A stretch of DNA of 63,123 bases, filler included, from Dirinaria sp. TL-2023a (taxonomy: Eukaryota), in the NCBI GenBank assembly GCA_051941275.1. It is 49 parts of 49 records of this genome, joined end to end, with 100 filler letters (N's around TTAATTAATTAA, not from the genome) between each part and the next. Parts side by side here need not be neighbours in the genome. Positions count along the whole stretch, not along the records: positions 2,637 to 3,853 come from JAVEBF010002895.1; 48 more parts are not named here. One strand, given 5' to 3'. The notes under the pieces are model-generated. The model saw nothing but the letters and a program-made list of their open reading frames with translations, ran no database searches and was not told the origin of the DNA. Positions 1-63,123 of the stretch are shown here, one piece after another. The position numbers were made by a program, and so were the translations under genes. Numbering within the stretch: the first letter of the stretch is position 1; every line of letters starts with the position of its first letter.

Positions 1-214
1 GTTCTCGCCGAAACTCGAAAACCCTTCAAGCGTTCGAGCTGAGAATCGAACTCAGAATCTTGCGACCGTGTTGACTTGGTTTAATGTCAAAGACCCAATC
101 TTGGTTAGATAGGTTTCTCAATGGTAAAAGTCCCGGCAGCGCCAAAAGACTAACTAAACCAAGTTAAGAGACTTGGTGCCTATCTTACTACTTAGATGTT
201 CCAGGGTCGTAACA
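1..214. repeat. LTR-like repeat family A, partial, ends ...GTCGTAACA
   Basis: Near-identical, transition-mutated copies at about 42996-43133 and 43250-43427; terminal TAACA. Confidence 0.65.
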
Positions 215-963
215 AACATGATTACAGTCTTCGACTTCGATCTCATTCAATTTCTCAATAATATGAAGCTGCTGCATACATCGATTAGCATGCGAGAGCA
301 AACGTCGCTGCATTATTCAGTATGCTGACTTTAATTACTCAGACGTAGCATGTTCAACAACGATCAAAACAAGTCTCATCAAATCAAGCTTGTCACAATT
401 GATCGACTCGATCAATCATGCACGATCGAGTGCATGAAGTAGCTTTCGATGTTTTGATACAACTCGATCAATGAATAAACGAGCAGTCTCTTTATCACTT
501 TTTTAAATCTCAACTTTTGTCGAATAATATCTTGCAATCAGTTTGAATCTTTCGAATCTCGATTGTCACGAGTCAGCAACTCGAATCAAAGATCTTAATG
601 ATCGAGATACGCTCATAACTAAAAAAGCTTCGTCGCTGCGAGATTCACTTGTTTGATACGATCGTATGAGATTGTTCATGTCGTTTGCACGCTGTCATTC
701 GCATAATCACGCATTCGATTCATCTTCATCTGAAATGCGAATCATGATGTCTCGTATAATTTAAGATAATTCTGACAATTCGTTTCGATCTTTTGCATGT
801 ATCGATCGACTTGAACGATGATTAACGAAAGTTTTTTCAATCTGATCACGAGACTGTTCATTTCTGCGTATTTCTTAGTTCGAATAATCAGAACGAAGCC
901 ATGATCACTGACGAAAAAGAAGGACTCGATGTCATAAGCTTGTTGATCTTTCGTCTTCATCTG

Positions 964-1218
964 TGTAAGGTCGTACCCGTCAAATACAAGTTGGCGCAGT
1001 ACTTATGTGAAAGACGTGGCAGTGTAATAGACTTGCTTACTATCTAGCACTAGAGTTCTTGCTAGAACTAATCACTAAGGAACCTCCCAGAAAAGTGGAG
1101 GGGTCTCCTATAGTTAACTGCGAGCTTCAACGCTGCCCCACCATGACACCCCATCATGGTGAGCTCCGCGCTAGATAATTAAGAGTACCAATAGACACAA
1201 TACTTATATGCGCAGGCT
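964..1218 (-). mobile_element. LTR family B, diverged subfamily, truncated by contig end
   Basis: Starts TGTAAGGTCGTA; shares GAAAGACGTGGCAGTGTAATAG and GCTAGAACTAATCACTAAGG with the copy at 35384-35795. Confidence 0.8.
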
Positions 1219-1318
1219 NNNNNNNNNNNNNNNNNNNNNNNNNNNNNNNNNNNNNNNNNNNNTTAATTAATTAANNNNNNNNNNNNNNNNNNNNNNNNNN
1301 NNNNNNNNNNNNNNNNNN
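1219..1318. other. Artificial contig linker N44-TTAATTAATTAA-N44 (first of 48 identical 100-bp spacers; last at 61862-61961)
   Basis: Identical 100-bp spacer recurs about every 1.3 kb; the 12-mer gives stops in all six frames; intervening blocks decrease monotonically in length. Confidence 0.99.
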
Positions 1319-1842
1319 TCATATGCGATTTCACGATGATCGAGCGAAGTCACACAGCGTTTTGTTTACACAGCTGAGAACGAGTAAGATAAACTTCAAT
1401 CAATTTTTAAGCGAGCGACTCGTCTTTGAAATGATCACAGAGATCTGCGAGTGCGAACAAAATCGTATGACAGTCAGACACGTGCTACTAACGTGTTTTA
1501 CGTGAAGACAGAAGAGACTAGAGATGCAACGAAGAACGAATAACATCACAAATATGAGAAAACTGCTCGATAACGTCGCTGATATCACAGCGGCGATACG
1601 CATGATTTTATTCACTGATCTACTCACTCAGTTTCAGACGACTGCTTTTTCTTCGAATTCTTAGACTCATAGAGTTCTCGCATGAAGGATTTTCTAATAT
1701 TATGAATAGAGAAAACTGCGCGTAACAAGAAAAGAGTCGACGCAGCGCTGACGCGCCGCCGATATAAGTATATAGATCTCGCATAGGCCCCTTGTGAGTG
1801 TTGAATCGAGTAAGAATTAAAAAAAAAAAAAAAAAAAAAAAA
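1319..1842 (+). mobile_element. 3' end of Tad1-like LINE (ORF2 C-terminal CCHC knuckle, 3' UTR, poly(A)), RIP-decayed
   Basis: QLRTSKINFN...CECEQNRMTVRHVLLTC motif; A-run 1819-1842; second copy on the minus strand at 57410-58069. Confidence 0.85.
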
Positions 1843-2694
1843 TAAAAAAAGAAATTATTTTCTCATAAATTTTATATCAACTTCGAATAATTTGGTTGCC
1901 TCAAATATCAATAGCTTGCGTTAGCAGCATTTTAAGAATTTGCGAAATATATACTAATAGTCGTGTGCTTTTTGAGTAAGTTCGTATTGATCTTCTATAT
2001 TGACTTTAGGGCGTAGAAGATTCGACAATACGTTGAAGACTGCGATAACAGCTGCTCGGTTTACTGACTTCTTCACAGCTAAGATCTCTGAATGCTTAGA
2101 CGGATGACATGCGAGAATCCTGTCTGCGATCTGTTTGTGAAGTTCATAGAAGAAGACTTTGTCATCTTCTTTGTGCAGCTTGACTGCAGACTCGACCAAG
2201 TAGAAAAGATAGGGCGTAAGATAGTGTAAAAGATCAACCGCAATCGCGGTCATTGCAATTTTTACTTGAAGGAGATAATAATTTATTAGTTCGATGCCTG
2301 CGATGAATCGAAATAATTGATGTGATATCGATAAATCTTTGATTATGGTATAGTTCTGTGAGACGATTTGCAGACTCAAATGATTTTCGTGTCCGTATTA
2401 CAAGCCTGCGAGACATCATTTAATAGTATCTGCTTCAACAGCATTCTTTTCGGTTTTTACATCCGCGTCTTGCTTCTTATTCGCATGTGCCTCATTGAAT
2501 GAAGCTGGGACCGTGAGGCGCAATTCTAGTTTGGAGNNNNNNNNNNNNNNNNNNNNNNNNNNNNNNNNNNNNNNNNNNNNTTAATTAATTAANNNNNNNN
2601 NNNNNNNNNNNNNNNNNNNNNNNNNNNNNNNNNNNNGAGTAGGAGTCAAAGTGATAGCGCAACTGCTTAAGCACTTGCAATTATCATTGAGCTA

Positions 2695-2723
2695 TAGATA
2701 ATTGGAGTGTAATTTGATATAAT
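2695..2723 (+). promoter_or_regulatory. Putative sigma70 promoter of the panA operon
   Basis: TAGATA (2695-2700), 17-bp spacer, extended -10 TGaTATAAT (2715-2723), 37 nt before the ATG at 2761. Confidence 0.55.
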
Positions 2724-2760
2724 AAGAGCATATGTTTGTATTGGATTGTGAGAAGACTAA

Positions 2761-3303
2761 ATGGACGATACAAGACAACAGGCGAAAGAATTGGTTTGCA
2801 CAATAATAGCCGTAACAGGCGGAGAACTCCATAAAAAAGTCGCTCTGTTCAAAGCATTCTACTATGCACACTTGTTTTACTGGCAAGAACACCAAGAAGC
2901 GCTTACAGACCATCCGATAGTAAGAATGCCACAAGGGCCTGGGATTGACGACCATACTTCCATCTTACGTGAACTAGAGGGCGAAGCTCGGATTGAGATC
3001 AGGCGAGAGCCTTATGGTCCATACCAAGAATATGTGTACAAACTAAAAAGCCCCTTCACCATTGATCCTGGTTCGCCCCATCACACTGCTGTGGAGCGGG
3101 CAGTGAAGTGGGTTCAAGGTAAGAGTGCAATGGAATTATCGGAGGAGGCCCACGACTACTCGCGGAGTTGGCAGATTGGTCAGGACGGACAGGAACTTAA
3201 CATCTATATCGATCTGCTTGATGACGCAGAATACGTCGAAATGAATAGACGCTTACGCGCTTCTGAGGAAATGGTGAATGACGTCTTTGCAGAAGTCGGC
3301 TAG
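2761..3303 (+). CDS. panA: Bacterial Panacea-domain (DUF4065/SocA-like) antitoxin, 180 aa
   Basis: Intronless; KVALFKAFYYAH, RMPQGPG (GPV-like motif) and SAMELSEEAHDYSRSW...GQELNI match the Panacea motif order. Confidence 0.8.
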   Translation: MDDTRQQAKELVCTIIAVTGGELHKKVALFKAFYYAHLFYWQEHQEALTDHPIVRMPQGPGIDDHTSILRELEGEARIEIRREPYGPYQEYVYKLKSPFTIDPGSPHHTAVERAVKWVQGKSAMELSEEAHDYSRSWQIGQDGQELNIYIDLLDDAEYVEMNRRLRASEEMVNDVFAEVG

Positions 3304-3628
3304 AATTATTCTCAGCGGTATTGAACTTTATCTACGCGAGAAAGTCACGCCGGCCAAAGCGCTTATCGCAATGGGTTGGCGTGACTTTCGTTCGGCGGAC
3401 CGCCCTGAGACTGCTGATGTAGTGGCAATGGCTTGTGAAGCGTTCGTCTATTTGTCCATCAATGAAGACGGTCACTGGAACGGAACGGTCAATGTGTTGA
3501 CCGCCATCAAGAGACAAACGGCACATGCGTCGTCTTCTGAAGATCTAAGACGATTGGCAGCACTCCTCCGAGCGAGGCCGGTTTCTGTGGATGACGTAAG
3601 AGATTGGTTCAATAGCGTGTACGGTTGA
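3278..3628 (+). CDS. Hypothetical 116-aa protein, candidate toxin partner of PanA
   Basis: Overlaps the panA end by 26 nt, GAGG upstream of the ATG, same strand; no family recognised. Confidence 0.65.
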   Translation: MTSLQKSARIILSGIELYLREKVTPAKALIAMGWRDFRSADRPETADVVAMACEAFVYLSINEDGHWNGTVNVLTAIKRQTAHASSSEDLRRLAALLRARPVSVDDVRDWFNSVYG

Positions 3629-3649
3629 GCGGCTATTACTCCCGCTTGC

Positions 3650-3763
3650 CTGATCCAGTTCTTCGAGTACTTCCACGGCGACAACGGCGCCGGCATCGGC
3701 GCCTCCCACCAGACCGGCTGGACCGGCCTTGTCGCCAAAATCATCGAACAAAGCGGAGCATAA
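3650..3763 (+). pseudogene. Orphan 3'-terminal fragment (37 codons) of a bacterial GH63/MGH1-like glucosidase
   Basis: Translates [39 protein letters not shown]-rich, C-ending codons; no start codon, upstream stop at 3626-3628; not in the ORF track. Confidence 0.8.
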
Positions 3764-3783
3764 GGGTTTCCAACCCGCTTTTC
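3764..3783 (+). terminator. Weak hairpin followed by a T-run, possible terminator
   Basis: GGGTT-TCC-AACCC then GCTTTTCT directly after the TAA at 3763. Confidence 0.3.
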
Positions 3784-4028
3784 TGGGAATGAATAAATCA
3801 GATATAGCCTTCTTCACGAAACAAAATCGGGATGGAGACCGTCTCCTCATAAGNNNNNNNNNNNNNNNNNNNNNNNNNNNNNNNNNNNNNNNNNNNNTTA
3901 ATTAATTAANNNNNNNNNNNNNNNNNNNNNNNNNNNNNNNNNNNNNNNNNNNNGTCTGAGAAACAGAGACCCATTATGATCAAGAAAACGCATTTTCTTG
4001 ACGTTTAAATTTGATAATCACGTGATTA

Positions 4029-4160
4029 GTTCAAGTAATTCAAGAGAATCTGATGCTTAGACATCTTGATCCGTTCAAGTAATTCAAGAGAATCTGATGC
4101 TTAAACATCTTGATCAGTTCAAGTAATTCAAAAGAATCTGATGCTTAAACATCTTGAGCA
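4029..4160. repeat. Three tandem copies of a 44-bp unit inside LTR family C
   Basis: GTTCAAGTAATTCAAGAGAATCTGATGCTTA(G/A)ACATCTTGA.. starts at 4029, 4073 and 4117. Confidence 0.95.
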
Positions 4161-4393
4161 TTTAGCGTAGAAGAATTACTATATAGATCTTCAACACGAC
4201 GCTCTTCTGACATTGTGTTCAATCTCAGTTAACTTGTCTACTACTGTTACAAGTACTGAATATCTATCTTGTGTGATATTTGCCCTATCACGTTGACACT
4301 CGTTGCTTATGAACTGAATCTCTTCAACAGATCAAACCCTAGCATCTTTTATTAGATATCTGGAAATCTAGATTGATAGTAGAAGACGCAACA
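4150..4393. mobile_element. LTR family C, partial
   Basis: Aligns to the reverse complement of 8515-8745; ends GATAGTAGAAGACGCAACA. Confidence 0.7.
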
Positions 4394-4414
4394 GCGTGTT
4401 GACGCTGTTGAGCT

Positions 4415-4633
4415 TGTTAGGACCGATGCAGAGCAAGTCAATGCAGATATAGTTAACTAAGGATATTATCACTAAGGAAGGAAGAAGAAGAAAAACTAGA
4501 TACAGTAGGGGTTCTCGAGTATATATGCGTGTGTGCGGATGTCGGGTAAACACTTCGATCGGATTAGCGCATTCCCCCTGAGAACCCTGAGAGGTGTTGC
4601 CCCAGGTAGTATATTAGGTGCATGCTCGTAACA
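4415..4633 (-). mobile_element. Solo LTR (family D) with 5-bp target-site duplication
   Basis: TGTTAG...GTAACA termini flanked by GAGCT at 4410-4414 and 4634-4638; ends resemble the LTR at 59816-60064. Confidence 0.9.
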
Positions 4634-5170
4634 GAGCTCTTGTGTCAGTGCGATCATCTCTGCCGCACTCATTTTCTGTACTCTTTTCGCTTCCGCGTCT
4701 TCTTTGATCCAGATCACAATCTTCAGTTCTTTGCTCAGCTAACGCTTCGACGATGTAGTAATAACGTTGACGCGTGTTGTTCTTTGTGCGCTCGCGATGC
4801 TCATAATCGTTATCTTCGCTCAATTGCTTTTTTTCTGCACGTGTTTCTTTTTTTGTACAGCTTTTTCAAGTCTGCTGATCATTTTCTCAAATCGCGCAAT
4901 CATCGCGTCGTTATCATTTTGTGTGATCGAGATAGTTGCGATTTCGCTCTGACGCGTCTTTGCGCGAATCATGTCGAACAGATTGTGCAATTCAGTCATC
5001 GACATCATTCTGTTGACATTGATTTCTTTAAACTCATAAAGTCTCATAATCTTATTTATCTCATTCAATATTTCGTTCGATTTTGATATTTTTCTCTGCG
5101 AAGACGTTTCGATAATATTTCGTTTATTTGTCGACGTCGCGTCGATCGCGTTCGTCTCATCGCGACGAAT
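4634..5170 (-). mobile_element. RIP-decayed retroelement coding sequence, possibly LINE ORF1
   Basis: Long frame broken by TGA stops, Gly/Pro/Trp-depleted, coiled-coil-like; target of the solo LTR. Confidence 0.4.
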
Positions 5171-5311
5171 NNNNNNNNNNNNNNNNNNNNNNNNNNNNNN
5201 NNNNNNNNNNNNNNTTAATTAATTAANNNNNNNNNNNNNNNNNNNNNNNNNNNNNNNNNNNNNNNNNNNNCTGTCCTACCCAACCAGAGGTAGCAATTCT
5301 TTGGTCGTGAA

Positions 5312-6241
5312 AATGGCTCAAGCCGTTGCATTATCCCGTGAGTACATGTAGCCTGGCATGGACTTCATAACCAACGCATGGTTCGCCATTTCAGCCGCTC
5401 CCCCCTTTACCATGCTGCCCTTCCATCGAGGTGACACACTCGGAGTATCTCTTCGTCTCGTCGCTCGGTTACTGACGTGGCAGAACTCATCGGAAATATG
5501 GCACGATCCGGTGAGGTACTTGAGCTGAGCTCTGATTACTTTGCAGGATCATCTGTATGACAAAGCTCAACTGGATACACCCAAAATCCATGCAACAAGG
5601 CTGCTACAAGAGCCTTGGACAATTCGTGGTACCTATATATCTTCATGCAAGTCTCTCAGACCTTGGAAACTCAGAACGATTGCCTACGAAGCTGCAAATT
5701 GAGTATCAAGTGTCGAACCATGGCCTTCTCCGCCTTCTCCAAGGCGTCGTCCAGCCTTCCCTCTTCGAAGGGAAGTTGCCATTCTACCAAAATTTCGAGG
5801 ACCGGCTCTTCTGTAAGGACTAAGATGTTGGATTCCTGGTGGCAATACCCTGTTGTGGCTAATCGTGAAGCCTGCGAGTAAGCAGCCCGACACGCGAACC
5901 ATAACCTCTTGTGCTGGTATGGGCCAAAGTACGGACACAGTACGTTTTCTTACTCCCATGCTGTGGCACAGCCGATTCCTAAGGGAAGGCAGACATCAGC
6001 GCAATACCAACCAGATGATGCAGTCTATGTTATTGCCACAGATGGTCACAAGGCGCCACGAAAGCGGACAAAATTCTATATCTGCTCTTGTGTAGGGAAG
6101 AAAACAAAGCACGATGGTAGCCAAGTGACTGTGTACAAGCTCAACACATGTCCAGCTGGACGCAAAGAAAGGAGGCGTCGTATAATCAAAAAGGATGGCT
6201 CAGCAGAATTTGAGGAGGACGAACTTGATTACATGTACTAG
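5312..6241 (+). CDS. Possible multi-exon fungal hypothetical gene
   Basis: ATG at 5312, several GTGAGT/GTAAGC...CAG intron-like segments, terminal ORF ending EFEEDELDYMY*. Confidence 0.3.
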
Positions 6242-7194
6242 TAGAGGGCAGCACAAGCACGAACGGCCTGTCAGCTCACACTGCCGTTCTACAGAGTACT
6301 CCTCCTACAGTGCTGCTAAAGCTTTTGTACAAGGTCCAAGTACTCGAACCCACTCCTTCATTGATCTCGCACCTTTTGTATTCATCCGAGGTTACCTTGG
6401 AAGTAGCCATCAGCATAAACATTATGTATACCCATACTACCTTTTTTTTTTTTTTTTTTTTTTTTGGGGGGGGGGGGGGGGGGGTNNNNNNNNNNNNNNN
6501 NNNNNNNNNNNNNNNNNNNNNNNNNNNNNTTAATTAATTAANNNNNNNNNNNNNNNNNNNNNNNNNNNNNNNNNNNNNNNNNNNNACTTTTGGTGCATTT
6601 CTCGATCTATTATCTTTTTCTTTGTTTCGGTTTTTTAATCCTCCTCCTCTTTGCCATTGATGGGTTCGGGGTTCGAGGTTCGGGTTACTAGAGGTATGAA
6701 GAGGAAACGAAAAGAAACCCAAGGAAAAGTAAGGGGTGTGCTGAGATGATTTAAATTTTTCCCCCCTCGAGATAGGCGAGCTAAGTTGAGTTGATATAGC
6801 ATTAAAGTAGGACACATGGGGATAGGACTGGATTGATCAAGATGGACTAGTTGTGCTGTGCGTACGAGTACGAGGACAGTTGTATTGTTTTTCTCTGGGA
6901 TATAGGCTCGTACTGATTGTGGAGTGATGGGGTAGGTAAGGTACTGTAGAATTTGGAACCAGGGTCTTGAACCGTATCACTGAAGGAGAAAAGCAAGTGG
7001 ATTAATTTTTGGGGGGTTTTGAACTGCTCTTTCTTTCTTTCTTCTTCTTCCCCCCCCCCCCAATAAATGGTAAGGTAAGAAAATGACGGAGATACCAAAC
7101 GCGAAACGGCTTCATAATGTATATCATATTTCTTTTCCCTCCCTATTCTCCCAAAATCACCTGCAGATTTCTTGCTCGAGATCCCGCTCAAGCG

Positions 7195-7799
7195 TCACCA
7201 AGTCTTCATGTGGTGCGACATAGAAGATGTGCGCGCGTCCTCTGTTGCCGGCAAGGAAGGTAGTCTCGCAATCGGACTGTATTCGGTCGAAGATTCCATG
7301 ATGTCGTCACCAGGAACCGCTTCCATCAGTGGAGCATTGCGGGATGAGTCAGCGTCTCGCGATGGCTGCCGGAGAAGTTCAATAGCATCGTCGCTTTGCG
7401 AGGAGGGGATGTCGGTCTTGATGGCCTGCACACCGGGAGGGTATCGGTATTTGGGGCCTTCCTCCACGCCCTCTGGGAATATTTGGTCAGCAACAACAGT
7501 CAGGATTTAGGATCGGGATCTGATCTGGAAGCTCACAATGCTCTAAGTAGAGGTACTCGACGATGGAGGGCGCCCAAACGGTAACGGCGATGATCTGGCC
7601 GAAGCTCTATGCTGGCGAGACGAGGTGCGCTTTGACGAAAAGACTGTACAGGTAAAAGTGATATGCGAAGCAGAGCGCCCAAATCAGAGCCAGGAGAGTG
7701 TACACCGATCTTATTCCGATTATCCTGGGCAGCTTGCTCAGCGGAGAGGCGTGTGCTAAGCTTTCCAATCCTTTTCGTATCCGTGCTCGAGTTGAGCCT
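7195..7799 (-). pseudogene. 3' part of a fungal membrane protein with a premature stop
   Basis: TM segment then SPA*SFGQIIAVTVWAPSIVEYLYLE (TAG at 7607-7609 where W is expected), intron-like 7473-7536, then GVEEGPKYRYPP. Confidence 0.45.
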
Positions 7800-8514
7800 N
7801 NNNNNNNNNNNNNNNNNNNNNNNNNNNNNNNNNNNNNNNNNNNTTAATTAATTAANNNNNNNNNNNNNNNNNNNNNNNNNNNNNNNNNNNNNNNNNNNNA
7901 AATGATTTGAGTTTCGCAATCGAAGTATCTCTCAGCTTTATCAACAGATTTGACAGCATTGAGCGAATCCGTCCGCTCTGGACCTCGAGCTCTGCAGTTT
8001 CTGTTGGAATTCTAGTACTGACCTCCATGTCTCCTGCCGAGTAAACTTGCTCGGTACCCTATGTCGGCCAAGTGTACCCGAGGTCACGTGCAGAGTAAGC
8101 TCACCCGGCACGTGATCGACCCTTTGTATATAGTATGAGTCGCTCCCCCAAACTTCTAGAAAGTAACCAAGCGTTCTATCACCTATATTTTGACAGTTTC
8201 TCAACAGCGATTGGGTCTGAAGCTTCCCGCGTCCTCGAAAAGCTTTTAGCGACTACGACTCTGGACCTCGAGCTCTATAGTTCTTCTGTAACGATTGGGT
8301 TTGAAGCTTTACAAGAGGGAGACGAACACAGTCGTCTTTGAGAAGCGATTGGATTCGGGGCTTCGCAACAGAAGAAGACCGACTGATTTGCTAGCTTTGA
8401 GCGAACCCTTCGGTTTTGAATCTCGATCTCTGCAGTGTTTGGCAACGATTGAGTCTGAAGCTTCGCAAGAAGGAGGCGAGAGAGGTGAAGACAGATTCTG
8501 ACGGAGATTTTAAT

Positions 8515-8855
8515 TGTTACGTCCGCTACTATCATCTAGAATAAGGTTCTAATATAAGACTGGGGTTTGATCTTGTCGGAGAGGTCTGTCAAGGAACAAC
8601 GGGTGTCTGTGATATGGCAAGTATCACGCAAGGTACAAGTTACTTAATTCAATAGTAGACAAGTTAACTGAAGTTGAGCAGGATGCCAGAAGGGCGTCGT
8701 GTTGCAGATCTATATAGTAGTCCTTCTACGCTAACTGCTCAAGGTGCTCAAGTCTTGATCATCTTGATCATCTTGATCTGGTGACGACTTCTAGCGCGGA
8801 GAGACTGCAAAGTGGTAAGCTTAGAACCTTAAAGCGGAGAGTTATCTATCTAACA
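8515..8855. mobile_element. LTR family C
   Basis: TGTTAC...TAACA termini; homologous to 4150-4393. Confidence 0.65.
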
Positions 8856-10534
8856 TATGAGAAATTTAGCTTCGAACGACATACTTTCTTCAGCCAATAG
8901 AAGAGGGTTCGAAGACACAATCTCGTCAAATATTCATGAGCCACCTCTCTCCCGCGACAACGAATCGAAGAGTATCGATGCCTTATCGCAATCTCACTGT
9001 AAGTCTCATCCAGAGAACGATCAGCTAGTTGACCATCACAATCAGACACAAGTTGAATGAAAAATGATGCTTTGATGTACGGTTGTCCAATTCTGGATGA
9101 CGCCTAAAATCCTNNNNNNNNNNNNNNNNNNNNNNNNNNNNNNNNNNNNNNNNNNNNTTAATTAATTAANNNNNNNNNNNNNNNNNNNNNNNNNNNNNNN
9201 NNNNNNNNNNNNNGGGGTGTGCTTAGCGGGCGCCTAAAAATAATCTGCTTTTTTGTTCTTCTCACTCATTAGCAAGAATCGTCGTTCGCGCTCACGCAAT
9301 GTGTCTGTGTCTCGTCTATAATCTCATTTCTACTACGCAGCTTCTCTAAACGAGGTTCTTCATCTCACACATGTTAAGGAAAATAAAATGCCCATTGATA
9401 AGAATTAAGAAGTCGTTTAGGGTCTATCGGTACGTAAGATGATTGATGAACTTCAAATAATGTACTTAAGCTAGAAAAGGTGGAACATTAGTAAGATTTA
9501 GGGTTTGCAATCCTCAATCGATTATCTTATCAGTCGCCAAATTCTTATCGTAAGATCAAGCTTTATCTTGATAACATGACGCGTTTTGCGACAGAGCACC
9601 GTGAGCACACAACCAATCAAGAGACCGGTCAGACGATCTTTGAATCTGTGGAGTGAGACGGATCATTAATTCAAAGACAAAGCTATCAACATCCCAACAA
9701 GGGACTTCGTCATTTGTTGAAAGTACGAAAGTACCTGCTTTCTGCACATATCAAATCGTCGTGACTTCATTCTTTAGGATCCGCATGAGCAGGTAGGTAC
9801 GGTCGCTATTAGGGCTACCTTGAGTTTTCAATCCTGTTGGAATGTAAAAAGCAGAGATCTATACAGACCGTGCTTTCCTTCAAGTCAGAGACAATGCATA
9901 TGCTTATCCCATATGAGGTGTCGATGTTTCCCGTCGTCATCAGAGCCTATCTCGCGCATTCATTGATTTTTAATCATCGGCATCCAAGGCACAAGGGGAG
10001 TGAAATGCAATCGTACGGATGAATTGCAACACCGAAAGGTTTGGCGCACCTGCGTGCTGATAGCCACGTTCCATCTCTCTTAACCCCCAGGCCCTGACGA
10101 CAGGTAGACACTTGCATGTATCTTTCCCTCAAACGCGTCCCAATTTTTTGATTTGTAAGGAGCACCACTCAAGCACGCCATCTTAGGATCAAATGAGAAA
10201 CCACCTGCATTTCCTGCCTTATGACCACCACTTACAAATCCAAAGCCTACGTAATGCGATTGTATATGAACTTGGAGCTCTCTACATGGCCTTATACTTC
10301 AACTATCAAATTCAAGGACATCCATATCCAAGCCTCCAAGCCCATTGTGAAATCAGAAAAGCAGGACTACATTGATTACCATGGCTTCCACCCTCTCCGC
10401 GCCTTCAACCACGGCCCCGCACCTCNNNNNNNNNNNNNNNNNNNNNNNNNNNNNNNNNNNNNNNNNNNNTTAATTAATTAANNNNNNNNNNNNNNNNNNN
10501 NNNNNNNNNNNNNNNNNNNNNNNNNTCTCCTACA

Positions 10535-11676
10535 ATGTCGTCTTGCTGCCTCACTGGCTACAAATGGGACGGTAAGCCCAAAGGTACCGAGTCCACACTT
10601 GCCAAGAACAATACCTACGTGACCGGAGACAACAAAGATGTCGCTATCTTGATGGTACATGACATATTCGGGTGGACGCTACCCAATCTTCGCTTGACGG
10701 CGGATCATTACGCGGAAGAGGTCGGGGCGACTGTCTACCTCCCAGACTTGTAAGCCTTCTTTCTCCTCCTTTGATCGACATTTTCGCAGGACTAAATGGC
10801 CTCTTTTGCTCTTCCTTATGTCGCAACCCTTATTTGCTATGTTACCTTCTTTCCCTCGCAATCTCATCGATGAGCCGTCCTGACTGCTGGCCCCCAATAC
10901 TGTGAATTCATGCGTACAGAAACTGTTCTAACGAATTGTGCTGTGTGAAGCTTTGGAGGTGAAGTTGTGTCTCCCGAAATGCTGTTCGACCCTGAGCGAC
11001 GTGCAAAGTTCGACACAAGAAAGTTTGTCGCCGAAAAGAACAGCAAAGCCATACGCTTTCCTGAGATATCTTCCTGCGCGCGATCCTTGAAGGAAGAGCA
11101 TGGGTTCAAAAAAGTTGGTGCTGTGGGATTCTGCTACGGGGGTTGGGCTGTCTTTCAGCTGGGTGCAAAGGGTGAGTTGTGTGAACTCTTAGAAAGACAA
11201 TCCTGGCTGTCTACTGTGTTTTGGTGCTCTATCTTTGCTTTCTCCCATCTCTTCTCGGCTTTCTCTGCTGCATTCCTTCCTAGAGAGAAAGATATGAAGC
11301 TGTGCCTGACCATATGCCCTGGCTTGGACCTTTTCAAAGCGGAGCGGCTGATCGATGAGGCATAGATAACGCGCTCGTCGACGCCATTTCCACCGCGCAC
11401 CCATCTTTACTCACCAACGAGGAAGTGGACGCCATTTCGGTTCCCGTACAGATCTTAGCGCCAGAGCATGATCCAATGCTCACTCCAGAACTCAAAGCCT
11501 ACTGCAACAACACGATCCCCTCACTAAACGTGCCATACGATTATCAGTATTTCCCTGGTCTGACGCATGGTTTTGCCGCGCGAGCCGACGAGAAAGATGA
11601 GAAGGCGAAGAAAGGATTGGAGAGGGCGAAGAATTGTGTCTCGAGCTGGTTCGGACATTGGCTGCATGTGAATTGA
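10535..11676 (+). CDS. Dienelactone hydrolase family protein, complete, 3 exons (10535-10749, 10951-11171, 11366-11676)
   Basis: CCLTG, HDIFGW, VYLPDFFGG, nucleophile elbow GFCYGG, AHPS, HGFAAR; GT-AG introns restore one frame. Confidence 0.93.
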
Positions 11677-11832
11677 GAGTACCGCACTAGGCTACTTGCT
11701 CCTGGGGAGACATATACTTGGCTGGTGGCTGCNNNNNNNNNNNNNNNNNNNNNNNNNNNNNNNNNNNNNNNNNNNNTTAATTAATTAANNNNNNNNNNNN
11801 NNNNNNNNNNNNNNNNNNNNNNNNNNNNNNNN

Positions 11833-12336
11833 AAGAAAAAGGTGTCCCGCTTCAAGAGCGCTCGTAATAACGCTGTTAGACCAACCAGTAGCGGCGAAGA
11901 ATCTCCTATACCTAAAGCCAATATCCAAAGTACTGGCCCCGTAGCGGACAAGATAATAGAGCGGCCTATCGCCACATCCTCGACGGACAAACCTCACTTC
12001 CCACCACCACTTTCGGAGCCCCGAGCTCCTCGGCCAACACCCACTGGACCACCAGGTCGCCCACATGCCGACAACATCATCGAGCGCCCCTACTCATCAA
12101 CCGCAAACCCAGATCACTCTCCCTCAGAGCCGGATGAATTAGACCCGGCCCTCCTCCAACACCAAGCAGTGATTGCATATCATCGGCAGCGCAACCGGCT
12201 GATTCACAAGCAAGGCGGCTTTCTGCGTCACGACGAAGATGACGAGGCCGAGGTGCCCGTGGACGAGAACGGAGAGGAACAGGGCAGGAAGGTAAGTCGG
12301 TTTATGGCCGCCAGGCTGGGTGGGAAAAAGGGGTAA
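11833..12336 (+). CDS. BUD27: C-terminal part of a Bud27/URI-like unconventional prefoldin (DUF3835 repeats)
   Basis: Two KVSRF(K/M)xAR motifs with IIERP and AYHRQRNRLIHKQGGF. Confidence 0.7.
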   Translation, partial: KKKVSRFKSARNNAVRPTSSGEESPIPKANIQSTGPVADKIIERPIATSSTDKPHFPPPLSEPRAPRPTPTGPPGRPHADNIIERPYSSTANPDHSPSEPDELDPALLQHQAVIAYHRQRNRLIHKQGGFLRHDEDDEAEVPVDENGEEQGRKVSRFMAARLGGKKG

Positions 12337-14445
12337 AAGCAGCTCCAAATAAGGTTTACCGGCATGGCAGTATTATAACCTGCCACTTTTTCTTTTCGTA
12401 CCGCTTCGCTCAGTTATCACTACTTATCGTTATCCCTTTATCAAAAGCACCAGTTCCTTTCCTTCTCTGTTCTATCCAATAATCAATTCCTCGAAAGTCA
12501 AACTTTTCTTTTCCCTCATATATATCTCACATAATCCTACGCGCCTCACCACCGTACACATCAGGAATCCCAAGAAAACCCCCCTTACAGCAAAAGAAAA
12601 AAAAAAGCAAGGTCCGTCCAAACCACGTTCATCCTCCATGTTTGGCAGATCGGACCGAAAAAAAAGGGGCAGCGGAGGGTTCCGAGAGTTAAAAAAAAAC
12701 CATATTTTTTTGAGGGAGGCTCTTCTCTGAGGCCGTGCTCTTTCTTTTGAAACAGTGGGCTTGGCTATTTCGTTTCACCTCCTACATGCATTACTTTACT
12801 TTGTTTAGATAGATAAATATGCTAGGTAGAACTTGCAATGCGAGGGATTTTTCTTTCCGGCTGTTTTGAGAATTTGGTTGGTGAAATCTCGATTGACCCC
12901 CATCGTATTATTCCCTCATATTGTTTCTTCTTCCCCCCTTTAGAAATTACTCATGCACTTCCTCGATGCTATACCACACGACCACCATCACCGCCGGAAC
13001 CTAGAGACACTTGATACTCGAGTACTCAGACTCAAATACNNNNNNNNNNNNNNNNNNNNNNNNNNNNNNNNNNNNNNNNNNNNTTAATTAATTAANNNNN
13101 NNNNNNNNNNNNNNNNNNNNNNNNNNNNNNNNNNNNNNNAGAGAGGGTTCGAAAAAGCAGAGGGTATGAGTGCCATAGCGATTATATACCAACTCAGGTG
13201 GATTTGACCAGAATTGAGGGTGGGGAGGGCGGTTTCAAGGAGGGAAAAAGAGATTGGTAAGGTAGATAAGCGGCATGAAACGCCTCGTAATGTGCGAGCA
13301 ATGTATGGAGCAGAAGTCATGCATAGTGGGGTAAGATCGGTAGGACTATCATCCGAAGTTTGGTTTGCGATGCGATACACGAGCATTTAAAAGTACCTGA
13401 AGCTGCAGTGACTTTGCGTTCTGCCAATAGCTATTTGTAGGTAGTTGTAGCAAAAAAGCAGGCGACAGCAACGTGATTGAGTTTGACCTTATGCTGGATA
13501 CCGCTAGCTCATCACCTCAAACAGTTAGCTCCCTCATATAGCCCTCGAAAAGTATGGGGTTGCCGGGACCCGATCGTTTCAAGCTCTTCCTCTTGGAGGT
13601 ACATATGCATGACGTGACTTCTGCTCCATACTCTTACGTCCTATAGAATCTCGGTGCGGGTAAATGCGAGACCCTGATGACTGTTGAATTGACTGTTGAA
13701 TCCGAAGCTACAGTACGGAGTATGTACAGTAATTATGCTGGCGACTACTGCTGACTAATAGCGACTCTGGTGCAATACCAAGCTCTTGGCGCTTTACGAA
13801 GGGTTGTCTACCTCGCTAGTATAACTTATGCTCGTACCAATACCAAGAACATTTTCAGCGTCCCGTCGCAACATCAACGGAGTTCCAGAGCCGCGTCTGC
13901 AAAGTCTAGATGCCTTTCCATAATGGCAGCCTGTTAGTCGCAGAGTAGCGATCGGCCGAATATAAAACCCTTCTCATTGGCATACCTAGGCCTCTCCCCA
14001 ATGGCACACTTTCGGAGACTTTTCCTTACCTAATCTATTCACTTTGGATAGTTGGTTATGTACCTAGGTAGAGGGGGTTTTTAACGTTAGAAGTAGCTGG
14101 TGTTTGGATGTAATTGTGTAAGCTAAGGTTTCAGGGTTTTTTTGGAACCGGGGTATTCATTCCAGCCAGAGCCGAAACCTAAAGTAGAGGTAATGTGTAA
14201 GGTAGGAATGCATTAATGATGTAAAACAGTCATCGAGGATGGTTGAGTCGTTTGGTGGCTTGATGCCGTCATCTACTAGACTTGGAGGACTTTGTAGATG
14301 AAAGCCTGCTCTGTGTGTATATGTATGCCATGCCACTTATATCTCNNNNNNNNNNNNNNNNNNNNNNNNNNNNNNNNNNNNNNNNNNNNTTAATTAATTA
14401 ANNNNNNNNNNNNNNNNNNNNNNNNNNNNNNNNNNNNNNNNNNNN

Positions 14446-15651
14446 TGAAAGTCTTTCACAGCGATTCTGAAGTCATACATTTCAGTGCTCCAAAAGATCA
14501 AACATCAGATCTAGGATTTCGTTCATGACATTATGCTAAGGTCAAGGGTTTCATACGTCAGATAAAGAAAGATGGCACTGTACGTGACGAAAGCCTTTCT
14601 CAGATCCTCTCTGAAGAAAATAAAGAGAAGAACTTTATTCCTGACTCTGATTGCGGCATGTCATGCATCGATCGGCAATTCCTAGGCAAGAAAGTGCCTA
14701 ACTACATCGCGAAACTCACATCTTCGATCAAGATCCGCGGTGTCGATAATGCGGTTGCGTCGTCATCGAAGTATGTGAATTTGAAAATTTCTCTGCCTGA
14801 CAAGATGAGTCAGGATCAACACTCTGCTGTTGCCAAAATTCGACGTCAGATGCACATAGTCGATGATTTGAAAGCAAACATGCTTATTGACTCTGATATC
14901 ATGAGCCTCGAAGACATGGAAGTTAACTACCCGACCTCGATCATGGCAATCGATAGCTGCAATAATATCAGAGTGCCGATGAGCGTTATCGCCGCGGACA
15001 AGATACACAGAGTAGTAAGAGCTCTTTCTACGATTGTTGTTTCTGCGAATTCTATCATGATGATACCAACACGCCTACGTGGTAAAAGTGATCTACCAAG
15101 TGATAGAGAATTAATGTTTACACCCTATCGGCAAACATCAACGCGATTTGGTGCAGATGGCGACGGAATTCTAAGTCATATTGTTGACGCTAACATGTGT
15201 GCGATGCAAGTCAACAATATCTCGAACGAGTCAGTCACTGTTGCTCGCAATTGCCGCTTAGGCACTGTGCATGAGTATGAGAAAGAAGGCTGCTATGCAG
15301 CAATGTCAGAAGATGCTCACCTTGCTGCCGATACGGCTGACCCCTCTACAATCATGGCAGGAGGTTCAAATAAGCGTTATAGAAGGGCCGCTAACTCGTG
15401 ATTCAAAAAAGCAGTTCATCTGAGTGTTGAGACATTAGCTGCCCTAGATACAAAATCAATTTCTGACATATCGCATACTATTAGCACTTCTGCAACAACA
15501 GATCTTGCGAAAGACTTTCTCAGTCACGATGTGTCTACGATTGCAACATCAGCGATCTCGGAAATCTTTTGCGGAGCATCGTCGCCGATGCAGAAGACAC
15601 TCAATGTCAGCGAAATAATCACACTCACTGACATTACGATATATGACACCT
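14446..15651 (+). mobile_element. Ty3/gypsy pol fragment (aspartic protease region), lightly RIP-mutated
   Basis: DSDCGMSCIDR protease-like motif, HIVDDLKANMLIDSDI; more mutated copy at 43842-44080. Confidence 0.75.
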
Positions 15652-16107
15652 NNNNNNNNNNNNNNNNNNNNNNNNNNNNNNNNNNNNNNNNNNNNTTAAT
15701 TAATTAANNNNNNNNNNNNNNNNNNNNNNNNNNNNNNNNNNNNNNNNNNNNGAGAGAGAGAGAGAGAGAGAGAGATGAAAGAAGAGAATGATGAACGGCA
15801 AAATGTCAAACAAGTGATTTACTGAACTGACTGACTGACTGACTGATTAATCAGATGTCGAGATGAGATGATATTTTTAAGGAGCGAAGCGAAGGGTTTT
15901 ATTTCAAGTTGATAATTATTGTTATGTGAACAGGAGAGCTCGTGATATCTCCTCTGTTTTTTTGAGAGATGGCTTTTTTTTTTCAAATGTGAAGGGGGCT
16001 CAATTCTTTGTTTCTTGCGTAGATAAGGAGAGACAGTTAAGCGTCATTTAGAAATATACAACGTTCAAAGAACCTGGGGATGCAAGGAGGAAAATCATGA
16101 CATGCCA

Positions 16108-16957
16108 TTATTCCAGAACACTCCCTCCAGAATCGGAGGCATTGAAGATCCCACTCTCCAAAATCTCGTCAAAGTCCCGCGCACACCACAGTGTTTTCTC
16201 CTTTTCTTCCGCATTGTAATTCCTTCCGCTAAACTCCCTTATCTGTAGAAGTGGGATACCCAACCTCTTCAAAACCGTACTTATTTCTTCCGAGGAAGAG
16301 TCCGAGGAGGAGGAAGAGGAAGAAGAAAGGATTACGATCCCGATGTCTGCGTTGAGAAGACATCCAAGATCTGTAGCGCTGTCGCCTATATATACCACTC
16401 TCCTTCTTTCTTCTTCTTCGTGGTGGGATGTTAAAGAATTCATAACTCGGAGCTTGTCGCCGGAAGTAAAGATCCCTTTTTCCTCCTCCTCAATCCCCTT
16501 CGGAGAAGAAGAGGGCAGGATTTCATTCGCATAAACCTCAATACCATCCAAAACCTCTCTGTCCGCCGCAGCAGAGAGTATCGAGCGGATCCAAACCGCG
16601 CTCCACGAAGAACTTATAATCCCCCCTTTCTTCCTCCTCCCCACTCCCAAAACCCTCTCCCACCTGCTCCTCATCTCCACATCCCCCCTCCTTACCGCCT
16701 CCTTCGCATGCTCCTCAACCTCAGCCCTCGTGATCCCAGCACGGGTGAAATATTCCCGCCCCCGCGAGAAACTAGCTTCTTCGACAACGCGGAGACTAGA
16801 TTGGTATTCTAGTTCGGAGCGGAGTGAGGTTCGCTGCGTGGCGGGCGTAGGGTAGTTTGAGTTGTGAGAGGCGAGGGACACGGTGTAGGCGTTGCTGAGG
16901 TGCGAGGGGAGAGGAGGCGGCAGGAGGGAGAGGAGGTGCGGAAGGGTGAGGGTTTTG
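16108..16957 (-). CDS. HAD-superfamily hydrolase (Cto1/thiamine-phosphate phosphatase-like), 5' truncated
   Basis: IISSSWS, VYANEI, IFTSGDK, YIGDSATDLGCLLNADIGIVI. Confidence 0.8.
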
Positions 16958-19666
16958 NNNNNNNNNNNNNNNNNNNNNNNNNNNNNNNNNNNNNNNNNNN
17001 NTTAATTAATTAANNNNNNNNNNNNNNNNNNNNNNNNNNNNNNNNNNNNNNNNNNNNATCCTCAACAAGCGCCTTGTCTCATACAGTGGTCTACCTACTG
17101 ACTTCAATTCAAAAAGAAATAACAATGAAGCTAAATCTGATTTTTATTTTTTTTTTCATTTTTATTTCTTATACTACAGTCTATATATATCTGTACATGA
17201 ATATACCAGGAGATTTTCGCCTAAACAAGGCGCGCCCCCCCACAAAAACTAATATTAGAAATATCATCTAAAATAGCACAGATTAATGCAAACTCTACCA
17301 GCAGCTATAATCAAGTGCCCTCCCTATATAGGCATCAGGCATTTGCCTACTTAGGTTGTGTTGGCGCGCATATAACACTCTCAGCCCTATGCCAAGCCTT
17401 GCATGTATTTAACCACACACACCTCCATAGTTCTTACAAAACCAGTCGTCAACTTCAACAGGTTGCCCATCAAAGCAAAGAGAACGAAAGAAATCAAAGA
17501 AAAATCTTATCTAGTAGTGTGTAAATGTTTTAAGGCTGCTTTTCTAATATATAGCCCCTCTTTCGTGAACTTCATAATCTCAACCGAATAGATTCCATGT
17601 AATCCCCCCCCCCACCTTTTTTAAAAAGAAAAAAAAAAAAAAAATACAAATTCGTGCACGTTCGAACATTTATGCGTAGTCTTACTTGTCAGCACGTAAT
17701 TTAATTAGCGTTCATCCCAGCTAGCTAGTTAGCTACAGGACTGGGCTTATAACCTAACCTATGGAAGGGAGGGGAGATTCTCATGAAGTAAGGTAGTATT
17801 TGCTTCGGACCAGCGATTTATACTCCTACAACCAGACAATATTGGAGGGAAAAAAAATCTCCAACCCTATGTCTCCATAAAAGTCGCTCCCCCCTCCCTC
17901 CCTCCTCAAGCACCCCAATCCACCTAACCCTCCAAAAATCCCTTCCACTACACTACCTTCTATCAACCCCGCAATTCCCAACTCGCAAAGGTAAGTACCT
18001 TCCTTACTTCCTAGAATATACATAGATAGTTGATCGGAAGGATTCAAAGCTGCGGGTCGTCTAGGCTGTCTGGATCGCGAATCCAAGATGGGGATGGAGA
18101 TGATGTGGGTGGGATCTTGGTACGGATGTATATCGCACCTGACGCGCGTTGAATGTGCTGGACAGGTTCTAAAAGGTGCCGAGGGATTCCGGTTGGATAA
18201 GTATCATGCATGCATGACTTAAAGCGGTGAGACGGACTCGCTCGCATTGAGTACCTAGGTAGNNNNNNNNNNNNNNNNNNNNNNNNNNNNNNNNNNNNNN
18301 NNNNNNTTAATTAATTAANNNNNNNNNNNNNNNNNNNNNNNNNNNNNNNNNNNNNNNNNNNNCTTGAACCCCGACGGCCGATCAGCCTCATCTAGGCAGT
18401 ATACGTTAGAGTGATAATGCAACAAAAGTGTATTCCTAGGTAGCTTTCGGTCACATCATGATCGCGCGAGGTCTACTGTAGAGCCAGCGACTGTGGTTAA
18501 AGGTCAACCCGAGGGACCGCGTTTATGATATCTACGCGAATCAGTCTACGCGCTCACGTGACTTTGAAACACGCCTGGCTCGGGGGCTCCGTAAGAAATG
18601 ACAACGCTACAACGTCTATGTTGGCCAGTGCTTTGGCGGGCGTTCAATGATTCTGCCACATAAGCTTAGCTCTGGGTTATCATAGCTCCTGGCCATGGAC
18701 TTCTACTACAAAGGGTGAGCTTACCGTCGGTGAGAACTCAAGAATGGACGACAAGTGATCATGCAATTGTCATTTGAATCCCTTGGTAAACGCTCCTAAA
18801 GACGTGATATTTCAACTCCTTTAGCTCTAGCCTACCCCAGCTCTTATTATAAAAGCTTCAGATATATTTTACGTTCGCTCAAAGTGCAGTAGCCAATCTA
18901 GCCTATCTTGGCTTTTCATGTAATGGAGTCTGACCCCAGATTGCTATCCAACGCTGAACTTCTCACTTTCACAGCAAAGACAACCCATCGATCAACAAAG
19001 ATCAATATGTATGAAGGAATATCAATATTCCTGTTGCTCAATGAGCACGAGATTCTCCACACACCCTACTTCTCTAATTCAGCATAAGTATGCGGGTCAA
19101 CCATGCTGCTTGGCCAAACCTTTCAATAGGTTATGAGCCCAGGTCAGTAGCTAACCTTCCTCGTTGGCTTCTCGTGACGGCACCTTGATACGCTTGCCAA
19201 TACAACGAGCATCGGCAGCTCGGTACGCGGCCTTCAGAAGTTAAACTAAGTAAACAGGGGTGGTAGGAGCTTGATCAGAAATGTATACCATGCTGTCAGT
19301 GGACAGCATGGTTGGAAGCATCATGCATTTAATTGTGACACATTCAACTACAACACACTCGACTAAAACACATTTGATTGCGACACGTTCATTTCAAAAC
19401 CAGAATCTTCTTTAACACCAGGAAGAATACTTCTGCCCTCCTTCTCGCCTCAATTCACATTCTCTATTTTCTTTTTCTTCAATATTTTCTGGAAGCGTGC
19501 ATCATGGAGGAAGACGGGTTCAGCAAGATACAGCGTCCCTGTGCGATCCTTACCCGCAAAAATAAGNNNNNNNNNNNNNNNNNNNNNNNNNNNNNNNNNN
19601 NNNNNNNNNNTTAATTAATTAANNNNNNNNNNNNNNNNNNNNNNNNNNNNNNNNNNNNNNNNNNNN

Positions 19667-20377
19667 CCCCCGCACCGCTCCCTCACCACCCACGACGCCG
19701 CCTCCATCCTCAACACCCTAATGACTCAGCACCTCCCATTCTCCCAGACCGGCTACATCGCCCATGGTGGCGACGTTGGCGCCGCCATCGCACGCATGCT
19801 GGGCGCAGGCTACCCTTCTTGCAAAGGCGTGCACATCAATTTCTGCCCGCTACGGAATCCTCCCCCGGCGCAGGACTTAGAGGCGGAGGAAGATCGCGCG
19901 TTGGCGGCCCGCGGCCAGCAATTCCTGACCACAGGCTCGGCCTACGCAATGGAGCACGGCACCCGCACGTCCACCATCGGGCTCGTGCTGTCCAGTTCCC
20001 CGCTCGCGTTGCTGGCCTGGATCGGCGAGAAGTTCCTGCACTGGAGCCACGTCCCGCCTTCCCTCGACACGATCCTCGAATCCGTCTCGCTCTACTGGTT
20101 CACGGGTACCATTCCCCGCTGTCTGTACCCGTATCGCCAGTTCTACGAGGGCGTCGTCAACGGCCATCAGCATCCCAGCTTGTACCTCCGCGGGAAGAGG
20201 TTCGGGTACAGTCTTTTTGCGAAAGAACTTATGCCTAGTCCTAAAGCTTGGGTGGAGACGACGGGCGAGTTGAGCTTCTATAGGAGGCATGACGAAGGCG
20301 GACATTTTGCGGCGCTGGAGAGGCCGGCGGAGATGTGGAGTGATTTGCGGGAGTTTTTGGCTGAGGGCGGGTTCTGA
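19667..20377 (+). CDS. Microsomal-type epoxide hydrolase, 5' truncated
   Basis: AHGGDVG nucleophile motif, VHINFCP, SPLALLAWIGEKF, SLYWFT, GGHFAALERP. Confidence 0.92.
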   Translation, partial: PPHRSLTTHDAASILNTLMTQHLPFSQTGYIAHGGDVGAAIARMLGAGYPSCKGVHINFCPLRNPPPAQDLEAEEDRALAARGQQFLTTGSAYAMEHGTRTSTIGLVLSSSPLALLAWIGEKFLHWSHVPPSLDTILESVSLYWFTGTIPRCLYPYRQFYEGVVNGHQHPSLYLRGKRFGYSLFAKELMPSPKAWVETTGELSFYRRHDEGGHFAALERPAEMWSDLREFLAEGGF

Positions 20378-23300
20378 GCCAATGTGTTTGGATTAGTGTT
20401 CTTGATTCTTCTTTCACAGTGGGACATCAAGATTCAGCAAATTCGTTCCTTTTCCCTTTCACCATTTTTGCCCGGTTTAAAACTATCGATTTTCCTCATA
20501 TAATGCTGCGTTCCAGGGACAAATTCCTCATATCTCTCAATGATCCTCTATTCATATCATCGAATCAACACAAACCCACCAAATATTTACAAGACTAGAT
20601 CTGATGAAACCTGCATCCTCGCACTCGTCTGTCGCTGACTCTATCACTGAGTTCCATAAATCGGTACCTCGCCATGACAGCAATTTTCAGAGCCGTACGG
20701 ATGGACCCACGGACATCAATCACCTTCTCTCTCCCAAAAAAAAAAGTGCACGCGTGCAATGTATTCCAAATCACTATCTAACAATGCAAGATACTTCATC
20801 CAAATCTACTTACTATTCATTCACCCATTCCCTCTCTATCCCCTCCTGGTGCTCCCTGATATTTAAACNNNNNNNNNNNNNNNNNNNNNNNNNNNNNNNN
20901 NNNNNNNNNNNNTTAATTAATTAANNNNNNNNNNNNNNNNNNNNNNNNNNNNNNNNNNNNNNNNNNNNTTTTATATTTTTTTTCTTTTAAAATTGAGAAT
21001 AAAGTTTGAGTTGCAACAAGTTTTCGAATATGACTCGCGAATAAATACAAATTGCTGTGAATCAAAACTATCAACGTTTACGTACGATAAAACAATAATC
21101 AACGACGCATTGATTAATGTTATTCTTTAAAATGATGACGATTTGCTGAAATTAAGTTGTTAATGAATTACGTTCAAAGACAAATCCTGAATGTGCAAAA
21201 CGTCTGCAAATTTGTTCTGATTTTCGTGACAAAAATATTAATATTTGTAACGCTCAAAAAACTTTTCATTTCGATAATCTGATTCTTCTTTAGAGAATAT
21301 ACCTGCACAGCGATCATTATTTCAAGCACGTCATTAACAAAATGATATATCACGTTCGATCAACTTGTAAAGACTTGCTCCTTTCCCAACCATGTACTCA
21401 TTCTAGAAATAGTTGTGGCAGAAATTTTCCTGAACTACGTATTCAGAATGATCAAAGGGCAAAATTGTAGAAAAAAATGAAGGAAACTATCAAAAATCAT
21501 CAAGCGCAACTTAGACGACAATGCAGAAAGAAACAACTCCATCTCGCAACCGAGCGCGTCGATCTCGACTGTTTCATTTTGGAGTTTTAATATCTATGTA
21601 CAACTCACTCAATCAGTATAAGTGCTCGAGTTAAAGACTTCTTCAAGTCGACTGCGTCATTCAAAATAAACGGAGCACTTGAATATTTTTTTAGAGAAGA
21701 TTCAGCTGCTCTTTTTTCAAACATGACAGGGCTAAATGAGACTTTGCAGTTCTTATGAAATTGGCGATTTCTTTTAGCCTCGACGCTTACGCATCTGAGG
21801 GATGTAACGTCGTGTTATTGCTCTTTCAATGTCATACATCAAAGTTCGAAGATGAGATTCGACAATGGAGAGTTACGGGGAGGTATTTAGGGTAAGAACT
21901 ATAGGGAATCCACGCGAGCGATAAAACGCGGCAGGAAACTTCAGAACCAGAACAAGCTGAGATCGACGTCATTCACCTTCCCGTTTGAATCCAGATGTGT
22001 ATCGCCTGTTCAATTCTCGAACAGCAACCAAGCTCATATGTTCTGGGTCATTGAAGGATAGATCGATCGACACTCGCTATGGAGGAATTGCATAAGGTGA
22101 AACTGAATAAAGAGAGTGGTGTGTGGGAAGAATGCGAAGCAGATGAGAAAAGACAAGGAAGCAGAGAAANNNNNNNNNNNNNNNNNNNNNNNNNNNNNNN
22201 NNNNNNNNNNNNNTTAATTAATTAANNNNNNNNNNNNNNNNNNNNNNNNNNNNNNNNNNNNNNNNNNNNATTCACCATTATCCTTTACATATCATGTATA
22301 TATGCACCCCGCTTGTCAAAGTCTGAGAGAAAGAAAGAAAAAGAGACAAGAATTACAAGTCCGAGTTGACCATAGATGCAACCTACGTACCTATGGAAGA
22401 ACTAATAATGTAAGTAAAGGCACATACATACATAAGGTAGGCAGGAAAATAATACATGCTCACTACAAAAGTGGGCTACCTACCTTACCCAGTAGTGCCC
22501 ACACAGAAGCCGCCGGGCAAGGGGCAGTGCAGTCAAAACAGGGGCAGGCCAGGCCGCAACCCTGGAATTAATAATACCGTGATAATAATAATAATGTCAC
22601 GGCTAAAAACCATGCTCTCTATATGCCTGCCTGCCTGCCTCATAACACCTCCTCCTCCTCCTCCCTTTCCCCCAATTTTTGGGGGAAAAAAAAAAAAAAA
22701 AAAAAAAGGGGGGGGGATTAATGCACCAAATTACCCCCCATTAGAAACTTATAAAAAGGAAAAAATAGAAAGGGAAAACCGACCTCTCACAGTTTTCCCG
22801 CTTCCCTTTCTTTTCTCTTCTCGCTTCTCTCTTATTACATTAAAGAAAGCAAAAAACAAAGGCGGGAAAAGGGCAAACGATATAAAACAAGCGACCTACA
22901 TGTACTCGTAATTGAAATACGAAGCTCCTCCTGAAGAATATTGATGATCATGACGAGGTACATACTTATATGACATACCTTAGAGAGGTAATAAACAGAA
23001 AGGGAATTCCAATTTTCCTTCTCGGTACTAACTTAGATGGACTTTTTAACTGTGACTCGCATGCAGTACACGCAAAAAGCACATGCGCTTAATAGAGTGG
23101 AACTAAGTGGTTGTTTCCCCCTTCAGGCCACATTACTATTCTCCTCGAAAAACGACTCCTAATCTACCTTACTGCCAGTGCTGTCAGACCTTAATAATAA
23201 ATACCCACGATGAAGGCAAAGATTTAGTTCTTGCTATCAGAAGGAAAAAGATAAAACCAAGTACTGAAGGCTTTTTTCCCCACCCAACCCACGCACACAC

Positions 23301-23649
23301 CACGCTATGAATCGCTAAACTAACTTTGAAACAAACATCAATGATAAAAGGCAGTGGTTATCGAAACCCTCTAGGACTAGGGGCGGGCCGTGAGGCCGGT
23401 GGGATGTATGTAGTTGGTCATGAATCTTTTCGATTCGTTAGGTTTTTTTTTTTGGGTTGGGGAGGGAAGNNNNNNNNNNNNNNNNNNNNNNNNNNNNNNN
23501 NNNNNNNNNNNNNTTAATTAATTAANNNNNNNNNNNNNNNNNNNNNNNNNNNNNNNNNNNNNNNNNNNNGATCAATTTCGCAGACATTCGCATACAAAAG
23601 TCTAAAACGGAATAATCTTGTTTCAGCTGCAACAGGGACGTTGCTTATT

Positions 23650-23941
23650 GAAGGGGGGGGTAATGTCATGAATCAGACCCCTATGAGCCTGATCACATGA
23701 TTGCATGAACTCTGAAGCAGAGTCTCTAAATATCACATGTGTGTGGAAAGATCTATATTAAGTGTTTTGCTAGAGGTGTTGTGTTTTTGTCTGATCAGAT
23801 TTAGCGTTCTCGGATCGGTGTTGTTCCGATCCCACATTTAAACCTACCTGTATTTAGATTTCCTTTTCCTTTTCTTCTTCATAGATAGTGTCCTAGTCTA
23901 TTTGTACCCATATGTTATTGAGCGCTGTGTAGGCCCTGACA
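23650..23941 (+). mobile_element. Polypurine tract plus 3' LTR of family E (LTR 23664-23941)
   Basis: GAAGGGGGGGG-TAA-TGTCATGA...CCCTGACA; 3' half homologous to the reverse complement of 33061-33150 and 54221-54267. Confidence 0.85.
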
Positions 23942-24768
23942 ATCAGCATTCGTCGCTAATCTCGCATTTACGAAAGAAGTATGATCAGACTGACAAAACT
24001 CTGTTCGAGAATGCGAATTCCTTGATTGCTTTATCGAAAATTTTCATGAATATTTTGCAAGAGCCGAGTTTGAAGAATGATTATTTAGTTATCGACGCTC
24101 TTGACGAATGTCTCGTTCATCGATCGCAATTTCTGAATCTGATTATTCGAATGTCATCTTCTTGCGACGTGAAGTGAATTGTGTCTAGTCGCAACTGATC
24201 AGCAATTGAGAAGTGACTAGAAAAGGCAGATGAAAAAACGAGACTATCGCTTGAGCTTAACGCACAGTTCGTTTTCACAGCTGTTAACAAATACATTGAC
24301 GATAAAATTCATAAACTAGCTTCTACAAAGAAATATAACAATAGAACAACGAAGTCTGTTCAAGATTATTTAGTCTCGAATGCGAATGATACATTTCTTT
24401 GAGTTGCTTTGATCTGTCAAAATCTAGCAAACGTTTCGAGAACAACAAATTCTTTGAGAAGTCTAAAAACATTTTCTTCGAGTCTTGAACATTTATATCG
24501 GCGAATAATTCAATCAATATACGATTCAGAAAATAGAGATCTTTTAAAGCAGATACTTGCGTTAGTCGCGTTGATATATCGATTTATTATTATTACTGAA
24601 CTAATATCTCTCATTGAGATATCAGAAGACGTTGCGAATGATGCAATCTTATTGAAAGAGCTCATACAGAAATGCGACTCGTTTCTCATCACACGAGAAA
24701 ATATCATCTATTTTGTTCATCAATCAGCTCAAGAATTCATCTTACAAGATGTATCACATGAGATATTC
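23942..24768 (+). pseudogene. HET-E-like NACHT (fungal NLR) fragment, RIP-inactivated and interrupted by LTR E
   Basis: Walker B YLVIDALDEC, K*IVSSRN*, LSLELN, ANDTFL*VALICQNL, YFVHQSAQEF; stops are TGA at conserved Trp positions. Confidence 0.88.
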
Positions 24769-24901
24769 NNNNNNNNNNNNNNNNNNNNNNNNNNNNNNNN
24801 NNNNNNNNNNNNTTAATTAATTAANNNNNNNNNNNNNNNNNNNNNNNNNNNNNNNNNNNNNNNNNNNNGTTCTATCTTTTATTTCAGTTACAGTTAACAC
24901 T

Positions 24902-26065
24902 ATGTTCAACGACACTCCTTTGCAGAATCTTTCGAAGAGCTTTGTTCGTTTCAATGATCGACAAGATCTACTCAAGCTCGATCAATTTCAAAATCACGAC
25001 GAACTCAAAGTCGCTATCGAACGTAATCTCGACGTTTACATTAAACTAATCGATACTCTTGTTGACAATCTCAATCAAATGACAACTCATGTCACTGCGT
25101 TGATCAATGACGTCAATCAACGCATGAACGAGAAGAATGAGCTTGTGCAAGATCTTCAAACGTATCATACTGTCGAGCATACTCACAAAATCAAGCGAAG
25201 CGTTATGCATCTCGACTTTGACAAATTCGATGACATCAATCGCAACGAGCTTCGCTCATTTATTTTCGCTTGTCGAATCAAGCTTGAGCGAAATCGCGAT
25301 CATTTTACTGATGCAACTAAAGAATCAGTTTTTCGCAACATGATTTTGTATTTGAACTCTCGATTGAGCGAATTCGCGACTGATCAGATTCTTTTACTGA
25401 TTGAAAAAGATTTCTCGACTCATGACATAACGATGATCAATACTCTCGAAGATTTATACATTTGATTGAAGAACACTTTTGATGACTCGAATCGTACTCG
25501 AACAGCGCAACAAAAAATTAAAAATCTTCGTCAAGAAAATCGTTCTTATATCAAGTATCTCGTCGAGTTTCAAAAATACATAATGAACACTGACTATAAT
25601 CAAACAGCATCAAGAGCTGCTTTTATCGATGATCTTTCGATTGAACTTCAGAGCGCTTTAATGTTCAATCTCGTCGAAGCCTCGTTATCTTTTCAGCAGA
25701 TACAACAAGAGTGTAATCGACTGAAGAATGATCTGAAATCGATCGCGAGCAATCTTTATTATCATCATACGTCATCAAACAAGCGATCGACTTTCACATC
25801 AAACATCTTCACTATCGCCGCGAGAGCTAGCTCGCTTAGCACAGCTCGAATCGAAACTACTTCTATCATCATCACTGACGAAGAAAGTGCTATGAATCTG
25901 TCAGTCGACAAAACTCGTCGATCATTCACGAAAATCGAGAAAATCGTCAATCGAAAATATCGTCGCGACAATAATCTCTGCTTGTACTGTGATGTCAACG
26001 ATCATCACGTTGACACTTGCTCTAAAGCTCGTAAAGTCAGCGTTCGAGCAGTCTCAGTTGAAATT
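24902..26065 (+). mobile_element. Ty3/gypsy gag, RIP-decayed
   Basis: Retrotransposon gag core (FDDSNRTRTAQQKIKNLRQ), MNLS motif, CCHC knuckle CLYCDVNDHHVDTC; TGA at 25463-25465. Confidence 0.85.
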
Positions 26066-28757
26066 NNNNNNNNNNNNNNNNNNNNNNNNNNNNNNNNNNN
26101 NNNNNNNNNTTAATTAATTAANNNNNNNNNNNNNNNNNNNNNNNNNNNNNNNNNNNNNNNNNNNNGGTTGGAGCTGTGTTTTGGGGGTTTTAACGTTTTA
26201 GATTGTTAGGTATACATGGTTAGGAAAGGGAACCTCTAGAACTCTTTTTCTTCCTTTTTCTGGGATGCTTTTAAAAAGCTTGGAAGCTCCATAATTTATC
26301 CAGAAAGAAAGAGAGTAGAATGAAAACATTACCTGCCCGTATCCAACACAGTCTCATTCTTTGGCGGATACCCCGGGACCCACGCTACACAGACATCGTC
26401 CTCTTGTCCCGCTTGCTGCAGCGCCCCACCCTTCAGAGCGCTACTCCCACTACCGCAGACCCGTTGAACCGGTATCGTCGCCGCGAGACCAAAGACGGAT
26501 GATAGCTGCAGAAGCAGCAAACCGCACGCAACTCGGTCTAGATGGCGTGACCGCTGCATTTTACGTGCGGATCTTTTGTTCGGATGATCTCTGAGCAAAA
26601 TTTAGGAAGGGAGAGGATTGATCTTGATCCAATTGTGGGAAGAAGATCAAGATCCGTGGGTGTGAGGGAAGCTTTTATTACGGTGCGCATCTCGTGCCGC
26701 TCCGGCGCCATAGATATGGTAGGACTCGTCGGAAGTAGGGGGCGCATAGAAGCGTGGATCGATGCAAGATCAACCTAAAAATTGATAGATGAGTACCTTA
26801 AGTGATAAGTAGATAGATATAAGCGCCGCCTGCGCTTGCGCGGAAGTAGTGATAGATTAGATATCGAACTCTAGCGCATCTAAGTAGTGGTGTATTTTCT
26901 CTTCCCTTCAAAATTGCCTTCTCGACGACAACGTGACAGCAAAGCAAAAAATGGTCTGACGCGCACTCTGCGTTTAAAAAAAAACCAAAAGATGCTGATT
27001 ACTAATACCTTAGTCTCAGATTGCTTATACCATGAAATACATATTTAACTTGCCACCTTGCGATGGTGCTCGGATTTTTTCTCTTTGAATTGAAAGTAGT
27101 GAAAGAAAGAAAGGAAAGAAAAAAGGGGTAAATGTGCTGGATCGATCTGACTCTCCTTATTCCAAGGGGGAAAGAAGTGCATGCATGTGTGTGTGTGTGC
27201 GCGCAAGCCTTGGCGCTCATGTAATTACGATGAAGAGGTCGTAAGAATAAAGTGGACATGAAATATAATACAGGGGGGATAATAATATAGACTACGAATA
27301 GGAATGATATAGGGGTAAACCGTTGGACTTCGTCGATAGTAGTTCCCGTAAGAATATTCCCNNNNNNNNNNNNNNNNNNNNNNNNNNNNNNNNNNNNNNN
27401 NNNNNTTAATTAATTAANNNNNNNNNNNNNNNNNNNNNNNNNNNNNNNNNNNNNNNNNNNNCTTCTTTAACTTAAAAGAGAAAAAACAAGTTATTGCTAA
27501 ATTGAACATCGACTTGAAAAAAAAAAGATCGAATCTTTTTCTCAATTTTACAGCGTCGAGTGAGTCTTCATCAAAACTCAACAGTCACGAGACGAGAACA
27601 GAGAGATAATCGAATATTTTCGAAAAGAGCAAATTGAGAAGAGTTCCACTCATCTTTTTTTTCTTTCGATAATCTTCAACTTATAAAACATCGTTAGTAC
27701 TTATCTGTGACTCGTACAGTGGCATAAAAAAAAGATCAAGGGTAGCATGTTCAAAATCTGATAATTTAAGCAGGATTTCATCGAACAATCTCAGACTTCT
27801 AATACAGAGATAGAAAGAGATACGATATTTTTTCTAAGAAATCAATTAAGAAAAACATCATCATTTTTCGCTTCTGTGCAATCTTCAGCTTGTGAGACAG
27901 CATTGATATCATGTCTGTGACTTTCACAGCAATATAAAACAAAAAGGAAAGTCGAATCATGAGATTCAAATTTGTGCTATCAAGCAAAACTCAGTTACAT
28001 TTTATCGATGTTCAACATGTTTCTTTACTCTGAACATTCCATCTCTGACTTAAGAGGAAATAGATAAAATATCGCTATCCCGAACAGCGATAGAAAAAAT
28101 AAAATCGAACTTCTTAATTAATTCTACAACGTCAAATAAGTCTTCACCAAAACTCAACAATCTCGAAACGAGAACGGAAAAACAAACTTGTTCTTGTATC
28201 TTCAGCTCAAGAGACATTATTGACTTCTTTCTGAGACTCGTTGATGTTGTTGTATGATTGATTGTGCAATACATTTCTAATATAAAAGAAAAAAAAAAAA
28301 ACAATAGAACTATCGATATCTCGAACAGCGATAGAGAAAAGAAGATTGAATCTTTTTATCGAAATTACAGCATCAATCAATTCTTCACCAAAAGTCAAAA
28401 GTCACGAAACGAGAACAGAAGAAACAACTTAATTTTATATCTTCTGCTCATGAAACATCCTCATTGTCTGATCTAAAACTCGTCAATGCTACTCTATACC
28501 ATAATTATCGCAGTCTACAACCACAGCGTCTTTTTCGAAGTCGAGCGTGTATCTTCACTCTGAACACTATACACCTCTAATCTCAAAACCGAAAGACAAA
28601 CTATTTCTCCTTCCAATACCGACACAAAAAACACAATCAATCGCCTCATGATAANNNNNNNNNNNNNNNNNNNNNNNNNNNNNNNNNNNNNNNNNNNNTT
28701 AATTAATTAANNNNNNNNNNNNNNNNNNNNNNNNNNNNNNNNNNNNNNNNNNNNTCC

Positions 28758-29206
28758 CTATTCTCCCTTTCCACCTTCTTCCCGCTTCCTCGGTTCAAGA
28801 ATAACACCAACCATGGGAAACCGCTCGCCGCCGCGCCAGCACATCTGCAACACGCTTCTCCTCACCATGTCAGAACCCCCTTCCTCCGCTTCATCAACCG
28901 TAACCTGCTCCTTCGCCAAAGCCTCCCGTTCCTTTGAAGCATGCAGAAGACCCTCTCCTTGCTCCACGGTCGACGAAATCTCCCCCATCGATCGAAGCGC
29001 TTCAAGGCGCTGCTCCGGGATCATGGAGATGCCAGGCGCTTGGAGTAAGGCCATCTGCTGCTGGTGAGTCAGATATCCGTTGTCGTCTTTGGTGGGGGTG
29101 GTGGTTGTTGTTGAGGGATTCATATGGTTTTCTTGTGCTGCTGGTGGTGCTGGTGGTGAGGAGGAGTTTTTTCTTCGCCGTGTAGAGTGCGCTTTAGTTT
29201 GCATGG
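28758..29206 (-). CDS. Hypothetical fungal protein
   Basis: Single open frame from MQTKAH to a stop, coding-like composition; no family recognised. Confidence 0.35.
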
Positions 29207-32200
29207 TTTTTTTTTCCCCCGAAGAGGAGAAAAAAGAAAAGGAAAGGTTTTTTTTAATGTTTCTTTCTTGCTTGCTTTGGAGTTTAGATAGCGCGTGCAA
29301 TTTAATGTTTTCTAAAAAAAAGCCGTCAGGATTCCACACAGATTTTTAACACACTTATACCAAAATCATACCAGAACTGAAGAAGCAAAAACCTTATATC
29401 CCCCCCTCTTCCTTTTTCGAGGGTGTTACCAATAATCAACATCCTACAACAGACAAACCCTTTGTATCCTCCAACCCCCACCCCCATACATCCAGCACAT
29501 GTATAACTGTATATATATCGAACAAAGAAGAAAAAAGACAAATGGAATGGAACACCACATTGATCCTGTACACTAAATTCCCGCGTTGCCCGGATCAAGA
29601 ATCATACAAAGACATTGTAAGATATCGAGCCAGTCCTCACTCCACAATGGTGCGAGAGAGACTTCGTGGGATATTATTCTTTCCCAAGGGAGGTTTTAGT
29701 ATAGAGGGTGATGAATGAATGAATGAATAAACGATTGCAAGCGCATTTTTTCTTGCTCGAGATAAGGCAGGATTTGGATGGCGGGGGAGGATTCAGATGG
29801 TGAAAAAGGCCCTTAAGTAGATGTGATATTCGGCGAAAATAACTCATCCAGTACGGTAGTACCTCCTTAAAAAAACGCCTCGCTTTTCCAACTATAAAAA
29901 AAGAAGGGTATTTTCAGAACCAACATAGCGTCCACAGGGCCGGTAACNNNNNNNNNNNNNNNNNNNNNNNNNNNNNNNNNNNNNNNNNNNNTTAATTAAT
30001 TAANNNNNNNNNNNNNNNNNNNNNNNNNNNNNNNNNNNNNNNNNNNNATTCTACTCCTCATGAAAATTGTCTTATGACATTACTCATTAATATCAGCATC
30101 AGCAAGATACATGTGAAAAAGTCATTTCGTTTCTTCAAGCAAAATAATTCGTTGAACTTTTACTCAGAATCTGAAATCTATGAGTGACGATGGAGCTGAC
30201 ATTAATTCTTTGAACAACATCACAGTCACTCCCAAAGCCTCTCTGGCGACTGTATATCAAGACCACATCTGCCAGCTCTTTCCCCTCAGATCTCAGACCA
30301 CCCACCCACTAACCACCAAGTTTTAAAATCCAAATCAAGCCAATTCAAAGCTCCAAAGAACAGAATAACCAACCAACCACAAAACCTCCTTACGCAAAGA
30401 CAAAATGTTCATCCTCCGCCTCTTCATCCTCATTCTAATCATCCACGCGTTCAGATGCTATGGGATCTGGACTCGGGTTGGACTACTGCATGAACAACTC
30501 GCCAAGCACATTATCGATCGGGAGACCTTCCAGCAGCTGTTCGATAAGGAGATCGAGAAGACTTTGACTACTAGATTTTGGGTAGATGTAGGCCTCATTA
30601 AGGGAATAGAAAAGGTGGTGGAACGGGACCAAGAGGGTGAGGGGAAGAGTGAGAAGGATATTGTGCAGGGGTGGAAGGGAGGTTGGGAGAGACTGTGTGA
30701 GGGTTGAATGTATGCTGCACAAATTGATTAGACATCTTGATGACAGCTGCTTATTTGAAGGGTGAGCTCTGTCAGATAATGAAGTGCGTGAATCATAGAA
30801 GCTAATGGTAAATCTTTTTTCTCTCTGCATACGTACGCAATATGCAGGTTTCCGAGACAGTCTGTAATTCCAAGACACAAACATTTTCTTGGAGAAATGA
30901 AAAAAAAAAATTCTTGTCTCAGAATTACCCTCCTATCGCTCCTTTTTCCAGCCCAGACAACAAATCTTTCATGCACCTACCAATAAGTCCAAAAGAATCA
31001 CCAATCTATCAAAGAAAGAAATTCCGGCTCTACTTGCAGCCAAGTTTCTCCCTCACCCGCTATCCTAGCCAAATTCAAACATTCCTTTGTGAATGAAAAA
31101 AAAGAGAGGAAAACCTGAAATAGCCTTCCCAGACCTTCAAAAGCCTACAATCAAGCAATCAAACACGGGGAATACAAATATCGAGAAAACTTCGCATCAT
31201 CCACACAGCCTCAGATTCCCAACATCACACACCCAGCACNNNNNNNNNNNNNNNNNNNNNNNNNNNNNNNNNNNNNNNNNNNNTTAATTAATTAANNNNN
31301 NNNNNNNNNNNNNNNNNNNNNNNNNNNNNNNNNNNNNNNATAATTGCTTTTGTACTTTACTTCTCTCTCTCTCTCCAATCTCCATGCCAAGATTTGAAGC
31401 CGCGATTGCCCTTAGTGGCTGCGTCATTACGGTATCTCGGATATTTAAGGCTCTTCCCGTCCGCTTGAGCCACTGGGCCAATCACCGACGAGCCTTTCCC
31501 GATTTTCTCCGTTCTCACAATTTGGTCGCGCAGTCACAGGCGATACGAGCCAAAGAGACAGTCGATGAAGGCCAGCGCCGTGTGCCTCTCCCAGATGCCA
31601 AAAAGCTCAAGCCTGCAGAATCATGGACTTTGAATGCCTAACTCCGTACTGCTCCTATGTCGGACTGCTCCTCGATCCGAATTCGCGCATGACACCTGGT
31701 CCAGAAAGACGAAGATTTTCGTCGTACTCGTACGGAGTACATGCCATTCATTTGTGTTACGGGGACAAGATTTATTTAGCCAGGTATGTAAGGTACGAGT
31801 AGATGTATATTGGGGCGATTCCTGTTGGAGTGAATTGAGTACCTTAAAAAGTGATCCGAACCCCCCCACTCGGGGAAAAAAAGAAGACAGATGACAGATT
31901 TGTCTGGGCGCCGAACAACCTGCACAGCTACATTACTGTAAGCTCCCTCATGATCCACGATCAGCATAGCCCATTCTCCGTACTGGCAGTATGTATAGAA
32001 ATACTGTCAGCACTGCTACTACTACTACTACCTTCCTGTGGCTGCGTCGGCGTGGCAGTACAGAGAGTCTCATCTCTCGGCCCCACTCCCCTGCGGCTTG
32101 TCCACCCCCGATGAGAATTTCGCTGGAATTGCTTCCATGCGTAGACAAACAGTAATCTGGCAAGCCATCGACATCAAGCTGCAGCTGGGGGGTCGTGACT

Positions 32201-32629
32201 TCGTATTTACCGTACTACCCACTTGTACGAGTACTGACTGCAGTGTGTTATTTGCGAACATTCGTGGGCCTCCTCAGCAACACCCGGACACACTGCACTG
32301 ATGAAGGGATCAGCCTGCTTCAACTTCAGTTGGATGGAAGTCGGACTGGGAGGTTGACCAGAATAGTAAAGTAATGTAAGTAAGGTAGTAGTAGGGGTGT
32401 GTGTAATCATAAGGTAACCATAATTCGAAGCCTTACTGTACCGTGGGTTTCTTCGGTTTGTGCTGTCTGTGCTGCTTGTGCCTGCTTGTGCTGCTACTGC
32501 TACTGCTGCTGCTGCTGCTGCTGCTGCTGNNNNNNNNNNNNNNNNNNNNNNNNNNNNNNNNNNNNNNNNNNNNTTAATTAATTAANNNNNNNNNNNNNNN
32601 NNNNNNNNNNNNNNNNNNNNNNNNNNNNN

Positions 32630-32965
32630 CATCATAATGCTTCAATCTTCTAGACAGCGTAATGCTGCATCGCGCTTCAATCGATATTTCTTAATAAGAT
32701 CGAGTACTGCATTGTCGTCGTTGCGAACTCAATGCTTCAATTGATCGACAGTGTTGATGAAATTCGAGAAATCTGCTTGATCTGTTCTCGAAGAGAGATC
32801 TTCTGATTCTTCTGACAGTATCGACACGCGGCGGTTTGTCGTCTTCTTTAATAGATCTTTCATCGTCTGAGACAGATAGATCGCATCGTCAATGAGATCA
32901 TTGACGATCGAGAAGATCTGAGTCTGAGTGAGATGTGCTCGAGAGTCTGATATCTGTCTAGACAT
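32630..32965 (-). mobile_element. 5' end of gag of LTR family E, RIP-decayed
   Basis: MSRQISDSRAH... starts 95 nt after the 5' LTR; homologue at 53643-54101. Confidence 0.7.
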
Positions 32966-33060
32966 TCTGATTTCTATAATTATAAGGTCTTTTATTGCGA
33001 TTGCTTGATCTACTCGTGCAACGTCGACGAGTGCAAAGATAAGAGTGATAGTTAGTGTAA

Positions 33061-33265
33061 TGTCAGGGTCTGCACAGCGCTCAATGACATATGAATGCTA
33101 GTAGACTAGAACACTAACTATGAAGAAGAAAAGAAAAGGAAATCTATCTACAGAAAGACTCAAATAGAGACCCGAAGCAATATCGGTCCGAGGGGACGCT
33201 GGGTCTGATCATGTGACTTGATCATATGATCTGACCTAAGGTGCTCCAGGTCTAGGTTCATGACA
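33061..33265 (-). mobile_element. 5' LTR of family E
   Basis: TGTCA...TGACA termini; followed on the minus strand by a PBS-like segment and gag. Confidence 0.85.
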
Positions 33266-33816
33266 AGTTTCTCAGTCTCGATAATGAGTCTCTTGAGTTT
33301 TTCGTGATGTGTTAATGCTATGTCGCTCTCTTCAAGACGTTTTTCTTGTTCTCATTTCGCGTCGACTGCAGCTGCGATCACATCATTGTCTCGATCACTT
33401 TCGTTCGAGTAAACTCTTCAGTATAAATTTGATTTGTTCGCGTTGTGACTTTTTGTTGCTAGTGTCTCATTTTGAATAACTATTTTCGAAGATTTCGCTC
33501 ATGATGTCGCGATATAAATTTGTCGTCGTGACGTAAACTTTTCACTCAATGTCTGACGCATTCATCTTCTCGTGAGCTCGAGTGACGTCGCTCTGAGTTT
33601 TGATTTACGATCTTTTCTAAAGTTTATGTCGCGCTTTATGCGTGTCATCGCTGCTTCGATCGCTTTTCTCGAGTTTCTTGCGTTCATGTTTATTATTGAT
33701 CTCTGAAGCAGCTTTTTGAGATAAATGTCGATGAGCGTCGTGTTGATCTTTATCTGTAATGTCTCTGTTGACGTTGTTTTATAAACGTCTGTGATTTGAC
33801 GAAGCTCTCTGCTTTG
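33266..33816 (-). mobile_element. Tad1-like LINE ORF2 fragment (post-RT to RNase H), RIP-decayed
   Basis: LRQITDVYKTTSTETLQIK...IDIYL and VYSNES (VYSDGS-like); second copy at 59435-59690. Confidence 0.7.
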
Positions 33817-34287
33817 NNNNNNNNNNNNNNNNNNNNNNNNNNNNNNNNNNNNNNNNNNNNTTAATTAATTAANNNNNNNNNNNNNNNNNNNNNNNNNNNN
33901 NNNNNNNNNNNNNNNNCTATTACACTTGCGCAAGCCGGTGCTATTATCATAGCTACTGACCATTATAATAGGACCAATACGGAAGCAGCTCGGGACGTTG
34001 GATGCTCAGAATCAGCTGTAAGAGGCCTCAAGCAACGCGTCTATGCGGAAGCAGAAAAGAACATATCGCCCCTTCAAGCAGTTAATTCGAAGTTGGTCTC
34101 GCTGTGCACCCACCAGGAACGGCGTCCTCAAAAACCCTGCCGAACGTGGGACGATACTACGACAAGCTCGTCGAATGACGACACGTCTGATGTTGATGTC
34201 AAATCAGAACGCTCGGAATCCGACGCGCTACTTCGATGTCAATTCCCACTCCAATGCCGGCCTTTCCACTGTCTGCACTGCCTTGGT

Positions 34288-34692
34288 AAAGCTCAAGTGG
34301 ACATGGTCAAGCTGTACCACTATACGACTTTTGACATCATGGGCGATCTTACCTTCGGCGAGGGCCTCGACATGCTAGAGGAGGGCCAATGCGCCCCTTG
34401 GGTACAGACTCTGATTCAGGGTATCAAGCTAGACCCTTGGATGCGTATCGCAAAGCATTTCACGATCGGGGATTTCCTGGTCAAAACACTCCTCAACACG
34501 AAAACAGCGCGCGCGAAGCATTGGGAGTACTTCAACTACGCTAAGAAGAGGGTCGATAAAAGGCTGGCACGCATTCCTGACCGGCCAGACTTTTGGTCAC
34601 GCATCCTAGCGAAAGGCGAGGGGCATGGGGGTATGTCGATGGGCGAGCATTATGTCACTGCCTCGCTCTTTATGATTGCAGGTACTGAGACG
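34288..34692 (+). pseudogene. Cytochrome P450 (CYP65-like) internal fragment
   Basis: VDMVKLYHYTTFDIMGDLTFGE, PDFWSRIL, I-helix FMIAGTET followed by a GTAAGG donor; no P450 sequence recognised on either side. Confidence 0.8.
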
Positions 34693-35383
34693 GTAAGGAC
34701 TTATAGGGAATAGCCATACAGTTGTGATCAAGCTGCTCGACTAACAAACCATACCAAGAAACCAGAAACCCTATCATCGTCATATCAATGGCGAGGACAG
34801 AAATAAGGTATCAAACCTATGTATAACAGGTTGATGTATGCACGTGCCTATGTTGGGCTTGAGCATCCCCGACGATGCCCTTCCTCCGCATTGCTGTACT
34901 CGCTTCGAGCATCAGTGATATCCACTATACCTCCAATCCATGGTCTTCTTCCTCCACCAAGACAATATGTAAGCCAATAGGGCATGAAAAAATCACCACC
35001 ACTAACAAAAGTTGCGGATGTTTTGACCTATGCGGTTAGACTGGATATTAGTAATTGCTTAGTAAGCGGTCCCCCGGTATTTACTACCCACAAAAGTTCT
35101 TCNNNNNNNNNNNNNNNNNNNNNNNNNNNNNNNNNNNNNNNNNNNNTTAATTAATTAANNNNNNNNNNNNNNNNNNNNNNNNNNNNNNNNNNNNNNNNNN
35201 NNGTATTCGAGCTGTTGTTTGGCTCAGCGTCGTTTGATAGAGTCGCGGCGGCGGGGAGCGAGCGATTGTTCGAAACGACTTCAAAATCGTCTTTCGATTG
35301 TTGGGACTCTGGCACTTCACGCGGAAACGTCATCACTATTACACTTCGGGCCTTTCCCTTCAAAAGGTTGGAGTGATTAGAAC

Positions 35384-35795
35384 TGTAAGGTCGTATGCGC
35401 CGATTACCCGCCGACGCAGTACTTGTGTGAAAGACGTGGCAGTGTAATAGATTATATGGCTACCTCATACTGTAGTTTCTGCTAGAACTAATCACTAAGG
35501 ACTCCCTTCGAAAGGGTGAGTGGTCCTCTATACTTAACCGCGAGCGTTAACATTGCCTCATCATGACGAGCCCCGCGCTGGCGGATCACGAGCGCTCGTA
35601 GACACAATGCTCTATAAGCGTCAACCGCTCACTGGCTCCTAGTTAGCCTCGGGATTCAACCTTCCGACGCTGGCTTCTAGGCGGCGCTAGCCATGCTTCA
35701 GACCCCGAAGGATTGCCCTTGGGCACCCCCGGCTGCCAAGCGGCGCTAGCCTGCATTGGTCAATATATACCAATGTATCAGGTATCACTGTTACA
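35384..35795 (-). mobile_element. 5' LTR of family B (412 bp), least mutated copy, with leader and probable gag start toward 35203
   Basis: TGTAAC...TTACA termini; copies at 43428-43841, 53231-53642 and 62654-63065; adjacent leader shared with 63066-63123. Confidence 0.92.
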
Positions 35796-36388
35796 CATTT
35801 ATCTCAATAGAAGTCTAGAAGTCATCAATCAGATCTGACGACGAGTATGTGCCTAAAGACGTCCTGAAGATCGCGTTTAACAAGCACCGCGTCTTGTTCT
35901 TGCCTCAGTAGAGCCTTCAGAGCATCATCGAAGATAGAGTATTCTAGTGTGTCGAATTCGTCAGATATGAAGTCGTTTATCGAGAACTCGTGATGCGATA
36001 AGTCGTGAATGCGTCTTCAATCGTCAGATGTCTTAGATACTAGATCTAACGATGATGATACGAAGCGTCTCGTCGACGTTCTCGACACGCGAGTGATGCG
36101 ATGTGCCTTCATTTGTTTGATGAGGTCGACGATGAGAATTTCAGATGCAGAAAAAGCAGAAAGATGATTGAGGGCCAAAAATAGACTTTTCGAGCCAGTA
36201 TACCCGATTTTAGCGCCGTGAGTGAATATCCTGACTAGTGTGTTCACAAACTTTTGGTCCGAGTGTTCTCTCAAAAGATATGCCCATTTTGAAGTCTTAA
36301 GAGGCCTCGGATCGTCAAGCGGTGCCTCATCGGCAGATGTGATGTCATAAAGAAAGGCCTCACTAATTGACTGCAGCGATGTAGACAT
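35796..36388 (-). mobile_element. DIRS/Ngaro-type (tyrosine-recombinase retrotransposon) reverse transcriptase fragment, RIP-decayed
   Basis: GAKIGYTG, NHLSA, SSLDLVSK..D*RRIHDLSH, SINDFI, LEYSIFDDA, KRDLQDVFRHI, D**LLDFY*. Confidence 0.78.
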
Positions 36389-36639
36389 NNNNNNNNNNNN
36401 NNNNNNNNNNNNNNNNNNNNNNNNNNNNNNNNTTAATTAATTAANNNNNNNNNNNNNNNNNNNNNNNNNNNNNNNNNNNNNNNNNNNNATCATTTACAAC
36501 GATCGATAATGTTCGCAGACAATATATCATCATTCGTCTTGGTCAAAGCAATAATCCGCTTTTGAATCTTTTCATACTTTCTTCAAGAAAATCAAAGCGT
36601 TTTCGTTCAATTTCGAATGAATTTAATCCGGCTATCAAA

Positions 36640-36860
36640 CCATATTCAAACCCCCTGTCAAATCATTGACTCGATTCATCATCGAGATGGCGCTGAAGAT
36701 ATTTTGTCGATCGACTTTCAGTTCAGACGAAGAATAGCGAGATGAGTCAAACTTCTAGGAGACTTCATCTTCTGAGCTTCGTCAAGAACAATTCGAAAGA
36801 ACGCCTCGATGCAATACGAGAATATCTGAGCGACTTCGATGTTGTTGAAATAACGCAGGA
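36640..36860 (-). pseudogene. SNF2-family helicase relic
   Basis: FFRIVLDEAQKMKSPRS (motif II) and, after a frameshift, SAISMMNRVNDL (motif III SATPMMN-like). Confidence 0.55.
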
Positions 36861-38320
36861 GCCATAAGTGATAGCATCTCAACTTGAGCACGAAATGATG
36901 AAGCAGAACGTGCAGATAGAATTGTTGCTCTGATTTTTTCTCAAAAACGAGGAGCGTCGTTGGTGCTTAAGTATCATTAGTATTAGTTTACGTCTTAGAT
37001 GTTTCCTAAGCTCACGCTCTAGAAGTTCGTATCTGGTGCGTGCGGTAAAAGCAATATCAGTTGCAAGTGAGATTTGAGCAGTTCCGGACCGATCATTTTG
37101 GTTTCTGTACAAAAGCTTCGGGCAGTCCTTTTTTGTCATCAATCGTCTGCTTCTTACCAAAAAGATGGAAGCGATTCTTAAATGCGCCAGACTAATATTT
37201 TGTTTCAGCAAGAAAAATCAGAACCTCGGCCCAGATCTGCCAGACTTCGAATTGATAAAGGGAATGGTAATTCTTCGTGTTGTGCGTTGAAACGTTGCTG
37301 CTCCACACCAAAGTTCATATGTCTTTATCCACTCTTACTTCATGCAGAAGAGGTCTGGTTTAGCTGTGTCGCTTCCCAATAAGCGGCCTTGTTGCTCCTA
37401 CATTGAGGATTTGCTTACCAGACAGGTTCTACCATCACCTCCGTGACAAGAGACCAGATCAAGTCGGCTGAGGTGGTAGAACTCGCGACGAGCTTGTTCT
37501 CATTTTAATCTGTCGTGGTAGATAGTCAAATACTCCGTTTCACTTGAGAACATCTTAGAGAGATTTACGATGATAATTGACTGTGAATCGACAGAAGTAG
37601 TGCATTGATTTCATCGGATTGAGCTCCGAGGTACCTTTGCAAATTGAGATCATTGGACATCAGCACTCAGCANNNNNNNNNNNNNNNNNNNNNNNNNNNN
37701 NNNNNNNNNNNNNNNNTTAATTAATTAANNNNNNNNNNNNNNNNNNNNNNNNNNNNNNNNNNNNNNNNNNNNGGTTTTGGTGAGGGTTTTGGTGTGGGAA
37801 GGATGATTTCTGATCTGGGATTTGGAGGCATTGTTGCTACATGTGATGGAGGGGATGTTTTAAAGGATGAAGTTGGTGAGGGGGGATGTTCTACCTTTTT
37901 TTGTCGAATTGTATGAATGGTACGAGCGATTGTTGTTTTGCTACATGACTTTATTGATGCTACTGAGAGACTAGCCGCGACTAGCGCGACTAAGATGTAA
38001 GGTATTTCTTAGTGAGAATGTTAGTGCGAGTGCTAAAGACGGCGGGGCTGGGAAACACTTAAAGCCGAATTAGAACTTCATGTTTACCTCGTCATATCAT
38101 CGCCACTCTTGGGTCAGACATGCTATTCTTGCGCTCTGACTACATACACACTTACTGTTCCACTCAATTGACCAATTGATCAGTCATACCAAAGCTGCAA
38201 TTACATCTGGACCACGCTGATAAGTTCTTAAGCGAATTCAATTCTTCATGTAAGCAGCCGTTGCATACACAGTACACTTCTCTTCTCTAACAAGTGTAAC
38301 CAGACAGAACCGATATCATT

Positions 38321-38955
38321 ATGGAGCTCCAACCACCCATCACCAGCAACGGAGTGGCTCCTCCCCCACCACTATCCAGTCCCCGTAAACGACCGCTCGT
38401 CGATGAATCTTCCTCCGATTTAGTCCCGACAACTTCACAAGCTGCCGAGATTAACGGCGATAACGCTCCCACCCCTCCGAACAAGCGCTCACGCAGAGAT
38501 GAATCGTCTCAGGAGAGTAATACTTCACCAGTGCATGGATCTGGGCGAGGCAGAACCGGGAAAAAATCCGCTGGAAAATCCAACACCAGCAATTCCATAC
38601 CGCGCCCATCCAAGTTCAAAGAAGGCTCGATGAGGGATAGAGTGAGCCAACGACCGCCGAGTCCTTACATGCGACAAGAACTCGCCATGGAACAGTACAT
38701 GGCGGAGTCAGCTGCTTCACAGTTGGCCCCTAGCCGGGCGTCTGATGACCTCGGCCAAGTTTATGACGCTGGGATCGATACTGGGAGACCTTCAACCATG
38801 TACCGCTTTGGGAAAGCGATTGCCAATGCATTCAAGCCCATCTCCGCCTGGAACCGGTTATGGAGGGAAGAAGAGAAAGTGAACGATCCTCAGCAGAAGA
38901 TCCTACAAGACCGGCAAGCCAAGGCCGAAAAGGCCTACGCGGAGTTGAAGCGAAG
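38321..38955 (+). CDS. Fungal hypothetical protein, N-terminal part, 3' truncated
   Basis: Open frame to the contig end; low-complexity N-terminus, SKFKEGSMRDRVSQRPPS, start of a coiled coil. Confidence 0.7.
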
Positions 38956-39489
38956 NNNNNNNNNNNNNNNNNNNNNNNNNNNNNNNNNNNNNNNNNNNNT
39001 TAATTAATTAANNNNNNNNNNNNNNNNNNNNNNNNNNNNNNNNNNNNNNNNNNNNACTCAGGATCCCGGCAAGACTTTCTCCCTCCCTTTCTAGCTCAAA
39101 TGAGCCGCCGCGATTGACTCCATTGCACACAAACCATCAGACAGCAGAATCGTACGACGCAGCCACGATGAAAAAGGGCTCGATGGACTCCAGAGATCGA
39201 CTAAATGCACTATGGCGATAATGAGCGACAGCTAACAGAAAATGAGGTGGCTCGTTCGGATTGGGAATGCACGACTAAAGCACCGACAATGCGACTGCTT
39301 TAGCGTGGGGCTAATGCAATGTCTTCGCCCGTCTCATCGAATACCCTGACGATACGTGACGAGTGCCAGGCTGCCAGCATGTAGCGGTTAGAGTGTATGT
39401 ATTATTGCGAGAGGATCGCTCAATTTTCTCCAACACTCCTCGGCTTGCTCATCATGGGGTGCCAAAGTCAGCGCTTGAATATTGCAAAA

Positions 39490-40237
39490 ATGCGACGCCA
39501 TCCTGCTCTCTCTGCGATCGGAGCAGTCGTTTTTGTCCTTCTCGTTTACCATTCCTTCTTTTCTCCTCCTTCCTTGCCTAGCCAACCAAATTTAGCCCCG
39601 TCGCAAGAGATCCCACCTAAAATCTGGCAGATCTACTTTGGGTATTCTCCGTTGGACAGCTTTACTGAGGCTCTGCAGAGCTGGATAAGTAACAACCAAG
39701 ACTGTGCGTATACGCTTATGAGCGATAAAGGTGGCGATGCTTTCGTCCAAAAGCACTACGCCGGTCGACCCGGCATCCTCCAGCCATTCCTCGATCTCCG
39801 ATTTCCAGTTCTCCGCTCGGATTTCCTGCGATACCTTGTACTGCACAGCGAAGGAGGTGTATACAGTGACCTCGACACTGTTTCGCTCAAGCCATTCCGA
39901 GAGTGGATTGCACCAGAACTTCGCTCTCAGGTTCACGCTGTGGTCGGCATTGAGTACGATCAGCGGGACGACGAGCCGTATATTGGCATGTCTGGGACAA
40001 GACTACAGTTCTGTCAGTGGACCATGGCGGCGTCGCCAGGTCATCCGATCCTTGAGAGGGTCATCAACAGCGTCGTAAAAGCCCTGCACGGAATGGCGCG
40101 TCGCCATGCTACCTCCATACACCAGCTTGAACCTAGTGATGAGGAGGTCATGGAGGTGACTGGACCAGGCATCTGGACATCTGCCGTTATAGAAAGCCTT
40201 TCGGAGGTGACAGGGACACATATGAGTTATATCAACA
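39490..40237 (+). CDS. Glycosyltransferase family 32 (Och1/Hoc1-like alpha-1,6-mannosyltransferase), 3' truncated
   Basis: N-terminal TM anchor, IPPKIWQ, RSDFLRYLVL..EGGVYSDLD (DxD), VVGIEYD, QFCQWT, TGPGIWT. Confidence 0.92.
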
Positions 40238-41257
40238 NNNNNNNNNNNNNNNNNNNNNNNNNNNNNNNNNNNNNNNNNNNNTTAATTAATTAANNNNNNN
40301 NNNNNNNNNNNNNNNNNNNNNNNNNNNNNNNNNNNNNCCTTCAGAAGGACCAAGATGCGATTGGCCTGATAGTCTTCAGATCGTTACACGAGTAATCAAT
40401 ATCTACTCACCTGCAGATCCCGTTATGCTGCTTGGCAAAGGAGGAATGCGCTTCAAGGATGGTAGAGTATCTCTTCTAATATCTCATCATTTGCGAAACG
40501 GGGTAGTTTGCAAAGGGGGGCTTTTTCTTCACGAGTGGCTGCTTTCCCTAAAACAGAAATGGCAATGTCCGCCATATCGATGGTTCTTTAGCTATTGTTA
40601 GCTTGAAATTTGATTTGCATCTAAACATTCTTCCTCTTTTTCTTCGCTGGTCAGCACTGTTCGCCGTCGCGTGTGGTTCTACTTCAACAGCTACCGTCAC
40701 CCGGCTCCAGTTCTGGGATGGTGTTCCGATTCCGGCGCCCTGCTCTAATTCTGACTCCCTGCTCCAATCCCGAAGTACTGCTCTAAATCAGGCACTCTGG
40801 CACCCTGCTTGAATCTAGGCACGAAGGGTCGATCCTAGGAACACGCTCCTGGGGCTAAGAGGCATCCAGCACGAGCTGGTAATGGTCAAGCACAGCTACT
40901 GGTCCCTAGGAAAATCTACTCTAGACAAATCTCCTAGGACGCATAGCGGTAACTCACCACGTCAGTAGCCACCTCTTCCAGTTATAGCACCTCGTTCCAA
41001 TTCTGAGACCCGTGCTCCTATTCTGGCATCGAATCGTGGGTCCTGGGTCGTTCCTCTCGGGAAAAATTGCCTGGGCCTTGAACCAGCTTCAATGAGTCAG
41101 TACTGGATCAATTTGATGCAGGGCGTTTAAAGCTCGAGCTTAGGACACTTTCCCAAGGAGCATGGTGGTAGTCAGCGAGCTTTTAATTTCCATGAGGCAA
41201 TCCAGGAGAATTTTAGTTCCTTCTCAAATCCTCAGACATGTCAACTTCTTTCAGCAT

Positions 41258-41519
41258 GGAAGAGAGTGCTGAAGAAGGAAAAGCCTCTGACGGTGAGATT
41301 TATAGGAAGATAAGCTATTACTAATCGTAAAGATAGCTTAGTTTGGAAATACGATGGTGGTCTCTTCTCTCTTCCCATAGAGCCAGAAATCTAAAACAAC
41401 TCCTCCGGCACAGGGAATTCACCCTCGCCTTTGATACTTTTTTGGAGATACCCGCGCTTTTGACCGGAATAAGAATCAGTACTCTGCAGAAGATGTTCGC
41501 AATAAGGTGCGACGAGGTA
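41258..41519 (+). pseudogene. DUF3723-like fragment (Starship-associated family) with stops
   Basis: SDGEIYRKISYY*..EIRWWSLLS...AFDTFLEIPALLTG...RCDE then a GTA donor. Confidence 0.7.
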
Positions 41520-41619
41520 NNNNNNNNNNNNNNNNNNNNNNNNNNNNNNNNNNNNNNNNNNNNTTAATTAATTAANNNNNNNNNNNNNNNNNNNNNNNNN
41601 NNNNNNNNNNNNNNNNNNN

Positions 41620-41848
41620 GGGATCGGGTGTGAAATTTGTGACATGGTAAGTTGTGAGGCAGCAGAGCTGCGACGCGTACTTCCCCCGTATTAGACCTTT
41701 CGGAAACAGCTAACCGAAGGTTGTCTCGCAGGAGATCTGGGGTCCTCGTTACAAGTGTGCCGACTGCAAGGACTTCGATCTTTGTTTCCGCTGCATAGCC
41801 GATGCTGATAAGATGCATGATGCTGATCATCACTTTGAGCAGTTGTAG
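41620..41848 (+). CDS. C-terminal ZZ-type zinc finger of a larger protein (exons 41620-41646, 41732-41848)
   Basis: Spliced GIGCEICDMEIWGPRYKCADCKDFDLCFRCIADADKMHDADHHFEQL*; GTAAGT...GCTAAC...CAG intron. Confidence 0.88.
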
Positions 41849-42995
41849 GGTCAATTGCGATACTGGCGTTCGCTTGTCAAGTGTAGGATTCTTTCATGTG
41901 GAGTGTGGACGCCTCGACGAGACTTTTGATCTACGATTAAGATTTCGTACAAAAGGCCCACGTTCTTGCCACTATTGCCCAAGGTTTGAAAGCCTGTTGT
42001 ATCGTATCTTTAAGTTCTAAAAATGCTCTATATAAGTCATTTTTTCGAGGTGTCTCTAACGAGTGAGGGATCCAAAAGATGGAGCGGTTTCCCGCTTGGG
42101 TACTTTCGGCCATTAGATCACAAGATCTTGTCACTTGTCCCTTGATACGAACCTTTCTTATGAGATATAATTAGACATTCAGGAACGCATAGAGACGAAC
42201 TGTGGCCATTATTTGACAATGGCGCTAAGGGAAAATATAGGATGAGGCTCATCGTTACACCCTGGGCTATATTTGTACCTTGAATTGATTATGCTGGGGC
42301 CGGCTACATGGCAACAGATTCACGGCGAGCATTGTGAGAGAAATTCATTCTTGATATTGAATCTGTAGGTAATACACTCTTCTAGTTGAAGGGAACTTGG
42401 GGTCTTGATGATCATGTCTTTACCCCTATTTTCACATTGATATGCGGTCGGTGGGTATATACGGAATCAGGCGTTTGCTAAGGTATCTAATGCCATATCA
42501 ATCCTTCTTCTCACCTTCCGCTAGAAGTAATTCGGAGGGGTATTCTGCAGCCACTCAGAAATAAGTTGAGCAGTGGCAAGAATCGCAGCATAGTAAATAA
42601 ATACAAAAAGTAAGTGGTACTTCAAAAAAACAAAAAATAAAATAAAATATATATATATACAACAATTGTGGCCCCTGTTTCCAAGGAACTTCCGATGATG
42701 GTGCAGAGGGCTGCTCCAGATAGCAGGGATTAAACCCCGCTAGTCTGCGAGTGCTGGCGTCGATGTGCAGTTGGGATTCCTTTTGTGGTTTGTTCGGTCA
42801 NNNNNNNNNNNNNNNNNNNNNNNNNNNNNNNNNNNNNNNNNNNNTTAATTAATTAANNNNNNNNNNNNNNNNNNNNNNNNNNNNNNNNNNNNNNNNNNNN
42901 GCACTGATCGTCAGTGCATTTGCGATTTATTTGAAGCTCATTAAAAATCTCTCAACTCAGTAAAAATAAGAGAGAAAAAGAGTTCTCTGACGCAT

Positions 42996-43427
42996 TTTAA
43001 TGTCAAAGACCCAACCTTGATTAGATAGATTTCCCAATGATAAAAGTCCCGACAGCGTCAAAAAACTAACTAAATCAAGTCAAAGAACTTAATGTCTATC
43101 TTATTACTTGATTTTGTTTTCAGAGTCGTAACACTATTCGAATTTCTCTCTGAGCTTCGTCTCGAAGCTCAGCGCTCAGAATGTGATAGAAAATTCGTCT
43201 CAGTGAAAACGATTAAGTAGTCGTCTCGAGTTTAGTAAACTCTCAGTCGTAAAGTCTCGTCGAAAACTCGAAAACTCTTCAAACGTTCGAGCTGAGAATC
43301 GAACTCAGAATCTTGCGATCGTGTTGACTTGATTTAATGTCAAAGACTCAATCTTGATTAAATAAATTTCTCAATGATAAAAATCTCGACAGCGTCAAAA
43401 GATTAACTAAATCAAGTTAAAGGACTT
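42996..43427. repeat. Two nested copies of LTR-like family A
   Basis: TTTAATGTCAAAGAC... segment occurs twice; matches 1-214. Confidence 0.7.
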
Positions 43428-43841
43428 TGTAAGTTCGTATGCGTCGGTTATCCGCCGAAGCAGTATTTGTGTGAAAGACGTGGCAGTGTAATAGATTATA
43501 TGGCTACCTGATACTGTAGTTTCTGCTAGAACTAATCACTAAGGATCTCTCTTCGAAAGGACTGAGTGATTCTCTATACTTAATCGCGAGCGTTCACATT
43601 GTCTTATCATGCCGAGCCTCGCGCTGACGAATCACGAGCGCTCGTAGACACAATGTTCTATAAGCGTCAATCGCTCACTGACTCCTAGTTAATCTCGAAA
43701 TACAACCTTCCGACGCTGACTTTTAGGCGGCGCTAGTTATGCTTCAGACCCCGAAGGATTGCCCCTGGGCACCCTCGGCTGCCAAGCGGCGCTAGTCTGC
43801 ATTGGTCAATATATATCAATGTATCAGGTATCACTGTTACA
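43428..43841 (-). mobile_element. LTR family B copy
   Basis: Full-length match to 35384-35795 with many C>T/G>A changes. Confidence 0.92.
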
Positions 43842-44080
43842 ACGTGATAAAAGTGATTTATCAAGCGATAAAGAATTAATGTTTATATTTTATCGACAAA
43901 TATCAACGCGATTTGATGCAGATAACGACGAGATTCTAAATCATATTGTTGACGCTAACATGTTTGCGATGCAAATCAATAATATCTCGAACGAGTCAGT
44001 TACTATTGCTCTCAATTGTCGTTTAGACACTGTGCATGAGTATGAGAAAGAAGACTACTATGCAGTAATGTCAGAAGATG
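43842..44080 (+). mobile_element. Gypsy pol fragment, more mutated copy of about 15077-15315
   Basis: RDKSDLSSDKELMF...HIVDANMFAMQINN versus RGKSDLPSDRELMF...HIVDANMCAMQVNN. Confidence 0.85.
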
Positions 44081-44989
44081 NNNNNNNNNNNNNNNNNNNN
44101 NNNNNNNNNNNNNNNNNNNNNNNNTTAATTAATTAANNNNNNNNNNNNNNNNNNNNNNNNNNNNNNNNNNNNNNNNNNNNCCTCTATCTCTCTCTACAAA
44201 ACCTCCATCATACAATAATAGTAATAACACCTTAAACCCCTACTCGTACTCGTAGTCGTACCATATTCCAGATGCTTTTCTAAGAGAACAAGTAAGGAAT
44301 ATGATGAGTATGAAGATCTGACGTCGGAATCGATTTCTGAAAGAATCCTCTTTTTTTTGGCAGAGATGTAGGGATTTTAAGAAAAAAGTATTTTTGGTTG
44401 TGCGGAGGGAGAAAAGGAGGGGGAAGGAAGAGAATTGATTTATGTATTTCGTTACCGGCGCTTCAACAAAGACCAGGCAGGGATGATGAAAGGAAAACTT
44501 GGGTGAGGTGAGGGGTTTACATTATAAAGTATGCGGCTGTGTGCGGATTTTGTTTTTTTTGTTTTTTTTTTTTTCACATGATGTGTATGATTCAGGGTGA
44601 AAGGGAATTAAGAAATGATAAGATACATGTAGGGAAAGCGCGAAGTTCTTTTTTCTTATTTCCTTGGTTGTTAAATAAATGGGTGTATGATGGCGCGGGA
44701 TGGGAGGATTTGTCGAGGTATGGGGGGCTCTTGGATGGTTTTTATGTAGGAAAATTGGGAATGATAATGTATAATATAAAATCAGTACTAATTTATTATT
44801 ACAAGGAAGAAGCTAAAATTTGGAGGAGAAAGGAGTGACAAGAAAAACAATCGGTAAAGACTGGACGGCGCCCTCGCTGATATATATAGCTTGACCGGGA
44901 AGATGGAAACGCCCAAAAGTTTTTGTCTGTGCTCCCTCAATGTAGGGTAGGATAGCATCTCCTTGGAGAACCCCCTTGACTGTCGGCAT

Positions 44990-45359
44990 CTAGCAAGTGA
45001 AACTGCAATCCATATGGCGGCTCCCCTTCTTATATTTTTTCACCTTGCACTGGGGTGACGCGCTCGATTCCCACCTCTGTCCGGCATAGGCGAATACAAC
45101 CGCGTCCTTGTCTACTTCCCCGCTTGTGATGTCCACGGTGTAGGGTAGTTGGCTGTCGACACTGCGGGTCTGTAGATCGGGAATGTCGAGACGGTTGGCG
45201 CCGCCCATTTCCTCATGGATGGCATCGTAGATCTGGACGTCGTATTGGTAGTCCCCTCCCACGCCGTTTTCGTTTTTCTGCCACTGCACGACGGTGAGGT
45301 TGCACGGACCGCTGACGTAGCGAGGCTCGAGAGATGGGGTAGCCCCGGTGGGGTGGGCG
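44990..45359 (-). CDS. Small, probably secreted Cys-containing fungal protein/domain, 5' truncated
   Basis: SGPCNLTVVQWQKNE...SQLPYTVDIT...FAYAGQRW...C...RHMDCSFTC*. Confidence 0.7.
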
Positions 45360-45636
45360 NNNNNNNNNNNNNNNNNNNNNNNNNNNNNNNNNNNNNNNNN
45401 NNNTTAATTAATTAANNNNNNNNNNNNNNNNNNNNNNNNNNNNNNNNNNNNNNNNNNNNCCACTGCACATATTACACATCAGAAGAAATACATTCATCAT
45501 CATCACTTGCATCTATATCAAGATAATCAGATTAATTCATTGACTTGCAATTTGAGTATGTTCTAAAAATTTTGAATAAAAATCACTGCTAAATATATCA
45601 AACAGATGTCATAAGATCAGCTGACAAATTGTTTTG

Positions 45637-45712
45637 TCTCATCTGCTTTATCTACTTCATCTGCTTTATCTACTTCATCTGCATCATCTGTTTTATCTGC
45701 ATCATCTGCATT
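45637..45712. repeat. Degenerate 9/18-bp tandem repeat
   Basis: TCATCTGCTTTATCTACT-type units. Confidence 0.7.
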
Positions 45713-45717
45713 TGCTG

Positions 45718-46635
45718 ATGATTTTTTCATCGTCATCATCGTTTCGCGAAAACGAGTATGTATTTTTCGAGTCTGTTTCGATCATATCGTCGTCGTCAAT
45801 TGATGACGCGAAGTATGATATCGACGAAGCTCTTTTTCAGACGTTAAATATCTTCATCAAAAAGCACGATTATGCAGTCGTTATCAAAAACTCTGTTAAA
45901 TCATCTCAAGATGTGAAAAAAAAAGTTTTATATACGCTGTACACGAGATGAAAAATCGAAATCTCATGCAAATGCAACCAGACGTTCTGATGTAAATAAT
46001 AAACTCATTGATTGTTCGTTTCGCATCGTCGTCAGATTTATCGACGATGACATGTGAAAACTCATCGTCATATTTCGTGCGAAGCACAATTATGAAAATG
46101 ATATTGAAGACTCCCATTCAAATTTGAGACGTTATTTTATGACGTCGAAGATTTGTCAATTGATCGAAGATCAGTATCGCAGCGATTCAACGTCTAAAGC
46201 AATTCTTAATTACATTCGCATCAAATACGATGTGAGAGTGAACAACTCTTTTACAAATATTCAAAATATAATTAACGCTTTACAAATTATTAAACAGAAA
46301 GAGATTGAAAATTTAATTTCTATATAAGTTTTTAACATGCAATTGAATGCTGCAGAATACGATTGAATCATCACAGATCATATTTATGAGAATACTCGTC
46401 AATTGCAGTATCTTTTTTTCATCAATGAAATCTCTCTGAATATTTTTAAAATTAATGACGAGATGTTAATTATCGATTGCATTCATAAAACTAATCGTTA
46501 TCACATGTCTCTGACAATTCTCATCGACGTTACTAATTTGAACACTTTATTTTATGTCGAAATAATCTTTTAAAAAAACGAAAAACTAAAGAATTATCAA
46601 TGACTTATCTAAATTATACATTTACTGTATAATTA
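45718..46635 (+). mobile_element. Mutator/MULE transposase fragment, RIP-decayed
   Basis: KKHDYAVVIKNS (FAR1-like) and LIIDCIHKTNRYHMSLTILIDVTNLNTLFYV (MULE D-x-T-Y-K-T-N motif). Confidence 0.85.
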
Positions 46636-46735
46636 NNNNNNNNNNNNNNNNNNNNNNNNNNNNNNNNNNNNNNNNNNNNTTAATTAATTAANNNNNNNNN
46701 NNNNNNNNNNNNNNNNNNNNNNNNNNNNNNNNNNN

Positions 46736-47910
46736 ATTCAATTCATAAAGATGATGTGAAACGATACACTTAATGTGACAATGAGATTAAATTCGTCATA
46801 CGTGAGATGTCTTTTTGTTTGATTTAATTGACACTGTGAACAATGACTGATGTAGTCGCGAAGACGTTTGTTCAAATGTTTAATGTAGATCGTGTATCGT
46901 AGTCGATCGTATGTTCGATGAAAATCTTCGTGATGAGTCTGATCATGAGCGATTTCAAATATCTCTTGTTTCATTGATTCTGAAATGCATAATCGTTGTC
47001 GTCTCTCATCAGCGATATAGTAAATAAGATTATTGTGTTTTTCGAAACGCAAATCGCGATTAGTACTCAGCTCATTATCATTGAGTGTTTCGAGTGTTTC
47101 TGATTGTTCGCTATTAGATGACTCGATCATGTTCAGGATTGTTTGTCAGTGAGCGTCTTCTTTGTATGCCTTCTTCAGACGTTTCTTAAAGTCGTTCGCT
47201 AACTCTATCAGAGTAGCACTATAAACTCATTGTATAGAGTTCAGCGATGACTCAATGATCATGACATCGTCGTAAAACAGTTCGATAAAGATATCGTATA
47301 ACGATTTCAACACTCTCGTTTTCTTCGTTGTTGATTGACTCGCTCTTAACATGATAAATCATTGAAGCGAAGTCTCACTGTTTTGATGCGTTTAGATCGA
47401 CATAAAGCTTACGTCGTTTATCGAAATGCGTCAGAAAGCTAGACTCGTCGAATGCTGTCTGTAAATTCTTGAATGCTTCTATTTCACTGTTCGTGAGCTC
47501 GTAAAATGACAGCTTCGCTGCTTGTCTTTTTCGAGAAAGATCTTTAGCAATGATAGATAACTTCTTGTTTAGCATTGTCTTTCTATGCTGCAACGATTCA
47601 ACTCTTTGAGCATATCGCGAAATAAACGATCTTAATCAATCAGTAAGTTTTAGAAAAAACTCGAGATCATTTAGTGATCGTGAGAACCGTAAGATTGTTA
47701 TTGCTGTCACTTTCTTCGCTGACGTGAATAGACTCAAGCTGTCGATTCGTTGATTCAGTAAAGTGACTGACGAGTATTTTAGAAAGAATTTTGACGATGA
47801 CAGACTCACTCTTTTACGACGAAATAGATCAAATAATTGTCGTAGATGATTCAGATGCTCGAGAAAGATAAGAGAGTGAGCAATTATATCGTCGACATAC
47901 GTCTTTGCAA
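46736..47910 (-). mobile_element. Ty3/gypsy pol (RT end, RNase H start, integrase HHCC), RIP-decayed
   Basis: YVDDIIAHS, LYVDLNASK, AHDQTHH...HCSQCQLNQTKRH in gypsy domain order. Confidence 0.9.
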
Positions 47911-49285
47911 NNNNNNNNNNNNNNNNNNNNNNNNNNNNNNNNNNNNNNNNNNNNTTAATTAATTAANNNNNNNNNNNNNNNNNNNNNNNNNNNNNNNNNN
48001 NNNNNNNNNNTATATCAACAGGGATTGCCTCCTGGAATTTGGGCGTCCGGCGTTTTCGGATGGGTTTAAGCCACCGCAGCTCGGGAGCCTTGACCAATGG
48101 CACAAGGATCGAGCAGAGTATCGCCGTGAAGTTTTCGACGATGATTCGATAGATCTTGAATCTGATTAAGGTTAGTCCATACTATAGCATGTATGTGTTT
48201 CTGTTCATAAGGCTGTTGATATAAGCATTACTCTAACGAAAAATTAAAAATCTACAGGAGTGCCTTTATCAGCCGAGCTGAGCATAGTTTGGATGATACA
48301 AAGCGATACTCAGCGCGGACTTTGTTGTGGCTCGTTAGAAAACCACCTGGAGTAGAGTTCACTCCTGTAATACCCGACGTTTGGGGTGTGGTAATGATCT
48401 TAGATTTTACTACTTTCAATTTTATGATTGAGGACCGTGTTCGTCATCAGTTTTGTGCACTTGGTATATATAGGCCGGATATCAGCAGACGACATCGCCT
48501 GGACCGATGCGTGGGGTTTCGGCTTGTGGAGCTCCATGGAAGTGAGCCTCGAGCGTCGTGGCAGCATGTCTTCCGGTCATAGATAGCTCCCGGCTTTCTC
48601 AAGCTGGCTCGCACAAGGCAAGATTTCGTGGTCAGGCTTCTGCTCGCTTCTGTCCAGCTCGTCCCTAAAACCGCGCGAATCGCTAGGGGAGTCTTGAGAA
48701 TCTGAAATCGACAGGTGGAGATGCTCTGGAATGCATGGGAGATGTTGCTGGTGAGACACAAGGCCCTGAGAAAGTAATTGCGGCGAGAGTGTCGCTAGCT
48801 CGCGTGACCTCGAGTCAAATGGGGAAGATTTGGAACTGGGAAGTAGTCCCAGCGGTGTGTGGAATGTCTGTTTTGCCACTTGAAGTCAATTTCAATGTCA
48901 ATTTACAGGTTCTTCGACTTATTTATTACTATGCCATGCTAGGTACTAATATCTCTTGACTTACCTATCAAGGTTGTTGATCCACGTTAATGATCACTCT
49001 TTCCATGCTCTTATACATTGAATGCAACTTCAACCACGTGCCAAATTGACAATACTTCTTCGTCATCTGCGTAATAACTCCATCACCACCTCATCAACCC
49101 CCCGTCTCTTCCCAAAATGCTCGAACTCAGTATTCCACCAGGGCATATCATAACCTTCCAACTTCAGTCTTCACACCCCTTCCACNNNNNNNNNNNNNNN
49201 NNNNNNNNNNNNNNNNNNNNNNNNNNNNNTTAATTAATTAANNNNNNNNNNNNNNNNNNNNNNNNNNNNNNNNNNNNNNNNNNNN

Positions 49286-50458
49286 AGTCATTTGTCTGCG
49301 TTCTTCGAGAAGCATCGAGCGAATATTTTTTTGACGAAGCTTAAGTCGAATCTTAAGATTAAACTTCTTAGCACGAATACAGTGCTGAAAATTAAAGAAA
49401 AAATATTAACTCAGACGATCATGATGAAAAGAATCATGAAACGTTAGTACGTCACGAGTGAGAGTCATCGAAACACTAACAAGTTCGAGAAACAAAAATT
49501 TAAGAATCGCTCAGAACGTATCGTCGTTTCGAAATCGACGAGTTTAAACGATAAATCGAAAAATCAAAATCGATCAAATCAAAGATCAAATCAAAAACGT
49601 CGCAACGTCAATGATTTTGCGAATAAAGAGTCAGACGTTTGTTATAATTGTGACGAGTTTGAACACTGAAGTAAGTCGTGTTCAAAATCTTCAAATTCAG
49701 ACATTATCGTAAACGATGTCGTGAATTCAAAAAACTTCGACGCTTCGCAAACGCCTCAGAAACGAAGCAAAAAAGATCAGTTGAGACGATCGATCTCATC
49801 GTAACTAAGAGATGAGCGACACTTCAGAGAGATAAGCGTCAAATTAGAGCTTTTCTGAATCTCGAAGCAAAGCTAAATTTAGTTAACAACGCGTTTGTTG
49901 TTCAGTGAGACTTATCGCAGATAATCGTCGTTTTGTCGCTGTCGAGATTTCTAAATGAAGAGAGTCGTTATTGCTATGACGTTTATGAACTCATCTACTG
50001 ACTAGTTGACTCTTGAGAGCAGAGTCGCGAATGTATTACTCTATTTTATGCAGTTGATTTTATCGATCTCGATTTGATTTTGAACATGCTCATGCTTGCA
50101 AGTCAGAGTATTCTGTTAGATCTAAAGACAGCAAATTGACGATTCAAAATTGTCTTCGAAAAATTCGAAATCTCTGAACTCGTCAATTTTGTCATAGATC
50201 TGACGAGACAGCAGCGAATGTATACATTGATTTGCGTCGATGTAACGACGACGACAAGTCAATCAAAATCGAAACATTCAATTCTCAAAGAACTATTGAA
50301 GTTTCGAGATCAATTTGATAACGAGAAAGTCGAGATTCTGTCTGAACAAGGTCAGAAAGATCATGTCATTGATTTAATGAAGAGTCGAGAATCACTCTTT
50401 ATGTCTTTATACAATCTTTCTCAGATCGAGCTGACTGAGCTGCGGCGCTATCTAGAGG
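49286..50458 (+). mobile_element. Ty3/gypsy gag end, protease and pre-RT region, RIP-decayed
   Basis: CYNCDEFEH*SKSC knuckle, AAAAAAC heptamer 49729-49735, AFLNLEAKLNLV protease relic, DHVIDL...LYNLSQIEL. Confidence 0.85.
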
Positions 50459-50619
50459 NNNNNNNNNNNNNNNNNNNNNNNNNNNNNNNNNNNNNNNNNN
50501 NNTTAATTAATTAANNNNNNNNNNNNNNNNNNNNNNNNNNNNNNNNNNNNNNNNNNNNATTAGCGATCCGACAAAGTTGATGAGAAGAATCATCCTATCA
50601 TTAAAATCTCCCTGACAGC

Positions 50620-51083
50620 GTCTTGAGACAAATTCCATTGATGTGTTCCGTTATCGAGAACCGCGGAGCGTCACTCGATAGAAACAAACGGGAGATAAGC
50701 TAGCTGGATAACAGATGTTAGTTGTCAATGCCCAATATGATCTGGATTCTGTAGGAGAAACGCTATGGAGCTTCTGACAAAGAATTGTCGCAAGAGATTG
50801 GGATTCGACATAGATTGAAACTCGTAAATATACGGGAATTTGGGGTATGACAGCTTACCCATCCCACAATGCATGTCCAATCCTCTCACAGGAACGACTT
50901 GACAATGCGAACTTTGACGTATACGCGCGCTGCCACCAGGATTGTGGTGCCGATAATATATCCCGCAATGCACACCTCGATGAGTGGCCGCAATGTATAT
51001 GGTTGATGAAAAGTGGGTATAACACCAGACGGCGGTGTGAAGCCAGAATTCGGAGCCGTCACAGTATAAGTTGCTTGAGCCAT
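50620..51083 (-). pseudogene. PTH11-like (rhodopsin-domain) integral membrane protein, 5' part with a premature stop
   Basis: PPSGVIPTF, VAARVYVKVRI..FL*EDWTCIVGW (TGA 50886-50888), GTAAGC donor, later GTHQWN. Confidence 0.65.
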
Positions 51084-52500
51084 GCCGGAAAACTCTAGCC
51101 AAGTCCGACTATTGGTCTTTTGTCAAACGAGGTCACTGATTACACGTCAAATCAGTCGCGAACGATGAGAACTGCAGCTGGCGACGAGATAAGTATTGAA
51201 ACGGACGTGCGATGAAGAAAACCCGGGGTAAGAGTTGCACATCTAGCTTCCATCTAGCTTTGCTCGCATGTGGAACAAACGCACACAATGGCGTCTTTAC
51301 GGTCACTAAATCCTTAGTGTCTATCAATAGCCTCGCCAAGCATAACGGTCTGCTAAGCTACTGTAAGAACCCTTCAGAGGCATCAGGGGCTTCAACTCAT
51401 CGACAAGAAATCTCGCGTGCCCAGTGTGAGAGACACATCAGAGGCTTGAAGTTAGCGAAAAGAAATCTCCTAGCTTAGTACGGCGTACTGTACTGCCTCG
51501 TGGAAGCGGGAGAAACCAAAAGCCTAACCGATTGATCAGAAGTTCTCATGGCTTGGAACGGCGTTCTCGGTAAGAGAGAACTCGGGTAAGAGACGTTTGT
51601 ATGATAATCGTTATTGTTAATTTGTTCCGTACGTACCTGGTAGTAGTGAACCACCTAAGATATTCTTCAGGTAGCGGGGTCAATGTTTTCCCCATCTTTC
51701 ATCACAGCTCAGGACCAACTGGCAAGTCTNNNNNNNNNNNNNNNNNNNNNNNNNNNNNNNNNNNNNNNNNNNNTTAATTAATTAANNNNNNNNNNNNNNN
51801 NNNNNNNNNNNNNNNNNNNNNNNNNNNNNAAATTGATATGGGTGGCCAGTAGTACTTGAAGTATCTGATCGTATCGAACGCACGCGTTGCGAAATCGAGA
51901 TAAAAAAAAAAGGAGGCCACCAACATCTTTTTCATAAGTGTGTGTGTAGAGAGAAAGAGCCTTTTTCGTAGAAATCATCCGTTGCTTTCCCTGCAAACGG
52001 ACTTACAAAACTTACAGAACGCCCCTTTACGGTTTGTTGCCATTGCATTAAGGGAATCTGGGAATGAGTAAGGGAGGGTGGTAAGCAGGTAGGAGTTAGA
52101 AAAGAAGAGGGTGAATAGGTAATGTAAGGGACGTCTACATATATATATGTACATGAGTAGGAATAAGGTATATCTTTGGTTTGTACCTGGTTGAGGAATG
52201 GGAAGGTTAGATTCAATGCCTGGGGCCAGGGCTGGGCAGAGTAGGGCAGAGCTGGTGTGGAGATTTGAAGCGAACACTTACCTATAGATGCGTGGAAAAG
52301 AGAAGGGGATAGGGGAAAACTAATGGGAGAGAAAAAATATCTGGCGCGCAATGTTGGGAATGCTGAGTCGATCTACGTTTTTTTTTTTTTTTCTTTGGTG
52401 ATGTAAAGGCTTTTTCTAGAAAGAATTGAAAAACTCCGTTGTTCGTTTGATATCAAAAAAAAAAAACCTGACTAAGGTAATTAGGCCGGGTATCCGGCAT

Positions 52501-52938
52501 TTAGATGAGATGCTTCGACCTGTGCGTAACAAATCAGCTTCTCGTGTTCCCCCCTTAACCCACTCTCGCACTCTAAGAAAACTATAATGAAAAACGAAAA
52601 AAAAAGAGGGGACAAAGAAATGCAAAAAGAACCATACCTAAAATAAGCCCTCAGATACACCACCTGCCACGCGCCCAACCCGACCAACATGCCCATGGTC
52701 CCAAACGCAAACCACTTGACGCGCTCGTTCGTGCTCTCGTTCGTGTCGCGCAGCTTCTGCTCGCGCGACCGCAGGTAATCCATCTCGCTCACGATCTCGC
52801 CCACCAGTTCCTCGATGCGCCGCAGCTCCGTCTCGACCGGCTTCAGCTTCTCCTGCGCCTGGATCGCGGACCAGTCCCGCGCGTCGGCGCCGATGTCGAT
52901 GTCCAGTTCTATGTGCCGCGTCGGGTTCATGACCGGAT
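52501..52938 (-). CDS. ERV25: p24 delta cargo receptor Erv25, last two exons
   Basis: [13 protein letters not shown]...[10 protein letters not shown]...[32 protein letters not shown]. Confidence 0.93.
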
Positions 52939-53230
52939 CTGAGGGGAGTTTTTTGCGTTTGAGTAAAGTTTTTTTAAGGGGGGGGTTGGGGTTAAAAGNN
53001 NNNNNNNNNNNNNNNNNNNNNNNNNNNNNNNNNNNNNNNNNNTTAATTAATTAANNNNNNNNNNNNNNNNNNNNNNNNNNNNNNNNNNNNNNNNNNNNAA
53101 AGGAGACGCCGTATTAGAATGCGTCAGGGAACTCTTTTTCTTCTTCATTTCTACTGAGTTGAGAGATTTTTAATGAGTTTCAAATAAGTCGCAAATGCAC
53201 TAAAGATCAGTGCTCAGAAAAGAAAACAAA

Positions 53231-53642
53231 TGTAACAGTAATATCTGATACATTGATATATATTGATCAATGCAGACTAGCGCCGCTTGACAGCCGAGAG
53301 TGCTCAGAGACAATTCTTCGAGGTCTGAAGCATTACTAACGTCGTCTAGAAATCAGCGTCGAAAGATTGAATCTCGAGATTAACTAAAAATCAGTGAGCG
53401 ATTGACGCTTATAGAGCATTGTGTCTACGAGCGCTCGTGACTCGTCAGCGCGTGGCTCGTCATGATGAGGCAATGTTAACGCTCGCGGTTAAGTATAGAG
53501 AATCACTCACCCTTTCGAAGAGGGTCCTTAGTGATTAGTTCTAGCAGGAACTACAGAATCAGGTAGCTATATAATCTATTACACTGCCACGTCTTTTACA
53601 CAAGTACTGCGTCGGCGGGTAACCGGCGCATACGATCTTATA
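53231..53642 (+). mobile_element. LTR family B copy
   Basis: TGTAACAG...CTTATA (terminal CA>TA); matches the other copies. Confidence 0.9.
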
Positions 53643-54267
53643 ATTCTTCTCATGCAATTGATCGTTGAGACTCAGATTTAAGATTCTCTTTTGCTCAAAA
53701 TCTTGTTTGAACATCTGAAGTCTTTCTTGAGCTCTCATGATCTGATTCATTGCATCGTCTCTCATTTTCTTCATCTTTCTTCACTTTTTTACACAGCGCA
53801 ATGCTGCATCGCGTTTCACTCGATACTTCTTTATAAGATCGAAAACAGCATCGCCGTCGTTGCGAACTCAATGTTTCAATTGATCGACATTGTTTATGAT
53901 TTCGAGAATGAGGGTCTGATCTGCTCTCGAAGAAGTCTTTATCGAATCATCTGACAACATCGACACGCGGCGATCTTCTGTCTTCTGTCACAAGTCTTTC
54001 ATCATTGAGGAAAGATTCTCATCGTCAATTGAGTTATTGACGAAGATAGAAGTCTGACTCTGAGTGATCGAAACTCGAGAATTTTGTATCTGTCTAGACA
54101 TCTTGATCTTATAGATCTTATATCGTAAGTCTTCTTATTATGAGATTCTTAATCTTGCAATTGCTTGATCTACTCGTGCAACGCCGACGAGTGCAAAGAT
54201 AAGGGTGATAGATAGTGTAATATCAGGGTCTGCACAGCGCTCAATGGCATATGAGTACAAATAGACT
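53643..54267 (-). mobile_element. Family E 5' LTR end (54221-54267), PBS/leader and gag 5' part (ATG at 54101)
   Basis: Homologous to 32630-33110. Confidence 0.8.
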
Positions 54268-54494
54268 NNNNNNNNNNNNNNNNNNNNNNNNNNNNNNNNN
54301 NNNNNNNNNNNTTAATTAATTAANNNNNNNNNNNNNNNNNNNNNNNNNNNNNNNNNNNNNNNNNNNNGAAGGGGAGGAGGTGGTGGAGGGGTTTTGGAAT
54401 AAGTGAGGTGGCTTTTTGAGTGGGGAGGTCAGAGTGATTCTCTTGTTAAAGGTTTAGGATCGATTGAATTGGCACCAGATAACTCAATATCTGT

Positions 54495-55535
54495 CTAGTC
54501 CCTCGTCCTATTCGGCGTCCACCGCTTCATCATCATTTCTCTGACCTTGTACCTGCCTAACAGCCGCGTGATATCATCCTTCTCCTCCTCTTCCGACGGC
54601 GGAACTTCAACAAAACAAATCACCAGATTCTTCAGAACCTGGCTTTGGACTCGGTTCACTGCGTGCAGCCACCACCAACTCTTCGAGCTGCTCATTTCTT
54701 TTCCCTTCCAAGCCTCGTACGCATAGCTCGGGATGATGATCACCGAGAACTGGGCGTGGGCAAACGCTGGGCCTCGGTTGTAGAGGAGGTAATCGACGCC
54801 GAATTTGATCCCTGAGCGGACCACCCAGCCTAGAGAGCGGAAGTGGTGGTAGGCTACATAGGAGATGAGGAAGGGGTCGGAGGGGGAGAGCGCGGTTGAG
54901 CGGACGGGGGGAAAATAAGAGTGTGTGCGGAACAGGCATAAGAGTTCGGTAGTTGAGAGCGGAGCCGGACTTTTGGTGTCGGTGAGGTTTGTAGGGTATA
55001 TCTCCAAGGCGCCGAGCCCGTATGTTAGGAAGAAGGCTTCTTCTGGCGTTAACTGGAGGTGCTCTTGGTTGATGATAGGAGGGGGTAACATTTCTTCATC
55101 GTTAACAATTGAGGCTACTGAGTCGTGAGTCGCTTGTGGGGAGAGGATGGCTAGGTCAGCGGCGTCCTCAGCGAGAGGAGGTTCGAAGCTAGTAGGTTCT
55201 ATGCCGACGGATACTGTAGTTTTATGATGCTGTTCTGTAACGTAGCTGTCGTGCTGTAGCTGATAGCCAGAAACAAGACTGCTATCCAAACCACTTCTTC
55301 CCTCGTTCCTCAAACTCTCCTCGATCGCCTCCCTTTCTCTCTTTGCTCTTTCATTTTTGAAATGCTTCCTTTCCTCCCGTCTCTGCCTTGTGTTCTCTTC
55401 GCTAGTGTCTTTCGCTACAATACCCTGACGCCTCTTCTCTCGTTCGAGCCAGGTCGGTTCGCTTCTGCTCAAGCTCCCCTTACCAAAAAATCCTTTCTCC
55501 CATAAAGCTCGGATTGTTACCTCATCCGTCACATG
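54495..55535 (-). CDS. SEN2: tRNA-splicing endonuclease subunit Sen2, 5' truncated
   Basis: LWEKGFFGKGSLSRSEPTW, EHLQLTPEEAFFL, YHHFRSLGWVVRSGIKFGVDYLLYNRGPAFAHA, RWTPNRTRD*. Confidence 0.96.
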   Translation of the reverse strand, partial: HVTDEVTIRALWEKGFFGKGSLSRSEPTWLEREKRRQGIVAKDTSEENTRQRREERKHFKNERAKREREAIEESLRNEGRSGLDSSLVSGYQLQHDSYVTEQHHKTTVSVGIEPTSFEPPLAEDAADLAILSPQATHDSVASIVNDEEMLPPPIINQEHLQLTPEEAFFLTYGLGALEIYPTNLTDTKSPAPLSTTELLCLFRTHSYFPPVRSTALSPSDPFLISYVAYHHFRSLGWVVRSGIKFGVDYLLYNRGPAFAHAQFSVIIIPSYAYEAWKGKEMSSSKSWWWLHAVNRVQSQVLKNLVICFVEVPPSEEEEKDDITRLLGRYKVREMMMKRWTPNRTRD

Positions 55536-55642
55536 NNNNNNNNNNNNNNNNNNNNNNNNNNNNNNNNNNNNNNNNNNNNTTAATTAATTAANNNNNNNNN
55601 NNNNNNNNNNNNNNNNNNNNNNNNNNNNNNNNNNNGAGGTAC

Positions 55643-55885
55643 ACTTTGGGATACTCCCATATTGCAGGTCGGAAGCGCTCTTGGATGTCGCAGATGCTGT
55701 TCGCGGGGTGGATGTTCTTATCAGTCGGTTTGGCTTTCGGGAGATTTTGGGGGGAAGTCAAAGCAAAAAGGAGCAGTCGTACAAGAGAGCCGGGTTTGCT
55801 ATTAAATCATGACCGGTCAGTTTCTTGGCTTGAAAAGAACATAAGGTAGGGAGATTCACTCACGAAAACGTCCTCTTCGAGCCAT
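55643..55885 (-). CDS. Isochorismatase-family hydrolase, first three micro-exons
   Basis: Splicing at GT-AG sites gives MARRGRFPNPALFICDIQERFRPAIWEYPKV. Confidence 0.75.
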
Positions 55886-56454
55886 GACGTTGTGTATAGA
55901 ACGGCGGGCCGGAGCCGGAGAGACCAATGCCAATTAAAGACCGAATATGTTGCGTCTCTGGATTTTCCCTCGGATTACCTTGAAGAACATGAGATTGAAA
56001 AGTAGGTACGGAGTAGGTCAACTCAAAAGTCTCCCCCTCCCCCCTCCCCTCTCCCTTTCGTTGCTACCCCGCGATTCGTCGGCGAAACCTCGGTCGACGG
56101 TACCTCGTACACGAGACGGACCAGTGCGTTACGCTTATGCAGGAACACCGCAAGCCATCGAAATTGCTTCCAGAGCTCTCCGACTACTGCGCCATGTCTT
56201 TTTCTTCTTCTTTCCCTCCCCTTGCTCTTGCTCTCTCTCTTCTCTCTTCCTTTTCCCATCTGTTCTGATTTCCAATAAGAATTCAATCGCTTTTCATTCT
56301 TCATAAATCCACCAAATCTTCCTAATCACTGGCTCAATTGATTACATAAAAAAACCCCCCCCGCAACTTGCGCGCAGCTAGCTACCGCACAGACACCCCC
56401 CAGCCACGAAGAGAAAAAAAAAGAAAAAGCTTCCCCTCGCTCCCCCTTTAAACC

Positions 56455-56803
56455 ATGGCCGAAGTGCGCATCAACCCTGACGACCCTGCCGCCGGCGAAG
56501 ATGCCAGCGACGTCGAGATGCGAGGCGGCGACGACGACGACGTGGTCGAGATTGGCGAAACGGCCGGCGCTGGAGCCGGCGGAGGAGAAGGATTAGGCGA
56601 ACTGCCAGGAGCAGGGGCAGTGGAAGATGAGGCTGCGAAGTCGGCGCGGGTGACTTTTGTTGAGTCCGTATATTCCCTAAAAACTATGCATAAGGGCAAA
56701 GCAATTTGGAAAAGAGGATTTTTTTGATCTGACGGAAAGGACATTTCGAAAAATGAAGCTATCTGAAATCCCCCATCGTCGAGCTGGCAATCGGTTCCGG
56801 AGA
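56455..56803 (+). CDS. BTB/POZ-like domain protein, N-terminal part with one intron
   Basis: Acidic N-terminus then spliced RVTFVDYLKSPIVELAIGSG; divergent from the isochorismatase gene. Confidence 0.65.
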
Positions 56804-57409
56804 NNNNNNNNNNNNNNNNNNNNNNNNNNNNNNNNNNNNNNNNNNNNTTAATTAATTAANNNNNNNNNNNNNNNNNNNNNNNNNNNNNNNNNNNNNNNNN
56901 NNNGAATACGTGTTAAACATTATTAATCATGCTCGTGATATCGAATTTTATAATGTTTTCAATCAATTAACATAAATTTATAAAAACATTGACGTTGTTT
57001 TGAAACAAAATATCGATTTTTTAACTAAAAACATTATTTTGAAAAAGTTTATAAAAAACTTGAAACAAAAAAATTAATTTGATTCGAAATTTATAACGTC
57101 TAACATCAATTCAGTCATAATAAAACGTTCAATATTAAATAAATGCGAAATCAATCAAAGTATTTTAACGACAGTGTTAATTTATTTCGTTAATTTATTT
57201 TTTATGTTAATGATTCAAACATCAACTCGTATCGCAACGATAATTTTCAATCACAATGACAAATGTATTAATTCTCAATTCAACAACAAAAATTTAATTA
57301 ATTTAAATCGAATCGTGATTTTCAATATTAGCAATCGCAGTGACAAAAATATTTAAACGCAAACGCGAACACGTCGTCGAATCAATAACGTTCGAATTCA
57401 ACATAAATA

Positions 57410-58069
57410 TTTTTTTTTTTTAATTCTTACTCGATTCAACACCCACAAGGGGCTTATGCGAGATCTCTATACTTATATCGGCGGCGCGTCAGCGCTGCGT
57501 CGACTCTTTTCTTATTACGTGCAGTTTTCTTTATTCATAGTACTAGAAAATCCTTCATGCGAGGACTTTATGAGTCTAAGAATCTGAAGAGAGAGTAGTC
57601 GTCTGAAACTGACTGAGTAAATCAGTGAATAAAATCATGCGTATCGTCGCTGTGACATCAATGACGTTATCGAGCAGTTTTCTCACATCTGTGATGTTAT
57701 TCGTTTTTCGTTGCATCTTTAGTTTTTTCTGTCTTTACGTAAAACACGTTAATAACACGTGTTTGATTGTTATGCGATCTTGTTCGCAGTCGCAAATCTC
57801 TGTGATCATTTCAGAGACGAATCGCTCGTTTAAAAATTGATTGAAATTTATTTTACTCGTTCTCAGCTGTGTAAACAAAACGTTGTGTGATTTCGCTCGA
57901 TCATCGTGAAATCGCATATGACGCTGAATTATCGTAAACGTCAACGCGCGATAATGAGCTTCGTTGATATCTTTTTTTCACTTTTTTCGTCATTTTGCGA
58001 GAGTTTGTTCTTGAATCAGCGTTATTTTGACAACAAATTCACACGTCAGTTGATCGAGCAGCGAATATT
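57410..58069 (-). mobile_element. Tad1-like LINE 3' end with poly(A), second copy
   Basis: Reverse complement matches 1319-1830; T-run 57410-57421. Confidence 0.85.
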
Positions 58070-59434
58070 NNNNNNNNNNNNNNNNNNNNNNNNNNNNNNN
58101 NNNNNNNNNNNNNTTAATTAATTAANNNNNNNNNNNNNNNNNNNNNNNNNNNNNNNNNNNNNNNNNNNNAAAAAAATATCTTGGAATATTTCGGCTCAAT
58201 TAGATATCAAGTCGACGTTTCGATTTTAGTGAGCTGCATCATAACATAGTACAGAGATTTAATTGACTCGCTCTTGTTTTTATTTATCTTGACGACATCA
58301 ATTCGACTGATCATATAAACGATCACAATCTCAAGTATTTAATCTTTCTTGAGATGACTAACTATGTCAGAGAGTACTAATATTCGTAGAATCGTCTGCG
58401 AAGAAAATCTGCTAGACTTCTCTAATATAAAACAAGGGGTTACTGGATCGCATATTAGATATTTGTTGCAATATGACAGGAAGGATAGAATTCTAGTGTT
58501 GCGTGACAACGTTCAAAAAGTGGAAAAACGAGTATATTCAGATCTAAGTTGCTAGATTCAGAAGGATCGTCTATATATCATAAAAAGTAGCTAGTCTAAA
58601 TACGATATAGCAATAAAGAGATAACTAGAAAGTCGTTTCAAAATGCGATCGTCAGAGTCTTTAGAACGATAATCAGCGTCATTGAGTCAGTAATCCTAAT
58701 TCACTCAATAATATTATATCATATCATAACAATCTGCTCATTATAAAAAATATAAGACATCGATCTCGATGTCAATTTTATGCATCTGTTTTTCTCAATA
58801 ACAGTTTATTGAATCGACGAAATAAGTAAGTCGAAATTGCGAGTCTCTGTGAACGACTATGAAAAAATAATAATTAAATTACGCAGTATCAAATCGTTAA
58901 ACGACATAATGAATAGATGTTGTCGTATCGATGTAATCGCAATAACATTTGATCGTTTTTTTTTAAATATACTTTGATGTTTGAAATTATAAATCTTAGC
59001 GATTTGCATTTGAGCGAATGTTATAACATTCGCAACTGCAATACGTGTTGCAAACTTGCAATTGATGTGATGATGTGCTTTGTGAAAAAACTTTATTAAA
59101 TTGACGAATTGCAAAAATGTATATCATATATTGTTTTATTAAAAATGTGCTTAATAATCGCGAGTCGATCGTTAATAATTTCACGCTAAATACGAAATCA
59201 AATCGCGATTTATTTGATAAAATTCGACATGTCAACAAAATAAAATTAAAAAACAATCTCAACAATTTGATTAATTTTTTCATTTTAATCGTTCGTCTGT
59301 GAATGATAAATCGTAATATACATGAGTTTAATGCNNNNNNNNNNNNNNNNNNNNNNNNNNNNNNNNNNNNNNNNNNNNTTAATTAATTAANNNNNNNNNN
59401 NNNNNNNNNNNNNNNNNNNNNNNNNNNNNNNNNN

Positions 59435-59690
59435 AATTTGATTTGTTCGCGTTGTGATTTTTTGCTGCTAATGTCTCATTTTGAATAATTATTTTCGAAG
59501 ACTTCGCTCATGATATCGCGATATAAATCTGTCGTCGTGACGTAAACTTTTCACTCAATGTTTGACGTATTCATCTTCTTTTGAGCTCGAGTAACGTCGC
59601 TTTGAGCTTTGATCTACGATCTCTTCTAGAGCTTATGTCGCGCTTTATGCGTGCCACCGCTGCTTCGATCGCTTTTCCCGAGTCCCTTGC
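59435..59690 (-). mobile_element. LINE ORF2 fragment, copy of about 33426-33680
   Basis: Direct sequence match with transition differences. Confidence 0.75.
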
Positions 59691-59815
59691 AATATGACAT
59701 ACGTTATAAATCTTTTGCTCAGTATTTTATTAAACTCTCTGATTGATCGTGTTTTTAAAAAATATAAATTGCAAGTTTAAAAATTTACACGTTTTTTCGA
59801 TCATTTTCTCGTTTA

Positions 59816-60598
59816 TGTCAGGACCGATGCAGAAGGTATGATCTATGCAGGTGCTATCAACTAAATACACAAAGTATAAAGAAGAAAAGAAATCTATGAA
59901 CTGGAACTAGGCATAATATGAATGTGTGGGCGTTGGACTCTGATCGGCCGGACCGATCATCACTTGGGATGCGCTAACCTCGATTAGATCAAAACTCAAC
60001 ATCACACACAAAAATCTTGTAAAAAATGACTCGAGTAACAACAGTGAGAATCAGACTCGTAACACTATCTCTCTCTCTCAAAAGACGATGTTCTCATCGC
60101 GTGTATGTTTTAGTCATGACGTCGATGACGTCTCTGCGAAGATTTGTTATTGTTGACGTCTCTCGTCTTGTCGAAATATCGATGATGATAGTTCTGAGTG
60201 ATGTTCTTCGCATGCATAAACTCGTCATTATCGATATCGTATCATGTCAAATCTTTACTCTTTTCTTTTACTCATCGACAACGATATTGTAATCTCTCAT
60301 AATGTCAGCGTGAGCTGATTATGTCGATTAACTCTCATTCATCGTTTTCGTTGATGACGATTTTGTCGAGAGATTCTTGTATTTGACTCGATAAAGAATT
60401 TTCGAAATTTTTGCGCAACAGACTTAAGTAAAATATATTGTGTATTCTCATGATGTCAGAGAGTTGAAGCTCATAAAAGATTTCTATAATTTTGATTATC
60501 GAGAAAGATTTTAGCATCTTGTTTTCGATTTTTCTTGAAGATTTATCGATGACAATGTTTTTGCTCGATAGAAGTATTATGTTCTCAACGTTATAAAA
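59816..60598 (-). mobile_element. 3' end of a chromovirus: integrase C-terminus, chromodomain, PPT and 3' LTR (59816-60064)
   Basis: YELQLSDIMRIHNIFYLSLL, E*ELIDIISSR..RLQYRCR*, purine tract GAGAGAGAGAGATAG abutting TGTTACGAG. Confidence 0.85.
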
Positions 60599-61961
60599 NN
60601 NNNNNNNNNNNNNNNNNNNNNNNNNNNNNNNNNNNNNNNNNNTTAATTAATTAANNNNNNNNNNNNNNNNNNNNNNNNNNNNNNNNNNNNNNNNNNNNGA
60701 GGAGGAGGAGGAGGAGGAAGAGGAGGATGGGGCTGAGTCAGTATGGAAAAAGCATTTTTGTGTTGAGATTGACAGACGGATAAAATTGGTGAAAAATTAT
60801 AGATGTTTGGTGGGGAGAAGAGGATATGGAAAGCATTTAGACAGAAAATAAGGAGTATGGAGAGAGGTGATGTGCGTAGCAGAGTAAGAGGAAGAGGAAA
60901 GTGGCCATTCATTTTTCTCGCTTCCTATTCAGATATCGTTCTGATATCTATATCAGAATTGTCTTCTCGGCACGTAATCTACCGAGACAATGCCCCTTCC
61001 TAACATCGAAATAAATTAATGCTGATCTGAAAGATTTCGTGCTGATCTTTATAAAATGGGTATAGAGCATTTTTCAGCTGATGCTCTTCTTTTTGGATGG
61101 TCTCTGATATATATCATGGAGGGTAATTCGTCCTGACTTGTACTCGTACGAGTAACGTCTTTTTTTCTTCTCAGAGTTCTTCCAATAAAGTCTCTTCTCA
61201 AAAGGAACATTATTTTTTTTTCTCCTTTCTGCCGGTCATATTAAATCTCAAGATGTTTCCTTGAAAAGCAGAAGTCAAATATATATAGCCATTCGTTTGT
61301 TTTTTGTTGTTGGTTCGAATACGAATATGAGTGAGATACTTAGACATGCGTGGCACGCTTTTTGTATTTAATGGGTGGTAGCTGCTTTCTTGTCAGGGCA
61401 CATGAAAATTTGGCTTCCCACCTCGAGGTTGCAATAGAGCAGTAACTTTTTTTTTTAGTCAAGCTAATTGTAGTCGATGTCTCCCTCGCACGAGCTTCTG
61501 TTTGATTCGTGTAACTACATTAGTAGTAGATATTATTTCGCTACTGTTCTGATGGGCTTTCAATGACTACCTCGCAGATTAACAAAAATTTTCAAACAAA
61601 TGTGCGTTTCTTCTTCATGAAATTATGATACTGGAAAAACACGGTCAGCAAGAAAAATAAACGCAAGAACCGGCTCATATGTGAGCTTCAGCAAAGTACA
61701 TCTGCTTATGTTGTGCCGAGAGCTTATCAATGAAGCTTCCTAGCGAGAGACAACCGATACGCAGAAGCTATGCCATGATGATAAATTATCTCGGATCTGC
61801 TAAATCATGCACCGTCTTTCATACCGCTAGTTTTGAAGCCCCATCGAGTTTTTGGAGGGGGNNNNNNNNNNNNNNNNNNNNNNNNNNNNNNNNNNNNNNN
61901 NNNNNTTAATTAATTAANNNNNNNNNNNNNNNNNNNNNNNNNNNNNNNNNNNNNNNNNNNN

Positions 61962-62283
61962 TCTGATATTTCTAGAATCTTAAGTCTAGTTCGAAGGTAT
62001 TACTTCTGATCTAAAATGAGACAAATCGTTACTCAATTTGTACGAAATTGTTATGATTGTTTAAAATCAAAGGCATCTCTGAATAAATACAATGACTTAT
62101 TAGTATTCGCGTCAGTGTCGCAGCAACGATGACAAAATATTTTTATGAACTTCATTATCGATCTTTCTATATCAAGAGAAAAGAATGCGATTTACATTAT
62201 CATTGATAAATTGATCAAAGAACGACATTACATATCTTGCACTACGTCTGATGAAGATATCACTGCAGAAGCAACAGCAAAGA
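61962..62283 (+). mobile_element. Gypsy integrase fragment, RIP-decayed
   Basis: YF*SKMRQIVTQFVRNCYDC...R*QNIFMNFIIDLS...IIDKLIKERHYISC. Confidence 0.85.
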
Positions 62284-62634
62284 TGTCATGATACTTTGAC
62301 CCTTACGACCTAGTGACTTATTACGTGAGATGGGTGAAAGCTTTCTCAAGGTTCTCTGAGATCAGTAGAACTCAAGCGGATACTCGAAAACTTCTAGATG
62401 ATTTGATGTCATCGCTCTATAAGCGCTGCGTAGACTTCAGTACAATATATTCGCAATACTGCCAAGTGATTGCGGGGTCGTATAGAATAAAGAGGTCATT
62501 CTCATCTCGAGAACTTAAGTTTCTCAGTAATTAGTCTTGATAGTCATAGACTTCTTGTTTCTCATACTGTTGCACATTGCCACATAATCTAGCTAGTACT
62601 TGATTTTCATAAGGAACTTCTTACTAGCATAACA
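62284..62634 (+). mobile_element. 5' LTR of family F inserted into the integrase fragment
   Basis: TGTCATG...CATAACA termini, TATAGA at 62481, followed by PBS-like ATT-CTAATTACT. Confidence 0.72.
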
Positions 62635-62653
62635 ATTCTAATTACTCTTCTTC

Positions 62654-63123
62654 TGTAACAGTGATACCTGATACATTGGTATATATTGACCAATGCACGC
62701 TAGCGCCGCTTGGCAGCCGGGGGTGCCCAGGGGCAATCCTTCCGGGTCTGAAGCATGGCTAGCGCCGTCTAGGAGTCAGCGTCGAAAGGTTGAATTCCGA
62801 GACTAACTAGAAGTCAGTGAGCGGTTGACGCTTATAGAGCATTGTGTCTACGAGCGCTCGTGATCCGTCAGCGCGAGGCTCGTCATGGTGAGGCAATGTT
62901 AACGCTCGCGATTAAGTATAGAGAATCACTCACTTTTTCGAAGAGAGTTCTGAGTAATTAGTTCTAGCAGAAACTACAGTATGAGGTAGCTATATAATCT
63001 ATTACACTGTCACGTCTTTCACACAAGTACTACGTCGACGAATAATCGACGCATACGATCTTACAGTTTTAATCACTTCAATCTTTTGAAGAGAAAGACT
63101 CGAAGTGTAATAGTGATGACGTT
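62654..63123 (+). mobile_element. 5' LTR of family B (62654-63065) plus leader
   Basis: Matches the reverse complement of about 35326-35795. Confidence 0.92.

What the first reader, a model, noticed from the sequence alone, without database searches (positions are those of the whole stretch)
2695..3628. Bacterial Panacea antitoxin coupled to an unrecognised 116-aa ORF: candidate new toxin-antitoxin pair
Seen: a promoter with a perfect extended -10, an intronless 180-aa ORF with Panacea motifs, and a second ORF overlapping it by 26 nt. Established: Panacea/DUF4065 (PanA, SocA) antitoxins are hyperpromiscuous and sit in two-gene operons with many unrelated toxin folds. Inference: the downstream protein has no RelE/ParE, MazF, PIN, Fic/Doc, toxSAS or MqsR motif that I can see and looks mostly helical, so it may be an undescribed PanT toxin or phage-defence effector. 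The antitoxin has GPG in place of the usual GPV, no N-terminal PAD/HTH extension and an acidic C-terminal helix.
Basis: partly seen in the sequence, partly recalled or inferred. Interest (0 to 1): 0.85.

Follow-up and report, generated by a model that had tools for sequence, protein, structure and literature searches.

The report
Panacea antitoxin with motif-less Doc-like partner
A short bacterial contig inside a mixed assembly carries a conserved two-gene module, a Panacea-type antitoxin and a small helical protein that looks like a Doc toxin without its catalytic motif, so it is a variant of a known toxin-antitoxin type and whether it is toxic is unknown.

Summary
On a 1,217-bp piece (2637-3853) of a window made of 49 concatenated short contigs, I confirmed three things:
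- a promoter-like site with an extended -10;
- a 180-aa ORF (2761-3303);
- a 116-aa ORF (3278-3628) that overlaps the first by 26 nt.

ORF1 is a divergent Panacea (PF13274) protein. Its own match is E 1.1e-4, 2.2 bits under Pfam's cut-off, and 28 of 33 relatives match.

ORF2 is not an orphan. It has 78 representative clusters at E<=1e-3, none with a Pfam name. An ORF2-like gene abuts the 3' end of the PanA-like gene in 63 of 80 metagenome loci.

ORF2 is probably not a new fold. Its confident model (pLDDT 96) has P1 Doc as best match among 48,161 PDB chains, though weakly (Z 6.3). Its profile aligns end to end with a Doc profile (hhalign 77.7%, E 1.9e-5; 0 of 200 shuffled controls reach this). 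The Fic motif HPFxDGNKR is gone: His, Asn, Lys and Arg are all lost.

In 24 of the 63 loci the partner gene is convergent, often sharing overlapping stop codons.

The closest known system is the validated Corynebacterium doosanense Doc:PanA(Phd-C). I rate this a new variant of a known kind. Toxicity and binding are untested.

The parts
2637..3853 (.). The native contig (1,217 bp, GC 0.484) that carries the module. It is bounded on both sides by artificial N/TTAATTAATTAA linkers.
   Evidence: (piece map)
2695..2723 (+). Sigma-70-like promoter match: -35 TAGATA, 17-nt spacer, extended -10 TGaTATAAT (2715-2723).
   Evidence: 10 of 12 positions, TG present. This is a consensus match only; no transcription data.
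2678..2704 (.). Inverted repeat CAATTATC / GATAATTG (8 nt, 100% complementary, 11 nt apart) overlapping the -35. A direct repeat ATTGGAGTGT / ATTGGATTGT lies at 2701-2710 and 2740-2749. These are candidate operator sites (inference only).
2761..3303 (+). ORF1, 180 aa: a divergent Panacea (PanA-like) protein. It has a winged-helix-like N-terminal half, a strand carrying G59-P60-G61, and a long acidic C-terminal helix (residues 155-179).
3265..3269 (+). GAGGA Shine-Dalgarno for ORF2, inside the 3' end of ORF1 and 8 nt before the ATG.
   Evidence: sequence read
3278..3628 (+). ORF2, 116 aa: a soluble seven-helix protein of an unnamed family. It is a remote Doc/Fic-fold relative with a degenerate Fic motif. 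Residues D63-G-H-W-N-G68, a gap, then T69-V70 stand opposite H-P-F-V-D-G-N-K-R.
3647..3763 (+). Remnant of another gene: the last 38 or so codons plus the stop (TAA 3761-3763) of an MGH1-like/GH63 glycoside hydrolase of about 900 aa. It is in frame with ORF2 and starts about 20 nt after the ORF2 stop. It marks the right-hand edge of the module.
3764..3786 (+). Terminator-like hairpin GGGTTTCCAACCC followed by GCTTTTCTGG, directly after the hydrolase remnant.
   Evidence: 1 found; shuffles give a mean of 0.9, so not above chance

Best explanation
The piece is bacterial DNA carrying an autonomous two-gene module of the PanA-PanT kind.

ORF1 is a Panacea-domain antitoxin-type protein: a globular Panacea core plus a long acidic C-terminal helix. 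ORF2 is a small soluble protein derived from the Doc/Fic (Fido) fold. It has lost the catalytic HPFxDGNKR loop, so it cannot work as a Doc-type kinase or AMPylase.

By analogy with the validated Corynebacterium doosanense Doc:PanA system, where a C-terminal 'Phd-C' helix pair of PanA plugs the Doc active-site groove, I infer two things. The C-terminal helix of ORF1 binds the groove of ORF2 and holds it inactive. If ORF2 is released, it acts by binding a target rather than by catalysis, or through a site not yet recognised.

Shown here: both families exist; their adjacency is near-obligate; ORF1 is related to Panacea; the Fic motif is absent.
Supported but not proven: ORF2 descends from the Doc fold.
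Inferred only: the two proteins bind, ORF2 is toxic, and the module has any role in addiction or defence.
For: ORF1 is Panacea-like.
- PF13274 matches the whole profile at E 1.1e-4.
- 28 of 33 relatives match, best 7.3e-9.
- The model (pLDDT 90.2) has a central helix 26-44 and strands 53-56 and 59-62 carrying GPG. This agrees with the published description of the fold (passages of PMC8832971).

ORF2 is a real, conserved family.
- 78 representative clusters at E<=1e-3 and 24 at E<=1e-10, mostly 115-125 aa.

The pairing is conserved.
- An iterated HMM finds an ORF2-like gene abutting the 3' end of the PanA-like gene in 63 of 80 metagenome loci.
- 10 of the 17 misses have under 150 bp downstream or run off the contig.
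- Flanking genes differ from locus to locus. They include MmeI-type restriction-modification domains in 3 loci, a STAND-kinase, a CAP12 TIR effector, AIPR, an integrase, a transposase and NikA, beside housekeeping genes. These come from 81 neighbours in 23 loci.
- In the window the module abuts a truncated GH63 gene, as expected of an inserted element.

ORF2 links to Doc.
- The best of 48,161 PDB chains is 3dd7_A Doc: Z 6.3, rmsd 3.5, 98 residues aligned, model 10-116 against chain 1-123. Further Fic chains follow: 4u04_A at Z 5.1 and 3se5_A at Z 4.5.
- hhalign of A2 against 29 Doc proteins gives probability 77.7%, E 1.9e-5, 110 columns.
- That Doc alignment hits P1 Doc at E 3.5e-25, so it is the right family.
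- Controls all fall short: reversed profiles 0.1-0.3%, 100 column shuffles at most 9.8%, 100 block shuffles at most 58.1%.

Precedent.
- Doc:PanA is experimentally validated and is neutralised by a C-terminal Phd-C element of PanA (passages of PMC10440598; PMC8832971).
Against: - The Doc link is weak on each line taken alone. Z 6.3 is within the range common for helical models and only 0.5 above a bromodomain.
- Foldseek finds nothing at E<=0.001.
- An hhalign probability of 77.7% is below the usual 90-95% comfort level.
- No sequence-to-profile hit links ORF2 to Doc or Fic. Pfam shows none at E<=1. None of the 62 members has a Fic or Doc match at E<=0.01; one stray match each to two unrelated families. 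My own Doc HMM finds nothing at E<=10.
- The family has no invariant column. Its best-conserved residues are hydrophobic or aromatic (A52, L93, W110), so nothing marks it as an enzyme or a toxin.
- 24 of 63 pairs are convergent, which is not the bicistronic layout of type II toxin-antitoxin pairs.
- ORF1 scores below Pfam's gathering cut-off.
- The published work reports that eight predicted PanTs were not toxic in E. coli (PMC8832971).
- No relatives of either protein were found in the plasmid or phage collections, nor of ORF1 in viral contigs. Mobility on such elements is therefore not shown.
Confidence: 0.5

Rival explanations
1. The pair is a conserved two-gene module but no longer a poison-antidote pair. 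ORF2 is an inactive Doc-fold pseudo-enzyme retained as a non-toxic binding partner of the Panacea protein, for example a co-regulator, sensor or decoy. The module would then act in regulation or sensing, not in growth arrest.
For: - The Fic motif is lost and no catalytic residue is conserved.
- The convergent layout in 24 of 63 loci removes transcriptional and translational coupling. The orientation changed at least 2 and most parsimoniously 4 times on the PanA tree.
- The N-terminal half of ORF1 is winged-helix-like: Z 7-8.3 to PadR, MarR and similar regulators.
- Repeats overlap the promoter.
- The NetFlax authors themselves propose a sensory role for Panacea (passage of PMC10440598).
Against: - Near-obligate adjacency, variable flanks and frequent defence or mobile-element neighbours look like a selfish or defence module.
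- Non-enzymatic toxins exist, so lack of a catalytic motif does not show harmlessness (established knowledge, not tested here).
- Restriction-modification pairs are often convergent, so orientation does not exclude an addiction module (recalled knowledge; only a search listing seen).
Confidence: 0.27
2. ORF2 is a new toxin or effector fold unrelated to Doc, and the Doc resemblance is a chance arrangement of helices.
For: - Foldseek finds no PDB match at E<=0.001.
- The VIA Z of 6.3 is not separated from unrelated helical proteins.
- No HMM-level match to any family.
Against: - Two independent methods pick the same family out of very large sets. Doc is rank 1 of 48,161 chains and covers nearly the whole of both proteins.
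- The profile-profile alignment spans 110-129 columns in the same register and beats 200 of 200 shuffles and the reversed controls.
- Doc is a toxin type already known to pair with PanA.
Confidence: 0.18
3. The genes belong to the eukaryotic (fungal) genome to which the public record assigns them, having arrived by horizontal transfer.
For: One source names the gene model P0001 (109 aa, covering ORF2 residues 32-113) as a hypothetical protein of a fungal metagenome-assembled genome.
Against: - The piece is only 1,217 bp with no eukaryotic flank.
- It has a bacterial promoter-like site, a Shine-Dalgarno and overlapping ORFs.
- Every named relative carries a bacterial name (Chthonomonadales for an ORF1 relative, Humisphaera for an ORF2 relative); the rest are unnamed metagenome or genome sequences.
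- The flanking hydrolase remnant is 52-80% identical to the C-termini of proteins of about 900 aa in 13 of 151 sampled prokaryote genomes.
- The published survey found the only 'eukaryotic' PanA to be contamination (PMC8832971 section 5).
Confidence: 0.03

Closest known systems
[quoted passage not shown] 2022, PMC8832971; Ernits et al. 2023, PMC10440598; passages read)
   Same: A Panacea-domain protein is encoded next to a small Doc-fold protein. The PanA has extra C-terminal helix beyond the Panacea core; in the published system that element neutralises Doc. The unit is a two-gene chromosomal module.
   Different: - The published Doc keeps the active-site residues and inhibits translation. 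ORF2 and its whole family lack His, Asn, Lys and Arg of the Fic motif.
- ORF2 is detectable as Doc-like only by profile-profile and fold comparison.
- Here 24 of 63 pairs are convergent.
- I could not compare sequences directly, because no sequence of the published pair was available to me.
Phage P1 Phd-Doc (PDB 3dd7, 3k33)
   Same: It is the best structural match of the ORF2 model: Z 6.3, 98 residues aligned. The size (116 against about 126 aa) and all-helical architecture are similar. In P1 the antitoxin acts through a C-terminal helix.
   Different: - No Fic motif.
- No HMM-level sequence similarity.
- The partner is a Panacea protein, not Phd/YefM or AbrB. The 29 Doc loci I sampled mostly had AbrB-like antitoxins upstream, judged by eye.
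SocA-SocB of Caulobacter (founding Panacea antitoxin, PF13274)
   Same: ORF1 matches the SocA_Panacea profile.
   Different: SocA works as a proteolytic adaptor for ClpXP (passage of PMC8832971). There is no evidence for that here, and the partner is unrelated to SocB as far as tested.
Fido superfamily members without a canonical Fic motif, such as AvrB (Kinch et al. 2009, PMC2686095; only the search listing and the start of the abstract seen; the AvrB detail is partly recalled)
   Same: A Fic/Doc-type fold can persist without the HPFx[D/E]GN[G/K]R motif.
   Different: AvrB is a secreted plant-pathogen effector. ORF2 is a small cytosolic partner of an antitoxin-type protein.

Membership tests
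Panacea / DUF4065 (PF13274), PanA antitoxins | The protein itself scores above Pfam's curated cut-off for PF13274 | tested here: not met
   23.5 bits against a cut-off of 25.7, E 1.1e-4, profile positions 1-112 of 113. This is a near miss over the full domain.
Panacea / DUF4065 (PF13274), PanA antitoxins | Homology of its family to the Panacea profile | tested here: met
   28 of 33 family members match PF13274 at E<=0.01, best 7.3e-9, and no other family matches. Precomputed PF13274 labels appear on 9 of the 33 hits.
Panacea / DUF4065 (PF13274), PanA antitoxins | Fold: a central conserved helix, surrounding helices, and a small sheet with a conserved GPV strand (as described in PMC8832971) | tested here: met
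   The AF2 model (pLDDT 90.2) has helix 26-44, strands 53-56 and 59-62 carrying G59-P60-G61, and further helices. G59 is invariant and P60 at least 90% conserved. The third residue is G, not V. No solved chain titled as a Panacea or PanA protein appeared in the Foldseek or VIA lists, so the fold was not compared with one.
Panacea / DUF4065 (PF13274), PanA antitoxins | Encoded in a conserved two-gene locus with at most 100 nt between the genes (criterion of PMC8832971) | tested here: met
   63 of 80 loci have the partner overlapping or within 30 nt. The window pair overlaps by 26 nt.
Panacea / DUF4065 (PF13274), PanA antitoxins | Binds and neutralises its partner | not testable with these tools
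   Needs co-expression and pull-down experiments.
Doc / Fic (Fido; TIGR01550, PF02661) | Fic motif HxFx(D/E)GN(G/K)R | tested here: not met
   In the hhalign register, Doc H-P-F-V-D-G-N-K-R faces ORF2 D63-G-H-W-N67-G68-gap-T69-V70. Across 131 family sequences, none of the positions facing His, Lys or Arg is conserved as such. In the Doc alignment F, D, G, N, K and R are invariant and H at least 90% conserved.
Doc / Fic (Fido; TIGR01550, PF02661) | Sequence-to-profile match to a Fic or Doc model | tested here: not met
   No Fic or Doc hit at E<=1 in Pfam or NCBIfam. None of the 62 members has a Fic or Doc hit at E<=0.01. My own Doc HMM finds nothing at E<=10.
Doc / Fic (Fido; TIGR01550, PF02661) | Profile-profile homology | tested here: inconclusive
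   hhalign probability 77.7% (local) and 79.1% (global), E 1.9e-5 and 1.9e-6, over 110-129 columns. 0 of 200 shuffles and neither of the 2 reversed controls reach it. It is still below the usual 90-95% level.
Doc / Fic (Fido; TIGR01550, PF02661) | Fido fold | tested here: inconclusive
   VIA-align over 48,161 chains puts 3dd7_A Doc at rank 1 (Z 6.3, rmsd 3.5, 98 aligned), with 4u04_A at Z 5.1 and 3se5_A at Z 4.5. Z under 8 is common for helical models. Foldseek finds nothing at E<=0.001.
Type II toxin-antitoxin system | Bicistronic operon | tested here: inconclusive
   The window pair is co-directional and overlapping, as are 39 of 63 pairs. The other 24 of 63 are convergent.
Type II toxin-antitoxin system | Toxicity of one partner, relieved by the other | not testable with these tools
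   Needs expression assays.

The most novel reading that the evidence does not exclude
A widespread, unnamed family of Doc-fold proteins has lost the Fic active site yet stays locked to one PanA subfamily. Its gene orientation has flipped several times, to a tail-to-tail layout with shared YTAR stop codons. If so, this is a toxin-antitoxin-derived system whose 'toxin' acts without catalysis, for example by sequestering the ancestral Doc target or by serving as a decoy or sensor in phage defence. It would not depend on co-transcription of the two genes.
Probability: 0.3. Interest if true: 0.6.

Novelty: new variant of a known kind. Interest (0 to 1): 0.45.

Why it matters
- Panacea antitoxins are known for pairing with many toxin folds, and Doc is one validated partner. 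This would be a sizeable environmental lineage, with 78 representative clusters, in which the Doc-like partner kept the fold but lost the chemistry.
- That makes it a natural test of whether a toxin-antitoxin pair can persist with a non-catalytic partner.
- Repeated switching between operonic and convergent layouts is unusual for type II pairs. It bears on how such modules are regulated.
- The case also shows bacterial contamination annotated as a fungal protein in a public record.

Tried and rejected
- **Complex prediction.** Complex prediction on ORF1 plus ORF2 returned 'no answer' (score 0.00, controls not run, my alignments not used). It says nothing about binding either way.
- **Protein Atlas.** Both look-ups failed because the sequences are not held.
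- **Cluster members.** I therefore could not check whether the family is among the 88 published PanT clusters or the NetFlax nodes. Those supplementary datasets were not opened and may already list it.
- **Own genome.** No whole genome is held for the window.
- **Word-index searches for ORF2.** These found only its own gene model, plus 9 more with the profile, all unnamed or called 'hypothetical protein'.
- **Reciprocity test.** Searching the ORF2 profile in 401 genomes of the one phylum I had a handle for found nothing. This is uninformative, since no genome known to hold the family was included.
- **Viral contigs.** The ORF2 alignment is too variable to make patterns, and ORF1 patterns found no relative.
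- **Plasmid and phage collections.** No tblastn match for either protein.
- **PDB sequence searches.** Nothing significant for either family, with best E 0.6 and 0.2.
- **pdb_via second look for ORF2.** Nothing above Z 5.1.
- **ORF1 fold searches.** They gave only generic winged-helix matches, plus a chain of the DarTG complex (7yk3_D, Z 7.8, 127 aligned). I did not follow this up.
- **ORF1 C-terminus against Doc antitoxins.** I looked at the antitoxins upstream of 29 Doc genes for a C-terminal element like that of ORF1. By eye they end in ...F/Y..LA(E/K) and ORF1 relatives in ...VN..F. That is too short and vague to count as evidence.
- **Two long hits.** P0055 and P0067 in the representative search are repeat proteins (LapA and similar) and were set aside as spurious.
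- **Earlier findings of this scan.** None were returned.
- **Literature.** Searches for a motif-less Doc with Panacea, and for convergent type II toxin-antitoxin pairs, returned nothing on point. These two searches of the held library are the only basis for saying I found no prior description.
Full report
**What the window is.** The 63,123-base window is not one locus. It is 49 pieces of 1,162-1,218 bp, sorted by length and joined by N runs around TTAATTAATTAA. The finding lies on piece 2637-3853 (1,217 bp, GC 0.484). Nothing outside that piece is native context.

**The observation.** ORF1 (2761-3303, 180 aa) and ORF2 (3278-3628, 116 aa) are as described and overlap by 26 nt. The promoter-like site TAGATA-17-TGaTATAAT at 2695-2723 matches 10 of 12 positions. 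A GAGGA lies 8 nt before the ORF2 start. An 8-nt perfect inverted repeat and a 10-nt direct repeat surround the promoter. They may be operators, but that is inference only.

**ORF1.**
- Pfam gives only PF13274 SocA_Panacea, over profile positions 1-112 of 113, at E 1.1e-4. The 23.5 bits are below the 25.7 cut-off.
- NCBIfam and PADLOC give nothing useful. PHROGs gives one family of unknown function.
- The word-index search found 33 matches of 175-227 aa (38-66% identical apart from the window's own protein). Nine carry a precomputed PF13274 label. One is named by a source as a SocA-domain antitoxin of a Chthonomonadales bacterium.
- Scanned one by one, 28 of 33 family members match PF13274 at E<=0.01, best 7.3e-9, and no other family matches.
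- The AF2 model (pLDDT 90.2) shows a central helix (26-44), a small sheet whose strand 59-62 carries the invariant G59-P60-G61, further helices, and a long C-terminal helix 155-179 of lower confidence. This fits the published description of Panacea, with GPG for GPV (passage of PMC8832971).
- Fold searches return only generic winged-helix regulators for residues 1-107 (Z 7-8.3). One chain of the DarTG complex also appears.
- I file ORF1 as a divergent Panacea protein.

**ORF2 is a family, always next to this PanA subfamily.**
- ORF2 has no match in Pfam, NCBIfam, PADLOC or PHROGs.
- The word-index search found only its own gene model P0001, which one source names as a hypothetical protein of a fungal MAG.
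- The exhaustive HMMER search over 1.84 billion representatives found 78 clusters at E<=1e-3, 24 at E<=1e-10 and 1 at E<=1e-30. Nearly all are 90-130 aa.
- Two long hits are repeat proteins and were set aside.
- An alignment of 62 members (A2) has no invariant column. None of the 62 has a meaningful Pfam match.

To test pairing I fetched 80 metagenome loci encoding ORF1 relatives; these were the best 80 of the 96 confirmed.
- An HMM of the ORF2 family found an adjacent ORF2-like frame in 45 of 80.
- After three rounds of adding the new members, it found one in 63 of 80.
- Of the 17 misses, 10 have under 150 bp downstream or run off the contig.
- Two more misses (L024, L025) have a co-directional 116-aa ORF that looks related by eye but is below threshold.

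Flanking genes are not conserved. Among 81 neighbours from 23 longer loci I found the following:
- MmeI-type restriction-modification domains (3 loci);
- a kinase-STAND NTPase;
- a CAP12/Pycsar TIR protein;
- AIPR;
- an integrase;
- NikA plus a DDE transposase;
- housekeeping genes as well, including sigma-70, DnaN and TyrRS.

So the pair is an autonomous two-gene unit, often but not always in defence-like or mobile surroundings. In the window its right edge is the last 38 or so codons of an MGH1-like/GH63 hydrolase of about 900 aa. That remnant is in frame with ORF2. It is 52-80% identical to the C-termini of such proteins in 13 of 151 sampled genomes, and Pfam confirms the family. This suggests insertion into that gene, or an assembly join.

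**An unexpected layout.**
- In 39 of the 63 linked loci the partner is co-directional, as in the window. In 24 it is on the opposite strand, tail to tail.
- These are true homologues. First-round scores reach 38 bits with the GW/L.DF, A..A and C-terminal W motifs aligned. Their codon-position GC pattern (gc1 above gc2) fits the minus strand being the coding strand.
- In 10 of the 24 the two stop codons share a YTAR tetranucleotide. In 6 the genes overlap further. In 8 they are 4-30 nt apart.
- I built a maximum-likelihood tree of 60 PanA-like proteins: 37 co-directional including the window and 23 convergent. Four of the 64 rows were dropped as identical or truncated. On this tree the orientation label needs 4 changes, and well-supported branches force at least 2. 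None of 500 label shuffles is as low.
- The orientation therefore flipped more than once while adjacency was kept.

**What ORF2 is.**
- The AF2 model from A2 is very confident (pLDDT 96.0, pTM 0.88) and consists of seven helices. ORF2 is soluble, with a maximum 19-residue hydropathy of 1.07.
- Foldseek finds nothing in the PDB at E<=0.001.
- The Foldseek-independent search of 48,161 chains ranks Doc of phage P1 first. 3dd7_A gives Z 6.3, rmsd 3.5 and 98 aligned residues, model 10-116 on chain 1-123. Two other Fic proteins score Z 5.1 and 4.5. Bromodomains and other helical proteins follow closely, from Z 5.8 down. On its own this is not convincing.

I then collected Doc genes with TIGR01550 from 301 genomes. 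111 genomes had a match and 84 were over the cut-off.
- I extracted 29 Doc proteins, aligned them (A3) and confirmed that the alignment hits P1 Doc at E 3.5e-25.
- hhalign of A2 against A3 gives probability 77.7%, E 1.9e-5, over 110 columns. The global mode gives 79.1% over 129 columns.
- Controls fall well short: reversed profiles 0.1-0.3%, A1 against Doc 0.1%, 100 column shuffles at most 9.8%, and 100 shuffles of 10-column blocks at most 58.1%.

Two independent weak signals thus point to the same family, and that family is already known as a PanA partner. I put Doc-fold ancestry at about two in three.

In the alignment the Doc loop H-P-F-V-D-G-N-K-R faces ORF2 D63-G-H-W-N67-G68-gap-T69-V70. 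Across 131 family sequences the positions opposite His, Lys and Arg are not conserved. In the Doc set, F, D, G, N, K and R are invariant and H at least 90% conserved. The best-conserved ORF2 residues are A52, L93 and W110, followed by A55, F37, G33 and D36. ORF2 therefore fails the defining feature of Fic/Doc enzymes. I do not file it as a Doc toxin; at most it is a Doc-fold derivative.

**Mechanism.** Published work validated a Doc:PanA pair in Corynebacterium doosanense. It showed that two extra C-terminal helices of that PanA ('Phd-C'), and not the Panacea core, neutralise Doc by occupying its active site (passages of PMC10440598; PMC8832971). ORF1 likewise has a long acidic helix (residues 140-180, pI 4.05) after the Panacea core.

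My best reading, at confidence 0.5, is that ORF1 binds ORF2 through this helix. ORF2, if active, would work by binding rather than by phosphorylation or AMPylation. Binding and toxicity are inferred, not shown. The one complex job gave no verdict and is reported only under Tried and rejected.

The main rival (0.27) is that the partner is no longer toxic and the pair serves regulation or sensing. The loss of the motif and the convergent layouts favour this rival. A truly new fold (0.18) and a eukaryotic origin (0.03) are less likely.

**Origin.** Several features mark the piece as bacterial DNA binned or annotated with a fungal assembly:
- a bacterial promoter-like site, a Shine-Dalgarno and overlapping ORFs;
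- named relatives that are bacterial, with the rest unnamed metagenome or genome sequences;
- a bacterial-type hydrolase remnant.

The published survey met the same situation with its only 'eukaryotic' PanA.

**Novelty and limits.**
- I found no description of a motif-less Doc-like PanA partner, or of convergent PanAT pairs, in two literature searches.
- I could not open the published cluster tables or obtain accession numbers, so the family may already sit among the 41 unannotated PanT clusters.
- No relatives were found in the phage, plasmid or viral-contig collections.
- The reciprocal test, whether ORF2 relatives always sit next to PanA, could not be done.

**Verdict.** This is a real, conserved module. 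It is a new variant of a known kind and of moderate interest.

Noticed in passing
window 1-63123: The window is 49 unrelated contigs of 1,162-1,218 bp (GC 0.30-0.54), sorted by length and joined by N runs around TTAATTAATTAA. Any feature spanning a linker is an artefact.
   Followed up: yes
window 3647-3763: The last 38 or so codons of an MGH1-like/GH63 glycoside hydrolase of about 900 aa follow the ORF2 stop in the same frame. The rest of the gene is missing. It is either an insertion scar or an assembly join.
   Followed up: partly
P0001 (gene model on window 3278-3628): A public source holds a 109-aa eukaryote-style gene model covering ORF2 residues 32-113, named as a hypothetical protein of a fungal MAG. 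It is probably a bacterial contaminant annotated as fungal.
   Followed up: partly
L029, L030, L035, L037, L054, L061, L069, L071, L074, L079 (junction at the PanA stop codon): In 10 of the 24 convergent pairs the two genes end on a shared YTAR tetranucleotide (CTAG, TTAG, CTAA or TTAA), so their stop codons overlap on opposite strands.
   Followed up: partly
L012 805-1188, L013 2760-3143, L008 3377-3682: The ORF2-like gene appears split by a stop into two frames (L012 and L013, near-identical loci) or shortened (L008). These are possible decayed copies.
   Followed up: no
L032 3544-4266: Downstream of the PanA-like gene there is a 241-aa ORF instead of an ORF2-like gene. By eye it carries Panacea-like motifs (a possible tandem PanA), but it has no Pfam hit at E<=0.001.
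   Followed up: partly
ORF1 model m66391d8f8d07: A chain of the M. tuberculosis DarTG toxin-antitoxin complex (7yk3_D) gives the longest structural alignment with ORF1 (Z 7.8, 127 residues, model 5-158). It is also among the top Foldseek rows (probability 0.84).
   Followed up: no
window 2678-2749: A perfect 8-nt inverted repeat (CAATTATC / GATAATTG) and a 10-nt direct repeat (ATTGGAGTGT / ATTGGATTGT) bracket the promoter-like site. These are possible autoregulatory operators for the winged-helix-like half of ORF1.
   Followed up: no
L011, L016, L058: MmeI-type restriction-modification genes lie beside the pair in 3 of the 23 longer loci. This is the only neighbour type that recurs.
   Followed up: no
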